DNA of 64,000 bases from a virus: the IMG/VR virus record IMGVR_UViG_3300028800_000003, positions 32,001 through 96,000 of that record. The stretch is one strand, 5' to 3'. The position numbers were made by a program, and so were the translations under genes. How positions within the stretch are numbered: position 1 is the first letter of the stretch; each line of letters opens with the position of its first letter. The notes under the pieces are model-generated. The model was given only the letters and a program-made list of their open reading frames with translations, was not told where the DNA came from and searched no databases. Below are positions 1-64,000 of the stretch, piece by piece.

Positions 1-143
1 CGCAGCATGTCCTTGAGCGGGCCGGACATGCGCTGGCGCCGAAATTGATATTGATCCACGAGATACGACGCGACGGTCGACTTGCCGCAACCGGCGCGAC
101 CTGTCAGACCGATGACGCGAATAGGGGTTGATGCGGCGAACAT
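1..143 (-). CDS. Deoxynucleoside monophosphate kinase-like P-loop protein, N-terminus (runs off the window)
   Basis: Manual translation MFAASTPIRVIGLTGRAGCGKSTVASYL...SGPLKDML: Walker A GxxGxGKS plus the PLK motif of phage dNMP kinases; GGAGG RBS upstream. Confidence 0.75.
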   Translation of the reverse strand, partial: MFAASTPIRVIGLTGRAGCGKSTVASYLVDQYQFRRQRMSGPLKDML

Positions 144-529
144 GCGCCACGCCTCCGTGCTGTCCGCAACTTGTCGTTTTGTGCTGCGGTTATTGAGATA
201 AGGGGTTGATTTATCTTGATTTTTTGATTTTCGGCGTCGATTTTAGGACTGTTAATCCTCCTCAAAAGTTGTTTGTTCCTGGGCGTCTGCCTTAGTTTCG
301 GCGCATCCTGCGATCAGCCTTTTCCGCAGTGGTGGAAGGGGTTCCCAGATAGCCGCAGTGCCTCCCGCGGATGCCGGATAACCTCTTGCGACATTGACAT
401 TGAAGCCATTCGGCTTAGGTTCCGTCATTAAGTCGCCGCATTGATCGGCGGCGAATCAGGTGGTGGCCGTCTGGCGGCCGGATCGAAATAAGCGCAACGG
501 TTGTCGGACTGGGGTTGACTCAGGTCTCA

Positions 530-549
530 TAACCGCAATGATGCGGTTA
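530..549. promoter_or_regulatory. Palindromic putative operator TAACCGCAATGATGCGGTTA upstream of the repressor
   Basis: Inverted repeat AACCGC-N6-GCGGTT; the same half-site recurs at other promoters in the window. Confidence 0.55.
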
Positions 550-557
550 GGTGCGGA

Positions 558-1439
558 ATGGTGTCAAGCGAAATTTTGTGTCCTGTCGTAGATCAGCATC
601 GGGGGGTGCCAATGAAAAAAGTGAAAATCGTAAAAATGGTGCGTAAGCGTAAACAGTTTTTCCTGAGCGACCTGCTTGCAACGTATCAGGTCGATCCTTC
701 ACTGAGACCGGATCACATCAAGAATATCCTGTCGCGCATCTATCATCAGGCTAACGTGCTCGGCATCGACAGCGAGCGCGCCATCTCGAATATGGCAACC
801 GGATCGCCTGACACTGTGCGATCGATGCGGCGGCAATACGAAACCGGCAAACAGCACAGTGCTGACACATCGACATTGCAGCAACTCGCCGTGCCGCTGC
901 GCGTCAACGTGAAATGGCTGCAATTCGGCATGGGACCGCGCGAAGCATCCGCGGAACATTCGACGGCATCATCGCCCATGCGCACCATTCCGCGAGGCCA
1001 TATCGCAGACGGCGTGCCTGCGCTCCAGGTGCGCGGCACTGTCGTCGTCGACGGCTGGTTTGGTGAAGGCGCCGGCCAGGTTGCCGCCGGCAACGCACCG
1101 CCACCTGATCCGGCGTTCGCACCGAGCGCACAATTCGCGCTCCTGGTCGGCGACGATTCGGTGAATCGCTTTGCGCAATCCGGCGACTATCTGATTGCCA
1201 TTGATCCCAGCGTGGTCAAGGTCGAGCCGGCCGAACATCTCGTTGTCGTCTCGCGCATGATGAAGGACACCAACTTGCGCGAACTGACAGTGCGACGCGC
1301 GACGCCCAATGGAACTGATCTGGTGCTGCGTTACGAGTCGAACGAGATGCGGTTCAAGGAGAAGCCGGAACCGCATATCAGCGAGCCCGGCATCAGCATC
1401 GTCGGCGTGGTGATTGCGGTCTACCGCCGCGTTGCCTGA
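558..1439 (+). CDS. CI-like phage repressor (HTH plus S24/LexA-like C-terminal domain); true start may be downstream (e.g. 613)
   Basis: LQQLAVPLRVNVKWLQFGMG (HTH end); FALLVGDDSVNRFAQSGDYLI...ELTVRR...IVGVVIAVYR (S24-like fold). Confidence 0.7.
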   Translation: MVSSEILCPVVDQHRGVPMKKVKIVKMVRKRKQFFLSDLLATYQVDPSLRPDHIKNILSRIYHQANVLGIDSERAISNMATGSPDTVRSMRRQYETGKQHSADTSTLQQLAVPLRVNVKWLQFGMGPREASAEHSTASSPMRTIPRGHIADGVPALQVRGTVVVDGWFGEGAGQVAAGNAPPPDPAFAPSAQFALLVGDDSVNRFAQSGDYLIAIDPSVVKVEPAEHLVVVSRMMKDTNLRELTVRRATPNGTDLVLRYESNEMRFKEKPEPHISEPGISIVGVVIAVYRRVA

Positions 1440-1600
1440 TTTACGATCTTCGCCTTTGGTTTCATCCTGTGACAATCCGCCGCAAGGTTACGTGCGTCAT
1501 CTGACACGGTTATAGTGTTGCCGGTTCCAGTGTCACGGCGTATGTTTCAACTTGAACACCTTGTTTCGGAAAATTAACCACGAATTCCAAGAGGCCTGGA

Positions 1601-2029
1601 ATGTCTACGTTGCGTCATGGCGATGCCATTGTCGTCACTCGCCCCATTGTGCTGCCATATGCGTCAATAGCGCGCGGTGAACGCGCTCACGTCGTCGACA
1701 TCGACCCGGAAAACGGAGGCGTTGTCGCGCAACTCGATCGCCCACATCCCGATCTGGTTCCTAACCGCAACATGATCTTCATTGCCCCGGACAGTGAGGA
1801 TGTCGCCCGCCTCGTTCCGGCCCGCACGCGCTATCTCACCATCGGCACAATGGCCGCTTGTGTCGCGCTCTTTTCCTGCCTGACCGTCTTCGAGAACATA
1901 AAGCCGGCCGCAGCCGGCGCTGCCGATCTTGCCACCAAGGCGTGCGCGGTCGACCCTCTCCACCTCGCCAACCTACCCATCACCGCAACGGTTAATGACA
2001 TCGACCAGGGCGGGGCTGACCCCGACTGA
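1601..2029 (+). CDS. Hypothetical membrane-anchored protein
   Basis: 142-aa ORF, GAGG RBS, one hydrophobic segment. Confidence 0.55.
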   Translation: MSTLRHGDAIVVTRPIVLPYASIARGERAHVVDIDPENGGVVAQLDRPHPDLVPNRNMIFIAPDSEDVARLVPARTRYLTIGTMAACVALFSCLTVFENIKPAAAGAADLATKACAVDPLHLANLPITATVNDIDQGGADPD

Positions 2030-2103
2030 ACTTTATTTAACCGCGGTTATTGACGGTTAGCCGAGAAGGGCTCATATAAGTCCCGAACCATTCGGGATTT
2101 GAT

Positions 2104-2460
2104 GTGCCTTTCTTCGCGCCAGCACGAGTCCGTCGCAGCCGCATCATCGCCACGGCATCGAGCCCGCTTGTCCTGTCTATCGGACTGAGCGCGGATTTGA
2201 CTGTCAGGTTGAACGCGGCGTCAGGCCGCGTCGTGCTTGCTGGCTTTGATCGCAATGTGTTGCGGCTGCGGCGTGCCCGCAGCAATGACACGGCGATCCT
2301 GCGCACATTCCAAATCACCAAGGAACGCTACGGCCTCAACGTGCGGTGCATGGCGCTGCCGCGCGGCGTCGTCGTGCCAGAGGGACGCCTGATGTTGGCG
2401 CACCGCTGGCACGGCGATGTTTTGCTGATCGATCTGACACGTATTCAAGGATCACCGTGA
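2104..2460 (+). CDS. Hypothetical protein
   Basis: 118-aa ORF whose stop abuts the next start; follows a TTGACG promoter-like site and operator palindrome at ~2038-2056. Confidence 0.5.
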   Translation: MPFFAPARVRRSRIIATASSPLVLSIGLSADLTVRLNAASGRVVLAGFDRNVLRLRRARSNDTAILRTFQITKERYGLNVRCMALPRGVVVPEGRLMLAHRWHGDVLLIDLTRIQGSP

Positions 2461-3176
2461 TGAATGAACGTCCAGACCAATTGCATATGGCGGTTGAAGC
2501 CGCGCGCACCCTCCGCGGCGAGATCGCGAAGCTGATCGTTGCTGACAAGGTCGAAGCCGGCGAGATCGGCCCCGAAGACGCGCAAACTATCCAAGACACC
2601 TTCGACGGCGAAACCACGCTGGAGATCGAACTGGCGCGTGCAATCGAGGCCGAAGACGACGACACAATCCTGGTCACCGGCATCACCACGCGCATCAACG
2701 AACTGACAAACCGGCGCGACCGCATCAAAAAGCGCATCGCCGCACGCCGCGGCCTGATCGAACAGGCGATGACGGTTGCCGAATGGCCGAAGCATGAAAC
2801 GCCGCTCGGCACGTTGTCGATGGCAAAATCCCCAGACACCGTTGAGGTCGACGACGAGGCGTCGATCCCGTCGCAATTCTGGAAGCCGGCCGATCCGGTG
2901 CTCGACCGAAAAGGTCTCGGCGATTCGCTCAAGACTTTTCACAAGTCGGTGCAACACGCCAGTGGCATCAAGGATGTTGGCGAGCGCGCCAGCGCCTTGC
3001 TCGATCTGGCGCGGCTACTGCCGCAACAGCATCAGGACATCGTCACGAAGGCGCAAGGCATCAATGATCATGCCGAGCGCGCCGATGCACTGGCCTCGAT
3101 CCTCAACCGATGCTCGCCGGTTCAGGGCGCCCACCTCGATCTTGGCGGCAAGCATCTCGTTATTCGCCGCAAATAA
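2460..3176 (+). CDS. Siphovirus Gp157-family protein with C-terminal insertion
   Basis: DTFDGET...coiled coil...ETPLGTLSMAKSPDTVEVDDEASIPSQFWK...LDRK...VQGAHL...LVIR; lies just upstream of the recombinase. Confidence 0.75.
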   Translation: MNERPDQLHMAVEAARTLRGEIAKLIVADKVEAGEIGPEDAQTIQDTFDGETTLEIELARAIEAEDDDTILVTGITTRINELTNRRDRIKKRIAARRGLIEQAMTVAEWPKHETPLGTLSMAKSPDTVEVDDEASIPSQFWKPADPVLDRKGLGDSLKTFHKSVQHASGIKDVGERASALLDLARLLPQQHQDIVTKAQGINDHAERADALASILNRCSPVQGAHLDLGGKHLVIRRK

Positions 3177-3219
3177 AAGCTGTTCGAGCGTAGCAAATAA
3201 ACCAGCGTAGGAAATAAAA

Positions 3220-4158
3220 ATGAACGCACTGACCAAGATCGAGACCGGCACCGCAATCGCGACCTGGACTCCGCGGCAGCTCGAAACCATCAAACGCACC
3301 GTCGCCCGCGACACCAGTGACGACGAATTCAACCTGTTCATCGAATACGCCAAGGTGAAAGGCCTCGACCCGTTTTCGCGGCAGGTCATCGCGATCATCT
3401 TTAACAAGGACAAGCCTGAAAAACGGCAGATGACCATCATCACCACGCAAGAGGGCTTGCGGGTGATGGCGGCGCGCTGCGGCGACTACCGCCCGGCCGA
3501 GGAGGAACCGGCCTATGAGTATGGCGCTGAGAAGACAGGGACCAATCCGCTCGGTCTCGTCAAATGCACCGTGAAACTGTGGAAGCAAGACCCGCGCACC
3601 AATCAATGGTTCCCGGTCAGCGGCACGGCGTATTGGGACGAACACGCTCCGATCAAGGAGGAGTGGGCCTGGAACGAACAGGCCAACAAACGCAAGCCGA
3701 CCGGCAAGCTGATCGTCGAAGACAACTGGAGAAAGATGGGCCGCTTGATGCTGGCGAAATGCGCCACCACGCAAGCGCTCCGCGCCGGCTGGCCGGCGAC
3801 GTTCTCCGGTGTGTACGGCGAGGAGGAAATGGATCGCGCCATCACCGACGATCGCACCGCTTCCGAAATCGTCGCGATGGAAGCCGAGGTTCGGCGCGCC
3901 AAGGCCATCGGCATGTCCGACGATGAATATCCCTTCGTCGACGACCAGGGCAACATGCACTTCATCCCCGCCGGCGAATACGGCGATCGACTTATCGAGG
4001 AAGCGCGCGCCTACAAGACGGCAGAGCCGTTGCAGGCGATGATCGTGCGCAACCGCGAGGGCTTCAATCGCTTCTGGGCGAAGCACAAGTCCGACGCCCT
4101 TGAGGTCAAGCGCTCGCTGGAAGGCATTGGCGAGAAGCTGTCCAAGGTGGCGGCGTGA
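3220..4158 (+). CDS. bet: RecT/Bet-family single-strand annealing recombinase
   Basis: DEFNLFIEYAKVKGLDPFSRQV...EGLRVMAARCGDY...WRKMGRLMLAKCATTQALRAGWP..FSGVYGEEEM. Confidence 0.85.
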   Translation: MNALTKIETGTAIATWTPRQLETIKRTVARDTSDDEFNLFIEYAKVKGLDPFSRQVIAIIFNKDKPEKRQMTIITTQEGLRVMAARCGDYRPAEEEPAYEYGAEKTGTNPLGLVKCTVKLWKQDPRTNQWFPVSGTAYWDEHAPIKEEWAWNEQANKRKPTGKLIVEDNWRKMGRLMLAKCATTQALRAGWPATFSGVYGEEEMDRAITDDRTASEIVAMEAEVRRAKAIGMSDDEYPFVDDQGNMHFIPAGEYGDRLIEEARAYKTAEPLQAMIVRNREGFNRFWAKHKSDALEVKRSLEGIGEKLSKVAA

Positions 4159-4159
4159 T

Positions 4160-4333
4160 ATGCCCGACACCGATCTGAAACGCCGCCAGGAGGCGGGCGC
4201 GAGATTCGAGCAAAAGATGCTCGACTTTCTGCTGCAATACAACCCGACGCACGACCTGAAAGTGATCGACGTGATTGCCATCGCGTCGGCTGCCCGGCGA
4301 CTCGCCTTTGAAGAATTCTCCGAGGGTCGCTGA
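4160..4333 (+). CDS. Hypothetical protein
   Basis: Small ORF tightly packed in the operon. Confidence 0.5.
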   Translation: MPDTDLKRRQEAGARFEQKMLDFLLQYNPTHDLKVIDVIAIASAARRLAFEEFSEGR

Positions 4334-4582
4334 ATGTTTGTCGATCTGGACAAGAGAACCCAGCACGCCGCACAACTAAAACGCGGCCTGGAACGTCTCG
4401 GGCCGAATTTCGTCGCCACCATCTGTTATTGGTGTGACGGTACGACGACTCACAATTTCGAGCACTGCCATGTTTGCGGCGCCGGCAAGTTCTACGGCAC
4501 GTCGCTCGGCCTCCTGATCAACAATAAGCCAGCGCCTGACAGCGTCGTCAATCAGGTGCTTGTCGCAGGCGAGGCCGCATGA
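4334..4582 (+). CDS. Hypothetical Zn-finger-like protein
   Basis: CxxCxG...CxxC motifs; abuts both neighbours. Confidence 0.55.
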   Translation: MFVDLDKRTQHAAQLKRGLERLGPNFVATICYWCDGTTTHNFEHCHVCGAGKFYGTSLGLLINNKPAPDSVVNQVLVAGEAA

Positions 4583-4777
4583 ATGTGCCAGGGCAGCCTT
4601 TTTCATAAATGGTCGGACTGGATTTACCCGCCGAGCAACGCGACTGAGGCCATCGACAAATTCGGCATGGCCATCGCGCCTATCGAGTCGAAGCTGTTTG
4701 ATCGGTGGATCGAAAAGGTCCGCATTTGCTGCAAGTGCAGCAACGTTCAGGTTCGATACATCCCGGACGGTCACTGA
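4583..4777 (+). CDS. Hypothetical protein
   Basis: 64 aa with HKWSDW and CCKC; stop overlaps the next ATG. Confidence 0.5.
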   Translation: MCQGSLFHKWSDWIYPPSNATEAIDKFGMAIAPIESKLFDRWIEKVRICCKCSNVQVRYIPDGH

Positions 4778-5469
4778 TGAAGCCACTCGGCCGCAAAAAC
4801 TACGGCTCGATTGCGCATCTACCATGTAGTCGCATGGGGCCGGCAGACCATGCGTGTCACGCCGGTCAAGCACGTATCGCCACCGAGAAGGCGCGCGATC
4901 GACACGACCTGATCATCGTAACCGAGAAGCTGGACGGCTCCAACGTCGGCATCGCAAACGTCGACGGCGTGATCTACGCAATCGGGCGCGCCGGTCACCT
5001 TGCGCAAACGTCGCCGTATGAACAGCATCAACTATTCGCGGACTGGGTAAGGCAAGACGAGCAGCGCTGGCGCGATGCGCTGCCCGCCGGCTGCCGGCTG
5101 GTCGGGGAATGGCTCGCGCAGGCTCACGGCACGCGCTACAGCCTGCCGCGAGGCCCATTCGTGGCATTCGATTTGATGTACGGCGATACCCGCACATCCT
5201 TCTCCAGTCTCCGCGCTCATTGCCAGACATTCGGCATTCCGATGCCGAAGCTGCTCCATCTCGGAGGTCCGCTTTCCGTCGAGGCAGCAATGGCGCTGCA
5301 CGGATGCGGCGACCACGGCTGTCTCGATGAACCGGAAGGCGCGGTCTGGCGCGTCGAGCGCCGCGGCGAATTCGATTTCATGTGCAAGTGGGTGCGCCCC
5401 GATAAGGTCGACGGCAAATTTCTGCCGGAGATTTCCGGTGGCGCGCCAATCTGGAATTGGCGACCATGA
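4777..5469 (+). CDS. ATP-dependent RNA ligase family protein (Rnl2-like nucleotidyltransferase domain)
   Basis: Motif I TEKLDGSN, motif III VGEWL, IIIa FVAFDL, IV EGAVWR, V CKWVR. Confidence 0.8.
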   Translation: MKPLGRKNYGSIAHLPCSRMGPADHACHAGQARIATEKARDRHDLIIVTEKLDGSNVGIANVDGVIYAIGRAGHLAQTSPYEQHQLFADWVRQDEQRWRDALPAGCRLVGEWLAQAHGTRYSLPRGPFVAFDLMYGDTRTSFSSLRAHCQTFGIPMPKLLHLGGPLSVEAAMALHGCGDHGCLDEPEGAVWRVERRGEFDFMCKWVRPDKVDGKFLPEISGGAPIWNWRP

Positions 5470-6200
5470 CTAAAAAGGGCTCTGAATTCCCGCCGCTCCT
5501 GATGGAGCGCGTCGCCAGGAAAATCGGCAACCAGACCTTCATCGGCTGGGTGCCGGCCGACCCAGTAAGCGCCGAGCGCATTTCCGAGCGCTACCGCGTC
5601 GGCGCCCAAGTCAATTTCACCACCTGGGAGGCGCGCGATCCGCGCAAGCTGCGCCTCTACTGGGCAATCCTGCAAGAGTGCGTCGCCAACGGCGAGAAAT
5701 ACGGCCGCGCCGAAGACCTGCACAACGCAGTCAAGATCGCGCTCGGCTATAAGCGCGAAATCCGCCTGCTCAATGTCGGCGAAACGTCATCGCTATTGAT
5801 GTCGCTTGGCGTCGTGCTCAACAAGATTCGCATGGTCTCGGAGAACAGCGACACCATTTTCGGCAAGCTGATCCGACCGTTGGTGAAACAGGCTTTCGAG
5901 ATCGCCGAGAAGGTCGGCGGCACGGTGAGCGACACCATCATCCTGCCGGGCTCGATCGCACTCGACAAGATGGACGAAGGCGAGTTCCGCATTTTCTTCG
6001 ACCGCGCAATGAACGAATTGCGTCGGGCTGGCTATCCCATCGATGAAATCATGGAAGCCAGCAAACAAAAACTCGCCCGAACTCGGGCGAGACAGACCCC
6101 TCCCCTCAATTACGGAGACAGCAACTATGGGCGAAGCCAAACGCCGCCGCGAGAAGATCGCGGAGTTAAAGACCCAGTCAGTAAAGAAGCAGCGGCATAA
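5466..6200 (+). CDS. DUF1367-like phage protein
   Basis: ARDPRKLRLYWAIL...LHNAVKIALGY...PGSIALDKMDEGEFRIFFDRA. Confidence 0.6.
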   Translation: MTKKGSEFPPLLMERVARKIGNQTFIGWVPADPVSAERISERYRVGAQVNFTTWEARDPRKLRLYWAILQECVANGEKYGRAEDLHNAVKIALGYKREIRLLNVGETSSLLMSLGVVLNKIRMVSENSDTIFGKLIRPLVKQAFEIAEKVGGTVSDTIILPGSIALDKMDEGEFRIFFDRAMNELRRAGYPIDEIMEASKQKLARTRARQTPPLNYGDSNYGRSQTPPREDRGVKDPVSKEAAA

Positions 6201-7059
6201 ACTGCGGCTGATGCCGGTCACGACACAGACCCAGCATCACTTCAAGAATCTGGCCGCCCGCAGCGAGGCGGATTTGAATGCCGGCCTGCCAGAGCGTTCC
6301 GCGTTCGCCTCACGCATCGAATATCGTCGCGCGCTGCATCTCTTTAATCCGGCCGTCGGCGCCGATCCGAAGCTGACCAAACAGATTCCAATCAAGGTCC
6401 GCGCTCATGCGTGGCATCCGCGTCCGCTCGACAAGCCGCCAGGCGCGATCCAACCGCTCGTCCTCGTTCCCGGCCGCAAGCTCGATCCCGATGAGCGGGT
6501 CATTCATCTCCAGGCCGTTGCCGGGTTTGCCTCTGCCGATCCGAAGCGACACCAGCAGGCGCATAATAAGATGCTCCGCATGTTGGACGTGCCGTGCGGC
6601 TTTCGCACGCCGTCTGCCAAGGCGAAGAACTGGCGCAGCACGTCGCTGATCGAACAGGCCTCGATCCGCGCCGGTCTCGCACCGGAGCGCGCGTTTGAAC
6701 CGTCGGCACGCGGTTTGAAAAAGCAGGAAGCCACACAACAGACCAAGGCGCTGATCCACCTGGAACGCCTGATGCGTGACAACGAAGCCCGCGCCATCCA
6801 GGCGCGCAATGATGATCAGAAAGCCAAGTGGTTTGTCGGCAAGGTCATGGCCGCCATGGAGGGCAGCATTAGCCATGAGTGGCTGGAGTCGATCGTGCCT
6901 GAGAAACTGACAGCATTCTACACCCGCCGCTTCAAATACATGAACGCTCCGCGTCGCGCGCGTTACGAATTGTTGCTTGCCGATGCCAAGGCGCGCCAGC
7001 GCGGCGAAAATCTCGACGGTTCGCCGCGGCGCGAGACGATCATGCGGGAAGCTGCGTGA
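6127..7059 (+). CDS. Hypothetical phage protein
   Basis: MGEAKRRR start with GGAG RBS; ends ...EAA like neighbouring genes. Confidence 0.6.
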   Translation: MGEAKRRREKIAELKTQSVKKQRHKLRLMPVTTQTQHHFKNLAARSEADLNAGLPERSAFASRIEYRRALHLFNPAVGADPKLTKQIPIKVRAHAWHPRPLDKPPGAIQPLVLVPGRKLDPDERVIHLQAVAGFASADPKRHQQAHNKMLRMLDVPCGFRTPSAKAKNWRSTSLIEQASIRAGLAPERAFEPSARGLKKQEATQQTKALIHLERLMRDNEARAIQARNDDQKAKWFVGKVMAAMEGSISHEWLESIVPEKLTAFYTRRFKYMNAPRRARYELLLADAKARQRGENLDGSPRRETIMREAA

Positions 7060-7286
7060 CCACGTTCATCACCATTAATAAGCACGTCATTGCGGCCAAT
7101 GCCAAGCATGGCCGTAATGACCCGCCGATCCGCGTCGCCAAGAGCAAAAACGGCAAGGCCGTCTATGCCCGCGGCGTGAAGATCAACGGACCCTCCGAGC
7201 TGATAAGCGGCGACGGCAAACCGGTCCTGAAATGCGGAGCGCGCATTGCGCTTGTTACCGACGCCGATGTCGAGGTGATCGCGTGA
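7056..7286 (+). CDS. Conserved small phage protein
   Basis: INKHVIAANAKHG..DPPIRV...INGPSEL...KPVLKCGARI; GTGA overlaps at both ends. Confidence 0.6.
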   Translation: MTTFITINKHVIAANAKHGRNDPPIRVAKSKNGKAVYARGVKINGPSELISGDGKPVLKCGARIALVTDADVEVIA

Positions 7287-7645
7287 GAACGATCATCCTC
7301 GGCAATAACGGCCGCTACGAAACGCAAGTGTCTGACGAGGACTATGCGTACCTCGTCCAGTGGCGATGGCAATACAAGCTGTCATCTAAAAGGTATCAAG
7401 GCAGCGCCGACAAGGGCGTCTACGCAAAGCGCACGACGACGGTCAACGGCCGCAAGATCACGTTGCTGATGTCGCATGTGATCCTGGAGCGCATGGGCAA
7501 GCCGCGCCCAGGACCCGATTACGATGCCGACCACGGCGACGATCATTCGCTCAACAATCAGCGCCACAATCTCGGCTGGGTTCACAAGACGCCCAACAGA
7601 GGCAAGGCCTCCAACCGCTCCTGCTACTACGCGGAGGCGGCATGA
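7283..7645 (+). CDS. HNH endonuclease (homing-type)
   Basis: VSDEDY...YAKR...MSHVIL...DADHGDDHSLNNQRHNL. Confidence 0.7.
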   Translation: MRTIILGNNGRYETQVSDEDYAYLVQWRWQYKLSSKRYQGSADKGVYAKRTTTVNGRKITLLMSHVILERMGKPRPGPDYDADHGDDHSLNNQRHNLGWVHKTPNRGKASNRSCYYAEAA

Positions 7646-7821
7646 CGATCGTGAACCCACTCGACATACAATGCGCTCACCGAGCACACATCAACGATAG
7701 TGTCCAGTGCGACGGAAAAATCTATCAGATCGTAGGAGTTCTACAATACCCAGACTTTCTGGCCGTCGAATGGCCATGGTGGAGATATGCGTTTCGGTTC
7801 TTGCGAAAGGTTCTCCGGTGA
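7642..7821 (+). CDS. Hypothetical protein (59 aa, not in ORF track)
   Basis: ATGA/GTGA overlaps with both neighbours; GGAGG RBS. Confidence 0.5.
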   Translation: MTIVNPLDIQCAHRAHINDSVQCDGKIYQIVGVLQYPDFLAVEWPWWRYAFRFLRKVLR

Positions 7822-8357
7822 TTCTGAAACCTGGAACCTTCAACGTCAATGAGTACCGCAAGGCAATTCCTGTGTGGGTGAAGCTGCAAGCGTTGATCAA
7901 TTCAATCATTCAGCGCGGCGAACTGCCGCTGAATGATGGCAAGCCGCTCGATGCCCGCGATCTGCAATTCGATCACTGCCCAGCCCTGGTTGATCGGCCA
8001 TACGATACCGTGGCTGGCGATTTCATTCCACAGCAGAACGACCCCGAATTCATCGTCCCGTTGCGCAAGCGCACGCATCTGCAAAAGACAACAGGCCGCA
8101 AGGAGGATGCCGAGCGGACAGTGACGACGCGCGGCAGCGATGTCGGCGAAGCGGCGCGCACGCGGCACATTCAGGACAGCGAGACCATCCACCAGGCGAA
8201 GATGTTGCACCGCGTGGACCCGGATGCGGCACGGCGTCTGCTCGGCAGCGTGCGGCAGAAGACCCGCCTGCGGCCGAAACGCAAGATCGCCAGCCGCGGC
8301 TTCGGCAATCAACATCGTCCCATGCAATCGAGGAAGCGCAACCGTGGCCGGAGTTAG
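7818..8357 (+). CDS. HNH-like phage protein
   Basis: LQFDHCPAL...NDPEFIVPL...HLQKT...SDVGEAARTR, basic C-terminus. Confidence 0.55.
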   Translation: MILKPGTFNVNEYRKAIPVWVKLQALINSIIQRGELPLNDGKPLDARDLQFDHCPALVDRPYDTVAGDFIPQQNDPEFIVPLRKRTHLQKTTGRKEDAERTVTTRGSDVGEAARTRHIQDSETIHQAKMLHRVDPDAARRLLGSVRQKTRLRPKRKIASRGFGNQHRPMQSRKRNRGRS

Positions 8358-8580
8358 GAACAATCCATGTGTCGAGGCGATCGTTAAGACGCTGCTCGAT
8401 GCCGGCATAAGGCCCGAGGCGCCAGAGGTCACGAAGGGCTGCCACGTCAGGGTGCGCTGGCAGGCGAACGGCAACAAGCGCCAGTATCACACAGGGGCCT
8501 CGCCATCCGACTGGCGAGCCCCGAGGAAGGCGGCATCAGACGTGCGCCGCATGTTGCGCGAAGACGGCTTAGCTCTATAA
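8344..8580 (+). CDS. HicA-like small protein
   Basis: TKGCHVRVRW...TGASPSDWRA...DVRR motif. Confidence 0.55.
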   Translation: MAGVRNNPCVEAIVKTLLDAGIRPEAPEVTKGCHVRVRWQANGNKRQYHTGASPSDWRAPRKAASDVRRMLREDGLAL

Positions 8581-8583
8581 AAA

Positions 8584-8630
8584 TAACCGGTTATATCTCT
8601 TGACAACCCGCATGTATAACCGCATCTGAG
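8584..8630 (+). promoter_or_regulatory. Putative promoter/operator of the Nop-domain operon
   Basis: TTGACA at 8600; palindrome TAACCGGTTA at 8584-8593; TAACCGCA at 8617; -10 element weak. Confidence 0.5.
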
Positions 8631-8662
8631 AACCGCGGCAATAAACATCGGAGTCAGCCAAG

Positions 8663-9196
8663 ATGAGCCTCACAGAAAATACCGAGCCACGTCGTCGTCG
8701 CCAAAGCCGCCGACGTAACCCAGAGACGCTTGGGGAGTTGCTGGTTTCGCTTCATCAACAATATCCGCGAGCGACCGAGACCGAACTAAAATCCATGCTC
8801 CGCGAGAATGGCAAGGAACGTCCGCAACTGGTCGACGAAGCCTTGGATTTCTGGTCGTCGCTCAATTACCGCAAGCTGATCGTCGCTCCCAATCCTGCCG
8901 GTCAGACATCGCGACCGCAACCGCGAGAGAACATCGAGGGCAGCGCCCAGGCTGCGCGCGTCACCATCCAAACGATTTTCGATACTTTCATGATCGGCGG
9001 CAAGCCGGTCGGCGAATACACGACGCAAGAAGCCATCGGCGTCGGACGCACAAACATCCGCCATGGCTACATTCTTCTGCGCATGGCGCGCGTCGTCGCC
9101 AACCCCGATCCGAATGCCAAGCTGCGCAACATCGTGAAGCTCAACGAAGCGCAGCGCATCATCAAACAAGCGATCGAGGAATCGAATGTCGCGTAA
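8663..9196 (+). CDS. Hypothetical protein translationally coupled to the Nop-domain gene
   Basis: 177 aa, GGAG RBS, 11-nt overlap with the 9186 ORF. Confidence 0.65.
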   Translation: MSLTENTEPRRRRQSRRRNPETLGELLVSLHQQYPRATETELKSMLRENGKERPQLVDEALDFWSSLNYRKLIVAPNPAGQTSRPQPRENIEGSAQAARVTIQTIFDTFMIGGKPVGEYTTQEAIGVGRTNIRHGYILLRMARVVANPDPNAKLRNIVKLNEAQRIIKQAIEESNVA

Positions 9197-10394
9197 GCCA
9201 ACGAAATTGCGAGCGTGCGGTCACCCTGTGTCTTCCCGAAAGAGGCCAAAATCGTCGTCCCGCGCGCTCGCATCCAAAACCGCCTCCGATGACCATTTCA
9301 GGATTGCCCGAAAGGCCGACAACACCCTGTCTTCGGGGGCGGCCACCATTGCAGATGTCGATGATCATGGTTTTATTGTCGCATGCGACCAATCCCAATG
9401 TATCTCAACATCTGCATCCAATTCCGCAGACGATGATCGGTCAATCCGTGCCAATCATGGCCAGCCACAATTTATCTCGTCTGCGGACCTCAAGAAGCGC
9501 ATTGGCGTCATTCATGCGCATTGGCGCAATGCGGTGTTCGCTCGCAAGCAACGCATCCGCATCGGCAACACACTGAGTGCTTTCCTGCGAACTCAACTCG
9601 GCTGGTCGCTCGATAAGAGCGAGAAAGAACGCGAGAAGATCGCGAAACAAGCCGCAAAAATGATCGCCGATGGCGGTGGCGAATGGGCAGAATTTGTTGT
9701 CTCGACAGAGATTTCCATGGCTCCTTGGCAGGACATCGAGTCTCGCCATATCAAGGCGATGGAGAAAATAGCCATCGAATTTCCGGTCTGGTGCGATTTC
9801 GGCAAGCCGGTTCGAGGATTCGGATTGGCATCCTTTGCCAAGATTGTCGCTATGGCCGGCGATCTGTCGCAGTATCCGACGGTCGGCCACTTGCAGAAAC
9901 GTCTTGGAATATCCGTTGTTGACGGTGTCCGTCAGGGCAACCCAGGGAAAGGCGCGACCGCCGACGATTGGATTCGCCATGGCTACAAGCGAACCAACCG
10001 CGCGGAAATCTGGCAGATCGGGGCATCGTTGATAAAGGCTCAGGTCCGCGCTCAGAAGGACGCTGACGGCAAGAAATGCGGCGACAGTCTCGCCGTCGGC
10101 CGTTATGGCGCGATCTATCTGGGTCGCAAGAAACATGAACTGGCGCGGGGCCTCACCCTAAAGCACGCCGACAATCGCGCCAAGCGATACATGGAGAAGT
10201 GTCTGATTCGTGATCTATGGGCGGCATGGCGTCAAGTCATGTCGCTCGGCGCCTTGGTTGATCAGAATGCCAGTGTCGAACAGACCAGTGTTAATTTATC
10301 ACCCAAGGCGCACCCTATTACAGATTTCTATGATCATGGAGAGCGCATCCGAAAGGATCATGGATTACTGTGCGCGTCATACCCCAACGGCTAG
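9186..10394 (+). CDS. IS110/Nop-domain RNA-binding protein without RuvC (TasA-like)
   Basis: Coiled coil then VRGFGLASFAKIVAMAGDLSQYPTVGHLQKRLGI...YGAIY..RK...HADNRAKRYMEKCLIRDLWAAWR; no DEDD RuvC domain; both termini are translated array units. Confidence 0.8.
   Translation: MSRKPTKLRACGHPVSSRKRPKSSSRALASKTASDDHFRIARKADNTLSSGAATIADVDDHGFIVACDQSQCISTSASNSADDDRSIRANHGQPQFISSADLKKRIGVIHAHWRNAVFARKQRIRIGNTLSAFLRTQLGWSLDKSEKEREKIAKQAAKMIADGGGEWAEFVVSTEISMAPWQDIESRHIKAMEKIAIEFPVWCDFGKPVRGFGLASFAKIVAMAGDLSQYPTVGHLQKRLGISVVDGVRQGNPGKGATADDWIRHGYKRTNRAEIWQIGASLIKAQVRAQKDADGKKCGDSLAVGRYGAIYLGRKKHELARGLTLKHADNRAKRYMEKCLIRDLWAAWRQVMSLGALVDQNASVEQTSVNLSPKAHPITDFYDHGERIRKDHGLLCASYPNG
9208..9487 (+). repeat. 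TIGR-like stem-loop guide array, 4 units, 72-nt period
   Basis: Each unit = outer stem + YC(A/G)-N9-T(G/T)-short hairpin-CC(A/G)-N9-T(G/A/C) + outer stem; first N9 starts at 9224, 9296, 9368, 9440. Confidence 0.8.
10249..10381 (+). repeat. TIGR-like stem-loop guide array, 2 units (second degenerate)
   Basis: GCGCCTTGG.TGA-TCA-gaatgccag-TG-tcgaacaga-CCA-gtgttaatt-TA-TCA.CCAAGGCGC; next N9 starts at 10337 = 10265+72. Confidence 0.7.
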
Positions 10395-10397
10395 AGG

Positions 10398-10949
10398 TCA
10401 CGACGGCGGTAGCGCCGGTTCGCACACTCGCGAGAAGATATAGCGAAGCGAACGGACCAACGACCTTTCATCAGAATCTGGAATCGGTACTGTCACCAAA
10501 TCCTGATGACATTCCTGATGACCAAAGATGAAATCACAGACTGTGTCAGGATAGAAGCCTTTGACGACGATCCGCATTGGGCGCACTTGAAAGTCCTGCG
10601 TCAGATGGTCGAAGGCAATCGTTGATATTGGGTTGCCCGGTAATTCTCCGTGATACGGCCGCAGCCGATAGGTGCATGGCGTATTCTCGACGTGCTCAAT
10701 GAGCCAGTCGAATTTCTTCTCTGGGCACGAATGAGCATAGCAGCTTGCCACCCCGGTGACTCTTGCGCCGTCGAGCGGCTTTGCAGAGCTTGATGCAGTA
10801 AATGTGTCGAGACGACTGAGCGGCGCATAACTGCGAATGAAGACATTCGCAATCGCTTCAATTCCCGCATCTTCTGAGGGAATTGCCGGCGGCGACCAGC
10901 CGCCCAAGGTTGCGGTGAGTGAAATTATTGCCCATTGCCAGAAGCGCAT
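10398..10949 (-). CDS. Hypothetical exported protein (moron-like, opposite strand)
   Basis: N-terminal signal-peptide-like segment; several Cys. Confidence 0.55.
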   Translation of the reverse strand: MRFWQWAIISLTATLGGWSPPAIPSEDAGIEAIANVFIRSYAPLSRLDTFTASSSAKPLDGARVTGVASCYAHSCPEKKFDWLIEHVENTPCTYRLRPYHGELPGNPISTIAFDHLTQDFQVRPMRIVVKGFYPDTVCDFIFGHQECHQDLVTVPIPDSDERSLVRSLRYIFSRVCEPALPPS

Positions 10950-11007
10950 GAGTTTCCTGTCTCATTCCGCCCTACCCAGATCATAGTCAGTCAACGGCAA
11001 TCAGCGC

Positions 11008-11066
11008 AACCGCCTGATCTGCGCGGTTAAATACCCCTTGCAAACCGCACGTGACGCGGTTATATA
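11008..11066 (+). promoter_or_regulatory. Sigma70-like promoter overlapped by operator palindromes
   Basis: TTGCAA(11038)-N17-TATATA(11061); AACCGC-N7-GCGGTT at 11043-11061 and AACCGC-N9-GCGGTT at 11008-11028. Confidence 0.6.
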
Positions 11067-11071
11067 CGGGT

Positions 11072-11305
11072 GGCAGTTAGTGGGGATCGACGAGGCGGGC
11101 GGCTCATTGGAGGCAGTGGCCGCCCGCCAAATCGGTTCCCGAAACGAAAACGCGCCCCAGATCGCTACGGCGGGAGAGCACTCACCGGCTCTAACTCAAA
11201 GCCCGTCGTGCGGTTTGAGACACCCAAAATTGGGCGCGTTTGGCCACCGGACATAAGTCGCCGCGGTTTTGTGGAACCGTCTCGCTTCCGGTGGCCCCCA
11301 CCAAT
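11072..11305 (+). ncRNA. Candidate structured ncRNA or leader RNA with pseudoknot
   Basis: Stems GGCGGGCGGC/GCCGCCCGCC, AAACGCGCCC/GGGCGCGTTT, GGCCACCGGA/TCCGGTGGCC, GTGGGG/CCCCAC; CGGTTCC(11133) pairs with GGAACCG(11273) in a hairpin loop. Confidence 0.55.
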
Positions 11306-11326
11306 TCAAAAGGGGCGTGCCGCGCG

Positions 11327-12319
11327 ATGCTGTTTACGGTTATCGATACCGAAACAACCGGGACCAATCCCGAGAACGATGCCCTGATCGACATCGCCGC
11401 CATCGATGTCGAAAATGGCATTGTCAGCGACAAGCCGCGCATTTCTTTCATCAAGCCGCCGATCCCGATCCCGCCAGAAGCGTCGGCCGTGCATCACATT
11501 GTTGATGCCGATGTGGCGCAGGCGCCGCCAGCACGCGAGGCCGTGCCGCTGGTGCTGATACCGGATCGGCCGGCGATCTACGTCGCGCACAAGGCAGACT
11601 TTGAGTACGGCTTCCTGAAAAGCTACTTGCCGGCCGGCTCCACTTGGCTCTGCACCTGGAGGGCGGCTTTGCGCGTCTACCCGAACGCGCCGAATCACAA
11701 ACTCCAGACGCTCCGTTATTTCCTCAACCTGCCAGTCGATCGCGCCATCGCCGACTATGCGCACCGCGCGATGCCGGATGCCTACGTGGCCGCCTATTTG
11801 TTACTCGACCTGCTGACCAAGGCGTCTGTCGAAGACATGCTCGCCTGGACGCGCGAGCCCCCGCGCCTGCCGTTTTGCCCGCTCAATCCGCACCGCGGCA
11901 AGCCCTGGTCTCAGGTGCCCGTCGATTTCCTGATGTGGATCGTCGGCCTGGAGAAACAAAAAGACCGGGACATGGACCCGGACATCATCTGGAACGCGCG
12001 GCTGGAATTGGACCGCCTCGCCATGGCGCAACGCGCGGCGAAGCAAACCGAACGCGACGCCAAAAACGAACTGATCGAAACGGAACGCGAGGCCTACGCC
12101 AAGCTGTTCAAGCAAATTCTCGCCAATCCAGACACCCAGCCGAAGACGGTTGCGGACCTGGAGAACTGGTGGAAGGGCGAGGCCGAGAGCCGCACCAAGT
12201 GGAACATCATCAAAGGCGACCCGCTCTATAGCGAGCTGGCGAAAGCCTGCGCCGACTACAAGAAAACCATCGTTCAACAACAACCGGCAGCGCAGACCAA
12301 TGAGCAAGTCGCAGCATAG
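11327..12319 (+). CDS. Exodeoxyribonuclease X-like DEDDh 3'-5' exonuclease
   Basis: VIDTETTG, SAVHHI, VAHKADFE, HKLQTLRY, AHRAMPDA; HRGKPWSQVPVDFLMW (DUF3820-like tail). Confidence 0.8.
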   Translation: MLFTVIDTETTGTNPENDALIDIAAIDVENGIVSDKPRISFIKPPIPIPPEASAVHHIVDADVAQAPPAREAVPLVLIPDRPAIYVAHKADFEYGFLKSYLPAGSTWLCTWRAALRVYPNAPNHKLQTLRYFLNLPVDRAIADYAHRAMPDAYVAAYLLLDLLTKASVEDMLAWTREPPRLPFCPLNPHRGKPWSQVPVDFLMWIVGLEKQKDRDMDPDIIWNARLELDRLAMAQRAAKQTERDAKNELIETEREAYAKLFKQILANPDTQPKTVADLENWWKGEAESRTKWNIIKGDPLYSELAKACADYKKTIVQQQPAAQTNEQVAA

Positions 12320-12524
12320 CACAGTCGATCAACCACATTTTGTTTGGTGGCGCGGCACTGGCGGAAAGCCGGAACCGCAGAAATGGCAAGGCCTCGACTA
12401 CGGAATCTCCAATTGGAAATTTCCCTACGTCATCGCCGCCTATCCGCTGACGCCTGACGAATCCAAACAGTCGTTGGCTTCGCTGGCGGTTCGCTATCCA
12501 CAACCTGTGAGTGAAAAGCAATGA
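12300..12524 (+). CDS. Hypothetical protein
   Basis: 74-aa ORF overlapping both neighbours. Confidence 0.5.
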   Translation: MSKSQHSTVDQPHFVWWRGTGGKPEPQKWQGLDYGISNWKFPYVIAAYPLTPDESKQSLASLAVRYPQPVSEKQ

Positions 12525-12865
12525 ACCCGGTTCGCGATATTTTGCACCAAAGATTCCCGCACTGCTTTGCTGATCGTGGCCAGCCAAAGCGTCCGCTCGC
12601 CATCGGCATCAAGGCTGAGATCGTGAGCCGATGCCCCGATCTGCGCGGCTTCATCGACGCGGCGCTCCGCGATTACACGGGCGGCCCAACTTATCACAAC
12701 GCCTGCTTCATTGGCGCACCGCGCATCAATCTCGATGGCGAGATCGCCGGTCAGGTAACGCCGAAGCACTCCGCGCATCACGCGCGCCGTCTGCACCACC
12801 TGCAACAGAAATGGAAACGCGAGGATGCCAAACGATCTGCCGATCCTGCTTGTCCATCTGTTTGA
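12521..12865 (+). CDS. ProQ/FinO-family RNA chaperone
   Basis: RFPHCF...KRPLAIGIKAEI...ALRDYT...Y...GAPRINLDGEIAGQVT..H..HA. Confidence 0.85.
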   Translation: MNPVRDILHQRFPHCFADRGQPKRPLAIGIKAEIVSRCPDLRGFIDAALRDYTGGPTYHNACFIGAPRINLDGEIAGQVTPKHSAHHARRLHHLQQKWKREDAKRSADPACPSV

Positions 12866-13007
12866 TGCTGAAACAGGCGAGGTCAAGTGGCGTCCCAAGG
12901 CCGGCGGACGATGGAAGAACGCCAAGAGTGTTTACGACGCCTGCCAACAAGCCGACGCCGTGATGTCTGAACCCCGAGAAATCGAATACGTCGAAAGGAT
13001 GAAATAA
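12825..13007 (+). CDS. Hypothetical protein
   Basis: 60-aa ORF in operon context. Confidence 0.4.
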   Translation: MPNDLPILLVHLFDAETGEVKWRPKAGGRWKNAKSVYDACQQADAVMSEPREIEYVERMK

Positions 13008-13013
13008 GCTGCT

Positions 13014-14996
13014 ATGACCACCGTTGTTACGAATAACGATTACACTGGCCAGCCCTGGGACGGTTTGTTGTCCGGTACGCAATGGGCTACCGACAATCTC
13101 ACTTTCAGTTTCCCGACCGATGCCGCCGATTACGATTTCGGGTACATCCAAGGGGCAGGCGCTCCATCGGATAATTTCCAGCCGCTTAGTGCAGCCGAGC
13201 AAACCGCGGTGCTCAATGTCCTGAACGACTATGCCGCGGTCAGCAATCTGACGTTTACTCAGATCACCGAAACCACCGACACGCATGCCAACCTGCGCGA
13301 GGCGCAGTCGTCGGATGCCGGCGCCGCAATGACATTCGCGCCAAACTCGCAGTTCAATGATTATCCGTTGAGCGCGGACTCCTGGTACGAGCCGACTGGT
13401 TTCAGCGACTATGGGGCTTTGGTTTCTGATCCTGTGCTCGGCGGCTACGGCTATCTCGCCTTCACACACGAAATCGGCATTGCGCTCGGGCTCAATGACG
13501 ACGTGCAGGGCAATGACCTGCCGGCGTCCATGGATGCGATGCAGAATTCCGTGGAGTCGTATCGCTCCTATATCGGCGGCCCCACCGATCAGGGTTGGAG
13601 CAACGCAACGTGGGGGTATGCCACGTCGCCGATGCAGGATGACATCGCGGCCATCCAGCAGATGTACGGTGCGAATTTCAGCGGCATCGGAACGTCGGTC
13701 ACGTATTCCTGGAATCAAAACACCGGCGAGGAATCGATCAACGGCGTCGGCCAAGGCGTGCCGGGCGGTAATGCGATCTTCTCCACCGTCTGGGATCAAG
13801 GCGCCACCACGACCTACGACCTATCGAACTATTCGACCAACGAGGTTGTCGATCTGCTGCCGGGAGCGTGGAGCACGTTCGATACGGCGCAGCTCGCCAA
13901 TCTCGGCAACGGCAATGTGGCTCCCGGCAACGTCGCCAACGCCCTTGAATATGATGGCAACACCTCGTCCGACGTGACGCATGTCATCGGCGGCTCTGGC
14001 CATAACCTCATCATCGGCAACAATGCCGGCGATACGATCTACGGCGGCTCGAACGGCGGCAACATCATCGTGGCCGGAGCAGGCAGCAACACGATCGACG
14101 GCGGCGCTGGCGGCGACAACACCTTGGTCCTCCCCGGCAGCTTCATCGATTACCAGATATCCGACTCAAACGGCGTTCTCCAAATCGGCTCGAACCAAGT
14201 CACCGACGTGCAGGACATCCAGTTCGGTGCCGAGACGGTCAGCGCCCATGACATCGTCAATGCAGTCAGCGTGCAAGGCGGGACGATGGATGCCGGCTTC
14301 GGCAACTTCTCCGGCGTCGCTGGCGAGAATGGCGACATGCTGCTGCGCAACGGCGCTGGCGTGCTCACAATCTACGACGTGAGCAACAACACCGTGACCG
14401 GCTCATCCAACGTCGGGCAAATCGGCTTCAACATGCAGGTGCTCGGCTACGGAGATTTCTCCGGCCGCTCCGGCGAGACCGATATGCTGATGCAGGATAC
14501 CGGCAGCGGCGCCATGGAGGTCTACGACTTCACCGACAACACCCTCACTGGCTACGCCTCGATGGGGCAGGTCGGCACAGAGTGGAAAGTCCTCGGCTTC
14601 GGTGACTTCTCCAGCAATCCCGGCGAGACCGATATGCTGATGCAGGATAGCAACAACGGTGCCTTGGAATATTACGACATCGCCGGCAACACGATCACTG
14701 CTGCCGGCGGGATGGGACAAGTCGGCCTGGAATGGTCGCTGGTCGGGTTCAGCCCCGTCAACGGCGGCACGACCGACATGCTCATGACCGATAAGTCCAC
14801 CGGCGCCATGGAGATGTATGGCATCGCCAACAACACCATCGTATCGGCGCAACCGTGGTTCGGTCAGGAGGGCGATCAACTGGTACAGGCGATGGCAGCA
14901 TTTGCCGCGCCAAGCGGCCCGGCCTTGTCCAATCCGACCCACGACCCTGTCATCCAGCAACAGCCGGCGCCATTCGCTGTAGGCAAGGCGATCTGA
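13014..14996 (+). CDS. Serralysin (M10B)-like protein with Gly-rich Ca-binding and FG-GAP-like repeats; degenerate zinc site
   Basis: LTFSF...AVSNLTFTQ; THEIGIALGLNDD; DDIAAIQQMYGAN; GGSG/GGAGGD repeats; GDFS...ETDMLMQD repeats; C-terminal QLVQAMAAF. Confidence 0.8.
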   Translation: MTTVVTNNDYTGQPWDGLLSGTQWATDNLTFSFPTDAADYDFGYIQGAGAPSDNFQPLSAAEQTAVLNVLNDYAAVSNLTFTQITETTDTHANLREAQSSDAGAAMTFAPNSQFNDYPLSADSWYEPTGFSDYGALVSDPVLGGYGYLAFTHEIGIALGLNDDVQGNDLPASMDAMQNSVESYRSYIGGPTDQGWSNATWGYATSPMQDDIAAIQQMYGANFSGIGTSVTYSWNQNTGEESINGVGQGVPGGNAIFSTVWDQGATTTYDLSNYSTNEVVDLLPGAWSTFDTAQLANLGNGNVAPGNVANALEYDGNTSSDVTHVIGGSGHNLIIGNNAGDTIYGGSNGGNIIVAGAGSNTIDGGAGGDNTLVLPGSFIDYQISDSNGVLQIGSNQVTDVQDIQFGAETVSAHDIVNAVSVQGGTMDAGFGNFSGVAGENGDMLLRNGAGVLTIYDVSNNTVTGSSNVGQIGFNMQVLGYGDFSGRSGETDMLMQDTGSGAMEVYDFTDNTLTGYASMGQVGTEWKVLGFGDFSSNPGETDMLMQDSNNGALEYYDIAGNTITAAGGMGQVGLEWSLVGFSPVNGGTTDMLMTDKSTGAMEMYGIANNTIVSAQPWFGQEGDQLVQAMAAFAAPSGPALSNPTHDPVIQQQPAPFAVGKAI

Positions 14997-15556
14997 TGCT
15001 CGCTCCAGCGCACGACCCCGGCGGCAAGGTCGCAACGCCGCTGCCGGAGGGCATGTTGGGCGACGCCGAGTTCTACGGCCCGCGTGGTGAACGCCGGCTG
15101 TGGCTGCGGCGCTCGTGGATCAAGCCCGGCGAGCAGCGCCGCACGATCATGTTCACGGGCATGAATCCCTCGACAGCAAGCCATGAGGTCAACGATCCGA
15201 CCGTCACGCGCGAGGTGAATTTCTCGATGGCGTGGGGCTTCAACGATTATATCAAGACCAATGTGATGGATTTCCGCGCCACCTATCCGAAGGATTTGCT
15301 GGCACCCGGCGTCATCCCGTGCAGTGAGCGCAATCTTAAAACGATCCTGCACTATGCGCGCTACGCCGAGAAGATCGTCCTGTGTTACGGCGCTCCGAAG
15401 CACAAGTCGCTGGAACGCTACGGCAAGGACGTGACGCAAGCGCTTCTGGACGCCGGCCATTTCGAGAAGATGTTTTGCTTCGGCCTGACGAAGAATGGAT
15501 TCCCGGTCCACCCACTCTACCTGCCAAAGACCGCAACGCTGGTGCCATTCCAATGA
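14996..15556 (+). CDS. DUF1643-family protein
   Basis: RLWLRRSW...MFTGMNPSTA...DPTVTR...RATYPKDL...GLTKNGFPVHPLY. Confidence 0.8.
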   Translation: MLAPAHDPGGKVATPLPEGMLGDAEFYGPRGERRLWLRRSWIKPGEQRRTIMFTGMNPSTASHEVNDPTVTREVNFSMAWGFNDYIKTNVMDFRATYPKDLLAPGVIPCSERNLKTILHYARYAEKIVLCYGAPKHKSLERYGKDVTQALLDAGHFEKMFCFGLTKNGFPVHPLYLPKTATLVPFQ

Positions 15557-15747
15557 TTGTCGTGAACGTCATCTATTTGCTCGCCGGCATCGCGATCACT
15601 CTCGTCATTGTCGGGGCCTACATCCTATCGCGTCGTGATCTTGAGCTGGGAGCCTTGTTCGGCATCATCCCATTACAAATCGGTGTCGGAGTCGGGTTTA
15701 TCGCATTCATCCTATTCGCCATCAATCACATCAGGTTAGCGATATGA
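15553..15747 (+). CDS. Small membrane protein (2 TM)
   Basis: Two hydrophobic stretches; ATGA overlaps. Confidence 0.55.
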   Translation: MIVVNVIYLLAGIAITLVIVGAYILSRRDLELGALFGIIPLQIGVGVGFIAFILFAINHIRLAI

Positions 15748-16265
15748 CCGAGCAACCCGACGAACTGGAAACGATGCGCTTCATCTACAACGCGCACAAA
15801 AACCAAGTCGACAAAGGCGGCATGCAATACTGGCTGCATCCGGTCTGTGTGCGTGCGCGTCTGGAGAACCCGACCGAGACCGAAATCCTGGTCGCGCTGC
15901 TGCATGACGTGATCGAGGATACCAAATACACGACAGAGCACCTGCTGGCGATGGGCTACAGCAAGGAGGTCGTCGACGCCGTCAAGATCGTGTCGCGACC
16001 TGGAGAACGATGTCGCCTTGGCAGCAATTGTCATTGTCAAGGCGGCACGACTTGTCACCATTTCGGCAGGATCACCTATCGCGACTGGATTCGCCAGATC
16101 GCCGCCAGCGGCAACAAGGCCGCCATCAAGGTCAAGCTGGCCGACAGCGAAGAAAACAGCCGCGAGGATCGGGTTGCGCGGATGCCAGAGAATGAGCGCG
16201 GGCTTGCCGAACGCTATCGCTGGGCGATCCCGATCTTGAAAGAAGCGCTGGAGAAGGCGCAATGA
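15744..16265 (+). CDS. HD-domain phosphohydrolase (RelA/SpoT hydrolase/Mesh1-like)
   Basis: AHKNQVDKGG.QY..HP..V...ALLHDVIEDT...VKLAD...N. Confidence 0.8.
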   Translation: MTEQPDELETMRFIYNAHKNQVDKGGMQYWLHPVCVRARLENPTETEILVALLHDVIEDTKYTTEHLLAMGYSKEVVDAVKIVSRPGERCRLGSNCHCQGGTTCHHFGRITYRDWIRQIAASGNKAAIKVKLADSEENSREDRVARMPENERGLAERYRWAIPILKEALEKAQ

Positions 16266-16626
16266 GCGGATTGATCGCGTTTGCAATCGTCATCGGTGGT
16301 GTTGCGTGGTTGCTGTATCAGGTCTTCATAAAGGAAATGCAATGAGAACTATCTGGGTGCTGCTTCGGGTCTCATACGAGATCGGCGATTGGAGCCTGAT
16401 CGGCGGCTATCTCTGGAATCAGATCATCATGCGCAGAAAGCCGGATATCAAAACGGACTACTTTCAATGAGGCAGCCCAAGGCCGCCACAATCAGATTTC
16501 GCGGAACCATCGTGGTATCGAAGGAAACAAGCGTGGTTTCTGAGCTGGTGGTTTTATTCATCTCCATATCGATTCACGGTGATGGGGATTGAGTTTCTGT
16601 GGCGGCTGAACTGAGGAAATAAAAAA

Positions 16627-18069
16627 ATGCGACAGCCGAGCGTCTACGAGCAACGCGCCCGCGAACTGTGTGCTGCCGACGGCATCGATCCTGAAAGCCG
16701 CGTGCCGTATCCCGGCAAGCCGAGCCGAACGATGCCGGCATGGGTGCCGTACAAGATCAAGGCAGAGCAGGAAGAACTGGCGAGCATCGCCGCTTCGGCG
16801 CTGCCGCTGCGCGGTCCCGACATGCTACCTCACATCAACCTGCGACCTGAAAATCAGATTGAGACAGACAATCTCAACGCCGTCGCCAAGACCATGATCG
16901 AGATCATGCGTCTGCCGACCATCGTCGACGGCGCGATCATGCCTGACGCCTGTCCGGTCGGGAAGGGCGAGATTCCTGTGGGCGGCGTCGTCGCTACCAA
17001 GGAAGCCATTCACCCTGGATTCCATTCGGCCGACATCTGCTGCTCGATGGCAGTGTCGATCTTCTCTACACCGGCAGATCGCGGTCCTGGCAAGGAAATC
17101 CTCGACGCCGGCATGAAGATCAGCCATTTCGGCGGCGGTGGCCGTCCGCATAGCCACGACATGCAGTGCTCGAATTCTCTGCTCGCCGAGTTCGAGAGCA
17201 ATCGCTTTCTGTCCAACATGATCGAGATGGCGCGCAAGCATTTCGGCACGCAAGGCGACGGCAATCATTTCTTCTATGTCGGCCGCGTTGCCTCGACGGG
17301 CCAGACAGCACTGGTGACACATCACGGCTCCCGCGCTCCTGGCGCGACGCTCTACAAGCTGGGCATGGACGTTGCAGAGGATTGGCGGCGCAAGTTGTGC
17401 CCGGAGGCGCCGAAGCAAGCCGCCTGGATTCCCAGTGAGACACGCGACGGCGAGGAATACTGGAAGGCGCTCCAGATCATCCGCACCTGGACGAAGAAGA
17501 ACCATTTCGCGATCCACGACGCGGTCTCCAAGCATCTCGGCTTGAGAGTCGTTGATCGCTTCTGGAACGAGCACAACTTCGTGTTCCGGAAGCCGGATGG
17601 TCTTTTCTACCACGCCAAGGGCGCGACTCCGGCCTTTCCGTATTGGGCCGCTGACGTATCAGACCACCTGACGCTGATCCCGCTCAACATGGCACAGCCG
17701 ATTCTGATCGCCAGTGGACTCAACGCGCCGCACGCGCTCGGCTTCGCCCCGCACGGCGCCGGCCGCAATATGAGTCGCACGGCGTATGAGCGGTCACTTG
17801 GCGAGATGGCGGTGAACGCCGACCATTTCGTCAAGTCACAGACGCCTGGATTGGACGTGCGCTTCTTCTGCGGCGTCCCTGACCTGTCGGAGTTGCCCGG
17901 CGCCTACAAGAACGCCGACGCGGTGCGTGCGCAGATTGATGAATTCGGTCTCGCCGAGATCGTCGATACCATCGAGCCGATCGGAACCATCATGGCAGGG
18001 GATTGGCAGGCCGACATGCCGTGGCGGAAGAAACGCCAGAAAAAGGTCGCGGAGGCCACCGCACAGTGA
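16627..18069 (+). CDS. rtcB: RtcB-family RNA ligase
   Basis: MPDAC, PVGGV, SADICCSM, GTQGDGNHF, HHGSR, NEHNF, HAKGAT, HGAGR.MSR, ELPGAYK. Confidence 0.9.
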   Translation: MRQPSVYEQRARELCAADGIDPESRVPYPGKPSRTMPAWVPYKIKAEQEELASIAASALPLRGPDMLPHINLRPENQIETDNLNAVAKTMIEIMRLPTIVDGAIMPDACPVGKGEIPVGGVVATKEAIHPGFHSADICCSMAVSIFSTPADRGPGKEILDAGMKISHFGGGGRPHSHDMQCSNSLLAEFESNRFLSNMIEMARKHFGTQGDGNHFFYVGRVASTGQTALVTHHGSRAPGATLYKLGMDVAEDWRRKLCPEAPKQAAWIPSETRDGEEYWKALQIIRTWTKKNHFAIHDAVSKHLGLRVVDRFWNEHNFVFRKPDGLFYHAKGATPAFPYWAADVSDHLTLIPLNMAQPILIASGLNAPHALGFAPHGAGRNMSRTAYERSLGEMAVNADHFVKSQTPGLDVRFFCGVPDLSELPGAYKNADAVRAQIDEFGLAEIVDTIEPIGTIMAGDWQADMPWRKKRQKKVAEATAQ

Positions 18070-18157
18070 TCGCTGTCGTCATCACATTCATTTTCGGAGC
18101 GGTCGCGTTCTACATGGCGATACGACCTGGGAAGCAAGCTCAACGAGGGACCAACTC

Positions 18158-18319
18158 ATGATTCGCAAGCGTCGCTGGAAAGAGTCGCGCCGCGTCGGCG
18201 CCCAAGCAATCATCTGGGCGATGGAAGGCTGGTATCTGTTCGGTCTCATCCCGCTCTACGTGCGCGACATCGAACCGCGCGGCGTCTACGGCTACGTCGG
18301 AGATCAACCAAATGGCTGA
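18158..18319 (+). CDS. Hypothetical protein
   Basis: GAGG RBS; EGWYLFGLIPLYVR. Confidence 0.5.
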   Translation: MIRKRRWKESRRVGAQAIIWAMEGWYLFGLIPLYVRDIEPRGVYGYVGDQPNG

Positions 18320-18488
18320 CAAGGAATTCACCGTCACGGGCCGCTTCGTTATGCACGGTACGGCCACGGTGCGAGCGCAAAATCTGAGTGAGGCGCGCGA
18401 TAAATTCAACAACGGTGATTTTGATCGCGATCCAGGCGCTGAGTGCGTCGACTGGCAAGCTGAGAAGGTCGAAGAAAACGATGGGTAA
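18312..18488 (+). CDS. Hypothetical protein (58 aa, not in ORF track)
   Basis: MADKEFTVTGRF...; GGAG RBS; overlaps both neighbours. Confidence 0.5.
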   Translation: MADKEFTVTGRFVMHGTATVRAQNLSEARDKFNNGDFDRDPGAECVDWQAEKVEENDG

Positions 18489-18882
18489 AGTGATTCCGTG
18501 GGCAAAAGAACAGATAGACTATCTGAAAGAGCGCAAGGCGGCCGGCGACAGTCCTACCATCATCGGTCGAGCCCTCGGCAGGAGTCGCAACTCAGTCATG
18601 GGCAAGTCCGTCAGACTTGGCCTTGGAGCCTGGGATAGCGATTGCACTATGGAACGCGACGGGTACGGCCATTTCAAATCGCTGCCGCCAGTCGCGCAGA
18701 CAAGCGCGCAACGAAAACGCGCCGCCGACGCCCGCGAAGCGCAAGCCAACATCGTTAAAGAGCGGCGCAATAAATACGCTCTAACCATAAAGCGCACCCA
18801 TTCTTACCAATCCAAGGAAGACTTACGCCGGATGTTTGAGCGGGCGTGGGTCAACACCGCCAAAACCGGAGCGGCAGCATGA
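18481..18882 (+). CDS. GcrA-like cell-cycle regulator (N-terminal HTH)
   Basis: WAKEQIDYLKE...GDSPTIIGRALGRSRNSVMGKSVRLGL resembles the GcrA N-terminus. Confidence 0.75.
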   Translation: MGKVIPWAKEQIDYLKERKAAGDSPTIIGRALGRSRNSVMGKSVRLGLGAWDSDCTMERDGYGHFKSLPPVAQTSAQRKRAADAREAQANIVKERRNKYALTIKRTHSYQSKEDLRRMFERAWVNTAKTGAAA

Positions 18883-19457
18883 TCAAGCGTCTCGGCAATT
18901 GGTTCAAATCGCGTCGCGCGCTTCTCGACGAACTGAATGAGGAGCGCCAGATCGCGCATTACTTTAGCGCGATCGTCAAAAAGGATTTCGACAACGTTCC
19001 GTTGGTCGATCAGAGTCTTGGCGAGGATGGTCTGAGAATGGCGTTCAAGTCGCCAGGTTTTGCCGGGCTGCTCGCCGCATTCATGGCGCAGTCGCTCAAA
19101 TCGTGTGGCGCCAAGGCTTACGTCGAGATGCGAGCAATCCATCCCGATTACGGATCGATGATCTTCTCTGTCAGGCGTGAAGCTGGCGAGACGCCGGCCG
19201 AAAAAGCACATCGGATGGAGGAACGCGTCACCGAACTGGAACGCTCTTTCGATTTGCGCTGGAAGGCCGATCAGCGTGCCATCAAGCGCTGGCAGGCTGC
19301 GCATCCTGGCAATGATCTGATCTGGCCGGATCATGCCGACCTGTGCGTCTGGCTGATGGAGCAACTTGAACAACGCCAAGCCGCACTCATCGAGATCGCC
19401 GAGCACGATCCCAAATCGCCAGCCGCTGCCATCGTGCGTCACGTCAATGGTGGATGA
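18879..19457 (+). CDS. Hypothetical phage protein
   Basis: 192-aa ORF, ATGA overlap. Confidence 0.6.
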   Translation: MIKRLGNWFKSRRALLDELNEERQIAHYFSAIVKKDFDNVPLVDQSLGEDGLRMAFKSPGFAGLLAAFMAQSLKSCGAKAYVEMRAIHPDYGSMIFSVRREAGETPAEKAHRMEERVTELERSFDLRWKADQRAIKRWQAAHPGNDLIWPDHADLCVWLMEQLEQRQAALIEIAEHDPKSPAAAIVRHVNGG

Positions 19458-20171
19458 ATGCGGGAGATTATTCTCGACACAGAAACGACCGGATTCGATC
19501 CTGCCGAAGGACACAGGATCGTCGAGATCGGCTGTGTCGAACTGATCGACAGGAGGCACACCGGCAAGACGTGGCATGTCTATCTGAATCCAGAACGTAC
19601 CATGCCGAAAGATGCCGAGGCGGTGCATGGCTTGACCGAGGAATTTCTCGCCGACAAGCCGGTATTTGCTGCTGTCGCTGCCGATCTTCTGGCATTCATC
19701 GGCAATTCCCAGATGGTGGCGCACAACGCGCCATTCGATCTGGCTTTCCTCAACGCCGAACTGGAACGCTCCGGCCAATTGCCGCTGGAGCACGATCGCA
19801 TCACCGATACGCTGGAGCTGGCGCGCGAAAAGCTGCCAGGCTCGCCGAATACGCTCGATGCACTATGCAGGCGCTTTGACATCAACACCACGCGCCGCGG
19901 TAAGCACGGCGCATTGATCGATGCCGATCTGCTGGCGCAGGTCTACATCGAACTGGTTGTCGAACGTTCACCCGAGTTTGATTTCAGCGCACACCGCGAA
20001 GCGCCGGTCCTTGCCTTGCCGGGCAAACGCATTCGACCGCTTCCGCTGGCGCCGCGGCTGACAGAGGCCGACATTGCTGCACACCGCGCATTCGTTGCGG
20101 CTGCTGTGACGGCGCCAATCTGGGACGACTATTGGCTGGAGGTTAACGACGTGAAGGAACAAGCAGCATGA
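19458..20171 (+). CDS. dnaQ: DNA polymerase III epsilon subunit (host-like)
   Basis: MREIILDTETTG...HRIVEIGCVEL...VAHNAPFD...LDALCRRF...HGALIDADLLAQVY; C-terminal AAHRAFV...PIW. Confidence 0.88.
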   Translation: MREIILDTETTGFDPAEGHRIVEIGCVELIDRRHTGKTWHVYLNPERTMPKDAEAVHGLTEEFLADKPVFAAVAADLLAFIGNSQMVAHNAPFDLAFLNAELERSGQLPLEHDRITDTLELAREKLPGSPNTLDALCRRFDINTTRRGKHGALIDADLLAQVYIELVVERSPEFDFSAHREAPVLALPGKRIRPLPLAPRLTEADIAAHRAFVAAAVTAPIWDDYWLEVNDVKEQAA

Positions 20172-20515
20172 AACTGTCCGACTGCCTACTGAGCGCCGCC
20201 ATTCTGTTGATGTCGGCTGGAATTGCTCTGATCATCGTATGGCCGCGCCCGGTCAAGGTCATCAAGGAGCCGCCACAGATCATTCGCGTCGAGGTCCCGG
20301 TGCCGGCGCCGGCCACGCCACCGGCGGTGAAGCCGCCGACTCCGGCCATTGTTCCAATGCCAGAGCCGCGCCCGCAGCATCGTTTCTTTCCGCATCGGCG
20401 GATCGTCCGGCGTCCGCATCATCAGCATCGCTTTCATCGGCGGCCGATTCATATGGCCCAGCCAGCGCCAGCGCCGGGATGCTTTTTCATATTCTGCGGA
20501 GACCAAAATACATGA
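20168..20515 (+). CDS. Pro/His-rich membrane-anchored protein
   Basis: N-terminal TM segment, Pro-rich linker. Confidence 0.55.
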   Translation: MKLSDCLLSAAILLMSAGIALIIVWPRPVKVIKEPPQIIRVEVPVPAPATPPAVKPPTPAIVPMPEPRPQHRFFPHRRIVRRPHHQHRFHRRPIHMAQPAPAPGCFFIFCGDQNT

Positions 20516-20925
20516 GAATTCTGGTTTGCGGTGGTCGCCACTACGCCGATTGCGTGTTGCTATGGAAAACACTTGACGGTTATCTGAAACGCGCTTGGGA
20601 CGAAGCGCAGCGCTTGATCATCATCGAGGGCGGTTGCGAAACCGGCGCCGATTTTCTCGCGCGCGAATGGGCTCGCAAATATCCAAATCGAGTTGAATTG
20701 ATCGACGAACCGGCGAAATGGAGCGACCTGACCCAGCCTGGCGCCGTGATCCGCAAGCGCCGGGATGGCACCGAATACGATGCCAAGGCAGGTCCGCGCC
20801 GCAATCGCAAGATGCTGAAATATCGGCCGCATAAGGTGCTCGCCTTCCCTGGGGGCAAAGGCACCAACAGCATGTGCGAACTTGCGCGCGAGGCCGGCAT
20901 CGAGGTCGAGAAGATCGGATGGTGA
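20512..20925 (+). CDS. SLOG-family (YspA/DUF2493-like) protein
   Basis: MRILVCGGRHY...IIEGG..GADFLA.EWA...AGPRRNRKML...VLAFPGGKGT..M...A. Confidence 0.85.
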   Translation: MRILVCGGRHYADCVLLWKTLDGYLKRAWDEAQRLIIIEGGCETGADFLAREWARKYPNRVELIDEPAKWSDLTQPGAVIRKRRDGTEYDAKAGPRRNRKMLKYRPHKVLAFPGGKGTNSMCELAREAGIEVEKIGW

Positions 20926-21137
20926 TCTTTCTGGTCAAGCGTGAGCCACGACAACATGCCGAGATTTACGAAATGCTCAAACGATCGATCGGAGAGGTCG
21001 CGGCCACGCGGTGGATGTTCAAGAGCAATTTCTGGCTTGGCGGCTGTTCGCCGGTCGAAGCAATACGTGCCGGACACTATCTCGACGTGAAGGAGATCGC
21101 GCAGCAGCGGGCAGAGGAAGAAGAATCGGCGACATGA
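20919..21137 (+). CDS. Xre/MbcA/ParS antitoxin C-terminal domain (DUF2384)-like protein
   Basis: GEVAATRWM...N..LGGCSPVEAI..G...V. Confidence 0.55.
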   Translation: MVIFLVKREPRQHAEIYEMLKRSIGEVAATRWMFKSNFWLGGCSPVEAIRAGHYLDVKEIAQQRAEEEESAT

Positions 21138-21607
21138 GCGATGCAATCGACGATGCGCTCCTGGCGATGCAAAACGCCATCGGCATCGAACGCAAGGACG
21201 ACAAACCAGAAAGCGACTTCCAACGCGGTGTCGCTCGTGCTGCCGGCCCTCCAGGTGCTGCCGGAGCCAGCGGCGGATTTGTTCCTGGGGCAACCGGTAT
21301 GATGTATCCCGGTCCGATCGGTGCGACTGGCATAACCTTCCGAGTTGGCGTTGTGCCAAAGACTGCGGCGCCGAAAGTCGAATCTGAGTTCCCGCAAGAG
21401 AAATACGTTTGCGTTGGCGGCGCCGCTGATGGCTTTCCCCTTGCATACGACTCTTTCAAGGATCGCACTGACATCTTTATCAAGGGCGCCACCTATACGC
21501 GTCGCAAGCTGTCGGTCGACGGAAACACCATCGCCGTCTTCGGTCACTACGCCATGTCTGATCTGGAGGTGATGCTGGCTTTGTTGGACGGGTATCGGCG
21601 GCAATGA
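21134..21607 (+). CDS. Hypothetical protein
   Basis: ATGA overlaps; short Gly-X-Y stretch. Confidence 0.55.
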   Translation: MSDAIDDALLAMQNAIGIERKDDKPESDFQRGVARAAGPPGAAGASGGFVPGATGMMYPGPIGATGITFRVGVVPKTAAPKVESEFPQEKYVCVGGAADGFPLAYDSFKDRTDIFIKGATYTRRKLSVDGNTIAVFGHYAMSDLEVMLALLDGYRRQ

Positions 21608-21999
21608 GTGAATTGTTTTCATTGGAGGAAGCCGCGCGGCGACTCTGCAAGACTAAGACATGGCTGGCGGAATGGCTACGCCACCATCCTGTGGATGACA
21701 ACGGTGATCCATTCTATACTCCGGTTGGTCGCACCAAAATCCTCGACGATCGCGATGTGAATCGCATCAGAGACAAGTTGCGTGAGGAAGAACGATGCCG
21801 CTTAAACTCCAGCCCCCGCGTCAAGGCACGACGGCGAGCTACTATGTCCGCGGATCATACCTCGGCGTCTTTGTGGATCGAAGCACGAAGACTGCTGACC
21901 GAAGGCTCGCCGAGAAAATCCGCAAGCAATGGGAACGCGAGATCGAGGATGGCATCTTCGCCCAGCCCGGCGAAGCAACATTCCTCTCGGCAGCGGTAA
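21604..21999 (+). CDS. Excisionase-like HTH protein
   Basis: LFSLEEAARRL...WL...VGRTKIL...DV; overlaps the integrase start. Confidence 0.65.
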   Translation: MSELFSLEEAARRLCKTKTWLAEWLRHHPVDDNGDPFYTPVGRTKILDDRDVNRIRDKLREEERCRLNSSPRVKARRRATMSADHTSASLWIEARRLLTEGSPRKSASNGNARSRMASSPSPAKQHSSRQR

Positions 22000-22862
22000 G
22001 CTACATGGCGCATGGCGGCGAGCGCCGGCCAATCCAGAAGCTGCTCGACCATTTCAAGGAGAAGCCTCTCCGGCAGATCGACCAGAAGGCAATCGATGAT
22101 GCCGCCATCGCCTTGTTCCCTGACGCCGCGCCAGCGACGCGCAACCGCGAGGTCTACACGCCAGTCAGTGCCGTTTTGAAGCACGCCGGCATCACCACGC
22201 CACTGCGGCGCCCAAAGGGCTCGCGCGGCCGCGTGATCCGCAAATGGCTGTGGCCCGAGGAGGCTTGGCGCGTAATCGATGCCGCCTATCGGATCGAGCC
22301 GGAGATAGGCTTGCTCTGCGTCATGCTGCTATTCGACGGTCTGCGCATCACCGAGCAACTAGCGATGCGATGCAATGACGTGCGGCTCGATGAAGGCTTC
22401 GCCTTCGTGCCGGACTCCAAGAACGGCGAGCCGCAGCCCATCGAATTAACCGCCTATGCGATCGAGAAGCTACGTGAGCATCCGCGCGGCCTTGACCGCG
22501 GCAGCGAACGCCTATTCCGGTTCCACAAGGGCGGCGGTCTCGATTTCAAGTTGATCCAGGCCTGCTGCCTGGCATCCGGCGTCGAGGTGCCGAAGCGCGT
22601 TAAACGCGGCTCCAAGTGGCCAGAACTGCCTGCCTATGAGTTTGAATGGGTAAGCTGGCATTCCTTCCGCCGAACCTACGCGACGTGGATGCGGCGCTAC
22701 GGTGGGCTCGACGACAAGGACTTGCGCGACACCGGCCGATGGAAGACGGTGGAGTCCGCATCGCGTTATGCGCAAACGGTTACGAGTGAGGCTGCCCGCA
22801 AGGTTCACCTGCTACCCGTGCCCGGTCGTGTGCTGCCGATGGCAAAAGATGACGTTGTGTGA
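21795..22862 (+). CDS. int: Tyrosine integrase
   Basis: GLRITE (R), SKNG (K), HSFRRTYATW (HxxR), GRWK (W), SRYA (Y). Confidence 0.9.
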   Translation: MPLKLQPPRQGTTASYYVRGSYLGVFVDRSTKTADRRLAEKIRKQWEREIEDGIFAQPGEATFLSAAVSYMAHGGERRPIQKLLDHFKEKPLRQIDQKAIDDAAIALFPDAAPATRNREVYTPVSAVLKHAGITTPLRRPKGSRGRVIRKWLWPEEAWRVIDAAYRIEPEIGLLCVMLLFDGLRITEQLAMRCNDVRLDEGFAFVPDSKNGEPQPIELTAYAIEKLREHPRGLDRGSERLFRFHKGGGLDFKLIQACCLASGVEVPKRVKRGSKWPELPAYEFEWVSWHSFRRTYATWMRRYGGLDDKDLRDTGRWKTVESASRYAQTVTSEAARKVHLLPVPGRVLPMAKDDVV

Positions 22863-23100
22863 ACGGCGTGTGAAATCGACTTTCAGGTCGATAAGTTATT
22901 GATTTTGTTGGGTGGGTGTCGCCCTTCACACGGGAGAGGTCGTAGGTTCAATCCCTACAGCGCCCACCAGCTAAGCTCTGATTTCACTTACCTTTTTCCA
23001 TTTGGCGAAATTTCTCAGAATCAGCTTCGATCAGAACGGATCATGAAAACTCAGGCTAGACCTGTGTGAAATCCGTGTGATTTGATCACCATCCGTTCAC
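22855..23100 (+). mobile_element. attP region: tRNA-Val(CAC) 3'-half core (22922-22969) flanked by GTGTGA arm-type repeats
   Basis: CCCTTCACACGGGAGAGGTCGTAGGTTCAATCCCTACAGCGCCCACCA has an anticodon loop, T arm and CCA but no D arm; paired GTGTGA repeats at ~22857-22874 and ~23064-23080. Confidence 0.85.
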
Positions 23101-23201
23101 GCAGAAATCGCTTGACGCCGTCTCGCCGTGCCGTGTAGGACGCGGTTTAACGCGGAAATAACCGCGTCGTAACCGTAACCCCCGCTCGACACGGAGCCAT
23201 C

Positions 23202-23531
23202 ATGAAGAAGCTGACTGTAGCAGCCACAGCGCTGCTGGCAATGCTCACGGTGACGCCTGCCCTGGCGCAGACCGGAATTGCCTCGATCTATGACCGTGGC
23301 CCAACGGCATCAGGCATCCATTTCAACCCGCGGGCGTTCACCGCGGCGTCGAAGACACTGCCGCTCGGCTCCTATGCCCGCGTCACCAATCTGCACAACG
23401 GCCGCTCTGTCGTCGTGCGGATTATCGATCGCGGCCCTTATATGCGGGGTCGGATCATCGATCTGACGCCGGCCGCGGCGCGCGCCATCGGCAACAGCGG
23501 CCTCGCCCATGTCAGCGTGGAGGCGCTGTAA
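23202..23531 (+). CDS. RlpA-like lytic transglycosylase (DPBB), exported
   Basis: Signal peptide; GIASIY...TASG...TAASKTLPLGS...VRIIDRGPY..GRIIDL...AA..IG. Confidence 0.85.
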   Translation: MKKLTVAATALLAMLTVTPALAQTGIASIYDRGPTASGIHFNPRAFTAASKTLPLGSYARVTNLHNGRSVVVRIIDRGPYMRGRIIDLTPAAARAIGNSGLAHVSVEAL

Positions 23532-24067
23532 TGAAGCGTCTCGCCCTCGCCTTGGCGGCGTCTGTCGCGTTCTATGCGTCACCCGCCCTCGCCCATCCGC
23601 ATTACCATTCCCACCATCACCGCTACGAGCACGTCTGGCGACACAGAGCCGCGCGCTGGCGCGGTTTCAGCCGACCCTGGGGTAACGACGACGGCAAAGT
23701 CTGGGGCCGCCACGACGCGGCTGGCTGGGGCGGCCGACGCGGGTATATCGGAGGGGGCAACGACGCCCGCGCTCGCGCGCAAGGTTTGCCGGACTGCGGC
23801 GCCTACATGGCCGACCTGTTCGGCTTTGTCGGCAAGGTGGGCCGGGAACTGTGGGTCGCCGCCAACTGGGCGCACATGGGCCACGCCACCGAGCCGCATC
23901 CGGGCGCAGTCGCGGTCTGGCGGCATCACGTCGTCAAGATCGTCGGCGGACAGGACGGCCATGACCGCTGGCTGGTGCAGGACAATCACGGCCGCGGCGG
24001 CAGCCACACCTATTACCGCTCGCTGCATGGCGTCATCGCCATCCGCGACATCGGCGGCACGGGCTGA
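23531..24067 (+). CDS. Exported CHAP/NlpC-like Cys-His protein
   Basis: Signal peptide; DCGAYM...AANWAHMG...PGAVAVWRHHV...QDN. Confidence 0.6.
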   Translation: MKRLALALAASVAFYASPALAHPHYHSHHHRYEHVWRHRAARWRGFSRPWGNDDGKVWGRHDAAGWGGRRGYIGGGNDARARAQGLPDCGAYMADLFGFVGKVGRELWVAANWAHMGHATEPHPGAVAVWRHHVVKIVGGQDGHDRWLVQDNHGRGGSHTYYRSLHGVIAIRDIGGTG

Positions 24068-24071
24068 ACAA

Positions 24072-24227
24072 ATGAAGCGGTTCGGCATGACCGTCGTTCA
24101 GCTCGTCTCGCATCTGATCGAGCACGGCTATCCCGCCGACTTTGCCAGAACCTACGCGCGCAACTGGCACGAGTCTTTCATCAACACGCGTCTGCCGGCG
24201 CCAGGGCTCCTCAAGAGACTCCCATGA
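24072..24227 (+). CDS. Hypothetical protein
   Basis: Small ORF in operon. Confidence 0.45.
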   Translation: MKRFGMTVVQLVSHLIEHGYPADFARTYARNWHESFINTRLPAPGLLKRLP

Positions 24228-24424
24228 ACCGCAAACCAATCTATCACGAGACCAACCCGCGTTTCCGAGTCATCTCTGTGCCAAACGGTCAATGGCAGGC
24301 GCAACGTCGCCTCGACGTTCCGTCATCGAATACGGTGGACCCGTGGGCCAACATCGGCGGCCCTGATCCGATCGATGTCGCGCAGGCGCGGATGCAGGCT
24401 GCGGCCGAGACGAAGAAAAAATGA
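24224..24424 (+). CDS. Hypothetical protein
   Basis: 66 aa, ATGA overlaps. Confidence 0.5.
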   Translation: MNRKPIYHETNPRFRVISVPNGQWQAQRRLDVPSSNTVDPWANIGGPDPIDVAQARMQAAAETKKK

Positions 24425-24753
24425 CCCGCCGCACGACCGAACGTCTGATCGATCTCCTGGAGACCGTCAACGCCACGGCGATCGACAACGACGGCGGCAA
24501 GCCCGGTGAATTTCTCGCCGCGCTCTGCCGCGAGGCAGCGCAGCGTCTGCGCGATCTGCAAAAAGGGCAACGTTTCACGACGGCGCAAGACCGGCACGTT
24601 GCCGAACTTGCTGCTCACGTCGAGGAATTGGGTCCGCCGCTGCGTAGCTTCGACGACACATTCAGCGCGACGACCGTCATCATGGACAAATTCTTCCCGC
24701 GCCGCAACGACGATGGCATGCCGATCATCAACGAAGGCGATCACGGCTGTTGA
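24421..24753 (+). CDS. Hypothetical protein
   Basis: 110 aa, ATGA overlap. Confidence 0.55.
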   Translation: MTRRTTERLIDLLETVNATAIDNDGGKPGEFLAALCREAAQRLRDLQKGQRFTTAQDRHVAELAAHVEELGPPLRSFDDTFSATTVIMDKFFPRRNDDGMPIINEGDHGC

Positions 24754-24758
24754 TCTAC

Positions 24759-24914
24759 GGAAGGTAGCATAGACCAGGTTTTAATGCAGGTGCAGTGTAT
24801 TCCAGTAGGCGAGTGTTTGCCGTCAGCATAGCGGGCATTCTGTAAAGCGGGACGCCGCGAGCCGAAAAGTAAGCTGCACGTCGAAGAATGGTTCAAGCCC
24901 ATTCCCTTCCACCG
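24759..24914 (+). ncRNA. tRNA-like RNA with 78-nt structured insert at the anticodon loop
   Basis: Acceptor GGAAGG/CCTTCC-A; D stem GCAT/ATGC with GG in loop; stem GTGCAG/CTGCAC; T arm GAATGG-TTCAAGC-CCATTC. Confidence 0.65.
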
Positions 24915-24917
24915 AAC

Positions 24918-24959
24918 AAAAAAGAGCCGCCCCAGGGAATCCCCGAGGCGGCTTTTTTG
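24918..24959. terminator. Probable bidirectional intrinsic terminator
   Basis: AAAAAAGAGCCGCC...GGCGGCTTTTTT. Confidence 0.75.
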
Positions 24960-25190
24960 TCAGATTGTCGCACCCGAAAAGCGCGATGAATTGCGAACTT
25001 GTTGCCGCCGACTTTATTTGCTCGACCAGAGAAACACGCATGACATCGTGTCAAGGTTTTGCGATCTGATAACGGTTGCTGCGATGTCACGCGGACTTGC
25101 GCGCCGAAAACCGACCCGTTTCGCCAATTCCAGATAGTGCGATGATTATATTAGCAGCATCAACCCCTATCAAAGGAGCAAACAAACAAG

Positions 25191-25892
25191 ATGCTGCACG
25201 ATCCTATCGTCGACGTGACTCACACGGTCTATTGCGGGCCGAAAGCGATTGCAATTCTGACCGGCGTTCCGGTGTCACGCATAGAGAAGATGTTGCGGCG
25301 CTGCCGTTCCGACAAGGGACGCGATAGCCGCGGCAGAAAGATACCGATCCGCGGCACATATAGTAGCCAAGTAGTCAAGGTCTTGCGCCGGCTCGGATGC
25401 AAGGTGGAGGAGATAAGTCACTGCGAGCCGACGTTGGGCCGCTTCATCACCGACACCAATACATTCAAGGCGCCATGTCTGGTGATGACGCGGAATCATT
25501 TCACGGTGACATTCGATGGCAAGTGTTACGATCACTACGCCGGCAAGCCGACGGTGCGCGTGGTGAGAGGATGGCGAGTAGAAGCCCCGGCGACGCCGAA
25601 ATTCACCTGCGGAGCACCGGCACCAGCGAGGAAGCCTAAGCCCGCGCGTGATCTGCGGGCCGAGCGCCACGCCAAGGTGATGGCCAGGATCAAGAGACTG
25701 GAGACCAAGATTAAGCGCGCCACCACGGCGCTGAAAAAGGCCCAACGACAGGCGCGCTACTATCAGCGCGTCAGTCGCAGCCCCGACCAATCAGACCGTA
25801 GTCAACCTCGCTCGGATCGGAATACACCTCCCAGTGCCGCCATCCTTTCGGGCACCAGAATCCCCAGTCACGAGTCTTCGGTCCCAGCATGA
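25191..25892 (+). CDS. Hypothetical protein (N-terminal YCGP.AIA..TG and a His, papain-like fold possible; C-terminal coiled coil)
   Basis: AAAGGAG RBS; YCGPKAIAILTG...TRNHFTV. Confidence 0.55.
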   Translation: MLHDPIVDVTHTVYCGPKAIAILTGVPVSRIEKMLRRCRSDKGRDSRGRKIPIRGTYSSQVVKVLRRLGCKVEEISHCEPTLGRFITDTNTFKAPCLVMTRNHFTVTFDGKCYDHYAGKPTVRVVRGWRVEAPATPKFTCGAPAPARKPKPARDLRAERHAKVMARIKRLETKIKRATTALKKAQRQARYYQRVSRSPDQSDRSQPRSDRNTPPSAAILSGTRIPSHESSVPA

Positions 25893-26289
25893 ACAGCGTG
25901 AGCGCTGTCGGCGTCACCAGCTCGATGCGATGCGAGAATTTGGCCGATCGGAAGACGACATCACCGGCGCGGATCATCCGCACGCTGTGTTGCTCCTTGT
26001 CGCGCGGATCGAAGCCGTTCTGCGCATAGACCTCGCGGTAGACGCCGTCGAGAATCAGCGACATCGAGGCTCGCGGATGATCGTGCAAGGCGCGATCATC
26101 GTCGTCATTCTTGAACAGATGGATATAGGCGTTGGGCAATAGCTTCGCCCGCGGCATCGTGATCCAACGCAGCATGTAGGGAGCTTCGCGTGGCCCGATG
26201 ATGTTGTCAGGCTCACGCGATTCGATGACACGCATGGCGCGCTTGCGGATTGGATCGAACACCGCCTTCGGCAGATGAACGATCGGCAT
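25771..26289 (-). CDS. Cupin-like conserved phage protein
   Basis: PYMLRW...YIHLF...DDDRALHDHP...GVYREV...HRIEL...DWGFW. Confidence 0.7.
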   Translation of the reverse strand: MPIVHLPKAVFDPIRKRAMRVIESREPDNIIGPREAPYMLRWITMPRAKLLPNAYIHLFKNDDDDRALHDHPRASMSLILDGVYREVYAQNGFDPRDKEQHSVRMIRAGDVVFRSAKFSHRIELVTPTALTLFMLGPKTRDWGFWCPKGWRHWEVYSDPSEVDYGLIGRGCD

Positions 26290-26795
26290 CAGGCGGCCTC
26301 CAGATAGTCGGCCGCAACACGTAGGATAGACGGATCGTCCTTGGCGTGACCGAGAATGGCATTACAGTTATGGCAAAGCAAACCGCGCACAGCCTTTGTC
26401 TTGTGGCAGTGATCAACGAAAAGACTGATGTGCTTTGAATTACCGATAGGCGATGGACAGATGGCGCAGTGGCCGCCCTGCTTTTTCAAAAGCGCCTGAT
26501 AGTCTTCGATGGTGAGGCCGTATCTCGCCAAATTACCCGACCGGACAAGCGCCGGATTGGCGGCATACCGCTTGCGCATGTATGAGGCATGCTGAGCCAG
26601 TTGTTCTGGCGTTCGCTTCGCCTTCTTCACCGCAGGATTGCGCTCGACGTATGAACGTCGACACTCGCGCGAACATTCGACGCACTGGCGACTTTGAACG
26701 AAGCGAGCTGCAAGATGGCCTTGTAGGCATGGCCGCCCCGTGCAGTATTGCTTCAAGCCGCGTGACAATGCGTCCTTGCGGGACACAACATTCAT
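26289..26795 (-). CDS. Endonuclease VII-family HNH protein
   Basis: RYGLTIEDY...QGGHCAIC...VDHCHKT..VRGLLCHNCNAILG. Confidence 0.85.
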   Translation of the reverse strand: MNVVSRKDALSRGLKQYCTGRPCLQGHLAARFVQSRQCVECSRECRRSYVERNPAVKKAKRTPEQLAQHASYMRKRYAANPALVRSGNLARYGLTIEDYQALLKKQGGHCAICPSPIGNSKHISLFVDHCHKTKAVRGLLCHNCNAILGHAKDDPSILRVAADYLEAA

Positions 26796-26796
26796 C

Positions 26797-28128
26797 CTAC
26801 GCTGCCTCTTTGAACTCGGTGGCTTTGCGGGCCGCCGACGGGATGTTGATGCGGAGACGGCCAATCTCCCCTTCCTCGCGGTGAATTGTGATCGATGAAA
26901 GCGATTTTCCAGATGTGTAGCCAGACGCCTCGTGATGCGCGTCATTGGCCGCGAGCGTCTGGAACGACTCGACCCGCACGTCACCGATCTCCTTTACGGA
27001 CTCGTGGTGAATGTGCCCGAAATAGAAATAGTGATAGGCAGTGGAGCCCCAATCTTCGCGAGCACGCACCGCCATCGCCATCGCCATATCCTGCGGTTTG
27101 CAGCGGTAGCCATGCGTGGCGCCGATCAGTGTGTTGCCGAACCGATGGAAAAAGAATTCGGACGGCGAGCCCCACACCTTGACGCGCGGATTGTTGGCGT
27201 AGGCTTCGATCAGCGCGACATCGAGGGCGATGCTGGAATGCGGGTCGTGGTTGCCGGGAATGTTCACGACCAGCACGTCATGATGCTTCTGGAGCGCCAG
27301 ATCGACGATGTTCTTCATCAACTGGACGCCGGCCACCAAAATCTTTCGATAGCGGCTATCGACATCGAGCTTATTCTTGTGGCCTGGAGTGAGGTTGGTG
27401 CTGTCGTCTGTGTGCTGCCAGTCGCCGAGGTTGAGAACGATGGCCTGACGGCTATGTGGAGCCTGGGAGACCATACGGCTGGCGCACGCCATGAGGCGCT
27501 GTTTGCCGATCTCCAGGTCGTAGGGTTCGCCAGTTTCCTTGCCCCAAGCGAGCAAGCCATTGTGCTGGTCGGCAATCGGGTACACCGAGAGCAGGTCAAC
27601 ATCAGTCAGGTGTGGCGGATGGATTAATGGAACCGGGGCGATTTCGTCCTTAAAGACCTCCTTGATGGCCTCTACCAGGAAACGATTCTCATCGTCCTTG
27701 GTCCGAATCCAGGCCTGTTTGAGAATGCCCTCCGGCGTGATGTGGTAGGTGCCCTTGCCGAGCACCTTGCCCTTGGGCATCTCGAAGACAACGCCCTCGC
27801 CTTCGTCCGGCGAATTGATCTGGGATACCGTTTGCGCCGTGACGTTGCCGCTGCCGTCGGTCGTGGTCGAGGTCTTGTTGATGACGAAGCCGGGCAGCAC
27901 CGGTTTGAAGCCAAGCAGTCCGCGTTCGGCCGCGGCGTACAGTCGGCGCCGGAAGCTGGTCTTGGCCATGTTGTTGAGGGAGCGGGCAGCCGCGGCCTTG
28001 TTCTGGCCGTTTGCCTCGTAAGCGGCGGCGACGGCTTTAAGGTCGTCGTCGGAAAAGGATTCACCTTGCAATGGCTTAACTCCGTGGGGGCAGATAGGGG
28101 TCGCGGGTATTTTCTGTTTGACCCGCAC
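26797..28128 (-). CDS. Calcineurin-like metallophosphoesterase with N-terminal HTH
   Basis: DQHNG, LGDWQH, GNHD, THG, GHIHH; NKAAAARSL HTH. Confidence 0.8.
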   Translation of the reverse strand: MRVKQKIPATPICPHGVKPLQGESFSDDDLKAVAAAYEANGQNKAAAARSLNNMAKTSFRRRLYAAAERGLLGFKPVLPGFVINKTSTTTDGSGNVTAQTVSQINSPDEGEGVVFEMPKGKVLGKGTYHITPEGILKQAWIRTKDDENRFLVEAIKEVFKDEIAPVPLIHPPHLTDVDLLSVYPIADQHNGLLAWGKETGEPYDLEIGKQRLMACASRMVSQAPHSRQAIVLNLGDWQHTDDSTNLTPGHKNKLDVDSRYRKILVAGVQLMKNIVDLALQKHHDVLVVNIPGNHDPHSSIALDVALIEAYANNPRVKVWGSPSEFFFHRFGNTLIGATHGYRCKPQDMAMAMAVRAREDWGSTAYHYFYFGHIHHESVKEIGDVRVESFQTLAANDAHHEASGYTSGKSLSSITIHREEGEIGRLRINIPSAARKATEFKEAA

Positions 28129-28162
28129 ATAACCGCATGATAGCCGTTCCCGTCAAGCGATT

Positions 28163-28510
28163 TTAATTCAGGGTGTCATCCTTTCTGACGCGGTGGATCA
28201 GCTCGCCGAATAGCTGCTGGATCGACACCGTCATCTGGCTCATTTCCTTGCTGATCTGAGCCATGATCTGGTTGAGAGATTCGGTGAGGCGCTTCTCGAC
28301 CTCCTGCACCGCTTTGATGGTGGCATAGCTTTGCGCCACCTCGATGCGGTGATCTTGAATTGAGGAACGCAGTTCGTTGATGGCGGTGGCCTGCTGGCTC
28401 TGTTGGCGGATCACATAGCCAACGATGGCGAGAGCGATCATGCCGCCAACGCCAATGAGCGAGCCGAATTCAGTCCAGGTGACGGAGGAGGGGTCAAGCA
28501 TCTTGGTCAT
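28163..28510 (-). CDS. Membrane/coiled-coil protein, possible holin-type lysis protein
   Basis: Single TM segment then coiled coil; directly downstream of the endolysin. Confidence 0.5.
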   Translation of the reverse strand: MTKMLDPSSVTWTEFGSLIGVGGMIALAIVGYVIRQQSQQATAINELRSSIQDHRIEVAQSYATIKAVQEVEKRLTESLNQIMAQISKEMSQMTVSIQQLFGELIHRVRKDDTLN

Positions 28511-28606
28511 CCAAACAAATAAAAAAATTGATCGTTGGCGGCGCCCGTTGCCAGGCTGCCGCCGACGACCGTCCCCGCGGCGGATCACGCCACGCAAATT
28601 AAAAGA

Positions 28607-29485
28607 TTACGCTGCCAGTCCGTAGCGCGGCTTGTAGGAATCAAGCCGCGGCACCAAGGTCTCGCCTCCTGATGGCGCTTCCTGTTTGGCACTGAAATTC
28701 GCCTGATAGCGACGACGCGCGCTGTAGACACAGAATCCGATTGCACCGGCTGCGACCACGCCGGCAGCAACAGCCGCAATGGGCGACACCCCGCCGTGAA
28801 CCGAAATGGCGTCTGCCGTAGCGACCAGAATACCTGAGCCGATGGCACCGTCATGACCAGGAGGCGGAAGGATGCCCTTGCCGCGAGGTGCGGCCGCGGT
28901 CGGCGGCGTAAAGGCACGGAACGGCATCGTAGGCACAGGCGCATTGCGCTTGGCGGCCCCAGCCAATTCCAGCGAGAACGATCGCACCTCCTTGACGCGC
29001 GTTGTCCAACCGGCGCCGAATTCGCGCCAGGTGTTGAGACCGCGCAGGAAATGGATGCGCTCGTTGTTGATGGCGTTGACCATCTGGAACGGATCGCGCT
29101 TGGCCAGCGCATCGAGCACGTCTGGCGTAATGCGCCAGGTGTCGTCTGTCATGCCAAGGACGCGCCGCAAGGTCTTGCCAGAACGTCCGATGCCGCTGTT
29201 GAGTCCATAATCAAACACGGTGTCGTCGACACCTGCCGGCAACGCATCGCAATCGAGAATGTCCCAGTATTTGAACTTGATCACTTTCTCCGCAAACGCC
29301 ATCGGCATCGCGCGCATATCATGCACGCTCGGATTGGCAACCCAGCCGAGTTCCTTACCATAGCGTCGCGCATCGGCGATCGTGATGCCGTAGTTGGTAG
29401 GGCCGCCCGGATCGCGAGGGTTGTTGGTGAAGCCGCCTTCGTGAACAAGCGCGCGGGATTCGCACGCGGCGTAATCATTCAGCAT
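28607..29485 (-). CDS. Endolysin, glycoside hydrolase family 108 with PG-binding domain and C-terminal hydrophobic segment
   Basis: HEGGFTNNPRDPGGPTNYGIT...YWD...LPAGVD..VFD...NSG...FGAGWTTRV. Confidence 0.9.
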   Translation of the reverse strand: MLNDYAACESRALVHEGGFTNNPRDPGGPTNYGITIADARRYGKELGWVANPSVHDMRAMPMAFAEKVIKFKYWDILDCDALPAGVDDTVFDYGLNSGIGRSGKTLRRVLGMTDDTWRITPDVLDALAKRDPFQMVNAINNERIHFLRGLNTWREFGAGWTTRVKEVRSFSLELAGAAKRNAPVPTMPFRAFTPPTAAAPRGKGILPPPGHDGAIGSGILVATADAISVHGGVSPIAAVAAGVVAAGAIGFCVYSARRRYQANFSAKQEAPSGGETLVPRLDSYKPRYGLAA

Positions 29486-29536
29486 GACAAAGGTCCCTTC
29501 GACAATACGGGTATTGCGCGGTTAACGCGCGAATGG

Positions 29537-30658
29537 TCAAGCGGCCATTGGATAGTTCCGCTTCAACCAGTCGAGATCGGTTCGATCAGATCGCGGGGTG
29601 TACCAGCGCTTTCCGGTCTGAGCATCAGCCACGGATTGGAAATACTCCTCGTACATCGCGCCAACGCGCTCCAAGGAGAAATTCGACGCCGCCCAGTCGC
29701 GACAAGCGCGCCGATCAATCTTATGGATGTTCTGCGCCGCCCAGACGAATTGCTCGAATGTTCGACACCGATAGCCGGTCACGCCATGCAACACGTTCTC
29801 GGCGAATGCGCCCCAATCGGTGGTGATCACCGGAGTTCCAGACAGCATCGCCTCGACCGAAACGCCGCAGAACGGCTCGACGAACATCGACGGCGTCAAC
29901 ACGGCGCGCGCGTTCGATAGAATCTCGCGGCGCTTCTCGACGCCAACGAATCCGACCAATTGCGCCGGCGCATGGGCATTGTTCACTGTGCCAGGTCCAG
30001 CCATGACCAGTGGCAACCCGACTTCCTTGGCGATCTGCATGGCGATGTAGTCGCCCTTGCCTTCGCCGCCGATCGAACGCACGCCGAGGAACGCAAGGTA
30101 TCCGCCTGGATTATCGTTGAAGGTGAAATCGGCGAGGTCGTAATAGTTCGGGATCACCGCATCGTACCACCAGGCATTCCCTTGCGCGGTGCCAACGCCC
30201 TGCGTGCCGCGATAGGCGTGCAGCAGCGCGTAGGACTCAAACACCTTGTAGGGCGCAAAGTATCCGCCCGGATAGCCGATGCCGGACTCGACCACGATCA
30301 GGCCTGGACACTCATCAGCAATCGACTTGTGCGAGGCCCAGGCGCACAACAAGAAATCGCCCGGCTGTTTTCGCGCGTTGATTGCCTCGACGGTGTTGTG
30401 GTGAAAATTGCCATAGACGGCGCTGTTCACGTCGAACTTGCCGGAGGTCTCCGGTGGCCCGATGTCGGCCGCATCAGTCACCGTGACATGCTCGGTGCAG
30501 ACCACATCCGATAGCTCATTGCCATAATGGATGACCTTGTGGCCACGCTCGGTCAACATCTTGCAAAGGTTGAGAACCTTCTGGGTGAATGCGCAGCACA
30601 GATAGTCCTTGTTGGTCGCGGTGTGCGGAATTCCTGGAATGTGAAACGTAAAAGACAT
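29537..30658 (-). CDS. GT-B (GT4-like) glycosyltransferase
   Basis: KG...A; PSMFVEPFCGVSVEAMLSGTPVITTDWGAFAENVLHGVTGY (ExxxxxxxE motif). Confidence 0.85.
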   Translation of the reverse strand: MSFTFHIPGIPHTATNKDYLCCAFTQKVLNLCKMLTERGHKVIHYGNELSDVVCTEHVTVTDAADIGPPETSGKFDVNSAVYGNFHHNTVEAINARKQPGDFLLCAWASHKSIADECPGLIVVESGIGYPGGYFAPYKVFESYALLHAYRGTQGVGTAQGNAWWYDAVIPNYYDLADFTFNDNPGGYLAFLGVRSIGGEGKGDYIAMQIAKEVGLPLVMAGPGTVNNAHAPAQLVGFVGVEKRREILSNARAVLTPSMFVEPFCGVSVEAMLSGTPVITTDWGAFAENVLHGVTGYRCRTFEQFVWAAQNIHKIDRRACRDWAASNFSLERVGAMYEEYFQSVADAQTGKRWYTPRSDRTDLDWLKRNYPMAA

Positions 30659-30681
30659 GACCTCGAAATTACTCCTGAAAA

Positions 30682-30708
30682 ATAAAAGGCTGCCCGAAGG
30701 GCAGCCAG
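30682..30708 (-). terminator. Hairpin plus U-tract upstream of the glycosyltransferase
   Basis: GGCTGCCCTTCGGGCAGCC followed by TTTTATTTTT on the minus strand. Confidence 0.55.
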
Positions 30709-30736
30709 ACGTTTTGCAAAAAGAAGAACGTCGTCA

Positions 30737-35632
<4,896 letters not shown>

Positions 35633-35695
35633 AAAATTTGGATCGCTTTGAAAAAATCAGGTTCTGAAAATCAGAGGTGCAAACGAACGATAAGA

Positions 35696-36334
35696 TCAGG
35701 GGGTGGTTACACCTCCCAGAACAGTCAACGTTGCAGGCCCTTGCGGGAATAGATTGATCGTGTGGCCGTCGGCCTCGGCCACGATGTCCATGACGTATAT
35801 GCCTGGTGTGAGCGCGGAATTCTTCAACGTCGATTGCGTCACATTGAACGCCAGAACGCCAGTCGCACCGCCATTGGTGAAAGACTGATCGGCGGTCTGC
35901 GCGGAGATGAACACCTGCGTTCCAATGACTCCGTTGGTCGATTGGCGCACCTGACAGATGAAATCGATCCCGGTGATGTCGAGGGGCGGTGGCGAGAAAG
36001 TCAAGGTCGCCTCGGCATCGGTCTCGGTCGCATTGAGCGCGGAGCCGGATGCGTTCACCATGTTGAATTGCGTTGCAGAGGTAATGGCGCCGACAAACGC
36101 ACCGGAAGGAATCCCGGCCGCGCCGGCTATCGTCTGTCCAGGCACGAGGCCTGCCGTCGAGGATACGGCGACAGCATTCTGCCCTGACGTGATCGAGCAA
36201 CCCGACAACGTGACCGGCACATTGGGATAGCCGGACTGGGTAAACTCGATTGTGTCGAGCCAATCGCTATTCAGCACAATCGTGAATGTGCTGGTTGCCG
36301 AGAATTTCGGCAGCAACAGGATATTGGTGGTCAT
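35696..36334 (-). CDS. Virion structural protein (fibre-associated, BppU-like possible)
   Basis: PLDITG..F..QVR...PGIYVMDI; position among fibre genes. Confidence 0.55.
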   Translation of the reverse strand: MTTNILLLPKFSATSTFTIVLNSDWLDTIEFTQSGYPNVPVTLSGCSITSGQNAVAVSSTAGLVPGQTIAGAAGIPSGAFVGAITSATQFNMVNASGSALNATETDAEATLTFSPPPLDITGIDFICQVRQSTNGVIGTQVFISAQTADQSFTNGGATGVLAFNVTQSTLKNSALTPGIYVMDIVAEADGHTINLFPQGPATLTVLGGVTTP

Positions 36335-36912
36335 GAATTCACCGGCCAAGCGGGAATGGGAGACGGCGGCGTGTCGACCTGCGCTTGAGTCGCAATGGTC
36401 TTGGCGTCGATCGCCTTGTTGACCGCGGCAAATGTTGCGGTGGCGCCCTGCACGAAGGTGAACAGGCCCGCGAACAACACAACGACCTGGGCCGAGGTCA
36501 GAGCAAGGCTATCGCCCTGACCATCCACCCATGAATAGCTGCCGTTCGGCGTGCCCTGCGCCATCATCGCCATCGCCATCAGATGAACGAGATTCTGCGT
36601 GTCGGTCTTGACCTTAACGAAAATCGGGGCTTGCGCCGTGCCCACATTCACGGACACCCCGCCATCGACCAGCATCTTATGCTTGATCGCCGCGTAGGCT
36701 TTCAAATCGCCCGCTTCGGTCAGCACCGGCGCCGCATAGCGACGATGGTCGCGCTTGCCTTTGGCAGGAGCATCGCCATGACGCGACAGATGCGACATGG
36801 ATTTGATCGGCACGACGCTGACGTTTGCGCCATAGGCCGATGCCGGAATGTTCTGGCTAGAGTCGTGCGTGGCCACCACCACGCCGTTGGCGCAGTATGC
36901 AAGCATGGTCAT
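36331..36912 (-). CDS. DUF4376-like tail fibre assembly protein
   Basis: LKAYAA...GGV...TD...W...LT.AQ...FVQ.......I.T.AQVD...WP. Confidence 0.6.
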   Translation of the reverse strand: MTMLAYCANGVVVATHDSSQNIPASAYGANVSVVPIKSMSHLSRHGDAPAKGKRDHRRYAAPVLTEAGDLKAYAAIKHKMLVDGGVSVNVGTAQAPIFVKVKTDTQNLVHLMAMAMMAQGTPNGSYSWVDGQGDSLALTSAQVVVLFAGLFTFVQGATATFAAVNKAIDAKTIATQAQVDTPPSPIPAWPVNS

Positions 36913-36923
36913 TGCTGAAAACC

Positions 36924-39257
36924 TTAGTTGATGATGATGGCGTTGTTGTTGCCGACGGTATTCACGCCGGGGCTGGAGTAGCCGGACACGTTGGAAACGC
37001 CGGTGAGGTTTACGGTAGAACCGTTCTCAGACAAAACGTTGCCGTCGCCGTTGTTGGTGCTGAGCTGAACATTCGTTCCGCCGTTGACGCCGGCTGTGTC
37101 GAAGGCGGCAATACCCCAGTGTGAGTTTCCGGCGATCGTGACCGCGTTGTCCAAAAGCGCCAACTGCGAATTCTGAACGTAGAAACCGGCGTCGTCGTTG
37201 TAGGAGAATGAGCCGCCGATGATTGCGGCATTGGACCCGTTCTCGACCAGCATTCCACTGCCGCCATTATACATCGAGTAGATGTTGACAGTTCCAACGT
37301 CACCGCCAAAGCCGGCCTGCTGAACGATGATTCCGTTGTCATCATTGCTGTACGAACAAATTTCGATGTTCTGTCCGACCAGCCCCTGAACGATGAACGA
37401 TCCCCACGCGGCACCGATACCGGGACCAATGCACCCTGTCGCGCTGACGAAACCCTGGAATGCCATCAGGCCGCCGTTGGTGGCGATGCCATATCCGCCG
37501 CAGCCATGCGCAGAGACGTTGCTCAATGTGATATTTTCAAGAGCAAAGCACAGCGCAACGTATTCTTCGTTGGCGCCACGGTCTCCGACCAGCAAGATAT
37601 TATAAAGACCCCAGCCTGGTGACTGAAAATTGAGTCCGCCGCTTGCCGTGAAATCAAGTTCAGTGTCGTAACAGTTGCGCAATGCCGTCAGGTCGGCGGT
37701 ACGATCTGTTGCTTTGTTGCCGGTCGTTGAAAAGATCGAGTGGCTTGGGCTCGATTTCATGCCAGCGCCGAAGATGCCGATGCGATCGGAGTTCGGATGC
37801 GACAGAGCGATCTGCGACGATCCTGCTGAAATTTGACCGGAAGCGAGGTTCAAGCTCACGTATCCATTCGGCGTGATGCGGAACTTGCCGAGATATTCCA
37901 TTGCCACAGCAAGGCTGGAAAAGTTCGCGCCCTCACCGTACACCGAATATGAGACGCTGGAGTCGATAACAAATCCGTTGAACAACTGGAATGCGGAACC
38001 GTTGTATACCAGGAATGCGATCTGTCCGGCCGACAACATTCCGGCGGCCAGCGGCAAGCCGCTGCAATCAACGATTGGAACCGCAGCCAACGAATTTACG
38101 GCAATCGTCGAAGCACCGGTGTTGTTAGCGGCGATCTTGACCTCAACCGTAGTGCCGGCTGGCAGCGACGTGATTGCTGGCGTAAATGAAGCGACGACGG
38201 TATTGGCCGTGCCAGTGTCCTGCGCATACGGGATGTCGATCGTGTAGGTGTTGTTGTTGGTCGTTGACGAGGTAAAGCCCTCGAAGTTCTCAACCTGGAA
38301 CGCCGAGCCGTCATAGACCAGCGACACAACCATGCCGGCGTTGATGTCGCCCGAGGAAAGCTGAGCGCCGTTGGCGCGATGCACGGCGACGGTGCCGAGG
38401 TTGTTGACGTTTATCGTGGTGACATCGGTGTTGGTGTGGTTCACCTTCACCGAGAGCCGCATGCCCGGCTCGTATTGCGCCGGTGTCGGCGCAACCGTAA
38501 CAACCATGTTGTTGACGGTTCCGGTGTCGACCGCATACGTCCAGGTCTGATTCTGAACACCAGTCGGGATCAGCGGCAGCTTGCCGTTGGTGGCGAGAAA
38601 CGGCGCCAAATAGTAGGGCAAGATATTGCCGGCCGTGATCGAGGTCGCGCCGTTGGCCACCGTGATCGTGAACAGACCGGTCCAGCCCGCATCCGGCGAC
38701 GGCGCCAATTGCGTGCCGGTCGTGGCCGCGATACCGGCCTTGATCTGATAGGCGACGCCGCCATAGCGCACGGTGTTCTGTGCGGTGCCGGCATTGGCGG
38801 GGCCGGAGAAGGGATCGGATGGATCGGCCGCATCGAAATACGGCAGCACTGTCGCGCCGCCGTCCATGTCCTGATACTGGACCTCGACAAGGAAGACCTG
38901 GCTGTAACCGGTCGTGCCTGGAGGCGTGATGCCCATCGTGACCGACTGGCCGACGCCTGCCGCGGTGCCGTTGGCGACGAACTGGATGCCCTGTTTCAGA
39001 ATCGAGGTCGCAGTATTCGCCGGAAGCGAAGACCAGATCGATTGCTCCAGGTTTTCCAACTGATAGATGTTGCCGGGCGTCAGGATGATGTTGAGCGATC
39101 CCGGTACGGTCGGAGTCACCGTGAAACCGTCGACAAGCGTCGGCGTGCCCAGGATCGTTTGCGACAGCTCGGCAAGAGCCACCATCGCGTTTTGCTGGGC
39201 TTGCAGCAGGTCTGTTTCGAGCGGAGTCTGACCCGCGTAAATGGTTTTGCGATCCAT
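36924..39257 (-). CDS. Tail fibre/tailspike with C-terminal beta-helix repeats
   Basis: MDRKTIY.GQ.PLETDLL baseplate-anchoring N-terminus; YAVDTGTVN repeats; N..GI beta-helix repeats. Confidence 0.75.
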   Translation of the reverse strand: MDRKTIYAGQTPLETDLLQAQQNAMVALAELSQTILGTPTLVDGFTVTPTVPGSLNIILTPGNIYQLENLEQSIWSSLPANTATSILKQGIQFVANGTAAGVGQSVTMGITPPGTTGYSQVFLVEVQYQDMDGGATVLPYFDAADPSDPFSGPANAGTAQNTVRYGGVAYQIKAGIAATTGTQLAPSPDAGWTGLFTITVANGATSITAGNILPYYLAPFLATNGKLPLIPTGVQNQTWTYAVDTGTVNNMVVTVAPTPAQYEPGMRLSVKVNHTNTDVTTINVNNLGTVAVHRANGAQLSSGDINAGMVVSLVYDGSAFQVENFEGFTSSTTNNNTYTIDIPYAQDTGTANTVVASFTPAITSLPAGTTVEVKIAANNTGASTIAVNSLAAVPIVDCSGLPLAAGMLSAGQIAFLVYNGSAFQLFNGFVIDSSVSYSVYGEGANFSSLAVAMEYLGKFRITPNGYVSLNLASGQISAGSSQIALSHPNSDRIGIFGAGMKSSPSHSIFSTTGNKATDRTADLTALRNCYDTELDFTASGGLNFQSPGWGLYNILLVGDRGANEEYVALCFALENITLSNVSAHGCGGYGIATNGGLMAFQGFVSATGCIGPGIGAAWGSFIVQGLVGQNIEICSYSNDDNGIIVQQAGFGGDVGTVNIYSMYNGGSGMLVENGSNAAIIGGSFSYNDDAGFYVQNSQLALLDNAVTIAGNSHWGIAAFDTAGVNGGTNVQLSTNNGDGNVLSENGSTVNLTGVSNVSGYSSPGVNTVGNNNAIIIN

Positions 39258-39326
39258 CGCGTCCTCGGAAAATAAAAAAGGCGCCACGCGGCGCCGGAAA
39301 ATTCAGGCTGGAATCTGAAACTTGGA

Positions 39327-39938
39327 TTAGACGATCAGACTGGCGCCGATCGACGCGCTGAATGACGGCGATGTGCCGCCGATCACTATCGAAATGCGCC
39401 AGGTGCGCGGCAGCGGCGCATTGGCAGAGATGTTGGCAGTGGCAGGCGCGCCCGGATAAACCGTCAGCAGCGTGAAGCCAGCGGTGGTCAATTCCGCGCT
39501 TTGCAGCAGCGTGTAGTAAGTGCCGGATGCCGGGTCCTTACCCTGGATCGTCACCTGAAACGTCGGCGACGTGCCTGTCGCGGCCGAGATGTTGATGCCG
39601 AGTTGCAGACCGCGGTGATTGTAGTTGGTTTGATCCGGCGAATTTGCGTTGCCGGAAGCATTCGTCACTGTCAGGACCGCCGGCAGATCGACATTGCCGC
39701 GCTTACGATCGAATGTGGTGCCGTTGAACACCATCTCGATAGCTGCCGCGATTGCCGCATTGACGGCGGATAGTGAGTTGGCGTCTGCCGTTTGTGGCTG
39801 CGCGACGGATTGCTTGAGCCCAGATGCCGGATCAGTAACGCAAGTCGAACCGACGCGGTTGCCTTCCGCGTCCAGTGTGGTGCTAAAAGGCACCAGCGTC
39901 CCCTTGCCGTCTTGCGTGTTGTAGGGAGTATCAGCCAT
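39327..39938 (-). CDS. Hypothetical virion protein
   Basis: 203 aa, beta-rich, in the tail module. Confidence 0.55.
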   Translation of the reverse strand: MADTPYNTQDGKGTLVPFSTTLDAEGNRVGSTCVTDPASGLKQSVAQPQTADANSLSAVNAAIAAAIEMVFNGTTFDRKRGNVDLPAVLTVTNASGNANSPDQTNYNHRGLQLGINISAATGTSPTFQVTIQGKDPASGTYYTLLQSAELTTAGFTLLTVYPGAPATANISANAPLPRTWRISIVIGGTSPSFSASIGASLIV

Positions 39939-39953
39939 GAAACAAATCCATGC

Positions 39954-40811
39954 TTAAAAGAAGAAGGGCAACACCGCCAAGATTTGCGTATTCTCGACGT
40001 TGCCGAATGATGCGGTGGGAATATCGACGGTGTCAGGCTGACTCTGAATGCAGGTCCATGCCGTAATACCAGCGGCAACCGTCTTGGCGATCGTCGCGTA
40101 GATCGTGGCGTCCGGCACTGCGGCGTCGACCTCGTTCATGTCGCCGTATTGACCATAGCCGCCGGAGCCGTAACCGGACTGCGGATTACCGTAGCCGGGA
40201 GCGTTGGGAATGCCGCCGCCTGGAGGACGATAGGCCGTGACGAAAATCTGATTGTTGAATTTTAGGCTGCCGTACATGCCGGCGACGCCATACCCTTGCT
40301 GTCCTGATGTACCGTAAGCGCCGGTGTCTCCTGGATTCCACAGCTCGATCAGCTTGGGCGCGGCGCCCGTCAACGCCTCGACGGCCTGAATGATCGCAGC
40401 GCGCGTTTGCTTAGGCGCCAAGATGGCGTCCATGATGCGTGCGCGATAAGCATCGTCCTGCTCATTCACAAGACGCGGCAGATCGTTGCCGAGAAAATCG
40501 TATGAGATGCGATCGAGCCAGACTCCGGTGGCGCTGGCGATGCGCGACTGGGTCAGCGCATACTTATAGAGCACATAAATCCAGGATAGATTGTAGCCGG
40601 TGCCAGACAATGGAATGTTGAGAAGCGGCGCGCCAGGTTGCGCCATCACCTCGTCTACCTCGGTAGCCCCGGTGCCGAACCATGACGGCGGAATAAGGCC
40701 TGCCAGGCGATGGACGAATTCCGTCTGATCGGCATCCAGCAAGCCGGACAGAACCTGGACGGCAAGTGACGGCGACAGCTCCCCGGCGGTCTCAATATTG
40801 TTTGCCGTCAT
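39954..40811 (-). CDS. Baseplate wedge protein (Mu gp48/P2 gpI-like)
   Basis: RIASATGVWLD.I..DFLG..LPR...EQDDAYRARI; follows baseplate J. Confidence 0.7.
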   Translation of the reverse strand: MTANNIETAGELSPSLAVQVLSGLLDADQTEFVHRLAGLIPPSWFGTGATEVDEVMAQPGAPLLNIPLSGTGYNLSWIYVLYKYALTQSRIASATGVWLDRISYDFLGNDLPRLVNEQDDAYRARIMDAILAPKQTRAAIIQAVEALTGAAPKLIELWNPGDTGAYGTSGQQGYGVAGMYGSLKFNNQIFVTAYRPPGGGIPNAPGYGNPQSGYGSGGYGQYGDMNEVDAAVPDATIYATIAKTVAAGITAWTCIQSQPDTVDIPTASFGNVENTQILAVLPFFF

Positions 40812-40812
40812 G

Positions 40813-42018
40813 TTAGCCGCCCAGGTTTACGGTCGACGATGTGACTTTGATTGTCTGGCCCATGGCCGGCACCAGATCGGCCGCGCCGCTGTTGAGCAAT
40901 AAGCTGGTGACATTGCTCACGCCCGGACTCGCGCCATAAGCAATTGCAGCGAGTTGCGAGTAATGCAGCGGATTTTCCAGACCGAGAGAATTAACATAGG
41001 CACCTATGGCGTTCGCCACCGCGGCAACAACGGCCGAAGTGTTGTAGGCAGATGCTACCGTCACTGTCAGGCTGATCGCGGCACCCAGCTTAGACGCACT
41101 CACGACCTGCGGCCGCACGCCAGCGGCACGACCCCGCAAGCCATTCACCGCCGCAAGGGCATTGAGTACAGTCTGTGTCGGTGGAGCACCGGAGCCATCA
41201 TCAACGAAGATAGTGAAGGCGCCGTAGTCTGTTGCGCCGTTTGGATCGACATTCTCATGCACCACGCATTGCAGGCCTTGCTGCAACGACAGGATCGCAT
41301 ATTCCAGGGCGCCGACCGTGCCGGCTGCCAGCGACGCGATGTAAAGTTTGAAGCGCGCCTTCAACGCGTCGTCGCTTTCCTCGTCGAATCCTGTCGTTAT
41401 CGGAGCCGGATTTGTCACCGTATCGACGCCGACCGCGGAAGACTGAATTCGCGTGATGGTGTTAGCGAGAACGTTGCCGCCGGTTCCAGGATTGAGCGCC
41501 TGCACATTGACGGACAGCGAGGTTTGTCCGGCCGGAATGATGAATCCGCCGCCAGGTACGATGTCTGCCGAATAGGCGTTGTTGGTGGGATCGGCGTAGA
41601 CCTGATAGACCTGACTGCCGTCAAAGGTGGAGACCAGCGAGCCGACAGGTACGACGCGCTGATTTTGCGGCGCGAAGCTACTGAATTGAACCACTCCGCT
41701 TGCCGGAGTGGCCGGAAGGCGAGGACTGTTTGTGCCATCCACAGCCGGCATGAAGTCGGCGACGAAGGTATCGACCCACTCGCCTTTCGAGGTTTGCAGG
41801 CGCTGGACAATCAACGAAAACAGATAGAGTTTTTGCAGCCAATCGGCGTTGCCGGCAGTCGCCTCGGCGAGCGCCAAGAACACCGAGCCATCGCTGAAAT
41901 CTAGCGGATTTTTCGACGCCGCTTGCGCTGCCGCCGCAAAATCAGCGACGATCTGAGAAAATGGTTTGGTGTACGGGACCGGCGGCAGAGGCAAGCCCGT
42001 GCTGTTGGAAGAAGCCAT
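40813..42018 (-). CDS. Baseplate J/gp47-family protein
   Basis: A.PASGVV.F...VPVGS...VQA..PG..GNV...VTNPAP...G.DEESD.ALKARF. Confidence 0.85.
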   Translation of the reverse strand: MASSNSTGLPLPPVPYTKPFSQIVADFAAAAQAASKNPLDFSDGSVFLALAEATAGNADWLQKLYLFSLIVQRLQTSKGEWVDTFVADFMPAVDGTNSPRLPATPASGVVQFSSFAPQNQRVVPVGSLVSTFDGSQVYQVYADPTNNAYSADIVPGGGFIIPAGQTSLSVNVQALNPGTGGNVLANTITRIQSSAVGVDTVTNPAPITTGFDEESDDALKARFKLYIASLAAGTVGALEYAILSLQQGLQCVVHENVDPNGATDYGAFTIFVDDGSGAPPTQTVLNALAAVNGLRGRAAGVRPQVVSASKLGAAISLTVTVASAYNTSAVVAAVANAIGAYVNSLGLENPLHYSQLAAIAYGASPGVSNVTSLLLNSGAADLVPAMGQTIKVTSSTVNLGG

Positions 42019-42082
42019 AAATGCCGACGCACGGCGCAAGCGCCGCGTCCCAAAAATGAATTTGTTGAAAAGCGACGACTGT

Positions 42083-42484
42083 TTACTTGTCGCCTGGCAC
42101 GTCGAGAACGATCAACGGCGACTGGTTGCCGTCGACATCGGTGTATTTGATCTTTGCGCTGAACGTTCCGTTCGGATTGGTCGTCACCGTAATGGACGGC
42201 TCCGGCGTCTGTGAGACCGACGCCTCGTGATACATCTGGGTGCGAATGAGTCCCGACATCGCATTGTTGCGAGCAAGACGGCCGACATACCATGGCAACG
42301 ATCCGCCATAAGTCGGGTGGAAAAGATATTCGGCCTTTTTGGCGCCGGTATATTTGCCGTTGGTGCAGAGCCGGCGAAAGATTCGTTGATTGCTCTTGGC
42401 TATGCCGATAACCAAAGGCAGATCGCCAGATGGCGTGAGAGGCGAAATATCGTCGCCCCACCAGTGATCGATGTCGTAGGGCAC
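42083..42484 (-). CDS. Baseplate protein (gp25/gp46-like)
   Basis: HWWGDD...SGDL...QRIFRRLCTN...YLFHPTYG. Confidence 0.7.
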   Translation of the reverse strand: MPYDIDHWWGDDISPLTPSGDLPLVIGIAKSNQRIFRRLCTNGKYTGAKKAEYLFHPTYGGSLPWYVGRLARNNAMSGLIRTQMYHEASVSQTPEPSITVTTNPNGTFSAKIKYTDVDGNQSPLIVLDVPGDK

Positions 42485-42504
42485 AGCAATTCTTTCCTGG
42501 GAAA

Positions 42505-43797
42505 TCAGAACGGCCAACCGGCCGTAGCGTCAAACGAAACGACCTGTGAAACCGTGGTCTTTGCGGCAAGCGACGCCAGCAAAGTCTGTCTTGATTGATT
42601 GAGTGAGGCACGTCGCGATACGATCGCAGCTACCAGAGCAGAGTATTCTTCCCCGGTCATGGTCACAGGCGCGCTCTGTCCGATCGGTATCCATTGAACG
42701 GAACCGAGAACCGACGACGACTCGTTGTCCAGAGAGACGCCTTCAATCGACGGAGCAGAGACACCGACGCCAGAAGAACTGATTCCTGGCGAACCGATCT
42801 CCCATCCAGAATTTCCTGTGTTGGCGCTGCCGTTTAGCGTGACCCCGGCAACTGGCACCGACACCTCGTCAGTGATGTTTGGGATGGTGACGACAAACTG
42901 AGGATTTCCACTGCTAATCTGTTCTACGTTGTAATTGATCGTCCCTTGCAAGGCGCCACCATTGGGGCTGCCGATCGCACTGTTTATCTGGCTGAACGAT
43001 TGCGAAAATCCACTTGAAAGCGCAGAGTTGATTTCTGACACAAGCGACGAGAAGGCATCGTTGATCGCATTGGCGAGATTTGGAAAGGCTTCTGCGAGAC
43101 TGCCGATAGTGGACTGCATCCCACTATTTAATTCGTTATCGAACTCTTGTAAGGCGTTGGCAGCATTATTCAGCAATGATCCGAGAGCGTTGTTGATGCC
43201 GGTTGCAAGAGATGAAAGTGCGGTATTGATCTGACCTTTTAGGGTCGACAGCGCACCATTGATCGCGTCGACCAGCGAAGAATTCAGGCCAGTGACCGTC
43301 GAATTAGTGCCAGACAGGATCGCCGACGCCAGAGCCATGGACATCGCGTTCAGCGACTCATCTGAGCAATCCCAGTTATAGACGCCGCCTGGACTTGCCG
43401 CGACCACGCCGGCATCGTAACCGGCGTCACCTGACGAGACGGCGAATTGGATTGCGCTCTGTCGCTTGGAATCGTAGATCGCCTCGATCAGTTCGGCCTT
43501 GATCTGCTGCGCTTGCGCCAGGGTTAGAAGCGGGATGGACGCCGTTGCTTGCAGTGCCGGAGTCAACGCCAGTCCTGCCGCAGACGACATCCACGCATTG
43601 ATGGAAGGCTGATACGGCGACGGATCGGAGAACGGCTGAAAGGTTGGAGCCTCGCCATTGTAGACGATCAGACCGAGTGCGGCTTCCTCCCATTGCACAT
43701 ACTTGACGTTGGTCGCGAGACCGGAAACTGTGAGCGGCTGAATCTGATAGCCGTCGACGGAAACGACGCTGTCACCTGGGTTGATGTAAAAACGCAT
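42505..43797 (-). CDS. Tail-associated protein with long helical-repeat insertion
   Basis: Central INxALSSL-type repeats; DUF4376-like C-terminus ending GWPF. Confidence 0.55.
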   Translation of the reverse strand: MRFYINPGDSVVSVDGYQIQPLTVSGLATNVKYVQWEEAALGLIVYNGEAPTFQPFSDPSPYQPSINAWMSSAAGLALTPALQATASIPLLTLAQAQQIKAELIEAIYDSKRQSAIQFAVSSGDAGYDAGVVAASPGGVYNWDCSDESLNAMSMALASAILSGTNSTVTGLNSSLVDAINGALSTLKGQINTALSSLATGINNALGSLLNNAANALQEFDNELNSGMQSTIGSLAEAFPNLANAINDAFSSLVSEINSALSSGFSQSFSQINSAIGSPNGGALQGTINYNVEQISSGNPQFVVTIPNITDEVSVPVAGVTLNGSANTGNSGWEIGSPGISSSGVGVSAPSIEGVSLDNESSSVLGSVQWIPIGQSAPVTMTGEEYSALVAAIVSRRASLNQSRQTLLASLAAKTTVSQVVSFDATAGWPF

Positions 43798-43799
43798 CG

Positions 43800-44522
43800 T
43801 TATCCCAAATCAGGTTCGGCGCAGAGCGTCTTGGCTACGCCGCCGTCTGCGAGCGCCACAGGCACGGCCGCGGCGCCCTTCTGCGTGACGCAGTGCGTCT
43901 TTTTCGGCTGCGAGATGATGTAGACGATATTGTTGTCAGATTGCAGGATCACGTCGCCATTCGGCGCCTCAATCGTCATGCTGCCGTCTGGCGCCATCTT
44001 TATAATCTGCTTGCCATTCGGCTGCTGCTGCTGTTGTTGCTGTTGCTGTTGACCGGTGCCGCCGTTTGATTCAGTCGTCGTGTTCCCTGACTGCGACGTG
44101 TTCTGCCCGGTTTTGGTGTAGCCAGGGCCTCCGATCAGGAGCGTGCCGTCTTGCTGCGCATGAATGGTCGCGCCGTTCTGATGAATGATGGCATGCTCGC
44201 CCGCCTGCAATTCAGGCGGCTTGTTTTGATGCGACCAATGGCGCGTCATAACGCGCGCTGACAGATGATTGCTTTCCTGGTTATGCACCTCGACCGGATC
44301 ACCGATGTTCGGCGCCGAAGCGATGCCGTAACCATTGCCGACGGCAAGACCTGTCAAGGGAATCCACGCCGACTCGGTGCCTTCGGGCTGGTATTGAATC
44401 TTAACCGAGTGCGTTTTGGAGTCGTAGCTCGACACCAGGCCGACACGCGGCGGATTGTGATACTTACGCATGGTGCGCGCGACCTCGCGGCGCATCACGG
44501 AGACGAAGGAATCAAGGTACAT
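43800..44522 (-). CDS. Baseplate spike (gpV/gp45-like)
   Basis: GLVSSYD...VK...PEG.ESAWIP....VGNGYG...P..GD.V OB-fold; poly-Q insert. Confidence 0.75.
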   Translation of the reverse strand: MYLDSFVSVMRREVARTMRKYHNPPRVGLVSSYDSKTHSVKIQYQPEGTESAWIPLTGLAVGNGYGIASAPNIGDPVEVHNQESNHLSARVMTRHWSHQNKPPELQAGEHAIIHQNGATIHAQQDGTLLIGGPGYTKTGQNTSQSGNTTTESNGGTGQQQQQQQQQQPNGKQIIKMAPDGSMTIEAPNGDVILQSDNNIVYIISQPKKTHCVTQKGAAAVPVALADGGVAKTLCAEPDLG

Positions 44523-44526
44523 TTGA

Positions 44527-45723
44527 TCACACAACGCTGCCGGTCAGCATCGTGAAGCCTTGCACCGGCGTCTGCTGGAAAGGATTGGTCGGCTGTTTCG
44601 GTTGATTCGGATCAGGATTCGGAAGGTCTGGATTTGGCGAATAGCCAAACGACCATTGCGGAGAATTGTAGCCCGTAATCTCCATGTCGTAGCCGTCGTC
44701 ATCGTTCATGCGATGCACGACCTCGTACATATAGTAGGTCATGTCGAACGAGGTCTGCGTTCCAGACAGTGCGATCATCATCGTCGGCTGCACGACCACG
44801 TCGCCGCGCATTTGCACCTCGATGGTGTATTCGTGCATCTGCGCGTAGCGCTGGCCTGCGTTAGCCAGTTGCTGAACTTGTTGCTGGGTCTTATTCGGGA
44901 TGCGCGCGGCGCCCTGATACTTGCCGGCGCCAGCCATGGCAGTGTAGGCTTGGTTGTCCGATTGCTTCCAACTCATGACGCCGTACTGGACGCCTTGCCC
45001 CAGATCAAAGTTGTGGATGCAGTTCAGTTTTTCCATGTTGCCGGCATCATAGTCATCGGTGCCGATGCCTGCCTCTGTTTGAGACGAGACCTCTCTGCCG
45101 ATTTGCGGCGGCCGATAATGAATGGCGTATGTTGAACTGACAGCCGTTCCTGGCGCCACGTAATAGAGCGTATTGCCGACAACGAAGGCGACGTAACCAT
45201 CTTGATGCGCAAGCGTCTGAATGACATCCCACGGCGTTTCCAGATCGGAATTGAAAACGGTGTTGCCTTGGGCGTCGACATCGCCAGCCATAGAGCCCGG
45301 ACCTGCGACGACCTGGAGGCCGGCTTGCGACGCCAATTGAGTCACGATCTGGCTGGTGGTCTGATTTGTCCACGACGCGTCGCTGCGAGTATCGAGCAGC
45401 GGGCGGCCTTTGTCGCTCATTTGAGCGGTGACAGTTCGCGTGCCGAAATCCACCGTGGCGTAATCGATGTAGCCGGTGAGGATCGTCGCCGTGGTCTTCT
45501 GCGCGTCGCCGTTGGTGGCGATAAGGGATGCCGGAATGAGTCCGCCCTGCGACCAGAATTGAGCGCCCGGATTGGTTGGATCATCGACCGCCATCGTAAT
45601 CTCTGCGGTCGATTGCTGGCCGGCGCTCTGAATCAGGCGCGCCTCGAAGGCCATGATATTGATGGTGTCGTTACCAATGAGCAGCCACGCGCGCGGCTGG
45701 CGCGCGATCCCATTCTCTGCCAT
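44527..45723 (-). CDS. Baseplate hub / late control D-like protein
   Basis: ILTGYID...NQTTSQIV.QLA...GL...WD.IQ.LA...GY..FV.G.TLY. Confidence 0.7.
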   Translation of the reverse strand: MAENGIARQPRAWLLIGNDTINIMAFEARLIQSAGQQSTAEITMAVDDPTNPGAQFWSQGGLIPASLIATNGDAQKTTATILTGYIDYATVDFGTRTVTAQMSDKGRPLLDTRSDASWTNQTTSQIVTQLASQAGLQVVAGPGSMAGDVDAQGNTVFNSDLETPWDVIQTLAHQDGYVAFVVGNTLYYVAPGTAVSSTYAIHYRPPQIGREVSSQTEAGIGTDDYDAGNMEKLNCIHNFDLGQGVQYGVMSWKQSDNQAYTAMAGAGKYQGAARIPNKTQQQVQQLANAGQRYAQMHEYTIEVQMRGDVVVQPTMMIALSGTQTSFDMTYYMYEVVHRMNDDDGYDMEITGYNSPQWSFGYSPNPDLPNPDPNQPKQPTNPFQQTPVQGFTMLTGSVV

Positions 45724-45737
45724 CGCGCCCTCCTCTG

Positions 45738-45977
45738 TTATGGCCAGGCCGCGCTTGGATCGACGGCCGGAATTTGCAATGTGCCAGCGAGACGTTGAGC
45801 ATCGTCGATGGACAGAATGAAATCGGGCGGCTGGCCCGGAAAACCGTTGAGAGCGGCAATGCGCCACCATTGCGTCGCGTCGTTGAGATACAACTCGGCA
45901 ATGCGCATGAGATTTTCACCGCCGATCACTTGGATCGTGGTGACGCCGGCAGGTGTACCGGCTGGAACTGGTGCCAT
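45738..45977 (-). CDS. LysM-like tail protein X
   Basis: GENLMRIAELYLNDATQWWRIAALNG...LQIP. Confidence 0.75.
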   Translation of the reverse strand: MAPVPAGTPAGVTTIQVIGGENLMRIAELYLNDATQWWRIAALNGFPGQPPDFILSIDDAQRLAGTLQIPAVDPSAAWP

Positions 45978-45979
45978 CG

Positions 45980-46774
45980 TCAGCCTCCAGTGTCGGTGAG
46001 ATTGGCTATGATGCGACCGAGATAGGCAGTTGCCGTCTCCATGTCGCTTTCGGCGGCGACGGCGTTGGCTTCTGTTACGAAGGTGGCCACGCCATCGAGC
46101 GTTGAGGCTCCAGTGATGGCGTCGAGATTGATGCCGATCGGAGTTCCAGAGCCTGCGCCGAACGCCGCATATGCGTTTTGGAATGCCGCGATGATAGGTT
46201 GCAATTGCGTGAGCGATAGATCGTCCAGCGTGCCTGCACCGACGATGCTGGCCATCGTCGATTGCGCCCCAACGAGAGCGGCCGTAGCAGACGATGGAAT
46301 TACGGCGCCGCTGTTAGCCAGCGCCATGATCGCTGCAATGTCTTCGTTGACGACGCTGTTTAGAGACGGCGCTAGATTGGACGCGTTGAATGGTTGCACA
46401 CCATTGTCAGCAACAACCTTACAGACAATGCGATAGCTGATTTGCCATTCGTGCTTGTAGACCGCCTCAAAGTCGGCAACGATGACCTGATATGAGAACG
46501 ATCCCCATGTCAGAGTTACCTCGGTGCCGGACTGACGCAACGTATCGACAGCGCGAGCGCGCTCTGCCGCGGTTCCTGGGATGCCGGCGATCGTATAGAA
46601 ATGTCCGGCCCAGTGAATGTCGGCCGGGTCTGGACCCATGGCGTCGATTGTACGAAAGCCGCCCAGATTTTTGTGAACGGCCATCATCTGCTTGCCACCA
46701 AAATTAATGGTGTCGGGGATTTCGCGCTGGAGAAAGGAGATGTCTCCCAGCGTGAGAATGGCCGGTTGCGCCAT
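45980..46774 (-). CDS. Tail tube initiator-like protein
   Basis: EIPD.I.FGG.Q..AVH...GG.R.IDAMG.D...I.W.G; follows the tape measure. Confidence 0.65.
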   Translation of the reverse strand: MAQPAILTLGDISFLQREIPDTINFGGKQMMAVHKNLGGFRTIDAMGPDPADIHWAGHFYTIAGIPGTAAERARAVDTLRQSGTEVTLTWGSFSYQVIVADFEAVYKHEWQISYRIVCKVVADNGVQPFNASNLAPSLNSVVNEDIAAIMALANSGAVIPSSATAALVGAQSTMASIVGAGTLDDLSLTQLQPIIAAFQNAYAAFGAGSGTPIGINLDAITGASTLDGVATFVTEANAVAAESDMETATAYLGRIIANLTDTGG

Positions 46775-46839
46775 AGCGAATCCCTGAAATGAAAAAGGGC
46801 GCCGCGTGGCGCCCTTTGCTGAGATGATGACGACGACTG

Positions 46840-49800
46840 TTAGACCGGCAGCGTCGGCGTATGGGCGTATGGATCGGGCATGCGCGCCCCGCGCGTCGGC
46901 TGGTTACCCATTCTCGCCGTATGGCGATGCACCGACTTGGTGATCGTGCGGCCGTCGAGTTTCGTCGTGTGATGAATGGTCACGTCGTGTCCGGCAGGCT
47001 GCGCGATGGCATCCGACGGCGTGTCGCCTGATTCTCCGGCGTGGGCTTCAAAATCGTGCCGCCACTGCGCAGTACCGCGGCCCGCATTCCAATCGCCGTA
47101 GATATTGCCGTGGCCTTTTCCCCAGACGTGGAAATGATTAAGGATGTAGCGACCGTTTGGATCGCTTACCATTCCCTGGTCGGTGGCGCCCTTGATCGTA
47201 TCCGAGCCTGCGAGCGCAGCGTCGATGGCGGCATTCATCTTCGCCATCAGCTTCGGATTATTCCGAAGACGACGCATGAATGCCGGCAACTGTCCGCGAT
47301 TGATCGGCCCATAGAAGCCGCTGTGCAATGCCTGCATCAGCGACTTGTGCTGAAATGACGATCGGTTCATTGCCGATTCGGCAGTCTGCGTCGGGTTGCC
47401 TTCCGACAAAAGCATTGCGGCAAACTGTAGCCGCTTCTGAGGATCAGACAATTCCTTGCCGAAACCGGATCGAGCAGCCCTGATGTAAGCGTTGCCGTGA
47501 AGACCGGCGAGGCTTGCATCGGTGGCGGCTCCTTGCGCCGCAGCAGCGGCCGCGGCCGTGCTGGCAGGCAGATGACCGCTCCACTCGAAATGACCAAAGT
47601 CAGGATTGCGCCAATCGCCGCCCGAGATCATCCCCCACTTGTTCAATATCGAGCGGAACTGTGTGGGATGTGATTGAGCCCAGGCACGCAAGCCGGGATC
47701 AACGATATTGCGAGCGTGCTGATCGATGTCGATCGCATTGCCATAGGCGTGCTGCGACTTTCGTGACGAGCCGGCGATATTGCGGTTATTGAAGCCGCCG
47801 ATGGAATTAATCGGCGCCCCAGCCGCAGCCAGATCGTTGACGAACCCGGTGATAGCTCCTGCGGAGTATTTGTTGACTTTGAAATTCTTTCCGCCGGCAG
47901 TCACTCCGATGATGTTCGATCCAGGAGCGCCGAACTGACCGTGCATGAAATTGACGTGGCCAGCGCCGTAACTCTGCATCGGAATGACAGAGCCCATCGG
48001 GTTGGCGCCTGGATTTGTCGTGCCGGCGCGCACGCCAGGATTCGTCGTGACCGGGCCAGTTGGATTGCCGCCGCGACCACCGAATGGTCCTACGGCTGCG
48101 CCGCCACCAGCACCACCAGGTCCATAATAGATGCCGTTGCCGAGCGGGTTGCCACCACCACCTTCATACATGGTCGGCGACAGCAACGACGGCGCCACAT
48201 AAGGAATTGGCTGGAGGTCTCGTAGGCCTTCCTTGATGCCGTCTTTGGCGCCTTGTTTGGCGCCTTTTTCGCTTCCCTCTTTCGCACCTTCCTTGGTGGC
48301 TTTCTGATCGTCTTTTCCTTTGCCGTCCCACCAATATTTGAGGGCGCCCCAGGCTCCAGAAGCAAGGCCGGTGATCGGATTGCCTGATGCAATTCCCTGA
48401 CCGTAAGCCTTGCCGACGAATTTGCCGAAGCCGCTATCGCCGCCTGGAAGAACCTTCCCAAGCATCTTCAACATTTCGTCGAAGCGTTCAAGCGTTCCAA
48501 TCAAGGGTGGCAACACCACGGTAGCGATGTCCATCAGGACATTTCGCAGGTTGGCCCACGATTGATCAAACTGCTGGACCGGCGAGTTGGTGGCGTAGTT
48601 TTTGAACAGCGCGCTGCCGCTGCGGAATTTGTTCATGTCCGCTTGCAGATCAGGCAGCATTTTCAGGATTTTCGGATCGCTCAGGAACGCCATGGCGCCG
48701 GAGCCCTGAGAGCCGAACAACTGTTGCATGATGCCGGCGCGTTGCGCCAGCGGCATGGCCTGCAAATGCGAACTGGCCATTTCCAACAGCTTCACCATGT
48801 CTGGTGCGCCGTTGGTGAACCAAGTCGGATTGTTGTTCTTGTCGACAAGGCCGAGCGCGGCCAACGCCGACTCGTGCTTCATGAAGGCCTGACGAGACAT
48901 TACGCTCGTGCCAGGAAGCGCGCGCGTGCCCAACTGGCGCAGCCACGTTCCAGATTTTGTATTCAAGATGCCGCCGCGCATCATCGCGGTTTGCAACATC
49001 ATGACCTGGAACGGATCGAAGCCAAGTTCGCCGAGAATCGGAACGGCGTAACCGGACGCGCGCTCCATCTGTTGCAGCTTCGCCGGGTTGACCGTCGACA
49101 GATAAGCGAACTTGTCGGCCAATTGCGCGATCTTCTGCGGATCATAGACCTTGAGCATGTGCGCAAGTCCGATGATCGAATCGACGCCTTCCTTGGTCGA
49201 GGTGCCTTTCAACTTGCCTTCGGCCGCGCCATAGGTCAGGAGTGGACCCAGCACATTCATCTTCTGTTGCCAGGACAGCCCGGTGCCGCCAAGCTGCCGA
49301 ATTTCGTCGAGCGTGGCCTCGCCGAGATCATCAATGCTGCCGCCAGTCTTGGAGGCAATGCGCTTGATGATGTCCTGAATGTCCTTCATGTGCGAGGAAG
49401 AAACCCCGCCGGTGAAGACGCCCCGATAGGCGTAGTCTTCGAGCTTGCTTTGTTCGTAGATGCCAACGCCGAGAGCGGCCAGCAGCCCCTGGCCCACCAT
49501 GGAATGCGTGTGCGCGTGGAAGCCGCCACCAATGTGGGTGCCGCCAGGACCGCGAAGGCTGATGCCGCCGTAGCCGCCATTGCCACGCCAACCACGGCCA
49601 CCACCACCGCCAGTTCCACCACCAACTGGCAACGTCGGGCCGAAGCCGCCGCGACGCGCGCCAGCCAGGATCGAGGCTCTGGTGGCCTTGTCAGTCGCAA
49701 TTGCGGCAGAGGTTGCCGCGGCGTTCACGTCGCGCCACTGTCGCGCAAGATTCTGCACGCTGGCGCCTGCCGCGCGTGTCGCGCCGGCCTGGACCCTGAT

Positions 49801-50025
49801 GCTGGCTTCGATTTCATCGTCCAGAGCGACGAACTGATCCTGAACCTTTTTTAGGTTGGCATTCAGCTTGTCGAACTGGACGTTGCCCAGCTTTGACAGA
49901 TTGAGCTGCGCCCATTCGATCTTGTCGTTGAGAGCATCGACCGACTTGTTGATGCGGTTGAGGACCGCAGTGGCCTTGTCGATGATCTGAAAGACCGTGG
50001 CGACCTCGAAGGATGTCACGGGCAT
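46840..50025 (-). CDS. Tape measure protein with M15 peptidase and putative cell-wall hydrolase domains
   Basis: 1061 aa, helical; GGFNNRNIAGS...SQHAYGNAIDI...DFGHFEW (M15); SEG...AESAMNR...GATD (SleB-like, tentative). Confidence 0.8.
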   Translation of the reverse strand: MPVTSFEVATVFQIIDKATAVLNRINKSVDALNDKIEWAQLNLSKLGNVQFDKLNANLKKVQDQFVALDDEIEASIRVQAGATRAAGASVQNLARQWRDVNAAATSAAIATDKATRASILAGARRGGFGPTLPVGGGTGGGGGRGWRGNGGYGGISLRGPGGTHIGGGFHAHTHSMVGQGLLAALGVGIYEQSKLEDYAYRGVFTGGVSSSHMKDIQDIIKRIASKTGGSIDDLGEATLDEIRQLGGTGLSWQQKMNVLGPLLTYGAAEGKLKGTSTKEGVDSIIGLAHMLKVYDPQKIAQLADKFAYLSTVNPAKLQQMERASGYAVPILGELGFDPFQVMMLQTAMMRGGILNTKSGTWLRQLGTRALPGTSVMSRQAFMKHESALAALGLVDKNNNPTWFTNGAPDMVKLLEMASSHLQAMPLAQRAGIMQQLFGSQGSGAMAFLSDPKILKMLPDLQADMNKFRSGSALFKNYATNSPVQQFDQSWANLRNVLMDIATVVLPPLIGTLERFDEMLKMLGKVLPGGDSGFGKFVGKAYGQGIASGNPITGLASGAWGALKYWWDGKGKDDQKATKEGAKEGSEKGAKQGAKDGIKEGLRDLQPIPYVAPSLLSPTMYEGGGGNPLGNGIYYGPGGAGGGAAVGPFGGRGGNPTGPVTTNPGVRAGTTNPGANPMGSVIPMQSYGAGHVNFMHGQFGAPGSNIIGVTAGGKNFKVNKYSAGAITGFVNDLAAAGAPINSIGGFNNRNIAGSSRKSQHAYGNAIDIDQHARNIVDPGLRAWAQSHPTQFRSILNKWGMISGGDWRNPDFGHFEWSGHLPASTAAAAAAAQGAATDASLAGLHGNAYIRAARSGFGKELSDPQKRLQFAAMLLSEGNPTQTAESAMNRSSFQHKSLMQALHSGFYGPINRGQLPAFMRRLRNNPKLMAKMNAAIDAALAGSDTIKGATDQGMVSDPNGRYILNHFHVWGKGHGNIYGDWNAGRGTAQWRHDFEAHAGESGDTPSDAIAQPAGHDVTIHHTTKLDGRTITKSVHRHTARMGNQPTRGARMPDPYAHTPTLPV

Positions 50026-50032
50026 GGCTCAA

Positions 50033-50488
50033 TCAATCCTTTTTCGTAAAAATTTCGGTCACCGTGCGGGTAATCGTCTTTTCGGCAAACGGCATGACCT
50101 CGATCGCCGACATGGCGAGGAAAGGCCGAGGCGGAATGAGCGCCGTTCCCATTTCCTGATAGAGGGCAACCTTGTCTTTGGAACCGACCTCCAACTGCAC
50201 GCCGCCCGGCGTCGTGGTGACGCGGGCCTCGATCGTGTCGCGCATCTCGCCGGTGCGCAGCAGCGGATCGGTCTCTGAGACCTGGCCGGTGTAGCCAAGC
50301 CGCTCCTTCTCCTCGATCGTGCGTTCGGCAAGCGGCGGCCACTCGGGCATTTCCTGCCCGATCATCTTGTAGGCAATGCTGTGTTGCTCGACCCCGATTT
50401 CGGTGGCGTCCTTGACCAATTCAGGCCTGACGTTCCTCGCCGCCCGCGCCAGCATCGCGGAGAACTCGGCGAGCGACATCGCGGCCAT
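50033..50488 (-). CDS. Virion morphogenesis / neck protein
   Basis: WPPLA..T...K...PLLRTGEMR...YQEMGT..IPPRPFL. Confidence 0.75.
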   Translation of the reverse strand: MAAMSLAEFSAMLARAARNVRPELVKDATEIGVEQHSIAYKMIGQEMPEWPPLAERTIEEKERLGYTGQVSETDPLLRTGEMRDTIEARVTTTPGGVQLEVGSKDKVALYQEMGTALIPPRPFLAMSAIEVMPFAEKTITRTVTEIFTKKD

Positions 50489-50580
50489 GGGACACCTGTG
50501 ACCGCCTGCCGCACCGTCCTTGACGGGCGCAGCGCAACGGCTATGTGGGGGAGTTACAAGGGGGTGGGAAGGAGATCGCT

Positions 50581-50910
50581 ATGGCTCGAATTGCCAGGAT
50601 CATGGGCGCGCTATGTATAATGTGCGCCGCGATCGCCCCATGCCACGCGGCAACGTTGGGCGATTCTGTGCTCGTCTGTCGGTCGCGAACCGTCATGGAG
50701 AAGCTGCGCGCCTATGCGGTTGCCCAGGACAACGTCGATTTTTTCCGCCTGCTCGGCGCCAGCAACGACATCTGCCAGACGCTCAATCGAGGTGACGATG
50801 CAGCCGCGGATGCCGAACAATCATCCGGCGGCTTGATCTGCGTGCGCACGCCAGACCATCCAGAATGTCGATGGGCAGACGAAAGACAGGCCGGCCAGTC
50901 TGGATTATGA
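50581..50910 (+). CDS. Small exported Cys-containing protein (moron-like)
   Basis: AAGGAG RBS, signal peptide, opposite strand within the tail operon. Confidence 0.55.
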   Translation: MARIARIMGALCIMCAAIAPCHAATLGDSVLVCRSRTVMEKLRAYAVAQDNVDFFRLLGASNDICQTLNRGDDAAADAEQSSGGLICVRTPDHPECRWADERQAGQSGL

Positions 50911-51146
50911 TCTTGTGTCCGGGTCCTCAAATTTCATTTTCTGAAAGTTGAATTTGGCACCGTCGAATCGTTGAAGGATCACGCACCAGGCAAAGCGATC
51001 CTGCCAAGTCAGCGAGAACGCAACATCAAACGGGACCCCGTATTTCACGAGCAACAGGCACTCGTTCAATTCGGGGTCCAGAATCAGATTGCGGAGCAGA
51101 GATTTCTGGCGCGCGCTGAGTTCACGCTTTTTCGCCTTTGCCATCA
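50905..51146 (-). CDS. Tail assembly chaperone second ORF (gpT-like)
   Basis: LLVKYGVPFDVAFSL...; overlaps the chaperone 3' end in another frame. Confidence 0.55.
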
Positions 51147-51517
51147 TCCGACTCGTCGTCTTCGTCGCCAGCATTGGCAGTGCCGAAGTCATCGATCCAT
51201 GCCGAGGCAACGGCAGCGAGGCCTGCATCATCCAACTCGGCAATCAACGTATCGAGCTGCCGCTCGGTGTTGACGATCTGTGGCCGGCCGTCGATTTCCT
51301 TTACCGACATCGCCAGCATCAGTTCGTTCACCAGACGCTGATTGAGTGAGGACTCCGGCCCGATCATCTTGAACAGACGAATGCGCATCAGCGCGTTCGG
51401 CCGCACAACTCCGATCTTGCGTTTCATGGAATCCGTTTTGTAGACGATGGCATTGGCGGAATTGACGACGCTTTCGGTCGGCGTTTCAGCAACGCGCATG
51501 GCTGCTCGTTGAGCCAT
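51122..51517 (-). CDS. Tail assembly chaperone
   Basis: Between tube and tape measure; GGAGG RBS. Confidence 0.65.
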   Translation of the reverse strand: MAQRAAMRVAETPTESVVNSANAIVYKTDSMKRKIGVVRPNALMRIRLFKMIGPESSLNQRLVNELMLAMSVKEIDGRPQIVNTERQLDTLIAELDDAGLAAVASAWIDDFGTANAGDEDDESDDGKGEKA

Positions 51518-51547
51518 TATAGTACCTCCTAATTTTCAGTAATTGGA

Positions 51548-52009
51548 TTACGCGGCGCTCGACTGCGTAATTTTTCGCTCGCCTGCCGAGAACTCGACAC
51601 GCTGAACGATATTGCCGTCAGCCTTGTACGAGCCGGGGTCTTCAACCCAAAACATGCAACCGTTGTACTGGATGACAGTCTGGTTGCCGTTCTCCTCGGT
51701 GATCGTTTCTGTCACGATGCCAGACGCCGTATTGGTGCCCTGCCAGAAATTTCCTTCGATCGTGGCCTGATAGGTGTCGAGCGTCGCATCCATGCGGTCC
51801 ACCTCGATCGTGCCTTTCCAGCCGTCAGGCATGTAGATCGGCTGCGGTGGCGAATTAAGCGGACGCGCCCAAACCTCTTTCTTCATCGGCTTGGCGTCGA
51901 AGCTCGTGATTTGGTCGGGCGGAATGACCGTGCCGCCAACCCCGTTGCCGGTGGGGCTGTTCATCACGATCTGAACGTCACGACCTACGGTATACCCATT
52001 GACCGGCAT
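51548..52009 (-). CDS. Tail tube protein
   Basis: MPVNGYTVGRD...GWKGT...R...ITETITE.NG; after the sheath. Confidence 0.75.
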   Translation of the reverse strand: MPVNGYTVGRDVQIVMNSPTGNGVGGTVIPPDQITSFDAKPMKKEVWARPLNSPPQPIYMPDGWKGTIEVDRMDATLDTYQATIEGNFWQGTNTASGIVTETITEENGNQTVIQYNGCMFWVEDPGSYKADGNIVQRVEFSAGERKITQSSAA

Positions 52010-52066
52010 ACAACTTCTCCTAACAATAGATTGAAAACCGGCCGAGCAATCCCAAAATACGGGTAT

Positions 52067-52651
52067 ATGCGGGCGGTCGAAATGATTGGGCGAAAATTCG
52101 GAAGGCTAACCGTATTCTCGGAAGCCATGAAAAGGCGCGATCAGAATACAGGGCGGTCGCGCCGATTTTTCTTCTGTGAATGCGAATGTGGCACGGTAAT
52201 AACCGCGCGCGGCTCAGATTTAAGTTCGGCAAACACTACTAGCTGCGGATGCGCTCAGATTGAGAGTGTCATCAAAAAGAACACCAAGCACGGTTTAACA
52301 CCACGCCGTAAAATCAATGCCAAGAAATGGCCTGCGCCTTACCAACTTTGGGCCAACATGAAAGATCGTTGCAATAATCCCAACCACAAATCCTACAAGG
52401 ATTACGGCGGGCGCGGCATCAAAGTCTGCGAACGCTGGTCAAATGGCGAAGACGGATTGAGCGGCTACGAGTGCTTTATCCTCGATGTCGGCAAGCGACC
52501 ATCGAACAAACATTCGATTGACCGCTATCCAGACAACGATGGCGATTATGGCCCGCACAATTTCCGATGGGCTACACGCTTTCAACAAAACACGAACCAG
52601 CGACGGAAGACTCCGAAGCTGGTTCATGCAGGTGTCAGAGTTTTGCCTTAG
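52067..52651 (+). CDS. HNH homing endonuclease
   Basis: GRKFGRLTV...CECECG...SCGC...W.NMKDRC.N...YGGRGIKVCERW...SIDR..DNDGDY.P.N.RWAT..QQ..N. Confidence 0.85.
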   Translation: MRAVEMIGRKFGRLTVFSEAMKRRDQNTGRSRRFFFCECECGTVITARGSDLSSANTTSCGCAQIESVIKKNTKHGLTPRRKINAKKWPAPYQLWANMKDRCNNPNHKSYKDYGGRGIKVCERWSNGEDGLSGYECFILDVGKRPSNKHSIDRYPDNDGDYGPHNFRWATRFQQNTNQRRKTPKLVHAGVRVLP

Positions 52652-54699
52652 CCGGTGATGACGCCGTTGTTGTTGCTGAACCCAGGCGAGGTGGCGCCGG
52701 TTGGCAACTGCGACGTGATGGTGACGGTCTGGCCGCCTTCCAGGTCGACGATGAAATAACGAATCACCGACAGATAGATCACCTTGCAGTATGCGATCTG
52801 GTAACCAAGGGCCACCAGCGTCTGCGGATTGTCGGAGTCGTTCAACACGACCTGATAGCAGGGCGAGCCGTCGGCGGTGCCGATCAGACCCAGCGCTTCC
52901 ATGTTGGCGAAGAATGCCGCCAGCGTGGTCATGGCCTGCAAACGCTCGGTCGGCGTTTGCAATTGGCCAACGTAGCTGCCGCAACCCTGGGCGATCGAAC
53001 GCGCGATGAAATAAGTCATGCGCGTGTAATTGTCGCCATTGACCGCGAGATTGCTCGACGTATTAATGCCAAGCCGCAGCGCGAAATACGTACCGCCCGG
53101 ATTCGGATTGCAGATCACGTCGATGCCGGCCGCAGACAACGCCTGGAGATCGGCGTTGGTGTATTGGATTCCGGTCTTCGATTTCTGCGTGCCGACGATG
53201 CCGTTCATCGGCTTGTTCATCGGCGTCTGCGACGGGTCCTGGTTGCCCATGAAGCCAGCCACGAAGCCCTGCGGCGAGATCATGCGCTGGGCACCGGTGA
53301 CCGGATCATTGATGTAGCACCAGTCTCCAAACATCAGCTTGAAGGTGAAGTTGTCGATGCCGAACGAGGCCTTGGAGCCCTCAGTGCTGGTCTCGGTGGT
53401 CAGATTTGCGGCATTCGGCAAAGTGCCGATCATGTAGATGCCTTCCGAGGAACCGAACGCGACCTGTGCAGACCACGTCGTGGCATCGTCGCAATCGACC
53501 AGCGCGGCAATCGAGATCAAAGCCGACCGCATCGCATACATGCCGGTGCGCGGCAGCGCGTCCTGGCCAACCAGGGCCGGCGTGCCACTCTGCCCGATCG
53601 AGGCCGGATTGGCGCCATCGGTGCCGCCGGACAGCGTGTAACCGGTTGCCGTAGGCGTCGATGTGCCGCCACCCGCGGTCGCGGAAACGAACTGCGACGG
53701 ACCACGAAGACCAGACTGGCCATTGTTGATGGCATTGGCGATGTTAGTCCAATACGCGGTGGACGCGGTGATCGTACCAGCGCTGCCCGTGCCGCCGACG
53801 ATCGTCACGTTTGGCGCGTCGCCGAAATAGCCGGAGCCGCCAGTGACCAGGATAGGCTGACCCAGTCCCCAGCCAGTCGGCGTGAGCTTTGCGCCAGTGC
53901 CGGCGCCAGTCGTCGAGGTCTGCGACATCGCGCCGGTCGGCGCAGTCTCGCCCGCCGGCACAGAGCCGGCATTGGTGACACTATAGGTGGCGATGGCGCC
54001 GGTGGTGACCGTCTCGACGGCAATTTCGACGCCGTTGGCAAACACGACATGGTCGCCAACCGCATAGCCCGTCATCGTGCCGCTGATAGTGCCGATGCCG
54101 GTCATTGTCAGTTGCGGATACGCGACAGCCTGCACGCCATTCGGCAGCGTCGGCGCGTCGATCGTGAGCAGATCGGGGCACGCCGTGTAGTTACCGGCGG
54201 TGACCGAGAAACCGACAACGCCTTCGGAGATGCTGTCGAACACCTCCGGCACCTGGCCGGGCATTGCCACGACCGCGCGCATGGTGTTTAGCTGCGAACC
54301 GGCGCCGAGCGAGAAATTGATGTTGTTGCCGCGCGTGCCGCTGTAGAGACCATTGACCGTCAGACAATTGGTCTGGATCACAACGGACGCGGCCGTGTCG
54401 GTGCCGTCGGTGACGCGCACCAGCCGGAACGCCTGCGCGCCCTGGAGCGTCGCCGCCCAAGTTGCCGTCATCAGGTCATACTTGCGCGGATTCGGCAGAC
54501 CGAACTGCACGACGCCGCCCTGATAACCACCGACAACCTGCGGGACGTTGGTCGGACCCCAGCTTGCGGTGCCGACGAAGCCGACGATGTTGCTCGGGAC
54601 CCCGTTGATCAAAAGCTGCGGCGGGATGATCTGGACGATCAGATCAGGCACATTCAGCGCAGCGAGATTGATCTGGCCCTCTTGGACAATCTGAGGCAT
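52648..54699 (-). CDS. Contractile tail sheath protein
   Basis: P.L.VQIIPP...G.VGTASWGP.N...VRVTDGTD...LSGGTDG...DNYTRMT.FIA. Confidence 0.85.
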   Translation of the reverse strand: MPQIVQEGQINLAALNVPDLIVQIIPPQLLINGVPSNIVGFVGTASWGPTNVPQVVGGYQGGVVQFGLPNPRKYDLMTATWAATLQGAQAFRLVRVTDGTDTAASVVIQTNCLTVNGLYSGTRGNNINFSLGAGSQLNTMRAVVAMPGQVPEVFDSISEGVVGFSVTAGNYTACPDLLTIDAPTLPNGVQAVAYPQLTMTGIGTISGTMTGYAVGDHVVFANGVEIAVETVTTGAIATYSVTNAGSVPAGETAPTGAMSQTSTTGAGTGAKLTPTGWGLGQPILVTGGSGYFGDAPNVTIVGGTGSAGTITASTAYWTNIANAINNGQSGLRGPSQFVSATAGGGTSTPTATGYTLSGGTDGANPASIGQSGTPALVGQDALPRTGMYAMRSALISIAALVDCDDATTWSAQVAFGSSEGIYMIGTLPNAANLTTETSTEGSKASFGIDNFTFKLMFGDWCYINDPVTGAQRMISPQGFVAGFMGNQDPSQTPMNKPMNGIVGTQKSKTGIQYTNADLQALSAAGIDVICNPNPGGTYFALRLGINTSSNLAVNGDNYTRMTYFIARSIAQGCGSYVGQLQTPTERLQAMTTLAAFFANMEALGLIGTADGSPCYQVVLNDSDNPQTLVALGYQIAYCKVIYLSVIRYFIVDLEGGQTVTITSQLPTGATSPGFSNNNGVITG

Positions 54700-54773
54700 T
54701 GAAAAATTTCCCTCGGAAAATGAAAAAGGCGCCGAAACGGCGCCAGTAATTGAAAAATCAGGAACGAGACTCG

Positions 54774-55034
54774 TTATTCAGCGACGCGGATCACGTCGAA
54801 GCGAAGATCGGGCGGCTTGCTCACCAAGTCTTCTTTGTTGGTGCTCGGAATGAACTTGAAACCGGCGTCCTTGGCCATGTCGTAGATGTCTGGGCAATGG
54901 CGATCGACCAGGTCTTTCAGTGTGTCGCTGTAATAGACATTCTGACCGACCGTCGCGAATTGCAGCCGCGTCGACAGCTTTGTCAGTAACTCCATATCGC
55001 ACTGAATAATCGCCGGGCGCTTTGCCTCCACCAT
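54774..55034 (-). CDS. Hypothetical protein
   Basis: 86 aa, AGGAG RBS. Confidence 0.5.
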   Translation of the reverse strand: MVEAKRPAIIQCDMELLTKLSTRLQFATVGQNVYYSDTLKDLVDRHCPDIYDMAKDAGFKFIPSTNKEDLVSKPPDLRFDVIRVAE

Positions 55035-55039
55035 GGCGT

Positions 55040-55261
55040 TTACTCCTGGCCAGCCAAGGCGCCAGACAGCTTGCGCTTATCTGCCAGTTCGGCATCGCTG
55101 CGGAAAAAATCGCCGCTGGCGTGCTCGGGCTTCTCAATGACGCGCACAACGCTGTGGCGATGCGGGCCGCGGCGCAGCTTTGCGACCAACGCCTGATCGG
55201 TGATGATCTGGCCCTTGGCGTATGACTCGAATGGCTGGGAGACAACAAGATGGATTTTCAC
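55040..55261 (-). CDS. Hypothetical virion-associated protein
   Basis: LVV.QPF..Y.KGQ.ITD motif. Confidence 0.55.
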   Translation of the reverse strand: MKIHLVVSQPFESYAKGQIITDQALVAKLRRGPHRHSVVRVIEKPEHASGDFFRSDAELADKRKLSGALAGQE

Positions 55262-55275
55262 GGGCGTGATCCTTG

Positions 55276-56202
55276 TTAGGAATTGGTTGTCAGCGTCGGC
55301 GCATTGGACGGCACCGGAAGTTTTCCGGTGGGCGACACGGCGGCCTGGACTTGCTGTTGAGCAGCGCCAATCTCGTGAGCCGTCATGGCTACGGTCTCGG
55401 CAAATTCGATCTGGAAAAACAGGTCGCGCCGATAAAGACCTTGGGATTGCGCCGTATCGAGAGTGACTGTCCGCTCATAGCGGATCATGGCCCAGACGCC
55501 ATCAATCATTGAGATGCGGTTGAGATTGCGTAGTGGCGGGCTGATGATCTTGGAAACGGCAGTGCGCCAGGTGTCGGCGTCTTGATCGGCCACGTTGCAC
55601 GGAGGTGACCAGATCGTGATCTGGAATTCCTTGCATTGCTGGCCGACGATTTGAATGGCGGTTCCTGCGGCCGTAACACGCGCTTCAACCGGAAGCGTGC
55701 TGTTGACGGTAATGACGGCGCCGCTTGATGTCGTGCCTGCGAATGATCCCGCAATGAGCGCAGCGAGTCCGCTGGCGATGGAATTGACTGTGTCGGCCGG
55801 CTGCACGGCATAGGAAAAGGCCTGCACATCCGCAGACCCGCCGACCAGCGCAATGACGTTCTGCGGTGTCGCTGTCGTGCCGGCGATAGTGATCTGATTT
55901 TTCTGCGAACCGCCAACCGTCGCCGTCAACGTATGGACAGGCGCCACGGATGGAATCCAGGAAAGCGGCTTGCGCGTGGTGTTGCGTTCAACGCCAATGC
56001 GCGTGCAGACTGAAACGATGACCAATCCTGGCATCCCGGATGCGGACTGGCTGTTAGCGAGAGTGAAATCTGCCGTCGTTGGCCAGCCGCGAGCGACCTG
56101 GCACGGCACGCCGGCCGCGCACGACTGACCGGTGCCGTTCGGATACAGATAGCCGATGATCATCGATTTGAGCGTATTCTCGACATCAGTTTCGTCGCAC
56201 AT
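55276..56202 (-). CDS. Tail completion/neck protein
   Basis: D..DVE..L......LYPNG...RGWP...LYRRDL; position upstream of the sheath. Confidence 0.6.
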   Translation of the reverse strand: MCDETDVENTLKSMIIGYLYPNGTGQSCAAGVPCQVARGWPTTADFTLANSQSASGMPGLVIVSVCTRIGVERNTTRKPLSWIPSVAPVHTLTATVGGSQKNQITIAGTTATPQNVIALVGGSADVQAFSYAVQPADTVNSIASGLAALIAGSFAGTTSSGAVITVNSTLPVEARVTAAGTAIQIVGQQCKEFQITIWSPPCNVADQDADTWRTAVSKIISPPLRNLNRISMIDGVWAMIRYERTVTLDTAQSQGLYRRDLFFQIEFAETVAMTAHEIGAAQQQVQAAVSPTGKLPVPSNAPTLTTNS

Positions 56203-56211
56203 TGAGCAACC

Positions 56212-56580
56212 TCAGATGTCGAGCAATTCGACCTGCAATTCGTATCCCAGCAATTGAAAGTCTGGAGCGGCGACGCGATAGCGCAGACCGACATCGTCAG
56301 TGACGATGTCGCCATAGGTGATTGATCCGCACGGAGCATTCGCGGCAGGAATCGTGATCAGATAACGTGAGCCGCGAGCATCGGTCGGCAAATCCGCTGG
56401 ATTGCGCAGATTTGAGCCTCTGTAGGAAACATTGGCCGGGACGTTGGCGATGATGACGGTTTCGCCTGTCACCGGCGCGTCGCCACGAAAGCCGACATCG
56501 CCGACCTGCGGGGTATTACCGCTGGCGGCCGTCTTCATACGGCTGACAGAAACGGTGCGCGGATAGAGCAAATTCACCAT
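56212..56580 (-). CDS. Head closure-like protein
   Basis: LYPRTVSVSR...I..GDIVTDD.G.RY.V. Confidence 0.6.
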   Translation of the reverse strand: MVNLLYPRTVSVSRMKTAASGNTPQVGDVGFRGDAPVTGETVIIANVPANVSYRGSNLRNPADLPTDARGSRYLITIPAANAPCGSITYGDIVTDDVGLRYRVAAPDFQLLGYELQVELLDI

Positions 56581-56598
56581 CCGCGCACCTGTCTTGAT

Positions 56599-57324
56599 TT
56601 ATTTATGGAAGTAGCCGAGCAGCCAAGAAAGGCCAGGAACATGCCACGTCGTGGCGGTATCGTTCGGTGCGATCTGCGGGACGATGACCGAGTCTGTCGC
56701 ATCTGCTGGGATTGCGAACGGCACGAAATCGCCGAAATCGCCGTTGGCGACGTGGGTGGTGTCTGGATCGACATCGAGGCCGGCGACCTCGCGATCGGTC
56801 AACTGCCGCAGCTCGTAATTGCCGTTGGAGAGCGCATCCTTGCTACCGCGGAAGCCGCTCGACATGGTCAGCCAGCGATACTTGATCAGGCCGCGAGAAA
56901 AGAGCGTCGAGCACACATAACCAGACGCATATGCGCCGAGCGTGTAATAGCCACCGAGCGCTTCGCCGAACGCGCGGAAATAGTCGACGATGGCGAGGAT
57001 GTCGGCTGGACCGGCGTCAAAGTCGACCGTGAGATAGATCGCGGCGCCCTTTGGCGCGCCTAGCGTCTTGGCATAAGCCAGCGCCCACAGACCATTTTCG
57101 CGGCCACGCGCGGCGCCGAGCGTCGCCTCTTTCGCGCCACCCTCGTAGATCAGAAAGACGCGCTTATTGACAGCGGCAATGGCTTTCGCCTCTGCCGGCT
57201 TGATCACCTTGGCCTCACCTTCAAGGCCGCGGGCGATGTATCGGCCGAACGATTCCGTCCCGGCCGCCACGAAACGTGACAGCCGGGGCGTGACATCGTA
57301 GTTGGTGTCGATGATCGAGAACAT
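56599..57324 (-). CDS. DUF1906 glycoside hydrolase (GH25-like muramidase)
   Basis: GRYI...K.I...EA..I......LIYE...A..LGAP.GAAIY..VDFD...YF......LG.Y.SG. Confidence 0.75.
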   Translation of the reverse strand: MFSIIDTNYDVTPRLSRFVAAGTESFGRYIARGLEGEAKVIKPAEAKAIAAVNKRVFLIYEGGAKEATLGAARGRENGLWALAYAKTLGAPKGAAIYLTVDFDAGPADILAIVDYFRAFGEALGGYYTLGAYASGYVCSTLFSRGLIKYRWLTMSSGFRGSKDALSNGNYELRQLTDREVAGLDVDPDTTHVANGDFGDFVPFAIPADATDSVIVPQIAPNDTATTWHVPGLSWLLGYFHK

Positions 57325-57725
57325 TACGCAGCCTTGGCCGGAGCCGCTGCGGTGGCAGCGACCGCAGCGGCCGTCGAGGCGGCAGCAGCCGCTTGTTTGG
57401 CAGCGACATAGCCGGCGACGACCGCCTGCGCGTTGGAATTGCCGGCCTTCACGTTGGCGGCGAACACGTTGAGGGCAGCGACCGCGACGTTGGCGGCGTT
57501 GATGGAGGCCTGCACCGACGGCGTCAGAATGCCGGCCTGCTCGACCAGCGACACGACGGTCTGGATGTCGGCCGTAATGCTCGGCGCGTTGGCGGCGATC
57601 CATTTCAGCGCAGCGGCTATTTCCGCCTCTGCGACCGCAGCGCCCTGTTTGACCTTGGCGATGATGGCGACAACATCGGCCTCGGTGGTCTCGAAAATCG
57701 CTTCGACGCTGGAAAGAAAGCTCAT
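57324..57725 (-). CDS. Ala-rich hypothetical protein
   Basis: GGAGGAG RBS; translationally coupled to the DUF1906 gene. Confidence 0.6.
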   Translation of the reverse strand: MSFLSSVEAIFETTEADVVAIIAKVKQGAAVAEAEIAAALKWIAANAPSITADIQTVVSLVEQAGILTPSVQASINAANVAVAALNVFAANVKAGNSNAQAVVAGYVAAKQAAAAASTAAAVAATAAAPAKAA

Positions 57726-57797
57726 TGGATAACTCCTCCTGGAAAATAAAAAAGCCGCCCGTCGGGGCGGCTTCGAGAATGGAAATCTGATCTGCGA

Positions 57798-58733
57798 TCA
57801 GATGAACTGTAGACAACGGAAATTGTCGATCATGCGTTTTGTGTCGGCGTCAATCGCCGTCGGGGCGAAACGGGTGATTTCCGTGGTGCCGGTCTTGACC
57901 GTCTTCAACTGGCCTTGCAGCACCGTATTGGATGCTATCGAGTTGACCACGTTAGCCGTGGCCATTTTGATCATTGACGGCAACGCAGCCTGCGAATATC
58001 CGCAGACGTAATAGAGGCGCACCGAAGAAAAGTATTGCAGCAATTCGCCAGCCGGGACCCAAATCTCGCGAGCGGTGGTTGTCACCAATGTGTTCTTGGT
58101 GTCGAACGGAATCCACATCGGCGGCCCGCCGAATTCCTGAATCACCGCCAACAGATTGATGTCGGTATAGAGCCCCTGATCCTGACTGGTGCGACGGCCA
58201 TAGCCGTATCGGCCGAGGCCGGACATCAATCGCACGATCGGACGCGACACGCGTGCCAACGAACGTTCGTCCGGGAGCTGTCGTTCCTCGAAAACGGTCA
58301 TGCCGAAATCGATCGTGCAATTCGCGGCGTGCGTGTTGGCGACGCTTGTCAGAATGATGACGCCACCAGGCGCAATCGCTTGAACGGTGCAGGCTTCGGC
58401 AAGGTTGGCCGTGCCAATGTCGAGGATGACGACGCTGCCGATTACGTCGTCATTGAGCAATTGCGCTGGCGCCAGTTGGACACTGACTGCGTTGCCGGGA
58501 TTGATGCCGGCGGGAGCCTTCAAGGTCGCGCGCGGCACGCCAGGCGGCTGCGGACAGTCGCCAAGCATGTAGGCCGGCTGGCCCAGATAATCGACGCCGT
58601 AGACCAGTCCTTCGGGCCGGTTGAGATATGAGTCGATCACCAGTGATGCCTGGATGATCTGCGCGGTGGTCGTGCTCGATGGCAGACCGTATGTCGTAAG
58701 ATCATCTGGAGGTGTCAGATACTGTGAGGGCAT
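57798..58733 (-). CDS. Head-tail adaptor-like protein
   Basis: I.QAS..IDSY.NR...Y..GY....LP..IK.A. Confidence 0.65.
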   Translation of the reverse strand: MPSQYLTPPDDLTTYGLPSSTTTAQIIQASLVIDSYLNRPEGLVYGVDYLGQPAYMLGDCPQPPGVPRATLKAPAGINPGNAVSVQLAPAQLLNDDVIGSVVILDIGTANLAEACTVQAIAPGGVIILTSVANTHAANCTIDFGMTVFEERQLPDERSLARVSRPIVRLMSGLGRYGYGRRTSQDQGLYTDINLLAVIQEFGGPPMWIPFDTKNTLVTTTAREIWVPAGELLQYFSSVRLYYVCGYSQAALPSMIKMATANVVNSIASNTVLQGQLKTVKTGTTEITRFAPTAIDADTKRMIDNFRCLQFI

Positions 58734-58745
58734 CAGCGCACCAGA

Positions 58746-59045
58746 TTAAGATGCAGCCGCAGCCGAGATTGTCCCCTCGGGATCAACGCCGAAATACTCG
58801 CCGTGCAGATTCGATCCGAGATAAGCGACGACAATCGGACTGCCGCCAGGCGGCGTATAACTGATGGTGCAGGTCGCATCGGCGACTACGCGAATGAACT
58901 GGGTCGTCTTCTGGAAAGCGGAAGACGCCGAACCGCCGATCGTGACGGTCTGCAATTTGGTATTGGCGTCGAGTTTCCCGAACGGCGGCACGCCGTTCTC
59001 GGAAATCACCAGTTCATCGAATTCGGTGACGAAGACAGAGGACAT
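58746..59045 (-). CDS. Hypothetical virion protein
   Basis: 99 aa; SSAF...T.FIRV...EYFGV. Confidence 0.55.
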   Translation of the reverse strand: MSSVFVTEFDELVISENGVPPFGKLDANTKLQTVTIGGSASSAFQKTTQFIRVVADATCTISYTPPGGSPIVVAYLGSNLHGEYFGVDPEGTISAAAAS

Positions 59046-59073
59046 TGCCGTTCCTGAAAATGGATTGTTAAGA

Positions 59074-59148
59074 TGGCTCCGGGGGCAGGACTCGAACCTG
59101 CGACCATCCGATTAACAGTCGGACGCTCTACCACTGAGCTACCCCGAA
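59074..59148 (-). tRNA. tRNA-Asn (GTT)
   Basis: TTCGGGGTAGCTCAGTGGTAGAGCGTCCGACTGTTAATCGGATGGTCGCAGGTTCGAGTCCTGCCCCCGGAGCCA: complete cloverleaf with encoded CCA. Confidence 0.95.
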
Positions 59149-59165
59149 TCGACTCCGCGGCAAGA

Positions 59166-59384
59166 TCACTTGCCGAGCAGGAGTCGGACTGTCCGTTGTT
59201 TGATGGAGAAGGTCTGGCCCGCGTAGATAGCGACCTCGCCGTCGGTCGGCTTGTCGAGGCTGTAGAGATTGCGCTCGCGATTGAGCAGCGCCTCGTATCG
59301 CTTGGCTTCGTCTTGCGTACCTCGCCCGTATAACGTCCTGGCGCCATGGGCTCGAAAGGCGTGAACGGGAGAGATAGCAGGCAT
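59166..59384 (-). CDS. Hypothetical protein
   Basis: 72 aa, abuts the upstream gene. Confidence 0.45.
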   Translation of the reverse strand: MPAISPVHAFRAHGARTLYGRGTQDEAKRYEALLNRERNLYSLDKPTDGEVAIYAGQTFSIKQRTVRLLLGK

Positions 59385-59385
59385 A

Positions 59386-60096
59386 TTAGCGGACGCGGCC
59401 AGAAATCAATGAGGCGAGACCGCCCAGCAGAGCATTGCCGCTGGCACGCACAAGCGGAGTGCGCTGCGCATGGCCGGTCTTGACCAGCCATTCGCCGAGG
59501 CGTTCATCGACACTGGCGCGGCCATGCGTAAAGACCACCTCGAACTGGCGCGGCACCGTCGTCGTGCCATCGGCCGATGGCTGTTTCCACTCGTCAGGAA
59601 CATCGTTGGCGGACACGCCACCACCGAGACCTGGGACGCCAGGAGTGACATAGAGAACGTGACGGGGATTGGCGCGTTCTTTTGCGCCAGCGAGGAAAAC
59701 AAACACTTTAGACCTCCGAGTTGACCGTATGGATTTGAGTTGATGACGCCATTCGCCGAAGCCGGCGAAGGCTCTCTCGCGCCCGGTCCAGCGCGATGAA
59801 TCAATTCCACTGGAATGCTGGGTTTCAGCGGATGCTGAAATCGGCTGACCCAGTAGAGTGGCTTTCAGTCGGTCTGTGCCCGAGACCTGTCGTGGCTTCT
59901 CTGACAGCGGCCGATAACGCCGCTGCGGCAACAGATCGAATGCAAAGCGCCAGATGTGGCGCCACTGCAATTCACCGACCGGCGCGTAATGGCGCCGTCG
60001 CCAACACAGTGTGATAGCGGCATCGTATTGACCGTCAGGCCCGATGCGGCTCGGCTTGCCGACATTCAACATGCCGAGCCAGAACTTGAAAACCAT
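59386..60096 (-). CDS. Hypothetical protein
   Basis: GGAGG RBS; C-terminal F.V.F.HG.A.V...LG.WL. Confidence 0.55.
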   Translation of the reverse strand: MVFKFWLGMLNVGKPSRIGPDGQYDAAITLCWRRRHYAPVGELQWRHIWRFAFDLLPQRRYRPLSEKPRQVSGTDRLKATLLGQPISASAETQHSSGIDSSRWTGRERAFAGFGEWRHQLKSIRSTRRSKVFVFLAGAKERANPRHVLYVTPGVPGLGGGVSANDVPDEWKQPSADGTTTVPRQFEVVFTHGRASVDERLGEWLVKTGHAQRTPLVRASGNALLGGLASLISGRVR

Positions 60097-60261
60097 GCGC
60101 GTGCCTCCACGCGGTGTGAATTGAAATGCAGGGCTTGTCCACCTGCTCCAGCGCACGGAGTCGCCTACCGGACGCAAACAGACGCCACTACCGGTGCTGC
60201 ACTACTCCCGTCCGGGGGGAGCCTCGCCCATGGGCGAGCAATTGCGACATCGCGAGATGCG

Positions 60262-60471
60262 TTACACCTTGTGCCAGTGTTCCGCCGCTTCGGCGAACCG
60301 CGCGCGCTCGGCGAGTTTCACGTTGGGAGAGTGTGCGGCCTTCTCGATCTTGGCTTCGGGAATTTTCTTCCCTTGGGCGACGCCAAGGTCTTTATGCAGC
60401 AGACCCTTGTGCGACGGCTTGATCGGGCCGCCGGGACCCCAGGCTTGCGCCTGTTCAATACGTTCGGCCAT
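60262..60471 (-). CDS. Small basic phage protein
   Basis: IKPSHKGLLHKDLGV.QGKKIP..K...A....RARFA. Confidence 0.6.
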   Translation of the reverse strand: MAERIEQAQAWGPGGPIKPSHKGLLHKDLGVAQGKKIPEAKIEKAAHSPNVKLAERARFAEAAEHWHKV

Positions 60472-60552
60472 CACGGAAATCCTTCCAAAATAAATAACAG
60501 GGAATCTGCACGGCAACAGCAACGCCGTTACCGTGCAGCCGCTTGTTAGGAA

Positions 60553-61548
60553 TTACGGACGGACGACCGCGACGATCGAGTGGGCGTAGGTCGGACCCTT
60601 CGCCAGCACCGCGTTGAAATGCACGGCGACGTACTGGCCCTGCAAGCCGCCCAGCAAGCCGAGCTGGAAGATGCGGGGCTTGGGGTTGCCCTGACCGCCA
60701 TCGATGTACGGCATCTCAACCATTCGCTCGGTCATGATGACGGCGAAATAGTTGTTGAAGCCGGACGGAGGAGCCGAGAAGCCGAACGCCGCAGCGTTGG
60801 TGTAGGGCAGCCAGCGCTCGCTGATCAGAGGCAGGAGGCCCGCCTCGGTCTGGATCGCGCTCACCTTCACGCCGGCCTTCACTTCCACAGTGTCGAGCAC
60901 GAGGCCCATGGCCTTGCACTCTTGGGCGATGTAGTTGGCGAGCTTCGGGTTGACGTAGATCGCCGTCGGGTCCGAGTCGAAATCGGTGCGGGCGATCATC
61001 GAGGCGACCTGTGCTTTCAGCCCGTCAACGATCGAGGAACCGTTGCCGATGGTGGCCGTCTGCATGATCTGGTTGAGCAGGCCCATGTACTGCTGCGTGG
61101 TCGGGTTCGACAGCGACGTGTCGTTGCCGTTCCACACCGCAGCCGCCTCAAGGCGCAGGATCGCGTTGACGGCGTCCTGAATGTCCTTGGCCTCCAGGTA
61201 GGAGAACTGGCCTTGCTGTTTGGTCACGTCCACGTCGAACAGCGAGAGGTTCGTCTGGACCGTGATGGCCTTGATGAAGGCCGTGCGCTCGACGCGCTGC
61301 GGGCCGGTGGCGGCTGGCGTCAGATTGCGCGGGTCGTTGAACGCGGCGGTGCCGATGTTCAACTGTTCAAAGTAGCGATGCGGATGGCCGGTAGCCGGCT
61401 TGGCAGAAACGCGATTGAGGAAAACGCTCGACCGCACAACCTCGTCGACGATCTCGGGCTCGTAGCGGTTGATTTCAATCGCGCCGTTGCCAAGAAAGTC
61501 CGCGGCCGCGCTCACGGATTCAAAGCGCGCCTGAAACTTATCAGTCAT
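60553..61548 (-). CDS. Major capsid protein (HK97-fold)
   Basis: 331 aa, strongly biased codons, follows protease/scaffold; VWNG...YMGLLNQI...PTAIYVNP. Confidence 0.75.
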   Translation of the reverse strand: MTDKFQARFESVSAAADFLGNGAIEINRYEPEIVDEVVRSSVFLNRVSAKPATGHPHRYFEQLNIGTAAFNDPRNLTPAATGPQRVERTAFIKAITVQTNLSLFDVDVTKQQGQFSYLEAKDIQDAVNAILRLEAAAVWNGNDTSLSNPTTQQYMGLLNQIMQTATIGNGSSIVDGLKAQVASMIARTDFDSDPTAIYVNPKLANYIAQECKAMGLVLDTVEVKAGVKVSAIQTEAGLLPLISERWLPYTNAAAFGFSAPPSGFNNYFAVIMTERMVEMPYIDGGQGNPKPRIFQLGLLGGLQGQYVAVHFNAVLAKGPTYAHSIVAVVRP

Positions 61549-61668
61549 TGGGGAAAAATCCTTCACGCGGCGCGGCGAGAAACGACGCACCGATCAAATG
61601 GATGGGGTGGAAAAAAGCGGGGGCCGAAAAGGCCCCCTTGATCAAACAAACCGAATTGTCAGATCGGA

Positions 61669-63015
61669 TTAGTCGATCGCGCCGACGTGGGCGAGAACCG
61701 TTTTCAGACGGAAACGATCCTCGGTCGCGAGACCGGCTTTCGCCATCGCGTCGTTGAGCGTGTTGAGCGGAATCTTGCTGCCGTCCTTGGGCAGTTCGAT
61801 GCCGGCCTTGGCGATCAGCTTCTCCTCACCGGCGCTGAGTGCGTAGGCGAGAGTCTGGCGCGCCGGGCGCACGCCCTCGGCCGAAGCCGACAGCGTCTCG
61901 ATCTTCTTTTCGGCGTCGGCCAGCTTGGTCTTGAGCGAAGCGACCTCGTCCTTGTGCGCGACTTCCGCCTTTTCGGCAGCAGCCTTCACCTCGGCGATCT
62001 GTTTGTCGGCCTCGACCTTCGCCTTCGCCGCAGCGTCTTCGCCGGCCTTCACCGCGGCCGCGTCGCTCGCCATAAAGCGATCGAACACATGGGACACTTT
62101 GCCCACGGCGCCGTCGGCACGAATGCCGTCAGCCATCTTGCGGAGAATCTGGACGTGGCCGGCGCTGGCATGCAGACCAATGCCTGCATCTTCCAACTTG
62201 TTGGCGGCATCCTCCAGTCGCTTCGCGTGCGGCTCGACTTTTTCGAGCACGTTCGCGGCCTGAACGTTCGCCATCTTCTCCGGCAGCTTCTGCAACTCTG
62301 CGATCTGAGTGGCCTGCGCAGTCACTGCGTCAGCGATCTGTTTGACAGACGCAGCGAGAGCGTCGAAATTCTTTTGGGCTTCTGCATCCATCTTGAAATC
62401 TCCTTGATCTGAAAGATGGGCCACTACGTCGGCAGCACGTTCGGCTGCTTCCTGTGCGGCGTTAATTGACGTTGATTTGTAGGCAGCCTTATTCTTGAAA
62501 AGAATTGCTGCACCAGTGAAGACAAGTTCGGTAACAGAAACAGGATTCAGCTTGGGATCGTTAGTCCACAAGTTGCGTGCCTCGAAACTCATTCCGAGGT
62601 CGTCCTTGTTGGCCTTGATCTCTTTTGCCAACTCCGGGAAATCGGCAGCGAAGATGTAGCCGTCGACGACGATGGCGTTACGCCCATTCACTTGTTTGAT
62701 GTCGGCGGCGCTGATCACGCCAATCTTGTTGCGCGGCGCGTGCGCGGTCAGATCGGCCATGCAGCCGATGCCCATGCCGATCAGAGAGTCGAGCGCGTCG
62801 CGCGCGGCGCCCGCTGTCACGAGGATGCGCTTGCCGCCGGTGCCTTCCGGCGCGGCGTCAGACGGTTCATCGATGTACGTAAGCACACCTGAGAACGGCA
62901 TCTTGTTTGGATGCGTCTTGATGTCGAAGGCCGCGGCTTGCAGCGCGACAGTCGAGAGCATCACGGCGCGCTTGTCGTCGCCGTGGCCGGAATCAACCGG
63001 AACGTGGTCAGTCAT
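61669..63015 (-). CDS. Prohead protease/scaffold fusion
   Basis: PFSGVLT.IDEPSD.AP...H....KIGVI...GMSFE...FTGAAIL...AAY..T, then Ala/Lys/Glu coiled coil. Confidence 0.75.
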   Translation of the reverse strand: MTDHVPVDSGHGDDKRAVMLSTVALQAAAFDIKTHPNKMPFSGVLTYIDEPSDAAPEGTGGKRILVTAGAARDALDSLIGMGIGCMADLTAHAPRNKIGVISAADIKQVNGRNAIVVDGYIFAADFPELAKEIKANKDDLGMSFEARNLWTNDPKLNPVSVTELVFTGAAILFKNKAAYKSTSINAAQEAAERAADVVAHLSDQGDFKMDAEAQKNFDALAASVKQIADAVTAQATQIAELQKLPEKMANVQAANVLEKVEPHAKRLEDAANKLEDAGIGLHASAGHVQILRKMADGIRADGAVGKVSHVFDRFMASDAAAVKAGEDAAAKAKVEADKQIAEVKAAAEKAEVAHKDEVASLKTKLADAEKKIETLSASAEGVRPARQTLAYALSAGEEKLIAKAGIELPKDGSKIPLNTLNDAMAKAGLATEDRFRLKTVLAHVGAID

Positions 63016-63165
63016 CGCAGTATGCAACCTGTGCTATATGTGCTGGCCGGTTACACGCGACCGGCTTAACCTATTGATTTTGCGAGGATAAAAGCCAGGA
63101 AGAATGCCATACCCGCACTTGCGCCCCGCATTTACCCGCATATATAACAACATGACGAGAGGAGC

Positions 63166-63405
63166 GTGCTTTTGAAACAGCTCGATCTATTCGGCGAGCC
63201 CGTCGCGTCATCCGCGCCGGATGAACCGCCGATCGACGATGTCGAATTCAGGTTCGGCAATCGCGGCCTGCGCGTCGTGCGCGTTTACGGCGACGATGAT
63301 GCAGCGCCCGTAATCGTCGAGGAGCTAAGCAATCGCGTCACTCTGCCAGGGCAACTCGCGCTCTGGAGCCGACAGGGCGTCAAGAGAGAACTGGAGAAAC
63401 GATGA
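63166..63405 (+). CDS. Hypothetical protein
   Basis: GAGGAG RBS, GTG start, divergent promoter-like region at ~63118-63150. Confidence 0.55.
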   Translation: MLLKQLDLFGEPVASSAPDEPPIDDVEFRFGNRGLRVVRVYGDDDAAPVIVEELSNRVTLPGQLALWSRQGVKRELEKR

Positions 63406-63683
63406 GCAAAAAGTTAGTGCAACCAAAAGAGCGCAAGCGCGGACTGCCGCCTGATCCTGACGGGCGAGGTCTCCACTATGGCAACGCCGACCGCGCCAAG
63501 TGGGCGCTTGCCGCCGTGCAAGAGTTTCAACGGCAGACGGGCAGCGATAATGACACCGCAGTTGGCGATCTGATCGCCGACCTGATTCATATGTGCGACC
63601 GTTATCCAGAGTTCGGACCATTCGGCGCGCAATACGAAAACGGCTGTCGACACTATGACGCCGAGACACGGCCAGAACGATGA
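63402..63683 (+). CDS. Hypothetical phage protein
   Basis: N.DRA.WA...DLIADL.H.CD motif; ATGA overlaps. Confidence 0.6.
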   Translation: MSKKLVQPKERKRGLPPDPDGRGLHYGNADRAKWALAAVQEFQRQTGSDNDTAVGDLIADLIHMCDRYPEFGPFGAQYENGCRHYDAETRPER

Positions 63684-63934
63684 GTCGCACAATGACGACA
63701 AAAAGGACTGTCTACGAAACGGTGCCGTCGAAGAATTGGAACGGAACGCCAGACGGCGGCACGTTTCAGAAACCCGTGACAGAGGTCAAATGCTGCGGCC
63801 GGTGGCTGCGCTGCGACCGCTTCACCAACACCTGCGACACCTGCAACGCCGACTACAATATGAGCGGTCAGCGACTGGCGCCGCGCGAGCAGTGGGGCGA
63901 GGAAACCGGAGAACACTGGACGGAGTGCATATGA
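63680..63934 (+). CDS. Zn-ribbon phage protein
   Basis: CCG...C...NTC..C.ADYN.SGQRLAPREQWGEE. Confidence 0.6.
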   Translation: MSRTMTTKRTVYETVPSKNWNGTPDGGTFQKPVTEVKCCGRWLRCDRFTNTCDTCNADYNMSGQRLAPREQWGEETGEHWTECI

Positions 63935-64000
63935 CGCAAAGCAATCAAGAGAAGATTGCGCACCTGCGCAAGCGAGCCGCACGGCTGCGCGCCAGTCTGC

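Follow-up and report, generated by a model that had tools for sequence, protein, structure and literature searches.

Stem-loop guide arrays inside tas coding sequences have been described by Xu et al. (bioRxiv 10.64898/2026.09.09.750476, September 2026). In the accessible part of that preprint, the intragenic tigRNAs lie in disordered segments of Tas, processing and internal promoters are both left possible as the origin of such guides, and the maturation of guides is suggested to be linked to the translation of Tas. For an array in a Peromyscus leucopus gut contig, the available portion of Faure et al. (PMC12045711) reports units that are processed singly.

The locus analysed here is a stem-loop TIGR-Tas system in a 119.7-kb phage genome, of which a 64,000-nucleotide stretch, the window, provides the coordinates used throughout. 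Judging from sequence, it probably (at a rough probability of 0.7) holds a real guide array that is translated in frame inside the gene of its own nuclease-less TasA-type effector. The preliminary description had placed a guide array within the coding sequence of its own effector, and this claim is upheld by the five best hits of a model built from relatives, by a profile match to TasR and by the in-frame position of the units. The arrangement itself has already been reported for the family, as the accessible text of Xu et al. indicates, and the phage locus is a further member, so that its discovery value is limited; what it would offer is a clear case from nature in which the same DNA codes for protein and also serves as guide RNA.

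Guide units and their structure

The tasA-like gene (9186..10394, + strand; 402 codons followed by the stop codon TAG at 10392-10394; assigned by profile and Foldseek) carries four units, U1-U4, towards its 5' end and two, U5 and U6, towards its 3' end, all on the + strand. The order of parts is stem, YCR, 9 nt, TG, a loop of 9-11 nt, CCA, 9 nt, box D2 and stem, with TG replaced by TT in U1 and by CA in U6, CCA replaced by CCG in U2 and by TCA in U6, and box D2 taking the forms TG, TA, TC or GT. The units were scored with R2, a covariance model built from relatives only, without the window sequence. The near-canonical U2 (9280..9342), with CCA-N9-TG, the loop CCCGAAAGG and CCG-N9-TG, reaches 40.6 bits (E 5.9e-6 over the whole window), followed by U5 (10249..10311; TCA-N9-TG, 9-nt loop, CCA-N9-TA; 26.2 bits, E 0.0045 over the window) and by U4 (9423..9487; TCG-N9-TG, 10-nt loop, CCA-N9-TA; 21.7 bits), whose 3' end coincides with the start of protein helix 1. 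The degenerate U1 (9208..9272; TCA..TT / CCA..TC, 11-nt loop, 13-bp stem) scores 14.7 bits, and U3 (9350..9416; TCA-N9-TG, 10-nt loop, CCA-N9-TA), with one bulged U and one mismatch in its stem, scores 11.1 bits with filters off. These are the top five R2 hits across 8600-10600, the sixth-best reaching 6.5 bits. U6 (10308..10375; box C1 at 10334) is degenerate and in register; its boxes are off-consensus, its stem overlaps spacer B, and R2 leaves it undetected.

The 72-nt period claimed in the preliminary description is exact at all three 5' intervals between box C1 positions (9221, 9293, 9365 and 9437) and again at the single 3' interval (10262 to 10334), and all six units share one codon phase, (pos-9186) mod 3 = 2. 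The tandem units follow the TIGRFinder grammar, in which box C (CNA) and box D (YG) flank two spacers of ~9 nt; U2 deviates from it only at box C2 (CCG), and U3-U5 at box C1 and box D2.

The repeat is structural rather than sequence-level. Tandem Repeats Finder returned no repeat in the array region (9186-9490), and identity at lag 72 is weak, 41-46% against at most 38% at lags other than 72 and 144. Both observations would suit a conventional protein repeat, 24 residues long and degenerate, or a periodicity due to chance and devoid of RNA function, but this reading is exceedingly improbable and was dropped after the analysis of hairpins and boxes: conservation falls on the RNA boxes and the loop rather than on peptide positions, the arms vary between units while staying complementary, the same grammar adjoins tas in relatives (150 and 289 strand-specific hits), and the encoded peptide is predicted to be disordered. 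RNAfold yields four hairpins in register across the 5' array. The segment 9200-9495 folds at -108.3 kcal/mol against -83.1 +/- 5.0 kcal/mol for shuffled sequence (z -5.06, with none of 200 shuffles as good), and the 3' pair of units gives z -3.04 (matched by 3 of 200 shuffles). In alignment, the window units keep register with those of relatives, and stem cells are paired in 83.9% of cases against 59.7% after shuffling, a sign of covariation that is also found in the relatives' own stems; hits in relatives share the strand of tas in 214 of 216, 158 of 158 and 289 of 289 cases in the different searches. A CRISPR array was considered and rejected, with no Tandem Repeats Finder repeat at 9186-9490 and with longest direct repeats of 18-33 nt at 78-79% identity. 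Taken as a whole, the data support the view that U1-U6 form a true TIGR array of the stem-loop class and that the ORF encodes the matching Tas protein.

The embedded units might instead be decaying relics, overprinted by the ORF, with guides that no longer work and tails that are mere disordered extensions. Three of the six units (U1, U3 and U6) stray from the family consensus in their boxes, the low score of U3 and the failure of R2 to detect U6 are in keeping with decay, and the stems of U3-U5 are closed by a U-A pair that occurs in none of 300 model hits in relatives (the best 150 of 158 plus the best 150 of 289), against C-G in 291 of them. The change from C-G to U-A is compensatory, however, and U1-U5 retain stems of 11-13 pairs despite sequences that differ from unit to unit, in line with the z-score of the 5' array, while U2, U5 and U4 pass a model from which the window was withheld. 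The R2 search found no other units at E < 0.05 elsewhere in the 119.7-kb genome, and for the 18-bp targets expected of the family, with one spacer per strand, no site with two or fewer mismatches is present in the phage's own genome (both geometries, gaps 0-2); five sites with three mismatches exist against an estimated ~3 by chance, two of them overlapping the array. A genome with neither a second array nor close self-targets would fit relics, but a Tas protein whose core is intact would then be functionless in a genome that has no other guides, and we regard this reading as very unlikely. Two further model hits were set aside: one at 38641-38711, weak and antisense within a 787-aa ORF, is probably due to chance, and one at 11087-11135 (- strand) omits 25 model positions and amounts to a plain hairpin.

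The Tas protein and its genomic context

The product of ORF 9186-10394 is, by prediction, a nuclease-less Tas protein of the TasA type. Its family profile, A1, matches TasR 9mty_A (E 4.9e-17) and TasH (E 1.1e-3), 9MTY being the TasR structure entry of Faure et al. (Science 2025, PMC12045711). Foldseek places TasR and TasH chains at ranks 1-10, with probability 1.00, and IS110-family recombinases next, and the PHROG family matched by the ORF bears the label 'transposase'. An HNH or RuvC nuclease domain is absent from the ORF, as judged from Pfam (no family at E <= 0.01) and from the AF2 fold. AF2 and Foldseek delimit a folded core at 9480..10286 (+ strand, residues 99-367), composed of a coiled coil and a Nop / IS110-C-terminal-like RNA-binding domain; pLDDT is mostly above 90 across residues 99-360, helix 1 begins at residue 99, and conservation in the A1 alignment sets in at about residue 97. 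Residues 9-78, 82-88 and 372-399 fall below a pLDDT of 50 and are predicted to form disordered tails, in which the units sit at residues 8-101 (U1-U4) and 355-397 (U5-U6). Single-protein scans of metagenome and genome contigs gave no relative, and among contigs from four DNA runs, whose pieces were identical or did not fit, there were no variants.

The upstream partner gene (8663..9196, + strand; 177 aa, from the ORF list) has no Pfam or PHROG match and so falls into no known family. Homologues of its C-terminal ~80 aa are encoded directly 5' of tas at 8 loci (7 distinct). A scan of 8300-10800 revealed neither a sigma-70-like promoter nor a + strand terminator, and an Rfam search returned a tRNA as its sole match.

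Start codon, reading frame and relatives

The tas start consists of a Shine-Dalgarno motif GAGGA (9176-9180), a 5-nt spacer and ATG 9186 (9176..9188, + strand), and overlaps the last codons of the partner ORF by 11 nt. This start, with its GAGGA and its overlap with the upstream gene, had been proposed in the preliminary description, and it gains weight from the relatives: the same junction of Shine-Dalgarno motif, ATG, N5 and partner stop recurs with a partner gene, in the tas frame, at 30 of 142 distinct loci. Between the junction and the conserved core there are zero, one or several units, depending on the locus. Among loci with zero units, 15 place the core -15 to +18 nt from the ATG. Three loci with one unit each (L096, L028 and L092), whose leader shares the M-x-R-K reading of the window, place it at 75-81 nt. 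The distance is 213 nt in L083 and 288 nt in the window, and it reaches at most 684 nt, in L076. Core boundaries in relatives are extrapolations of tblastn matches, with a possible error of several codons. Further downstream of ATG 9186, the following in-frame ATG is residue 159, well within the core as had been noted before. These observations support ATG 9186 as the homologous tas start, with the units in frame behind it.

The stop-free frame contributes less to this argument. The tas frame is indeed open from 9138 to 10392, as the preliminary description stressed for the units, but it is uninformative taken alone because the frame with pos mod 3 = 1 is likewise without stops over the entire 5' array. 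The two 3' units do precede the stop codon, TAG 10392-10394 lying 3' of U6, but about 50 stop-free codons suffice for this, which is not improbable by chance. The difference GC3-GC2 is -0.03 in the N-terminal tail, against 0.21 +/- 0.15 in coding windows of the phage (5th percentile -0.09) and -0.06 and -0.15 in the off-frames; the composition of the array region looks unlike that of ordinary coding sequence and RNA-driven. The peptide echo pointed out earlier (DDH, DDR, VDQ, YDH) is present, but it is simply GA(T/C)GA plus the YCR box translated in that phase.

Some of these features would also suit an array that forms an untranslated 5' leader, with Tas starting after it at a non-canonical or weak start codon (ATC 9474, ATT 9501 or 9510, or GTG 9534) and the frame of ATG 9186 being incidental. 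The partner ORF ends at 9196, shortly before U1 begins at 9208, two of the three frames are open over the array, codon-position composition is not coding-like, and of 52 relatives whose in-frame units lie upstream, 33 have an admissible start codon 3' of those units (counted in the best 150 of 158 plus the best 150 of 289 hits). Such a leader is nevertheless unlikely at this locus. In-frame TTG 9207 and GTG 9228 fall within U1, and no in-frame ATG, GTG or TTG occurs between GTG 9228 and GTG 9534. The latter, the first in-frame GTG after 9490, an option that the preliminary description had held open against its own reading, corresponds to residue 117, within the stretch 99-137 that is conserved and confidently predicted as a helix; a start there would cost 18 residues of conserved helix 1 and would have no purine-rich Shine-Dalgarno motif. 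Moreover, the junction 9176-9196 is homologous to the tas start of relatives that carry no array at this place, which argues for translation from ATG 9186.

Across the family, embedding within tas is, on the evidence of these loci, optional rather than obligatory. Unit counts in relatives derive from the best 150 of 158 plus the best 150 of 289 hits, of which 282 of 300 remain after removal of identical ones, and to this sample all the following numbers refer. Outside the tas open frame lie 129 of the 282 distinct units, and most of those located upstream occupy another long open frame. Codon phases 0, 1 and 2 are represented by 2, 73 and 78 units in frame and by 38, 58 and 33 outside, and this avoidance of phase 0 by the in-frame units speaks for in-frame translation; phase 2 is commonest in 5'-side units, within tas or the partner gene alike, and phase 1 in 3'-side units. 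The spacing of neighbouring units is a multiple of three in 23 of 27 in-frame pairs and in 20 of 31 outside (Fisher p = 0.13), and does not discriminate between them. The earlier expectation that units are gained and lost in a frame-keeping manner is supported by relatives, in which the start-to-core distance shifts by in-frame blocks that carry units.

Proposed expression and comparison with known systems

A possible course of expression can be outlined as follows. Translation, coupled to that of the partner gene, would start at ATG 9186, and the ribosome would pass four hairpin units, producing a disordered N-terminal tail of 98 residues, then the folded core 99-367, and finally two more units as a disordered C-terminal tail before the stop; the tail peptides would follow from what the RNA requires in its stems, box C/D and loop. 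If it behaves like the TasA proteins already characterised, Tas with processed two-spacer guides may bind DNA and repress transcription without cutting it. The tas transcript might double as guide precursor, in which case excision of U1-U4 would detach the core-coding part from the ribosome-binding site and the ATG, while Tas bound to U1, which begins 19-22 nt past the ATG, could impede initiation; either event would balance protein against guides. That the transcript is a guide precursor, with guides and protein coupled in this way, is a tentative proposal, to which we give somewhat less than even odds, and the negative autoregulation by message destruction put forward in the preliminary description is of the same tentative kind. 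Should guide release and translation draw on the same transcript in competition, the RNA-guided repressor would carry a simple dosage control of its own, useful to know when compact systems are moved into other cells.

It is possible, though doubtful, that units of the Tas clade are shaped for reading by the ribosome in a fixed codon phase, translation and Tas binding then forming a self-titrating circuit. Fixed-phase reading is suggested by the rarity of phase 0 among in-frame units (2 of 153 in the best 150 of 158 plus the best 150 of 289 hits), by the preference for phase 2 on the 5' side and phase 1 on the 3' side, and by in-frame block changes behind a conserved coupled start. In such a circuit each transcript would be either translated or cut into guides, and guide-loaded Tas would stop its own synthesis and that of the partner.

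Several known systems resemble parts of this scheme. TnpB of the IS200/IS605 group reportedly processes its own mRNA into omega-RNA (PMC10278001). Cutting the guide from the effector's own mRNA, at the cost of the message, is the mechanism proposed for the phage, whereas TnpB belongs to an unrelated protein family and has one guide at the 3' end, overlapping the coding end of tnpB, instead of a hairpin array at both ends. The IS110-family recombinases with bridge RNA (IS621 8WT6/8WT9; ISCro4), at Foldseek ranks 12-15, share the fold of the C-terminal RNA-binding domain, over which alone their structures match phage Tas (E 0.0095 and weaker); the DEDD/RuvC N-terminal domain of IS110 is absent from phage Tas, which has no Pfam hit for it and a disordered N-terminus, and IS110 uses one bridge RNA where phage Tas has an array of guides.

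The TasA of the Peromyscus leucopus gut contig, according to the available portion of Faure et al. (PMC12045711), is alike in having no nuclease and tandem dual-spacer box C/D hairpins, but its three sub-arrays stand beside the gene, whereas those of the phage lie within the reading frame. Closest is TIGR-TasA of Xu et al., for example BlTasA of Bifidobacterium longum, which, as far as the accessible part of the preprint goes, shares with the phage locus a nuclease-less Tas, units at both ends of the tas coding sequence, an intact frame and placement in disordered parts. The intragenic segment of BlTasA is situated in a wedge loop, whereas the phage units are confined to the two tails, all in one codon phase and with an exact 72-nt period, three of them with a U-A instead of a C-G closing pair. 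The conserved junction followed by zero, one or several units provides a comparative argument for the ribosome entering the array, one that is absent from the accessible part of Xu et al.

The Tas protein and its genomic setting

The virus record (119,739 bp) carries direct terminal repeats and is estimated to be complete; the window corresponds to its bases 32001-96000. The window also holds a phage-borne tRNA gene at 59077-59148 on the minus strand (Rfam RF00005, 71.8 bits). The tasA-like ORF occupies 9186-10394 on the plus strand and comprises 402 codons. A Pfam search of this ORF found no family, and in PHROGs residues 181-365, within the Tas core, match phrog_4285, “transposase / integration and excision” (E 1.6e-13). 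This label was apparently inherited from IS110 and misleads when applied to Tas proteins that lack a nuclease. Searching 5.8 billion proteins returned 27 relatives, the protein itself excluded, none of them named.

In the alignment of Tas relatives (A1), conservation spans roughly residues 97-350, and both termini are variable. The A1 profile matches PDB chain 9mty_A (E 4.9e-17) and TasH chains (E 1.1e-3), 9MTY being the TasR entry of Faure et al. 2025 (PMC12045711). AlphaFold2 with A1 predicts a confident helical core at residues 99-367, with pLDDT below 50 at residues 9-78, 82-88 and 372-399, and Foldseek against PDB ranks TasR (E 1.6e-6) ahead of TasH, the IS110-family recombinases ISCro4 and IS621, and finally Prp31 and Nop proteins. 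The protein has no nuclease domain and is therefore of the TasA type. Sequence and comparison together show that 9186-10394 encodes a genuine member of the Tas family.

A stem-loop array in both tails of tas

The observation from which this analysis started, a guide array written in frame within the tas ORF, is confirmed. A degenerate protein repeat, considered as an alternative reading, is rejected on the hairpin and box analysis. A repeat search gives in-register hairpins at 9208-9220/9260-9272, 9350-9361/9405-9416, 9423-9433/9477-9487 and 10249-10262/10298-10311, and RNAfold contributes one further hairpin at 9280-9342. The published unit grammar (TIGRFinder) consists of box C (CNA), a 9-nt spacer and box D (YG), twice, within a stem. 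It places box C1 at 9221, 9293, 9365 and 9437 in the 5′ units U1-U4, bearing out the 72-nt period previously described for them, and at 10262 and 10334 in the 3′ units U5 and U6; the spacing is 72 nt throughout each cluster, and box C1 falls at codon position 3 in 6/6 units. U2 (9280-9342) is near-canonical, U1 and U6 are degenerate, and U3-U5 carry TCA or TCG as box C1 and TA as box D2, so that the closing pair between the boxes is U-A instead of C-G (first base of box C1/last base of box D2: U3 9365/9402, U4 9437/9474, U5 10262/10298). Among 300 model hits in relatives the same pair is C-G in 291, U-G in 7 and U-A in 0. Compared with shuffled sequences, the 5′ cluster folds with z -5.06 (0/200 as good) and the 3′ cluster with z -3.04 (3/200 as good).

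Loci encoding Tas relatives (80 viral and 80 metagenome) often contain tandem hairpin arrays adjoining tas, as found by a simple hairpin scan. The window units align in register with those of four relatives (L002, L003, L037, L076), sharing a consensus of stem, GGCCA, 9 nt, TGCC, short loop, GGCCA, 9 nt, TGCC and closing stem; 83.9% of stem cells are paired vs 59.7% after shuffling, a figure partly obtained by construction because the units were chosen as hairpins. A first covariance model of the units gave 216 matches in viral loci, 214/216 on the tas strand. A second, R2, built from the best 150 of 158 matches (all + strand) with no window sequence, gave 289 matches in metagenome loci, 289/289 on the tas strand, with strong covariation. 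On the 64-kb window R2 scored U2 at 40.6 bits (E 5.9e-6), U5 at 26.2 (E 0.0045), U4 at 21.7 (E 0.035) and U1 at 14.7 (E 0.89). On 8600-10600 with filters off, its top five matches were U2, U5, U4, U1 and U3 (11.1 bits), the sixth reached 6.5 bits, and U6 went undetected.

Elsewhere in the phage genome there is no second array, and the spacers have no targets with up to 2 mismatches in it; no sequence variants of the stretch occur among the DNA contigs aligned to it. A weak match to both guide models at 38641-38711 (+) (16.8 and 19.8 bits, E 0.19 and 0.083) is a well-formed hairpin, CCA-N9-TG ... CCA-N9-CG, antisense within a 787-aa ORF at 36924-39287 (-), and is probably due to chance. Sequence and comparison show that the array lying in the two Tas tails, all in a single codon phase, is real.

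Start codon, partner junction and codon phase

The preliminary description also pointed to stop-free units. The tas frame is indeed free of stops from 9138 to 10392, but the frame at positions mod 3 = 1 likewise runs through the 5′ array without a stop; only the remaining frame is shut, by TGA within the GATGA motif of U2-U4. Stop-freeness by itself is weak evidence for translation of the array. The codon-position composition of the N-tail is unlike that of the phage's coding windows (GC3-GC2 of -0.03 vs 0.21 ± 0.15) and looks dominated by RNA constraints.

Start codons provide stronger evidence. Past ATG 9186, the in-frame canonical starts are TTG 9207 and GTG 9228, both within U1, and then GTG 9534, which is residue 117, within the conserved, confidently folded helix 99-137. 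The preceding partner gene (8663-9196) encodes 177 aa, and homologues of its C-terminal ~80 residues adjoin the 5′ side of tas in 8 loci, of which 7 are distinct (L082, L092, L027, L090, L011, L022, L086, L087). There the tas ATG stands 5 nt ahead of the partner stop, behind GGAG, in an arrangement identical to that at 9176-9196. This SD-ATG-N5-stop junction (11-nt overlap) occurs in the tas frame in 30/142 distinct loci, window included, vs an estimated chance expectation of ~1, in contexts with an evident resemblance to one another. The upstream protein looks like a conserved, translationally coupled partner of this Tas clade.

Core boundaries in relatives are extrapolated from tblastn matches and may be several codons off. 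With that margin, the distance from ATG to core lies between -15 and +18 nt in 15 loci that lack a unit; it is 75-81 nt in L096, L028 and L092 (one unit each, with an M-x-R-K leader like the window's), 213 nt in L083 (with a tail peptide similar to the window's), 288 nt in the window and 330-684 nt in L037, L106, L051 and L076. The first-unit model match begins 16-22 nt past the ATG in the window, L083, L092, L096 and L028. The shared junction and the varying distance show ATG 9186 to be the homologous start, ahead of the array, with the units as in-frame insertions behind it.

Codon phase was compared for 282 distinct units in 109 loci, taken from the best 150 of 158 and best 150 of 289 model matches. 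Phases 0/1/2 number 2/73/78 within the tas open frame and 38/58/33 outside, as raw counts uncorrected for shared ancestry and tandem copies. Stops occur in 44% of units in phase 0, vs 17% and 28% in the others, which accounts for only part of the rarity of phase 0 (2/153 in the tas frame). By raw counts in that frame, 5′-side and internal units are mostly phase 2 and 3′-side units mostly phase 1. Downstream, the tas frame is open across 4-5 units in L088 (3213-3499), L017 (3760-4155), L096 (1060-1458) and L002 (1757-2023), and the tas stop lies 8-14 nt past the detected last unit, in the linker, in L088, L096, L002, L086 and L090-L092.

Of the upstream units, 81 fall outside the tas frame; a stop-free stretch of at least 150 codons contains 52 of these when read in phase 2, 6 in phase 0 and 20 in phase 1 (raw counts). 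The phase-2 stretch is the partner gene's open frame in L027 (units at 2335-2614), L082 (171-455), L092 (1862-1990) and L022 (2494-2566), where the units lie N-terminal to the partner's conserved part and in the same phase as the window units in tas. Upstream in-frame units occur in 52 loci; 19 have no admissible start after at least one whole unit, and the remaining 33 have a start past the units.

Relation to known TIGR-Tas systems

The first interpretation as a whole is partly supported. Ribosomes starting at ATG 9186 would read through the array, which would be co-transcribed with tas; guides could then be processed out of the tas mRNA, and this processing may autoregulate tas. Xu et al. 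(bioRxiv 10.64898/2026.09.09.750476) report intragenic BlTasA guides detected by small-RNA sequencing and repression of transcription by TasA, and leave undecided whether internal promoters or processing give rise to intragenic guides. Faure et al. 2025 (PMC12045711) defined TIGR-Tas together with the stem-loop class, and the window locus is a further case of an arrangement already known for TIGR-Tas.
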